Source: Wallemia ichthyophaga EXF-994 (Eukaryota; Fungi; Basidiomycota). From it: 28,214 bases of DNA. The stretch is from the NCBI RefSeq assembly GCF_000400465.1, contig NW_008806305.1:1-28214 (forward strand). The letters run 5' to 3'. A model generated the notes under the pieces. That model was not told where the DNA came from. It saw nothing but the letters and a program-made list of their open reading frames with translations, and searched no databases. The translations under genes were made by a program, and so were the position numbers. Position 1 is the stretch's first letter; every line of letters starts with the position of its first letter. Below are positions 1 through 28,214 of the stretch, in pieces.

Positions 1-514
1 CCGATACTTCACACGGCACACTTATAAAAGCCTCACTACTGTTCTATTGTATCTTAACAAATTACATTCACTTCTATCTATCTGCTTAGCTGTGTACAAA
101 GCCATTCCTCATAGCCTAAGCTAAGACAAGCCCAAACCTTAACATATACAAGAGAGAAAGGCAGTCTTAAATAGTCTAGAGAAAGTTCTGGAAGATTCTC
201 GGGGTTGAGGTCATGTGATAGTTATGTCATCAAAGGTTCCAGTGCGATCTAGAAAGTGTCTTCGTTACAACGAGATGCTATCTCGAACTATCTCACTCGG
301 GCTTATTCGTGCTAGGGCAGCCTATTTCGAATTCTAGACAACGATTACATCAAGAAATTATTATTTTTAACTTTTTACTTTTAAAGATTTTTGGTAATTG
401 TATCGACAATAATTAAATGCTTGTTCACCTAACCTGAAAATAAATGAAGCAATAAATGTAATAAATTAGCAATATTAGTTTAATAAAAATTTAGATTCTA
501 CATTATGGGTCATC

Positions 515-3500
515 CTAGAAAAGTTTCTTTAGGGCCTTTGGGATTTTTGCTCGCTTAGTAAGATAGTACAAAGCGAAGGTCATAATAAAGTTGAAGAGCA
601 CAAAGAGAGTAAATATACCAAAGTAACCCCATGGCCAGCCTTCGCCGGTAAAGACGTGCTTTTGATTCAGAAAGGCACTAGAGTCTGACATAGGACAATA
701 TTGGCAGTTTGTCGTGGCGGTCGGATCAACGAGGTATCCACCAGACGACCGAACAAATGATTCCGCATACGAACCGCATGTTCCACTACCGGGAGGTGGC
801 TGGAAAGTGGCGAGTTCCCTCTCTGAGCAGTTAACACTGACGTTAGAGGCTGTAGCGCCGATAACTCCGTCTAGATAGTATGTGAATGGGTTGAGGTAGT
901 CTGTTTATTTGTTAGAAACATCTTGTCGACAAAAGTTCTACCCACAAACTGTGTACTTCCAGATAACCGGTTGTTGAGCGTAGTTGAGGAAAATACCGTT
1001 AATAAAAAAGAGCAAAATGATGATAAAAGGCATCAAGTTCATGACGACCTTTGGATTTGGGCTCATTGAGCACATCCATGCTGCCATCCAGGTTGAGTAT
1101 ACGAATGCGGCAACGGTAAGAACAAAAGTCAACCCAGCAGGCGATCCCAGTCGGAACCCTCCATCTGCAGTATAAGCAAATGCAGCTGGGAAGTACGAAA
1201 TTATGAAGTAAATTACTGAGTTCATAAAAGTGTACGGCAGCTCAGACATTAAATAACTCATTATGAATGCCTGCCAGCTGTAGATTTTTGACGGTGCCTC
1301 TCTGCTTACGAAGAGCTGGTGACTGATGAAATATTTCGGAGCTGCTGAGACAATCGTGAAAGGAGGCAAAAGCAACAACAAGAAAGCTGCAAACGTCCGC
1401 TCACGAAGATTCGTTGTAGTGGTACCAATTTTGAAGAAGAGGAAACCGTTCATGATGGCGACTGTAACAGTGATAAAGAGCTGACTGTATGTGTAAGATG
1501 AGTCCCTCCAATAGTTGCGACTCATTCGCCCGATGAGTAGCTTTGTTTGAACTGAAAATGGCTGCGAGTACGTTCTTGTCATTGCTTTTGACATCTCCCT
1601 TGGTTTTTGTGATTTCTCAGCGTTGATTTTGTCAACCTCTTGACGAATTTTATATGCCTCCTCTGAATCTTTGAAAGCTTGAGGGAAATCAAGCGGTCTT
1701 CCGTGAGCATCCTTGCTGTAGGCTACCATTTCAATAGCGTATTCAGCGACATTCTCATGTTCTTGGCAAGGCCTAGCACCAATTCTTTTGAAGTATTCGA
1801 CGATGGTGTTACCGTTGTTACCGACTGGACCTTGATAAACCACCCTACCACCAGGTGCGAGTAGGAGAAGACGATCAAAAAACTCAGTGAAGAGTAAACT
1901 CGATGGTTGGTGAATAGTACATAGGATAGCTTGACCGGCATCTGCGAGCTTATTCATAAAACGTCCAATGGAGTAGGCGGATTGAGAGTCTAGACCAGAC
2001 GTAGGTTCATCGAGGAAGAGCAAGACGTCTGGCTTTGCAGCCAGCTCAACAGCAATTGTTACTCTCTTGCGCTGTTCTACACCTAATCCAGCACCTGGTG
2101 AACCGATAATGGCATCCTCAAGGTCATCGAGTTCGAGTAGGTGGATAATTTGATCAACATATGCCAAAACTTCTTCGCGAGGAGTTTCGCGTGGCTGTCT
2201 GAGAATAGCTGAAAACTGAATTGATTCTCTGACAGTAGCAAATGCGTCGTGTAAGTCACCTTGTTGAACATAGCCGGTACCTCTTTGGAATGAGTTAAGC
2301 TCAAGTGGTTTCCCATCAATCAGCATATCTCCGGTAACAACACCCATAGACATTCTCTGCGAGAGCGTGTTGAGAAGAGTCGTTTTACCAGCACCGGAAG
2401 CACCCATAAGAGCAGTAATTGTGCCAGGTTTGATGTAGCCAGTGACGCGATCAAGCAGTAGCTTCTCTCCATCGGGAGTCTGGACGGTGTAAGATACGTC
2501 CTTGAAAGTAAAATCCGCCACAGATGGTTTTATGGCTCCAACGTCAACCTCCTTCTCGACTTGGCCCTTTTCGTTGACTTGCTGGCCGGGTCCGCTCTCA
2601 ATATCACCTACAAGATTACTCTCAGCCTGTTTGGCCTTCTCTGCGCCCTTTTTGGTCTTGGCAAAGACGGTTACACCACCAGAAGCAGCAGTGCTGCTGA
2701 GATATTCAGATGCCAATGCAGTGAAGAGTAAGTATCCAACCAAGAAACAGAATTGATAACCCAAGAACGGCCATAAGTGTGTGTAACCGTAGTTTGCCTC
2801 AACGTAATCTTCACCGCGAACCGTGAGGCTGCCAGGTCTTCCACCTTGGACTGCACAGGTTTGATAGGGAACATCCGCTCCAGGCACACCTCTCGGAACG
2901 ATATCTGGTGTATCGCATGATATGTCAATACCCCTGAACTGACTGACCATCAAAGCTTGGAAAGTGTAGGGAAGCACGTTAACCCAGGTGATCTAATAAA
3001 GGTTTCAGTTAGGCTGCATTATAGAAATGCGACACACTTACCCATTTATACCACCAGCCAATGTCATAGCGGGGAATGGTGTATCCAGCCAAGGTAAAGG
3101 CAATATTGAGCAGGCAAACTGAATATCTGCACGACTTTAGTAAGACTTCATAAAGCAAATAGCTCGCAACCAACCTTATAGCCGATCCAAAATTACTGCA
3201 AAAGGCTGCTATAGCCTTGAAAAGCTGGTTGAATGTGATGGCATTGACAGTGATAAACAAGAAGTAGGTCCAAAATTTGCCCGCATCTGGGTCCAGAGAG
3301 CCAAGAAAGTAAGTGATGACCGAAAACACGCAAATACCGGCAAGAATTACGGGAGCGTCGACCATGAACGCTGCTATTGTGACTGCACTTGGTCGATAAA
3401 GAGCAAAGTCCGCGTGTTTGCTGAGGGTGTTGTCAATATCTGCACTATTGGCAGTTCGATAAATCTTACCTGATTATTTGACGTCCAGCGCAAGCAGCAA

Positions 3501-5124
3501 AGACTTCACTAAGCTGAACCCAGCAGAGGAAAACGGTGCTGTAAAATAGAGTACTGGCCTTGGCGACAACTCCCTGCGACGTGAAGCCCTGCTCGTAGAA
3601 CAATGAACTGATAGTTAGAGCACTGAATATAATGGTTGCAAACTTGGTCTTGAGAGCGCCCAGTTGACTCCTCTGCAACTGAAGTTCACGAATAAAGCAG
3701 TAGTATATTTGCTCCAAGTAGGATACTGTGTACGGTGATGATTTGGCCATACGTCTCTTCTTATCTTCACGCACAGAATGCTTAAACGTCTCCAGATTGA
3801 TATTTTCAGCAGTGATGGCCTCATCCGCTGAAGCAACAGCAGAGTGGTGGTTCTGCGACTTCCTAAACGCCTCTTCGAACTCTTCTGCCGAACGTGGAGC
3901 ACGGCTTTCCCAGCCTTCCTGGATAGTACGCTCGTGTACGTCTGTGATACCAGTGAGGAAATCCGCCGAAGTCTGACGGGGTGGTTTGTAGTAACCCAAG
4001 CCCTCGAAATGAGCCACAGCTTCGTTGGCTGGCCCAAAGTAGATACAGCGACCTTCAGCAATAAGGCAGACCTTGTTGAAGAGCTCGTAGATACCCTCAC
4101 CAGCCTGATAAAGGGTTGCTATGGATGTGCCTCCGGTAAGATCTGTGATTACTCTAAGGCTCTTCACGTAGTCAACAGCAGTCGTGGCATCTAAACCGCG
4201 GGTAGAGTTGTCCCAACACATAACCGACGCCCTCGTAACTAATGTCTCGGCTATAGAAACACGCTTGCGCTCACCACCTGAGACACCTCTAACTACGTCG
4301 TTTCCGACTAGCGTGTTGGCCGTGTGCTCAATACCAAACATCTTGAGAACGGCATCGAGGACGTAATTGACGTATTGCGATCGCCTCATGCCATTTGGAC
4401 GGACACGGGGTGTTTTCTGCTTGATGGCGAATGCTAGAGTCTCCGCGACGGTGAGGGTGGGGAAGTGAATATCTTCTTCGCCATTCATGACGACTTCACC
4501 ACGGAATTTCTCGTTAACCTCTTCAGGAGATAATCCGCCGTAATCAACGTCACCGTCCACAGATACAAATCCTTCTCTTTTATTGGCGAGGGCTTTAAGA
4601 AATGTAGTGCAACCTGAGCCTGGTTTGCCCAAAACAAGCATCATTTCTCCTCCACCTAATGTGCCGTTGAATGAGTTGATGAGGTTGCGCACTGGGGGAC
4701 TTTTGCCGAAGATATTCAGCTGAGGAATGTACTGGGTAACGAAGTGGTACGCATCAGGGCCCAGTGTGCCGATAACTGCGTCCGGAAACGTCTTGATGAA
4801 AGTGGATCCACCACCCGCCCCCTTAACGGTTAGATCCTTCCAGGCAATACCCATATTAGGTTTAGGTGTCTTTCCAACCTTCTCTAATCCCTGCTTCTCG
4901 TTCTGATTTCGTGATTAGAAATGCGCTGTGGCGAGAAGTTCTTTGCTTACATTCACAAAATCTTGCAGATCAAAACTGCCATCTTCAGCTACTGTAGCAT
5001 CTGAAGAGCTTCTTTTAGAATGCTCATTGCCATCCCGACTAAGCTTCTGATTCAGATTGTGGTAGATCTCCTTCGATCTTTCAACATCCACAAGACCCTT
5101 TTCCTGGTTGGGATCTTTTTCCAT
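515..5124 (-). CDS. Full-size PDR-type (ABCG) multidrug ABC transporter, about 1456 aa, 6 exons
   Basis: Exons 4951-5124, 3470-4902, 3175-3420, 3042-3126, 946-2992, 515-900. The GT-AG introns (48, 49, 48, 49, 45 nt) keep frame. NBD1 has the PDR-degenerate Walker A GKPGSGCTT, VSGGERKRVSIAE and CWDNSTRGLD. NBD2 has GASGAGKTTLL, LGVEQRKRVTIAVEL and FLDEPTSGLD. NBD-TMD-NBD-TMD order; C-terminus ...WPWGYFGIFTLFVLFNFIMTFALYYLTKRAKIPKALKKLF*. Confidence 0.96.
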
Positions 5125-5554
5125 ATTGTGAAGATGTTTAGAACGAAGTAGTTGGAGTTAAAGAGTATTCACAACTTTTACCCGAAAGTGATTGATGCTT
5201 ATTAATTGACAGGCTTTGTAAGCCAACGGATACTGCCATAAACTGACAAGAAGAATAAATAATAGTACGGAGTATTACTATCAGCTTCGTAGTAGTATAT
5301 TGGTATAACTTTTGGTCTTTTCTACCGACATATAATGGAGACAGATCCCGACTGAAAAACTGATTTGGAGAATTTGAGATTTTCCGAAATCAGTTGCGTC
5401 ATCGAAGGAGATCTACTTAAACGCTGTTGATTATTCTGAGAGAGAAATACATATCTTAAATCGCACTTATTACACTTTCATTATCTATTAACTGTGACTT
5501 TTTTAGTCTACTTAAAATAAATAGATCTATTGTATTCACATTTCAATACACTCT

Positions 5555-6714
5555 TTAATCAATTTTGTAAAAGGGATAGTCTGTATAACCACGCTCAGTA
5601 CCACCATAGAAAGTGGTACGATCAAAATTCTCATTCAAAGGCCATCCGTTGTGTGCACGCTGAGGTAAGTCAGGGTTGGAGATGAAAAGTTTTCCAAATG
5701 CGACTCCCTCATCATGCTTATCTGCTCTGGCATTGGCAGTCTCAAGTGTGTGATCAGTGTTGCTAATGACGGTTATGCCGGAATTTCTAACAATCTGCTT
5801 AAGCGTGTCGCTCTTGTCGAAATCTTCCTTAGGCGAGCCAGCAGGAGGATCGACAAAGTGAACGTAGGCGAGATTTTTGTACGTACAAACGATGTGCTCG
5901 ACCCATGGTTTGAACTGAGCGAAGGGCTCGTACTCACCGCGCATACCTTGCCAGGCTGAGAAGGGGGACATTCTTACACTTGTCTTGTGTGCTCCGATGG
6001 CTTGTACGACTGCTTCAAGTATCTCCTTTGGTAATTTTAGTGATTCTGCATTGTATTCATCGGATCTTCGATTGGTCTGCTTTTGGATGAATTGGTCGAT
6101 CAAGTAGCCTGAGATAGGGTCAGTCGGAAAATAATCAAATATGTAATTAATTGCACACCATTTGCACAGTGTATTTCAACACCGTCAAAGTTGGCACCCT
6201 GCATCGCGTTGATCGCTGCCTGTTTGAAATGACCAACAAAACGATGTATATCATCCACAGACAATTCCTTTACTTGTCTATCTTTATAGATATCTTCAGA
6301 AGGTCCTTTAAGCTCACTATCCAGGAAAGCTGGATCGGCGACTCTTCCTAAAGCGATGATTTGGTTGTAGAAATAGCCGCCGCGCTGATGTACGGCATCA
6401 ACAATAGATCTCCACTTGTCAACTTGCTGTTGAGTGTAAATTCCCGGCGCATGGTCCATTCCATGTGCTTCGTCCGCAACAATGCAGGCTTCAGAGATCA
6501 GTAGACCGTTCTTAGTAGTGCGTTGAGTGTAATAGTCTTCTACGTAATTTCTAGGCACGCCATTTTTGCCTGTTTGATTTGTAAGACGGGAGTTAGATGG
6601 GAGGATAAACTAACCGTGGGTTCGCAGTCTAGTCAATGGCGCGAGAATGACTCTGTGATCGAGGGTAAAATCACCGATGGCTAGCTTTTGAAACAGACTT
6701 GGATATTTGGACAT
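5555..6714 (-). CDS. Old Yellow Enzyme family NADH:flavin oxidoreductase (ene-reductase), about 354 aa, 3 exons
   Basis: Exons 6615-6714, 6159-6569, 5555-6108; introns 45 and 50 nt. Motifs: HRVILAPLTRLR, YYTQR..GLLISEA, catalytic EIHCANGYLIDQF (spliced), RSDEY, FGKLFISNPDLP and C-terminal TFYGG..RGYTDYPF. Confidence 0.95.
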
Positions 6715-6771
6715 TGATTTGATGCAAGGAACTAATATAAGATTGCTTCCATGGTGAGCTAATTTCCAAGA

Positions 6772-6778
6772 TTACTAA
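6772..6778. promoter_or_regulatory. Putative Yap1/AP-1-like response element (TTACTAA) about 58 nt upstream of the OYE start codon
   Basis: Exact TTACTAA match in the divergent OYE/RasGEF intergenic region. Yeast OYE genes are known Yap1 targets. A single 7-mer can also occur by chance. Confidence 0.35.
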
Positions 6779-7236
6779 GTCGGGTAAACTCGGAACTAAG
6801 ATCTAGTCAATATTTTTTCATTTTTTGTAGGAGTACCTTAAAAAATAGCGTACCTTACCCAAATGCCGAAGCCATTGTACCCGTCAAGTGAAATGTGGAA
6901 TTATTTCAGTAATTTCTTTATATTACAAGGCCATCAATTATAAGTATTTTGCCTTCACTGCTTGTGCCTGCTGCGGTCTCATAAAAAATATAATAATTTA
7001 GAACGTAACTTTTAAAGGTATTTAGGGTGCGCTGTGTGCTCTATTTACGCCGTTTGCGCCGTTAACTTATTGTACCCTGGAAATCTTTAGATCGATGCGA
7101 GGGGTATTTAGTGGTTTCAGTGACTTGCGTAAAATAATATTCAACGCATCTATTTCTACTACTACTCAGAAACCACGCGCACATCGCGTACAACTCTTTC
7201 AACTTCACCTCCATCATCCATCATCACAAAGTCGAG

Positions 7237-10200
7237 ATGGATCCAATTGGGCCTCAGCTGAGGAAGCATCCATCTAGCGACAATCTCCTGCGTGATTTTA
7301 AGCACGAACTCGATGAATTTGACGGTTTAGACTCGAAGCAACGGCCACCCAGCTATCACTACCCATACGCCTATCCACCTACGACTACCAAGCAGAAGAA
7401 GGCGCTGGACGATCCAATTTGTAGTGGCTGGGATAAGCTGGCGCATGAGTTGGCCGGTGATCCACGCTCAGCCCAATCAGCGCGATCATCACAATCAGCA
7501 CAGCACCAACAGCCACCTCCTCTCACCAGACCCAGATCTCACACCCAACCAACTTCCCTTAATCCCTCCGCTGCTTCTGGCTTCTCTATAATCGTCTTAG
7601 GCGCCCAAGGCGTTGGAAAGACTACGGTGATACGCAAGGTGATTTGATAAACACACACACACCCTAATAACTCACCCAATTACAGGGTTTCAGAAAGTAT
7701 GGACTCTCTTCAGCCACCCTCCTATCACCTCCAAACAAAGGTACTTTCATTTTCTCTATTCCACTTTTTGTCTCACCTTCAACCAGGCAAATGTCAGTCT
7801 AGGCAAAGCGTCGTTGAAATACACGGCCAGTCTAAGAATGCTACCATTTACGAGATTGGTTTTGCTGGCCTCAACCTCCACTCAGACAACTTGTTCCCCG
7901 ATTTCGTACACTCCATCGACGCTGCAATAATTTGCTACGACTCCACAAATCAATCTTCCTTTGTCGGCGTCATTGATGTTCTCCACAAAGTCATCCAACT
8001 TGGTCTCCCCAGAGTCCTCCTTGCCACAAAATCTGGCGAAATGATTCCTGCAAAGCCCACAATCAACCCCAATACGGTCGTTAGCATCATGAAACAATTT
8101 GACACCGGTCTCATCGAAACAAATGCTCTGTCAACTGATGGCAGGAGACGTATGCGCGGTGCTTTTGACTGGATCTTCAGGAATATTCGTAAGCAGCGCA
8201 AGGAGACAAGAGACAGGGGTCTTTCAAACTCATCAGCATACTCTGCCTTACCGCATCAATTCACTCATACTCATACTGAAGGTGCTGTGTCACCAGAGGA
8301 GCAATCTCCAGAGCAGCTCCAGAGTGCTCGCATTGTCCCAATGGACATACGCAATGGTGTTTGTACAATGAGTATGAGTAGTACAGAGGGCGATGTAATT
8401 ATGACTGAGGCTACTCGTGAGGCTAAGCGTGGTCTAGAGGAGGCGAAAAACGATACCGCACAGGGGCACATTAACGCGAATCCCCCTATGTACTCCTTCA
8501 ACGACAGCTCTAGCCCTGCCTACCACGATTCTGTAAGTGAGGGTGATCTGGTCGGAGATGCCAAGTTAGAGGCACCCAGCAAAGCACGCGAGCGCACCAT
8601 CTCCGGCCCTGTCTTACATAGCACCCCTATCCCTCCAAGCAACAAAGAGTCTTTCCGTTTTGTGACGCTGGAGGAACTTCTCAACAAGCTCATCTTTGCA
8701 GCCGTTTCAGGTAATGATCAGGAGTTTGTCAAAAGTTTCTTTAGCACCTATAGAAAATTCACAAGGGCTTATATAATTTTAAAGGCCATTCTTAAGCGCT
8801 TCGATGAGGTTTCCAATGATTGTGATAGTGTGTTAGTAACATTCACGCAATCAAGACTTCTCACACTCCTCGACCGCTGGATACGTCACTATCCTGGTGA
8901 TCTGCTCTCGCCACTTCATCGACATCTCATCCAGGAGTTTTTCCAGCGCGCTACTTCTAACATCAGCGTCATACACTTTGCGCCAATCTTGAAGGCCCAT
9001 CTTGACCGTCCGCGAGAGACTTACGACCGCGAGCACAAGTGGTCAGTGGGTGAAGATACCTATGAGAAGGAGTTCCAAACGCTCGTCAATCAATCAGAGA
9101 TACATTTCCAAGACTCACAACTCCCGCTCGGATTGTCGTTCAAGCGCAAGTCGAATAACGCAGCCGTGGTGGTGCCAGATGGAGGAACTGTCAGTCCATT
9201 TACAGAAGACAAGTCTTCACATAAAATTTTGTCCACAGTCAAGCAGGTTACCACTCGTCAACGCTCCGTTAGTGATGTGGGCAAGATTACTGAATCAAGC
9301 AATAACCCATCCACTTTGCATTCGACTCATGCAGACCCGTCTGTAGCTGTGCAATCAAAGTATAAGACGGTTGAAAAAGTGGCACTGAGTATACTCGACG
9401 CAGTGCTCCCAGTTACACCAATAGAGATGGCACACGAATTGACGCGGATGGAGTGGAAACTGTTTGCAAAAATTAGTGACAGAGATCTCCTTAGACATGC
9501 CCTCCTCACAAGCAAAGATAGAGAAGAAGATTCAATAGATGCTCAGATCCGTCACTTTAACTACCTCACTCAATGGGTTGTCAATATCGTCCTTTCACAA
9601 AACAAACCCAAAAGTCGTTTACGTGTGGTGGAATTTATGATTAATGTTGCGGAAGAGCTGCGCAATATTAACAACTACCACACTATGCATGCTGTATTGT
9701 CGGCGTTCGATGTACACGCGCTATACAGATTGATGAGCAGCAGAGTGATTGACATTGAGAGCAACGAAGAGCTTTTTATCAAATTCAAGAAGTTAAAGGT
9801 GAGTGAGAGTATGATTGATGGCTACTTTTACTAAAAACACTATAAACACCAGCTTATATTCACTTCCGATCGCAGCTCAGCTACATATCGAGAAGTACTT
9901 CGCAACACCCCTCTCCCATCTATACCATACCTGGGTGTGCATATGCAGGACATACTCGCATCCGACGCCGCAAATGCGTCAAAGAAGAAGGGTACACATG
10001 GTGAAGAGCTCATCCACTGGTCCAAATTTGCACTCATGGGGGAGGCATGTAAGCAAATTATGAAAAGGCAAAAATACCATCATGAATTTGCGTATAATCC
10101 AAGAGCGCATGATTTAGTTGTGGATGTTCCACTGTTAGATGAAGATGACCTGTTTAAGCGCTCAAAACATGTCGAACAAATACACAAATCTAGTTACGGT

Positions 10201-10344
10201 GGTGCCGGACAGGCTATTATGAGCGCTTCGGCTTCCACCTTTAAGGAAAGTATCAAGAGCGCGTCGAGCTGGAGTAACAACGATGGTCACAATGATAAGA
10301 AGTTTTTCAAGTTGGTGAGAACGGCTATGAATGGCGTTCATTGA
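7237..10344 (+). CDS. Ras guanine-nucleotide exchange factor (REM + CDC25 domains) with N-terminal Ras-like P-loop domain, about 986 aa, 4 exons
   Basis: Exons 7237-7638, 7686-7740, 7787-9798, 9853-10344; introns 47, 46, 54 nt. P-loop IIVLGAQGVGKTT. REM-like TLEELLNKLI...FFSTYRKF...LLTLLDRWIRHYPGD. CDC25-like EMAHELTRMEWKLFAKI...FNYLTQWVVNIVL...INVAEELRNINNYHTMHAVLSA...TYREVL...PSIPYLGVHMQDI. Confidence 0.9.
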
Positions 10345-10356
10345 ATGGCGTTCATT
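10329..10356. repeat. Exact 14-bp tandem duplication (gaatggcgttcatt x2) spanning the RasGEF stop codon
   Basis: Read directly: gaatggcgttcatt gaatggcgttcatt gaa. The TGA stop is at 10342-10344. Confidence 0.9.
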
Positions 10357-10448
10357 GAAAGATGGATTTCCTCCAACGATCGTAGACTTGCAGAGCAGCA
10401 GAATAGCATCAAAATTGTTTTAATTGCCAGGTTTCATAGGGTCTCTTT

Positions 10449-10482
10449 CTCTCTCTCTCTCTCTTTTTTTTTTTTTTTTTTT
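10449..10482. repeat. Compound microsatellite (CT)8 followed by a T19 homopolymer
   Basis: Read directly, in the convergent 3' intergenic region between RasGEF and the DUF4449-like gene. Confidence 0.92.
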
Positions 10483-10853
10483 CCTACTTTTCAATGACAG
10501 ATAAGACAAGCAATCGAAACACAAGACTATCAACATATAGCACAAGAAATACACATGACAATAGAAAGCTCACAGAACAAACAAGCAAACAAATACAAAT
10601 AAACAAACGCCGGAACGAACAATATATATTTCACTCGATAATCTTACGAAATGACGACACATGTACAACTGTATACCATCAAATACATACCCATTATTAG
10701 ATAAAAGATTATTAAATAAATCGTGACAAGGTACTTAAAATAAATCGTTACAAGAAATCATTAGGTTGGGTATTCATTCGTATTCGTTATTTGCATTTCC
10801 AGACACAATAGTAGAGAAAACTTTGGATTTAGATTATCCCACACACTCCGTCT

Positions 10854-13456
10854 TCATACTACAGAGAAAGCTTTGGAGTGCCAAGTATCACCCTCGCCAA
10901 CTTTGTTTTCATACTTGGCCTGGAGATTAATCCATCCTTGCGAATGACCAGCATCAATAAGTTGCGAGTTACGGTTGGCGACTACTCTAAAGTGCGATTG
11001 AGTGGGTGGGTTTTGAGTAGCACCAATAGGGCCATCCGCAGCACTCTCAGATGATTCCTTCTTGCCTCTAAACTTGTCACTGATTATGCTGGTTCTGCTA
11101 GTTTCACCCTTCTTCCCGCCCTTCACCTCACTCGTCGCCTCCTCCTTCCTTGCCTCCTTAGTCGCCTCCATCTCGCGACGAATCTCAACCAATTTGTTGT
11201 TAAGCGTAGTGAGGCCACTACGCGTACCATCTTCAATCGCTTTAGTAATCTGCTTCCTGATGAGCGACATAAGCAGAGGTTTGACAGTCTTGTACAGCAG
11301 GTCATGCTTGGAATCGCGTATCTTAAATTTCAGTTTACCGACACTGGCCTTGACAGATTTTACAGTGAATATGTTCTCGTTGTCACTGTCAACACGCAGC
11401 ATAACAGTCACCGAAACACCCTTCCCGCCCAAAAACACATCTGCCAAGCCTGCATCGTTCAACTTAGGGAAACCCTTATGTCTGTTGATGTAGAAGGCTA
11501 TATCACGCAAATCGCACTGAATCTGTCCTAACTCAATCTCGATGTCGTGATGATGTTCATTGGACGTAGTATCGTATGGTGAAAATTTGAGCTGGTTATA
11601 CGCTTCGAATGTTATATAGTTTGGCAAAAGATTCTTACCCTGAAGCACTAAATTCTCAATGACAACATCTATTGCTGGATCACTGTATTCTATTCGCGGG
11701 ATGGGTACCGCGCCGATCTGCTCAACAACAGGTGGAACAATCTTGTCACGCACGTCTGCCCACAATTCACTCTTGAAGGTCCATTTGCCGCTTTCATTGA
11801 AAAAGAGATCACGGAAGAGCTTGTTTATGTCACTGCCCAACTTCTTGTTAAGAGGATCTTTGCCCATCGCGATGAAAAAGTCAGCAATAGTGGCGAATAG
11901 CTCATTCTTAATTTGAGCTTTGTATTTGCTGGTGAAGATAGTTCTTGCAGTTTCACCGATTCTTTCTCCATCCCTGATCACTTCCTCGCTCAGGACATAA
12001 CCAGGTTCAAGGAAGATACGTCGGACATACGCAACAAAATGGTCGAGCCACTCCGATTTCTGCTTATCATTTACTGCCATTTTGATGAATCTGTCAAATG
12101 ACTCGAAAATTGGTGAGGCGGAGTTGTTATTAGCGAAGCGCTCCAATACCACTCTCAAATCCTCAGCAGCAGATCTAAATTCAGGATCAGATAAGATAGA
12201 GCTCGCTGCTTGCTGTTCTCCGCCACCTGCTTTCATAAGACCGCCTTTGTAGATTTCGAACTCTGCAAAGAAAAACTCAAACGCCTCTTTCCAGTCTTTG
12301 TGCTTCTGGTTCTCGTATACCACTTTCTTGAGCCTGTTGATATAGCTTGCGCGGCGCTCCTCTGGAAATATTTCTTCGAGATGCTTCTTAGTCCTATTGA
12401 AACTGTCTTGAGCTTTATCGCGATGTTGAGGAGGGATGTTCTTCTCGTTACCCTCAATGGTGCTCCTATTTTGTGATTGTGTCATACCTTCTGGATTCTG
12501 TTCTTCCAATGCGTTCTGCACCCCTTGTTGCAGATCGCCATCGCTCTGGTCGACCTTGACGGATGAGTTCTGAGCTCGTGTTATTGAATCTTTCTCACGT
12601 TCAAGTGCAGCTTTTTTCACATTCTCTGCATTGTCGTGACCTTCTTCGGCTGCCTTCTTTCCTTTCTTCAGCTTGGGTAGATTATATTGTGGAGTTTGGT
12701 CAGCGCCAACGATAGAGCCATCGTTGTTTTTCCACCCTTCAGGAGCAGTCTCGTCGAGTTTGTTTATCTGTTCAGCGGGTGGACGTGCCATATTTGCTGC
12801 ATTAGCTGCAGCGTCTGCGAAGAGATCAAAACCAAGTATTTTACTGTCAGTTAACAATTTTCTGATCTCAGAGTTGGTGGCAATGAGTGTAAAGATGGTA
12901 CGTAGATGGTGCAGTGCTTTGCATAGTTAGATGTTTGTCTTTATATTCCACTGACTCACCCTTATCGTTTCCTTCCTTGCTGCCTTTGGGAAATGTTGAT
13001 TTATCGAGGTTGGCTTTTTCTGAAACATGTTTTTTGTCGCGTGTCTTGTAAAGGAATTGCTGGAGACGCTCATCTTTATTCTTCTGCTGAACAATATCGT
13101 TTGCCTTTTTTGTGTGAGTGTGATTCACCGCTTTAATCGCAACCCACCGTATTAAATACAGCTCGCGTGTCATTGACTAGAATTTTCCCATCGTCACTCA
13201 AGACATTTATATCAAATGGAGCGTGTGAAGAAGCGTATTTGAGTGTTTGTTGGATTTGATCATTTGAAGGCAGTAGACCACTCTTCAGCGCTGTAATTAC
13301 TGAATACAATCTCATCTTCCTATCAACATCTGCGAGCTTTTAGTTGTGTGTACAACGAAACATATACCTCGATTTACCTTGATATACACGCTGACTGTCA
13401 TAAACCTCTGCTACTGCATCGCTGTCTGGATTCTCGTTGATTTCGTTGTGTGGCAT
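10854..13456 (-). CDS. Conserved fungal DUF4449/HAM1-like protein (BPI-like C-terminal region), about 822 aa, 4 exons
   Basis: Exons 13378-13456, 13148-13329, 12960-13104, 10854-12916; introns 48, 43, 43 nt. Family-typical segments: DVDRKMRLYSVITALKSGLLPSNDQIQQTL, LHHLRTIFTLIATNSEIRKLLTD, RLKKVVYENQKH, PIPRIEYSDPAIDVVIENLVL..NLLP, QIQCDLRDIAFYINRHKGFPKLNDAGLADVFLGGKG, HDLLY. Family assignment is from recognition, not a database search. Confidence 0.82.
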
Positions 13457-13598
13457 GATTCTTAGTGATCGTTCTTGATCAACAGTGGGAACCTTCCTTT
13501 CACATACATTCCTGAAACTCCACAAAAGTCAGAAAATTATCACATTTAATTTCAATTATAATCATATATCTTCTTTACAATGGCCTTCGAGCTAGTTA

Positions 13599-14950
13599 TC
13601 ATATTACACCCCTTGTCTTAATCTTCATGACGTCATCAACGATGCGCACTACTGTACTTTCACCCAAATTATATCTGCTGAGGTGGTTGCGATAAGGTTC
13701 TTGAATTTCCTCCAGAAATTTTTCAACCGAGCTTTCTAAAGACGTACATAAATAACTCCAATTCGGAAACCATAAATGCACACTCTTCAAGATGTGGTAG
13801 TGTTTCGGGGTTAGGTTAGGTTAGCGTCATTATTTTATACTTCAGTGACATTAGTGAGTAAACTTTGCTGCCGCTCAACATAACTCCTTTGCCTGCAGAA
13901 ATTAAATGATTCAAATTTTCCTGAAGATTCATTCAGTTTATCTTTACATCCATTGTGTCTTCATCAAGCCCATTGTCTCGCAAATCAATCTTATTGGAAT
14001 AGTGCAAGGATTTAATTTGTGGACAGCATTTCAACATCGTTTCCACTGTCGAAGTACTATCACAAAAAGGATAAGTTGTAAAGCCATGTGAGGCTTTTTA
14101 ATGGGTTGCAGTTATATTAAAAGGGCCAACGTAAAACATTTCGATACCTTCCAGCTTATATTGCAAGTACGGATTGAATCTATCAAAGTCCAGCGTTATG
14201 TTACCTATAACCAAATTACGAGCTCTCAGTGTTTCTGGTATCTTTTTCATGTAATCTGAATTTTCGCACTCTTGAAAATTAAAAAAAGGGTATCACAAGA
14301 TGAGAATTTTGAGGTCTCTCTCCAGCAATGTTCATGATCCTTTAAATTGGTCAAGTAAATTGAAGGCTACGTTTACTTTATTTCAATATTCTACCTTTGC
14401 GCGCTGGATGTCATAGCCACTCGCGCAGATTGTCCATCATTGAAAACTCGTCAAAATTTAAATCGAAAACGCCAATCATAAAACACTGTTAGTGGGTTAG
14501 AGTAGTGTCGTGAATAAATCTGACTCACGAGGATAATCATAAGTCCATATCGCCACTTTTCGTTAATTAGAAGCAACTTAAGGACTTGTTCTTTATAATT
14601 AGTACAGGAGCAGCTGGGATCCAATTTTGCTCTCATCACAAAAAACGATGATCTCTTTTTTAACAATAATCATATCGAGCGGTATGTTTGCAAAGTTTAT
14701 TTTGCCGATCTAGCTTGCTAAGTGTTTGTCGTTGTGATAGAGGTATTCCCAACTGCACGAGAATGATAGGGGTCAAGGTATGTAACGTTTCCATCTTCAA
14801 ATATCTCTTACATTCCGAAAATTTTTCTCGTTAGATTGGAATCTTTCTCGTAGGGCCTGCCCTCCGTCCAAATGCATCGGCAGCCATGTCGCAGTGTCAA
14901 CACGATAATCTAATCAATCTCGGCAATAAAATCTTGCTGTTTACCGAAGG
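13599..14950 (-). pseudogene. Decayed F-box/LRR(RNI)-like gene
   Basis: From 14335 to 13599 one protein-like frame of about 245 codons is recoverable by fixing a T7 run (14281-14287) and a CTAAC expansion (13810-13824), leaving two stops (14098-14100, possibly intronic; 13933-13935). It contains MLKCCPQIKSL. Upstream fragments NFANIPLDMII and VLKLLLINEKWRY resemble the F-box start and end. Canonical 43-nt GTGAGT..CTAAC..CAG and 59-nt GTAAGA..CAG introns are present. Confidence 0.45.
13810..13824 (+). repeat. (GTTAG)3 telomere-like pentamer array preceded by GGG
   Basis: Read directly: ggggttaggttaggttag. Confidence 0.85.
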
Positions 14951-15309
14951 TACCAGTGAAATATTGCCTCCGTTTTTATCTCCCCTAACATAGCGAGCTT
15001 TCAATATTTATGTCGATTGTCGTACAGCCTTTATACCCAAGAATGCTAAGTTATTGATGCTTTGATCTAATGGTCAAACTTCCGTTCTCCTTAACTTCCA
15101 ATTATATCCACTGCGTCATTTCCCTCATTATTATTATCGCCGGATCCACAAATAATCACCAGAAAATAAAAGCAGGAAGAGAGATGCGGGAAAAGTGACT
15201 GTGCAATGTCTAGATTCCTGTAAACAACCTAATCGTAATAAGCCGATTTTGATTTTTTCAACCGATTTTCCATTTATGTTTCGATGAAATTGACTAAAAA
15301 AATTGAATC

Positions 15310-15765
15310 TCAAATGACATACTTGACGCGTTTGCATATCCTACCACGAACGTTTAACGCAAGACTACAACATACTGAATTGCAACTATGCCGAAAGCCA
15401 TCACTTCCTCTGCATTGACGAAATATGGCAAAAGGGACCAGCCCTATGATGATGAAGATGAGAAACGCCCAGGTGTAAGCATCTCCTTGCAGCTTTTTCA
15501 AATACCGGCCAACTAATCACGTAATGTTTGCAGGCCCCGAGGACACACCTACGGCAATCTTTGGAGTATGTTTCTGTTGTCCCACTTCTGACACTCTAAT
15601 GATCCACACAGGCTTGCAAAAAGACCAAACAGCGGTCTCGAATTTTGCTGTGACAATTATTGTGGCTTTTACGTGGACAAAGAAAAGGTCTGCTGAGTAT
15701 TCATTCAACAACATTCGCTCATTTACCACTTCAGCTGACAGCAACGCTAGTATCGGAGAAGTCTT
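15310..15765 (-). pseudogene. Possible relic of a single-pass membrane or secreted protein
   Basis: One frame KTSPILALLSAEVVN...GPANIT*LVGRYLKKLQGDAYTWAFLIFIIIGLVPFAIFRQC...CCS with a single internal TGA (15517-15519). It has a signal-like start lacking Met and a C-terminal hydrophobic segment. No family recognised. Confidence 0.25.
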
Positions 15766-15988
15766 TTAAGGCTTTCCAACGTAACTTGCAATATTACCAT
15801 AGCGTAAGCTTTTATCCAAATTAATCACCCAATTTAACACTGCAACAGGCTGGAAATGATTGTTGCTTCAATAAGGAGACCGCCGAAAGTTGCTATAAAT
15901 TTATCAGACCATACGATCCGTCCAACGTGCGTACTTGACATTATCCCAATTTCTGTTAACGCGGTTGCAGGAAAAAATCTTCTTGAAT

Positions 15989-16671
15989 ATGTCAAAAAAG
16001 GATCAAGGAAGCAAATCAGTCAGCAAGGCTCCACGGAGCTCGGACAATTCCGAAACATTTGTGCCTGCTTCATCTATTAAAAGGTTTTCCGCGGGCTGTA
16101 CTTTGAGAACGAGAAGCGCCAGCAAGAAGGACCGTCAATATCAACATAAAAACTTAGTGAAACAGCTACTGAGGAAACCGTCCTTAGAAGTGCCAGACTC
16201 GGACAGCCAGATGCACTCTACATCCAACAGCCCAACAGACAGACCTGAACATGGTAACATAGGTCCGGATGGTTTGCGTAGACCTAACGTAATGGAAATT
16301 CCTTACTTGATTGGACAAACCGAACTTCCACCTGTCTCCTTCGCTAATGTTCAGAGACCTGTTGAACGTAGTCTTGTTGGCCCAGTCCCTGCTAAGATCG
16401 CACCTAGCAGACTCTCCATCCCCATCAGGAAGCAAGACAAGGATAATCCATCTAGGCCAAGGCTTCTACAAGAGACACTCCCGCCGTTCGACTTAGGTAT
16501 CAATGGATACGGATATTTTCCCTGTCTAATCGATCCATCAATCACAGTCGCAAAGGGAACGAAAACCACCGATGTCTTTGCAGATGTAAGTCGTCTCTCG
16601 ACTTCAAGAAACACTTTCGTTCAATCAAAAACTAATTGGCCTTTTTGAAGAAGGCAATTAAAGATATTTAA
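15989..16671 (+). CDS. Orphan Ser/Pro/Arg-rich hypothetical protein (probably disordered)
   Basis: About 200 stop-free codons from MSKKDQG. A likely intron 16586-16650 (GTAAGT, ACTAAT branch) gives a final ...KAIKDI*; the unspliced ORF ends at 16648. No recognisable domain. Confidence 0.4.
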
Positions 16672-17799
16672 ATGAGATGTAAAATATATTGAACGTCTTT
16701 TCATAGCCCGGATCTGAAAGGCATAATTCAACGAATCTAAAACGGATCAACAAAATGAAGCGAGTGATAAAGCGAAACAAAATTTCATATATAATTTTGA
16801 CAACTTTAAGGAGGCTATCCCCGTTCGTGGCAGTGATGGTGACGAATAGAGGAACGAAGAAGGCAAATTGTCCAAGAAGGCAAGTCGATTAGTCCACTAG
16901 TAACCTCAGCAGCTTTATCAAAATCATATATCCTGTCCCACTCAGACTCGTCACCGCTAACTGCTGATCGCTGATCGCCGTATCATTGATGACGAAAGCG
17001 CTTCGTGAGTCGATATGAGAGACGAGCATCACTAGCGCGCTCAAAGGACGATAGGAAATGTAGAGCACTCATATCTGAGTTCAGAGCCGCAGCATAAGCA
17101 ACGAGAAGTGAGGATGTAGAGCTGCTACGGTGAGTGATATCATCGTGTCAGATATGTAAATGGGTGTTGTATAACTCAAAACATCAAGCCATACAAGCGA
17201 AATTCATTTTTGATTATCGACACTCGCATCGTGGCAAATTTACAGACAAATATACCGACATATTTTCTCGATTTCCCTCAGCAATGCTTGATTTTTAGCT
17301 GCAAATTGACCTGCGAATCAAGCAATAGCCAATGTCTTGTAGCTCAATTAGTATTGCCCACTACCATTCTTAATTAACCTTGTTTTAGATTAGCTTGCAT
17401 AACGACACACAAAACTTGAATCTGTACATAAGTGATAACATCATGTTCAATCATTATATAACAATGAAGCTTGTTTGCAAATTAAAGGGGCTTTATCTCT
17501 GACGGAGATATCAACTATCGAGTCGTTCTCGTGGCAGCATCCAGGCTATTGTATCATCATGGATAAGCTACTCTGACTCCTTATGATGACCTCTGTCATT
17601 CTGTAGAATTAGAGCTTTTAACTTTCTTTATCAACATTGTCAACACACGACTAAGCAGTAACTACTAAGTCGCATCCGAGTATTGGCCTTTGTGAAACGA
17701 GTTAAGCTAAGTGATAAATGTCACTCTTTCGCGAACAGAAACGCCGCTGCTCCATAATTACTTACTAATTACCAATTTTCACGTTTGAAACAAGTTACG

Positions 17800-19040
17800 A
17801 CGAGGCGATTGACGTTGGATGTTATCATAATAGTGAAATTTTTCTGAACGCTTTTGTCGGTTTAGATTTTCTGTAAATTGGAAGGTGAGATTAACGGGAA
17901 GAGGTGATATGCGGTTGAAAGTCTCTAAAGAAGATTTTCTTCTTTCAGAAATGCGGTAAGCTCATCATTGCCGATAGGCCTGCTTCCCGTAATCGAGCTC
18001 GTCCAAGCTCACCGACGCTGGGCTTAAGAGATGATGATTAAAAGGTCAAGTTGGGCATTTCTTTAGGATGTTGGAAGTGGGCGCATAACTGTTCTTGTTG
18101 ATGCTTGTCCGGGATGGAACCATTAAACCCAATGATCAAGATCAAAACTCGTTTGACGTTATCCGGGATCTTCAACGCAAATTTTGAGCTGTTGAGCTAA
18201 CGGCTAGTGATTTAAATCCATCCCTTATACAACGCAGTCAACTATGCAGCTGGTCGTATTATTACACAAAAATAATGATTATATACGGTAGCATTTACTT
18301 CTCTACTAAGAATCTACCCAATAAAATATCTCTTCAGCTTTAACAGTCTAGCTATACCCTATTGTGTCTCCATCGCCAAATTTTGTAAACATGCGCAACG
18401 TTACCAGCTCCCGAGACCAAACTTTTGGTGAAAATGACTCATATGAAAATCTTTCAACCATCGAAATAACACTCGCATCCGAGTAACACTCATGCGAAGA
18501 CACCCTCATCTCGCGTCAAATTAGCTAAAACAAACCTCCACGAGAAACCGGAGCACCAGGAAATGATGCAACGCCTTCAAACATGCCAACAGCTTGAGAA
18601 GCTTCGACATCTTTGAAACTATTATTCGGATTCATGACAAAGATGAAGAATGAGATAGTACAGCCACGCTGGTTTGATAACATAGTCGGTGCTTTAGACT
18701 GGCTCAGACAATTTTCAAATGGGGCCACGTCCACTAATCAGCTAAACTCCCAAGTGCGAGTGTAATTGCTGCAAGTTAATTCTCATTGTTTTTATAAATA
18801 ATCCAAACAACATGGTTTTGTTTGGTTAGGCTAGGTTATGTTTCAACTTTCACATGTGGTTAGGATTGACGCGTGCTTTAGAGTTCGTTGGTTCTCTTTT
18901 CTAATTTGTTCTTGACTCTTTTCTGTGGCTCAATGGAAGACCGTACTTAGCTGCACACACTACTCACGCCGAAGTGCCTTGAGGGAAGATTTTACTTTAT
19001 TGCCTTGTAATATTCCGAAATCTTTACGCGCTTTTCTGAA
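17800..19040 (-). pseudogene. Heavily decayed intron-containing gene, possibly a second F-box/LRR-like relic
   Basis: A canonical-looking 45-nt intron (GTGAGT...CACAG, about 18922-18966) joins two open fragments. ILKKCP/NLTF is recoverable with a 1-nt frameshift at about 18041-18069. Several 40-55 codon protein-like pieces. Boundaries are approximate. Confidence 0.25.
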
Positions 19041-19709
19041 TTATTGTTAAATTCATCTCACTCCCCCTTTCGCTTCTAACCATAGCTACCGCAGCAATAC
19101 AAATTCCTGAAACCATATTAGTGAAAGAGAGAACGTCAGCACAAGCGCATATAGAAAAAGACAATAACACGCAAAAAATTTGAGCAAGGTATTCAGTGCG
19201 ATTACTCTCTATTCGCACACAAAAACAGCGTTTTTCTATTACAGATTCAACCGTAATTTGACAAATACTAAACACACATGAAGTGAAATGTTTTGCCGGA
19301 TTTGTCGCTTAGGCTTGTGTTCAGAGTGCCTTCGCGATTGTTAGTGTTTTTAAAACTCCCATTTAATTAACTAGAAGCTGATTTGATCTTTTAGGGCCTC
19401 TGTCTACTTTGTTTTCTCAAGCCTGCATTTTGTATGCGAGAGATAGAGTGTCCAGCTTTGAAGAACTTCTGATATACTGCTCAATATCCTGTCGTTGAAT
19501 TTGTTAATACTGATACAGAAGTGGTCGACGGGCTTTTATGTATCTGCTGAACGCCTGACAATAATGTCGATGGTAATGTTTGTTAGATGTGAAAAAGAGA
19601 TTGCGAATACCTATAAATTTTAAATTCATTGATTTTTGGCAGTTTCGTTTGAAATATTCACAAACTTCTGCTATTCGCTCTCATAAGCTGGTAAAAATGC
19701 CTTGGTTTG

Positions 19710-20203
19710 TTAAACAAGCTCGGTCATGTACACATATTGAGCAGATATGTATAAAAGTATGCGCATAAGTGATAAAAACTCCAGTCTTGGGGTGGTATAC
19801 TCAATTTGCCAAACAGTCCAATGTGAAACTCTGATTATTCGCCGTCGGAAGTATACAGAGAGAAGTTTGACAATAACATTTACAGATGAAAGACTCTCGA
19901 TCATCAGAGCCTATAGCATGGCTTCGGAGACGTGTAAGATGATCCAACGGCACGAAGGCTCGTCCTGATACGATGTTACAGCGTCTTCGAAGTGTGAGGG
20001 GCATTTTGGGCTGCTAGCTGTATTCACTCACTGGATTTCTCCAGCCTTTCGTAGATATTTGGGAACTGCTGCGTGGTAGCGCCGGGTCTGAAGAAGATTC
20101 TAAAGTCCGAGGGATATCGTTTGTATGTCATTGGGATTTTCAGAAGATTGTGAGGGTGTGAGAGCGATTTAATGGAGGTGATCTTATAAACATAACGAGA
20201 AAA
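19710..20203 (-). pseudogene. Relic of an unknown protein-coding gene
   Basis: About 150 codons stay in frame across a 47-nt GTGAGT..AAG intron (19985-20031) with one internal TAG (19911-19913). Contains PRLEFLSL (LRR-like). No family recognised. Confidence 0.33.
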
Positions 20204-20466
20204 TCATTGAATTTGATTTGTCTCAGATGTGATGTGCGTATATTTAGGACTTGAGTTTCATTAACGCACTGCGTACCGCGCACCACGCACTAAACTAATA
20301 GGCCAACGGTATGACGCACATTCACACTGTCCGCTTATACGGGAATAAAGTGCGAAAGTGTATTTTAGTAGAAATGTGACAATTACAATACAATGATCCA
20401 TTTTCTATAATCTATAGTTTTTATTTTACAACATTCATTAGATAATCTATGAGATCGCTCATACTC

Positions 20467-21666
20467 CTAATCGTAAAGATACTTTGGCGGATCATTGCGC
20501 TTGCTTAATTCGAAATCATTCGGAGACACATAGAAACCCTCTTTTTCTACTCTTCCACTCCTACTCTTCCCAATCGGCGACACTATATCGTGAATTGACA
20601 TCGCAACGGCCTTTGCCTCCTCGTAGCTCTTGGTGCAATTGCAGCTCTCCTGTCTCTCCTTGCCTATACCAGCATACTTTCTCTCATCATTCTCGCAGAG
20701 GCGCTCCATTTTGACATGATCTTCATAACGTGGTAACAGAACTGAGTCAAACGATAGCAAACAGTGCGGTATTCTGACCGGGAGTGCTATCCTTGCCCTG
20801 TATACTAACGGATTGGAATGAGTGCTGTGCCAAATTTCAAGAACGAGCTTATGCGTCGATCTGATTGCGCAGTCTGTATAATCGCAATGACTGCCTCTTA
20901 TTACTGTGTCGTCTGGCAACCTAGCCAGGTATCTCGCCTTAATTGGATAAGTTTGGCTCAGACGGTCTGGCAAGATGTTCGAATTGAGTGTGTTAGTGCC
21001 TTGATTGAGTATAGCGACTGTTTTTGGAGGCAGCGTCTCCTTGTAATGCTGATCATTGCGAGAAAAGAGCATCGTAGCCTGCTCTACGCTTAGCCGTATA
21101 CCATGCACCCTCAAATCGGCTACAGCTTGTGGGAGGTGCATCTCCATTTCGATGACGCAACTCACAGTAAGATGCCTTGTATTGAAAGCCACCTCCACAG
21201 GCCCCAGGCCTTCTATCGATGACTGCACGCTTTCACCGAAGGGAATATATCCCCAGCCGATCGGATGAGCAGCGAAAAGGAGGTCGAGTTTGCGAGAGAG
21301 CGGGAGCGCTATCCATTCATTGAATATCACCGTCGCTTTAAGATATTGGAAGCAAGTGCCGTGCGAGTGCCTCTCATAGACGAATGTATTTGGAATGTAG
21401 AAGAAGAAGTCGAGCTCGTGCACGCCGGCGTCGAGCGTCTCTTCTCCGCAGATATTGAACCTCTCCGATAGCAACTCGTGCTTCTCCTTGCCTCTGCTCA
21501 GGTGCACTTCCTCGACGCACTTGAGATCGACGTCTATCGACTTGATGAATCTCTTGGTCGGGAGGTTGAGCGTCGCTATCCCAGCCAGCTCCTTCTCTGG
21601 CTCGTCTGGGCTGTGCGTAATGACATTGTGGGATCTCGGTAAATCTATGTGCAGTGTTGCTGGCAT
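20467..21666 (-). CDS. Alpha-arrestin-like (ART-type) ubiquitin-ligase adaptor, 399 aa, intronless
   Basis: Arrestin-N-like beta pattern (LAGIATLNLP..RFIKSIDVDL...TLDAGVHELDFFFYIP...YERHSHG...YLKATV), basidiomycete-type C-domain (RLPDD..IR.S...IRSTHKLVLEI...PVRIP.C), and PY motifs LPRY (20725-20736) and PPKY (20479-20490). Confidence 0.78.
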   Translation of the reverse strand: MPATLHIDLPRSHNVITHSPDEPEKELAGIATLNLPTKRFIKSIDVDLKCVEEVHLSRGKEKHELLSERFNICGEETLDAGVHELDFFFYIPNTFVYERHSHGTCFQYLKATVIFNEWIALPLSRKLDLLFAAHPIGWGYIPFGESVQSSIEGLGPVEVAFNTRHLTVSCVIEMEMHLPQAVADLRVHGIRLSVEQATMLFSRNDQHYKETLPPKTVAILNQGTNTLNSNILPDRLSQTYPIKARYLARLPDDTVIRGSHCDYTDCAIRSTHKLVLEIWHSTHSNPLVYRARIALPVRIPHCLLSFDSVLLPRYEDHVKMERLCENDERKYAGIGKERQESCNCTKSYEEAKAVAMSIHDIVSPIGKSRSGRVEKEGFYVSPNDFELSKRNDPPKYLYD

Positions 21667-21961
21667 CTCACTACATGGCGGTGTGGGAAAAGACGGTGAC
21701 CGCAGGAGACAGATGAATGAATTCTGATGTGAAAATCGCTGGTTGTGCTCTATTTGGATTTTGACTTACGAGCTGCTGCTCGGCAGGCACGCGATCACAA
21801 TATCACACCCTAACAGCAAGGTATTTGCACAAACACACAGTGGGCTAGCTATACACAACGAAAGGAAGCAGCTCAACACACAGTATTAAAATATTACAGC
21901 AAGTTTTAATAAGCTCCAAGTATTACGAGATCAACGATTGGTTAGCTTAGCGAGCTAGCAC

Positions 21962-22515
21962 TTAGTACTTGTTGTCGTCGTCGTAATTGTCTTGTTTCAT
22001 GCTATCGTGCTTCTTGTCATTGTTACTGTGCTTCTTCTCATCGTGCTTAGCGTCGTGATTTTTGTCGTCATGTTTGATATCGCCATACATCTTGTCGTCG
22101 TGCTTGAAATGGTGTTTATCATCGTAATTCTTGTCATCTTGCATGATAACGTGCTTCATGTTCTCGTTCTTGTCATCCGTCTTGTCCGACTTCCAGTTGA
22201 ACATCCAATTCCAGAAACCCTTCCTATCGTCATCCTTCTTATCGTTCTGAACAATGTATAAGCTGGTGTCACTGAGAGCATCACACTACCCACTTTTTCA
22301 TCCCACTTCTTGTCAGCATCCTTGTCATTATTCTTCTCATCTACCTTGTGATAGTCGTAATCGACGCCCTTCTTGTGATCGCCCTTGTATTCCTTGTAGT
22401 CAACGTCTTTCTCATCTCCGCGACGGGCGATGTTGTCTGGTTGTGCGGCTGCTGCTGATGCGATGGTGCCAGTGAATGCAAGAACGGCGAGAGCTTTGGC
22501 GGTGTTGAAGTACAT
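21962..22515 (-). CDS. Small secreted Asp/Lys/His-rich repeat protein (DDK/KHDDK repeats), 168 aa, 2 exons
   Basis: Exons 22294-22515 and 21962-22246; a 47-nt GTGGGT..CAG intron joins ...KKWDEK|NDKKDDDRKGFWNWMFNW... in frame. Signal peptide MYFNTAKALAVLAFTGTIASA and dibasic RR (Kex2-type) at residues 31-32. Confidence 0.88.
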
Positions 22516-22559
22516 TTTTGTCTTTTGGGATGTAGAAAAGCAAGAGGGATATAGCGCTT

Positions 22560-22565
22560 CTTATA
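22560..22565 (-). promoter_or_regulatory. Putative TATA box (TATAAG) of the secreted D/K/H protein gene
   Basis: TTTATAAG on the minus strand about 45 nt upstream of the ATG at 22515. Confidence 0.4.
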
Positions 22566-23218
22566 AAGCCAGCTGGGCTGATGATTCTTGGTGCTACAGT
22601 CACATCTCGTCATTCTGCCAAGTTAATGAGGCTGAATCTGCACGTGCTAGGGTAGAAATGTGTAGAATTCTATGCTAGTCTACTGCATTTTCCAGCTGCT
22701 CTCTTCTGCTGCCGCTATCCTGAGGGCAAAGATCCACATCGACTGGCTGAACGCAAATATCAATTGTGGTTGCGAAAAATGTTTTATTACGCTGGGTGAT
22801 ATGATTAAATGTATTAGTTACGCTATCATGATTGTTAAAGATGTTGGGTAGACTGAAAAAAGCATCGAGTAGCTTCTTTGAAATATTGACAAACATTGCC
22901 AGCCAGTTTATCCGTGGTATAATTTATTAAAGAGGCATTCATCGATAGTACAGTTAACACGAATATTTGGTATGAGGCGGTGAATCCACGCTCAGCACCA
23001 AACATGAGCAAAATTGGAACCAGGAGGGAAGATCTAAAACAAAAACAGCCGTCTTTAGTTTATTTGGCTACTCATTGATAATTGGGTTGCGTTCTTCGCT
23101 CCACCAGTCAGACACTATGTCTTACTTTTGATACCGCTCTTTAGGTGGGTGGGCATACCTATCATTATTAATACTTTGACTGGCATGAATTACATGCATT
23201 TATAATATGAAGGCCAAA

Positions 23219-23460
23219 TTAAAACGTATAATATTCTTTAATTGACATCTGCTTCCTGTCGTGTTTCATGTCTTTGTAGTGCCTTTTGTCATCGTAATTC
23301 ATCTCACCGAATTTCTTATTGTCAGACTTCAGGAGATAGACCTATATCAGGTATTTAGGCCATAATGCGAGCAACTAGTTCACGATAGGCGTAGATGTCC
23401 TAAATTCATCATCATTCTTCGTTTACGTCGTATAGTAAACTTTTTTATCTTAAATCTTCA
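23219..23460 (-). pseudogene. Relic paralog of the secreted D/K/H-repeat protein
   Basis: Open frame 23341-23219 reads VYLLKSDNKKFGEMNYDDKRHYKDMKHDRKQM..., matching KSDK...NYDDKHHFKHDDKM...IKHDDK of the intact gene. Nucleotide matches tcatcgtaattc (12/12) and ttgtc[a/c]gacttc (11/12). The upstream part is disrupted by stops and frameshifts. Confidence 0.6.
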
Positions 23461-23566
23461 GTATGAGACAAATCATGCGCAGTACGGAAACCAAATTAGA
23501 TTTTCTGTGAGAATTGCGATAATACTTACGACAAAATAATTTAACGTTCGCCGTCTGAATAGTCTT

Positions 23567-24782
23567 TCATTGAAAAAGTTTCGCAACCCGAATCTGTAAC
23601 CCTAAACTCTGAATCATCTGAATACTCATACTCCGAAGAAGTGTCAAAAACCCAAAATATGAAACAGAAAATTCCGAAAAACTTAATATGTGATGCTTTG
23701 AGCCAAACCTATCGAATGCTTCTTCAGATATACCCTCCACAATAATTGTCGCCTCTTCTGCCTTTGGCATTGAGTCGTCATTAATACCGCGATTGAATTC
23801 GTCGCTGGATCTAGCTGAGCTAGTGTACTCGACAAATAAATTCCTCAAATTGCTCAATTTGCAGATATTCTCAGGATTGATGAAATCATGATGTTTGCCG
23901 AGCAAGTCCTTAGTCATCAGCTGATTATTATCAATACATAGTTTTTCCAAACACTCAAGAGAAACACCATTTCAGTTGCTCAGCTCCTTATAATAAACCC
24001 GAAGGTGGGTCAGTAAGAGAATAAAGTCTATGAGAGTTCATAGCTCCAAAGATATACCACATAATGTATACAATGATGGGATTGGTTTGTTTGTTGATGT
24101 TTGCTGCATATTCAGATATACTACCAGAAATCTCGGGTATCACCATGTGCCTACCATGTGCCTGCCTCTGTGATGGCCAGAAGCATGGGGTAAAAGCCAA
24201 GAAATAAAGAAAATGCATGGTATCCCTAAATAGTGAAAGATTAAAATCTAAAACCTGATTTCAACGCTTCTAGGCCAGCCAGTCCTCGATTTCCATCTCG
24301 CCAGAGCCGAGTGAAATCAGACACATACTGGCGTCTTTGATATGTATGGTGAACGTTCGAATGCTGAGGTTATCTCTATTTGGAGTATCTTCTGGGTTCT
24401 GTGGGTTGTGTCCTATGCATGCAATCTCCACCAAGTCTCTTCGCGCGAGAGAATCAGTTAGGACGGTGAAGTATTTCGAGGAGGTGACTGTGCGGTTATT
24501 CCAAAACTTATTGATATTTATGATGGCTAGATCTTCTATGCTGTGATTGAGGTAGGCGCGGACATGTGTGGACGTGTGCCCGGTATCGTCGTCGCTTTCT
24601 TGGAGGAAGAGTGCATTCTTGTGTCCCTCATTTTTAACACCGTCGTCTATGCGCATTATGAACTCGTCTAGATACCTACGCGGTGCCCTGTACATCACGT
24701 AAATTGGAAATCTGAGTGCGTAAGCGGCGAGCTATTCGTAATCACACAAAACTCACTTCTTGGCCGCCATATGAGGAAACAT
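23567..24782 (-). pseudogene. Fragmented hypothetical gene with an LRR/RNI-like C-terminal part; probable pseudogene
   Basis: A 45-nt GTGAGT..CAG intron joins MFPHMAAKK|FPIYVMYRAPRR to the 142-aa ORF, and a GTATGT donor lies near 24328. The downstream ORF LEKLCIDNN...ICKLSNLRNLFVE is preceded in frame by TGA (23972-23974). An 11-bp tandem duplication sits at 24142-24163. The exact model is unresolved. Confidence 0.4.
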
Positions 24783-25018
24783 TCTCTACTGTCTTCTTTT
24801 TGCCTTCTCTCTTGCCTCCTTGATGATGTTTTTTGTCTCGCAGATCTATGATCGACAGTTACGATTGGAAGGTCAAAGTTTTAGAAATGAGTTAAAATTT
24901 ATTCATCGAGGGTGTGAGGGTGTATTCACAAGCCTTATTTGTGTGTATTTGTGTTTGTATTAAATATGTATATAATTATCCAGTTATTGCGTTATTCGTT
25001 TGTTACGTGCCACTTCAT

Positions 25019-27107
25019 CTATTCGATGCTTTCTGAGGGTTTCATAGGTGAGCTGTTGCCGCTATCTGCATTTGCGTTCTCGCTGCTATTCTCGCTCTCG
25101 CTTTCACGTCTCTTCGCTCTTCCAAATAACTTGCTGTTGATCCAATCACGCGTGCCAGGCTTGTGGTGCACGTGGAGGACAACCTTCTTCTTACCCGTAG
25201 CAGCCCTTTCGACATCCTCCTTCAATTTCGCTTCATACTCTGCTCGCTTGAGTGCCTCATACTCTGGCCCAACGGTACCACCGACGCGATTGTGTTTAAT
25301 ATGGGTACCATCACCATCACTGCCTTCTAAATCACCTACTGTATGTACCTGGACATCAATGTCATTTTCATACGAATTATTATTGAGAGGACGTTCAGTA
25401 ACGACGTTATTTCCCTCGACTGTGTGTGAGGTGAGTGTGAGTGAGTTTGTATCCGCGCGTCACATTTCACCCACCCCAAGAATTCACATTGCGACCGCTC
25501 ACCACCTGTGTCTCTTTGTCCAGCTCGTCGAGCGATGCGGAGGAGTTTCCGAGTGTCGTACCAACGCGTCTGCTCAGGCTGAAGAAAGGAATACTAAGGC
25601 CGTGTACGAATGTTGAGCAGATCACCAGGAAGAAGACAATCGGTTGTATTGTCACGGCGACCATCTCAGCCTGGTTCTGTGGTGCGCCCTCTGGATGAGG
25701 GAGTTGGACGGAGGCTATGGCGCCTATAAACACCGCTCCAACGCCAATAGGACCGAAGTAACCGATGAAGAGCGCTTCTCGGAACGTCTTTACATCCGGT
25801 ATCCACCGATACAGTGCGAGCAAGGGCGGGATACGCTTGATGATGAATATGCACAGCGCAGCAATCACCAGTCGCCAATTGGTGATACCGCCCAGAGTAC
25901 TATCGTTGAACTGATCAAACGGCATAAGCGTGCCGATGAAAATGAAACAGACGCTGTTGAATAGCAGATCAATCATCGACGAGAAATTGCTCTCTTCCGT
26001 GGCCTTATTGAAAAAGCCATCCCAGGAAAAAGCAGTGCCACAGCAGAAGGATGCTAGCAAGTCATCGGACCCTAAAATAAGCGCTATGCCAATACAGAGG
26101 AGAGTGAGCGAGACATACTGCGCGACAAACGACTGTCTGTCTATGAGATTGCGCCCTTCACACAGCTTCATTAGCTTCCGCGCACAATAACCAATCAGAG
26201 AGCCGAGGAAAATGCCCAGAGCCACCTCGTACAGCCACGTAACGAGGAACCATTCCTCAACGGCATAAGGCGTGTCCATCGGGGAAAGGAGGAGATAGAT
26301 GCCGATATAGAGAAAGGGGAATGCAGCGCCGTCGTTGCACCCACTTTCGCATGCGACGACGTGCTTGATATGTGAGGGTATGTGCTCGTCGGCGAACTTG
26401 CCACCGATGACAGCAGCTGCGAGAATGGGATCGGTGGGGGTGAGAGTGGCTGCTATTGTGAGTGAGCCAATGTAGTCGAGGCCGGGAATAAGTGCGTAGA
26501 TGAGCGCGGCAGAGATGACCCAACCGAATGCCATCACTGGACACAGCATAAAGAAGAGACTCTTCCAGTGACGTTTAATGTAGCGCCGCGGAAGTTCTAC
26601 GCCTGTGGTTTGCGTGCGTGTTAGAAAGACATCATCCAGTGCAATGACAAGACACCTCACCTATCGCAAACACACCAAGCGCCAGTACTATACGAGTCAC
26701 TTCCAATATCAACTCATTCACTTCCTCGTCGTCGGCGTTGTTGCCGTTCTCGCCGCCGAACTTGCGTGGGTCAACGCTGCGATTGGTGTTAGAGTAATTG
26801 TTGAGCGTACTCGCCACCCACAGCCCTCCAGCATAGGGACCAATGATGATCCCAAAGATGGTCGATGTGACTGCTTCTCCGATATACAGCTTCTCCTCTG
26901 AGTGGAGTGTGAGCGCGGGTGTTTTCGCAGTTGCACGCCCACGCACTGATAAACAGCGAGACCATCATAAACACCGCAATATAAGCACCAAGCAACACAT
27001 ACGTCAGATGCGCCGTACTGATCTCGAAAGGCTGCGTGCATAGCGTGAGCGTGGGGTGGACCTGGGTGATGTATTGTACTCACCGAGAAATGCGTCAAGC
27101 CAGCCAT
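25019..27107 (-). CDS. NHA1: Plasma-membrane Na+(K+)/H+ antiporter, Nha1/Sod2 family (CPA1), about 609 aa, 6 exons
   Basis: Exons 27084-27107, 26947-27031, 26822-26897, 26661-26776, 25475-26602, 25019-25419; introns 52, 49, 45, 58, 55 nt. Motifs: SLFIKEKLYIGEA, GVELP..Y...HW, TPTDPILA, ESGCNDG, IDRQSF, GSDDLL, R.PP, EALFIGYFGPIGVGA, STFVHGLSIPF. Confidence 0.94.
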
Positions 27108-27295
27108 TTAAAGGGTGCCTTGTAATTCACCGTGCTTGGTATAGAATGAACATTATCTGCAACCAACGCATTCCAGTTGTGCCATATGCGAGGAATGAAT
27201 ATGAGCTTTTCAGTGAATTTGAGTTCGTGAAAGTGTTTAAGCGCAAGTGTATATAGCAATTACATGGTATATATTTGTATTCCTTATGTTCAATG

Positions 27296-27350
27296 TGTTC
27301 TGTATGTTCTGTATGTTCTGTGTGTTCTGTGTCTTCTGTGTTCTGTGTGC
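27296..27350. repeat. Imperfect 9-nt-period tandem repeat (TTCTGTATG/TTCTGTGTG), about 6 units
   Basis: Read directly: gttctgtatgttctgtatgttctgtgtgttctgtgtcttctgtgttctgtgtgc. Confidence 0.85.
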
Positions 27351-27390
27351 ATTAAATGCTGTGTGCTGTGTGCACCCTTTACCTATCTCC

Positions 27391-27627
27391 TTATCTAGCC
27401 ACACCCTGCCACCCTTCTAAAACACACCCTGCAACCTTCATCGCCGCCTGCATAACTATCAGTCCACTCAACCCCATTGAAACTGCGATAAATGGCACGA
27501 CGGTGACTACTAGAGCCGTATTGAAAGCTCCAGTCACCAGTACCAGCAGAACACTCTTATTTGTGTTACGCTCCATTTCCAGCTTTTGTAGACGCTGTAA
27601 CTTCTCGTTGTGTGTTTCCTTCGGCAT
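27391..27627 (-). CDS. Small hypothetical membrane protein, about 78 aa
   Basis: MPKETHNEKLQRLQKLEMERNTNK followed by a long hydrophobic stretch (SVLLVLVTGAFNTALVVTVVPFIAVSMGLSGLIVMQAAM). Short, with no recognised family. Confidence 0.4.
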   Translation of the reverse strand: MPKETHNEKLQRLQKLEMERNTNKSVLLVLVTGAFNTALVVTVVPFIAVSMGLSGLIVMQAAMKVAGCVLEGWQGVAR

Positions 27628-28058
27628 TGCAGGGTGAACAGTGTTTGCTGTATGTACTGTATGTTTTATGTGTGTGGCGTATTTTGTACTGTCTTCTGAT
27701 TTATACAATCTCAAATCTCTTCTCACTTCACTCTACTATTTGTGGGATATTAAACAAAATCCAATTCCATCACCCGCAGTCTTTCTCAGAATCGAAACTG
27801 AAAGTAAAAATATTCTATTACTCCACTGTATGATTGTGCTACTTTACTGAAATCACTCCCTGCAAGTCTCACATCAATTTCTCCTTTGCTGCAAAATTGT
27901 GCTAGCCCATGTTATCACATTGTGACGTAACATTGTCTTTATTGCGTTTGAAAGACTAAGAGAAACATTCAGGCAAGCTTTTCAGCCATTGCTATTTATG
28001 AACAATAATTGTTGATAAAAAGATTCATATAGATACTAATGAGCAGAGGCTTCGACAC

Positions 28059-28066
28059 AAAAAAAA
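28059..28066 (-). terminator. RNA polymerase III terminator (T8) of tRNA-Gly
   Basis: A8 run on the plus strand immediately after the tRNA 3' end. Confidence 0.85.
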
Positions 28067-28160
28067 TGCATTAACCCGGAATTGAACCGGGGGCCGATCG
28101 ACTCGGATCAACGAGATAGTTGATTGGCAACGATCGAGGTTACCACTACCCCATTAATGC
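28067..28160 (-). tRNA. tRNA-Gly(GCC): tRNA-Gly (GCC) with a 23-nt intron (28102-28124)
   Basis: Acceptor stem GCATTAA/TTAATGC plus discriminator A, D-loop TAGTGGTA, anticodon stem GATCG/CGATC, loop TTGCCA^T with the intron after position 37, T-arm CCCGG-TTCAATT-CCGGG. Confidence 0.95.
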
Positions 28161-28214
28161 TGTTAACATTTTGATCTTTGTGAGGTCGAAGTTCACACAA
28201 AGGGCAAGGCGCTG

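Follow-up and report, generated by a model that had tools for sequence, protein, structure and literature searches.

What does a small spliced gene for an Asp/Lys-rich protein contribute to a fungus that lives in brine? Wallemia ichthyophaga, a basidiomycete, is an obligate halophile with a salinity range from approximately 10% NaCl to saturation (PMC3849046). The gene lies in a window of 28,214 nucleotides, the whole stretch of DNA that was analysed here (contig NW_008806305.1 of strain EXF-994), and had been described in a first-pass annotation, made from the DNA letters without knowledge of the host, as encoding a secreted, disordered, zwitterionic protein of a kind that would fit a xerophilic or halophilic lifestyle. 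The identity of the host bears out the guess about lifestyle, and the interpretation of the kind of protein (secreted, disordered and zwitterionic, in a halophile) is partly supported by the results presented below.

Gene structure and genomic context

The coding region (positions 21962..22515 of the window, minus strand, stop codon included) consists of two exons and an intron and encodes a precursor of 168 aa that begins MYFNTAKALAVLAFTGTIASAAAAQPDNIARR. Exon 1 (22294..22515, minus strand; 74 codons, residues 1-74) encodes three parts in succession: a putative signal peptide (MYFNTAKALAVLAFTGTIASAAAA, approximately residues 1-24; 22444..22515, minus strand), a short pro-segment, QPDNIARR (22420..22443, minus strand), whose final dibasic pair R31-R32 may be cut by Kex2, and the first polyampholyte arm. 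Exon 2 (21962..22246, minus strand; 94 codons followed by TAA, residues 75-168) encodes an aromatic segment, the Trp island, and a His-rich second arm that ends in DDDNKY. The intron between them (22247..22293, minus strand; 47 nt, phase 0) has the boundaries GTGGGT...TTCAG; the mean intron length in W. ichthyophaga is 61 bp (PMC3849046). The unspliced frame enters an Arg/Thr-rich tail and stops, so that splicing is required and the Asp/Lys-rich C-terminal half exists only in the spliced product. A re-reading of both exons reproduced exactly the earlier description of a signal peptide, an RR pair and a 136-aa chain within positions 21962-22515.

Upstream of the ATG, a TATA box (TTTATAAGAA; 22558..22567, minus strand) is located at a distance of approximately 52 nt, and a family-specific motif, TGACGAGATGTGA, which is a putative cis-regulatory element (22600..22612, minus strand), at approximately 97 nt. 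The identical 168-aa model was annotated by the depositors in some other W. ichthyophaga strains, and models of 185 or 192 aa that start at an upstream ATG in some others. This ATG, which is situated inside the TGACRAGRTGTGA motif, was rejected as the start codon: it lies 5′ of the conserved TATA box, and its frame relative to the main ORF varies between paralogs. At this locus W. ichthyophaga has a genuine spliced gene, because the 47-nt intron is canonical and conserved in both position and phase, the TATA box and the family-specific motif stand at fixed distances from the ATG, a 21-bp indel between strains stays in frame, and the depositors annotated the same model.

The same contig is present in many W. 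ichthyophaga strains, and the adjacent gene encodes a 399-aa protein that matches hypothetical proteins in the W. ichthyophaga strain genomes with full or almost full identity. The window further contains genes for a PDR-type ABC transporter, a RasGEF protein, a HAM1-like protein and a Na+/H+ exchanger, none of which has an obvious tie to the polyampholyte gene. A search of the whole window against Rfam produced no match.

The N-terminal region

Judged by eye, the N-terminus displays the classic n-, h- and c-regions of a signal peptide, with a single Lys, an uncharged stretch of 19 residues (8-26) and then small residues (AAAA|Q). This region is the best-conserved part of the family, with M1, F3, N4, A6, K7, A13, F14, T15, G16, I18, A19 and S20 invariant across four members. 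The protein is therefore probably secreted, as had been claimed at the outset, to the extent that a by-eye assignment of a conserved N-terminus allows. The R31-R32 pair immediately precedes the family-conserved GDEKD; RR is kept in four relatives, and SRGG or SYRG takes its place in two W. ichthyophaga paralogs, so that the RR processing proposed in the first-pass annotation does not extend to the family as a conserved site.

Composition and predicted disorder of the mature chain

The mature chain (136 residues after R31-R32) contains 35 Asp, 31 Lys, 13 Asn, 11 His, 8 Tyr and 4 Trp residues and no Cys, Pro or Leu, and the earlier counts of Asp, Lys and His, together with the three absences, agree with this recount exactly. 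There are 3 Ser and 1 Thr residues, no N-x-S/T site for N-glycosylation, and no hydrophobic tail at the C-terminus (QDNYDDDNKY). The fraction of charged residues is 0.54, the net charge per residue is -0.066, the GRAVY value is -2.41 and the pI is 5.6; the computed charge of the chain goes from approximately +25 at pH 4 to -8 at pH 7. Opposite charges are thoroughly mixed: kappa is 0.05, compared with 0.16 +/- 0.04 in shuffled sequences, and none of 500 shuffles gave a value as low. The chain is thus a near-neutral, well-mixed polyampholyte, which is what the label “zwitterionic” had implied. By the same values it falls into the Das-Pappu class of strong polyampholytes (charged fraction > 0.35, net charge close to zero, low kappa), for which an expanded coil is predicted (PMC7503639).

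The mature chain is predicted to be disordered, in line with the original proposal. The single-sequence AlphaFold2 model has a mean pLDDT of 53 and a pTM of 0.13, with one short helix (residues 80-89, overlapping the Trp island) as its sole secondary structure, and in the charge-hydropathy plot the chain lies far into the disordered side of the boundary. The Trp island itself, GFWNWMFNW, was confirmed at residues 84-92 (22193..22219, minus strand). No other part of the mature chain is hydrophobic or interfacial: the island has a summed Wimley-White interfacial free energy of -7.2 kcal/mol and is the sole favourable stretch after the signal peptide.

The DDK/KHDDK units had been described as repeats. 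Such motifs are indeed over-represented relative to shuffles, with KHDDK found twice against 0.04 expected (p = 0.0008), KH seven times against 2.5 (p = 0.002) and DDK five times against 2.0 (p = 0.03), but they do not form a tandem repeat: TRF reported for the window gene a single weak array (12 nt x 2.1), and the “repeats” are short motifs that recur without a true tandem array.

A multigene family in Wallemia

No characterised family that would assign the protein another function was matched in Pfam, either by the window protein (even at E <= 1) or by two longer relatives, or in a sequence search of the PDB. A HMMER search of 1.84 billion representative proteins returned three matches, all through the N-terminal 80 residues, and a profile of the N-terminus returned five further matches in a 5.8-billion-protein search; the named matches in both searches are all from Wallemia. 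These matches and the locus comparisons that follow indicate that the gene belongs to a fast-evolving, previously undescribed multigene family, seen so far only in Wallemia. Counted here as members were at least four loci in W. ichthyophaga, at least two in W. hederae and one in an AT-rich metagenomic fungus.

In W. ichthyophaga, the paralog on the tel2/RPL27A side (L007, L008, L009) has three exons and encodes 338 aa; it is a true paralog, because one strain has both it and the window-type gene, on separate contigs. A third copy (P0023) is found on small contigs (L015, L016). Another copy (L014; J056_002420/E3P92_02854) adjoins a gene for a 325-aa hydrophobin and is a pseudogene, given that its ATG is changed to ATT, an in-frame stop is present and the sequence is truncated. 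Finally, L001, which comes from a single sequencing run, encodes a 253-aa protein; its nucleotides 1-174 are 99% identical to the window gene, nucleotides 230-461 are approximately 88% identical to the tel2-side paralog (by eye; 75% over the whole 466-nt match), and the remainder beyond both matching parts is unique. L001 thus represents a paralog of mosaic structure or else a structural allele.

The two copies of W. hederae, P0002 and P0022, are partial and located at contig ends, and they contain true tandem units of 14 and 21 aa, near-identical, every one of which closes with KK before a GV(E/D)Y; HKK|GVDY is present in the window copy too. Several family copies break assemblies at contig ends. 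The relative from the AT-rich metagenomic fungus (L011-L013) has a signal peptide and ARRGDEYK followed by an intron, after which DDKKDDKK blocks alternate with E/K-rich helical segments. This fungus is common in metagenomes. That it also possesses the family weakens the tie to a halophilic lifestyle that the first-pass annotation had drawn. In a relative whose gene for the 399-aa neighbour shows 83% DNA identity, the polyampholyte gene is absent at the syntenic site.

Conserved and variable features of the family

The family is recognised by a set of shared features outside the mature sequence proper. The 13-nt motif TGACRAGRTGTGA, approximately 97 nt 5′ of the ATG, occurs exactly once at each of four W. 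ichthyophaga family loci; it is found once in the window and nowhere else in the window or in the compared loci. The TATA box is conserved as TTTATAAGAAGC or TATTTAAGAAGC, at about -52, in all paralogs and in W. hederae. Downstream of these two elements, the members share a putative signal peptide of the form M(Y/H)FN.AKA..(V/F).AFTG.IAS, a mature start GD(E/D)K, a phase-0 intron followed by (Y/N)W(K/M)S, and a Cys-free, charge-balanced, low-kappa body rich in Asp and Lys. In L001 and L007, the phase-0 introns are 45-49 nt long and lie directly before the YW motif; the intron of L011 is in phase 0 as well, but its exon 1 is shorter. The C-termini conform to (D/K)(K/N)Y, with DDDNKY in the window protein, DDKKY in L001 and DDKNY in L007.

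The mature bodies are either unalignable or identical at no more than approximately 30-47% of positions, a low-complexity similarity. Across the family, the charged fraction is 0.41-0.71, the net charge per residue stays within +/-0.07, no Cys is present, and kappa is 0.01-0.10, below all of at least 300 shuffles in six of the seven members. Given that the charged fraction, the charge balance and the low kappa are held despite the divergence of the sequences, these properties point to a constraint on composition; as far as sequence comparison can tell, the family conserves composition and charge mixing rather than the mature sequence. The latter turns over through point changes, in-frame gain and loss of repeats, duplication of exons and recombination of one copy with another. 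A comparison of five strains showed five SNPs in the gene, four of them non-synonymous (all exchanges among D, E, H and N) and one synonymous, at the density of the local background, and one strain has an in-frame 21-bp duplication (KKHSNND). The background-level polymorphism and the pseudogene copy fit weak constraint.

Two features that stood out in the window protein do not characterise the family. The three-Trp island is confined to the window copy, and at its position the relatives have EYWKSDK or SYWMSNK, with a single (E/S)YW(K/M)S motif directly after the intron; from this alignment the island looks like an expansion of the single YW motif of the family. The enrichment in His and Asn is likewise confined to the W. 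ichthyophaga copies, His amounting to 0-3% in W. hederae and in the metagenomic relative, so that metal binding by His, which had been put forward as a function, cannot be the core function of the family.

Comparison with known protein families

Hydrophobins of Wallemia are, like the putative product of the window gene, small secreted proteins of the wall, are enriched in acidic residues and have been discussed in terms of haloadaptation (PMC3849046), and the pseudogene of the present family adjoins a hydrophobin gene. Whereas hydrophobins carry a set of eight conserved Cys and fold around an amphipathic core, the window protein has no Cys and no match to PF01185 in Pfam at E <= 1, and therefore belongs neither to the hydrophobins nor to the Cys-rich effectors. 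Nor is it a GPI-anchored wall protein, having no hydrophobic C-terminal signal and no Ser/Thr-rich stalk. The first-pass annotation had set aside the same three classes.

The hydrophilins, the LEA proteins, the dehydrins (including those of the His-rich KS type) and the secreted LEA-like proteins of desiccation-tolerant animals are likewise small, hydrophilic, disordered, rich in Lys, Asp, Glu and His, and found in hosts that face low water activity. All of these groups are thought to act by bulk effects, namely hydration, shielding and the buffering of ions or metals. The window protein differs from LEA proteins and dehydrins in that it has no sequence relationship to them (neither it nor the two longer relatives belong to any Pfam family), no K-segment, and Asp far in excess of Glu. 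Hydrophilins are defined operationally by a Gly content above 6% and a hydrophilicity index above 1; with a GRAVY of -2.41, the mature chain is hydrophilic enough, but Gly accounts for only 5 of its 136 residues (3.7%). Furthermore, the proteins of these three groups are mostly cytosolic, whereas the window protein has a putative signal peptide. By analogy, then, it would resemble on paper an exported hydrophilin or dehydrin, but is not a member of those families.

Among secreted precursors, the KEPs (Kex2-processed repeat proteins) combine a signal peptide, to which the putative one of the window protein would correspond, with a pro-segment with a dibasic end and a low-complexity or repeated sequence with KK pairs, as seen here, and are defined by at least three near-identical motifs that are separated by KR, RR or KK and make up at least 15% of the protein (PMC6339444). 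Among the dibasic sites of the window protein, KK predominates over KR and RR, no tandem array and no repeated unit lies between the sites, and the inter-site fragments differ; the partial W. hederae copies P0002 and P0022 look like repeat proteins of the KEP type. Secreted gene families are known in which a conserved pre-pro region precedes a mature part that is hypervariable (PMC4558851, PMC5577615). Mussel myticalins and MgCRP-I and frog skin and cone-snail peptides are examples, and the Wallemia family resembles them in that the signal and pro-regions, here together with the promoter, are far better conserved than the mature part, several paralogs are present per genome, and recombination occurs at the cassette boundary (L001, nucleotides 1-174). 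Whereas the mature peptides of the animal families are short, cationic or Cys-rich and bioactive, the mature part in Wallemia is a long, neutral polyampholyte free of Cys.

Mollusc Pif80 with its DDRK repeats, to which the protein had been compared earlier, the cement proteins of barnacles and mussels, and the His-rich Ca-binding protein share with it what we take to be a likeness in composition only: they are secreted and mix acidic and basic residues with His and Tyr. These proteins act at mineral or surface interfaces; Pif80 and the cement proteins are animal proteins of other lineages, and we know of no mineral or adhesive context for Wallemia.

Proposed function and alternative explanations

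The functions suggested in the first-pass annotation, namely hydration, control of salt crystals, binding of metals and the formation of condensates or amyloid, are conjectural. The best reading of these data, which we hold tentatively and at somewhat less than an even chance, is that the protein is a salt-proof, hydrated polymer of the extracellular space or the cell wall, provided with an aromatic anchor. Such a protein would be exported and would act outside the cell by its bulk properties as a polymer, and not by an active site in a folded structure. The forces between charges would be screened at 1.7-5 M NaCl, and a chain nearly devoid of hydrophobic residues would withstand salting-out, remain swollen and retain water. 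The Trp/Phe patch, along with scattered Tyr residues, could tether the chain to wall polysaccharide, to the membrane or to the hydrophobin layer, and within the thick wall the two charged arms would then make up a hydrated brush or matrix, with His and Asp additionally buffering pH or divalent cations. Polyampholytes swell with salt (review: PMC7503639; preprint: bioRxiv 10.64898/2026.06.01.729380), and at very high salt the ion-specific salting-out acts chiefly on hydrophobic surface (bioRxiv 10.1101/2022.02.16.480648). Since the chain has almost no such surface, it should keep its solubility and its hydration under conditions in which ordinary proteins fail. The idea of an anchor derives from the Trp island being the only interfacially favourable segment.

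Several observations count against the hydrated polymer. Polymorphism at the background level, with four non-synonymous changes to one synonymous, and the pseudogene copy are what weak constraint would give. Classical halophilic proteins are acidic and poor in Lys, and the richness in Lys seen here is the opposite. The Trp island and the enrichment in His are not family-wide. Finally, a response to salinity had been named as a check on the original proposal, and the list of 639 genes with different expression at 10% and 30% NaCl (Zajc et al., 2013), based on an annotation that may lack the gene, includes none from the family.

The dibasic sites raise the question of whether the intact polymer has any role at all. 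If the protein were a Kex2-processed precursor, cleavage by this Golgi protease at RR32 and at KK/RK pairs, once the signal peptide is gone, would free small charged peptides with signalling or antimicrobial activity, and the position of RR32 directly before the conserved GDEKD, the KK/RK pairs at residues 48, 69, 77, 82, 145 and 152, and the KK-ended units of W. hederae with their counterpart HKK|GVDY in the window protein are all compatible with this scheme; moreover, in a survey of 250 fungal secretomes that accepted KR, RR and KK, W. ichthyophaga and W. sebi were among the species richest in KEPs, with six each (PMC6339444). We nevertheless consider such processing unlikely: the pieces between the dibasic sites of the window protein are not repeats of one peptide, KK is used by Kex2 less than KR or RR, and sequences of the family were not found in the accessible part of the supplements of that survey (PMC6339444). 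The KK pair is also not enriched, with 5 observed against 7.0 expected from composition, and two paralogs lack the RR. A role as an extracellular binder or buffer of cations, in which Asp clusters and the 11 His residues would chelate Zn, Cu or Ni or bind Ca or Mg, for metal acquisition or for detoxification in Mg-rich bitterns, appears rather doubtful as well. The mature chain is 26% Asp and 8% His, KH and KHD are strongly over-represented (p = 0.002), the computed charge swings widely between pH 4 and pH 7, and the composition presumably resembles that of the His-rich KS-type dehydrins and of the His-rich Ca-binding protein of the sarcoplasmic reticulum. However, each Asp is matched by a Lys that competes with cations, no metal-binding family was matched in Pfam or the PDB, and the scarcity of His in the W. 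hederae and metagenomic copies means that chelation by His is not the conserved property.

A different kind of explanation dispenses with function altogether: a conserved promoter and signal cassette would express a drifting, near-neutral low-complexity sequence, the copies would be subject to birth-and-death turnover, and the composition would simply reflect slippage-prone DNA rich in GAY and AAR codons. This explanation, which we regard as possible, if somewhat improbable, accounts for the background SNP density with its ratio of four non-synonymous changes to one synonymous and the indel, the pseudogene, the assembly breaks at several copies, the mosaic structure of L001, the absence of the family at the syntenic site of the 83%-identical relative, and the missing salinity response in the list of 639 genes. 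What it does not lead one to expect is that ORFs of 168-338 aa with correct splice sites are maintained in several species, that the net charge stays within +/-0.07 although the proportions of D, E and K vary, that six of seven members have a lower kappa than any of their shuffles, and that conservation is strong in the promoter motif and in the signal peptide. It is highly improbable that the product is not secreted but directed to mitochondria or elsewhere, by a presequence with Arg at position -2 before G33, or that the opposite strand is the coding one. The sequence ARR|G does fit the R-2 processing pattern, but a single basic residue in the first 30 and an uncharged core of 19 residues are those of a signal peptide and not of an amphipathic presequence. 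The plus strand contains a hydrophobic ORF of 89 aa (21992..22261, plus strand), which was rejected as the mirror image of GAY/AAR codons, without start context, intron or promoter support; the TATA box, the motif and the intron are consistent with coding on the minus strand.

Possible implications for haloadaptation in Wallemia

The gene is not a singleton but belongs to a Wallemia-specific family whose loci have a promoter motif in common and whose proteins are constrained at the level of composition, and this is what is new here. Work on how fungi cope with salt has so far dealt with compatible solutes, ion transporters, thickening of the wall and acidic hydrophobins. A broader and more speculative extension of the hydrated-polymer reading, to which we assign a low probability, is that Wallemia evolved its own class of exported, salt-insensitive polyampholytes, in which a conserved promoter and signal cassette would be combined with interchangeable D/K-rich bodies selected only for charge balance and mixing, tethered by aromatic residues to the thick wall and holding water and ions; these proteins would be an extracellular counterpart of the intracellular hydrophilins and would help W. 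ichthyophaga, the most halophilic of the known fungi, to survive in saturated brine.

Should the family instead consist of drifting orphans, it would be an ordinary example of the birth and death of low-complexity genes. If the hydrated polymer is real and remains soluble and hydrated in 5 M NaCl, it would have appeal as a salt-tolerant stabiliser of proteins or as an antifouling coating. For the biology of Wallemia, the sequence evidence makes the family a candidate for extracellular haloadaptation. A genus-specific, exported, charge-balanced family of disordered proteins would add a directly testable extracellular protein component to the known means of coping with salt, and would offer a clean example from nature of selection that acts on how charges are patterned and not on the sequence itself.

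Genomic neighborhood and contig ends

The two genes that flank the window gene, both on the minus strand, encode proteins of 399 aa (window 20467-21666) and ~142-151 aa (window 24270-24698) without a Pfam family and, like the window gene itself, appear to be lineage-restricted hypothetical proteins. A 408-aa gene with 83% DNA identity to the 399-aa neighbor is present on L010 (Logan SRR25399871), a contig that contains no family member and in which the flanking genes, DAO and MFS, are wholly different from those in the window. This level of identity, the different flanks and the lack of a family member suggest that L010 comes from a close but unsampled relative of W. ichthyophaga in which the locus has been rearranged.

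At its start, the window includes a dispersed repeat (positions 30-145 and 403-435). Over 116 nt, the first portion shares 97% identity with the terminus of contig SPNX01000077 (L009 10657-10772), where the repeat copy intrudes into exon 2 of the tel2-side paralog, the three-exon, 338-aa family copy near tel2 and RPL27A; the last 27-30 nt of two further contigs with this locus, L007 and L008, exactly match window 403-435. The repeat, possibly either a transposon or a collapsed repeat, seems to be the place where contigs break. At the opposite end of the window, ARAGORN reports a 94-nt tRNA-like match with an undetermined four-base anticodon (28067-28160, minus strand), for which Rfam at the gathering score yields no tRNA; this match is spurious or else represents a tRNA with an intron, located close to the contig end.

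Gene start, an antisense ORF and possible decayed copies

Annotations of the gene start differ between strains (window 22516-22614, minus strand; gene starts at L004 5865 and L005 5815), the gene models being 168 aa in length in some strains and 185 or 192 aa in others. Certain of these models begin at an ATG that is located 5′ of the TATA box, within the conserved TGACGAGATGTGA motif. Although the tel2-side paralog has this ATG in the same frame as its main ORF, the window gene does not, and the ATG is therefore probably non-coding.

A plus-strand ORF antisense to exon 2 (window 21992-22261), which would encode a very hydrophobic, Val/Ile/Leu-containing protein of 89 aa, is not a gene and simply mirrors the GAY/AAR codons. 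A weak tblastn match to the D/K/H-rich region lies some 800 bp upstream of the window gene (23237-23329, minus strand; 29 aa at 48% identity, E = 3e-4). Its frame is broken by stops, and it may be what is left of a decayed family member or a low-complexity similarity that arose by chance.

The family copy in L014 (4001-4405; W. ichthyophaga SPNX01000027, J056_002420 in the reference strain), which is oriented head-to-head with a gene for a 325-aa multi-domain hydrophobin (1963-3488), has ATT in place of the ATG, contains an in-frame stop and is truncated shortly into exon 2, past its start. This copy is probably a pseudogene, although annotations list it as a hypothetical protein of 118-127 aa that starts at the upstream ATG.

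A mosaic family member

L001 (Logan SRR25393945, 934 bp) is a mosaic member of the family. Over the 5′ UTR, signal peptide and pro-segment it shares 99% identity with the window; the middle portion, including the intron, resembles the tel2-side paralog (~88% identity by eye, 75% across the entire 466-nt match); and the remainder, namely the 3′ half and the 3′ UTR, is unique to it. Such a succession of window-like, tel2-side-like and unique segments suggests that gene conversion or recombination occurred at the cassette boundary.
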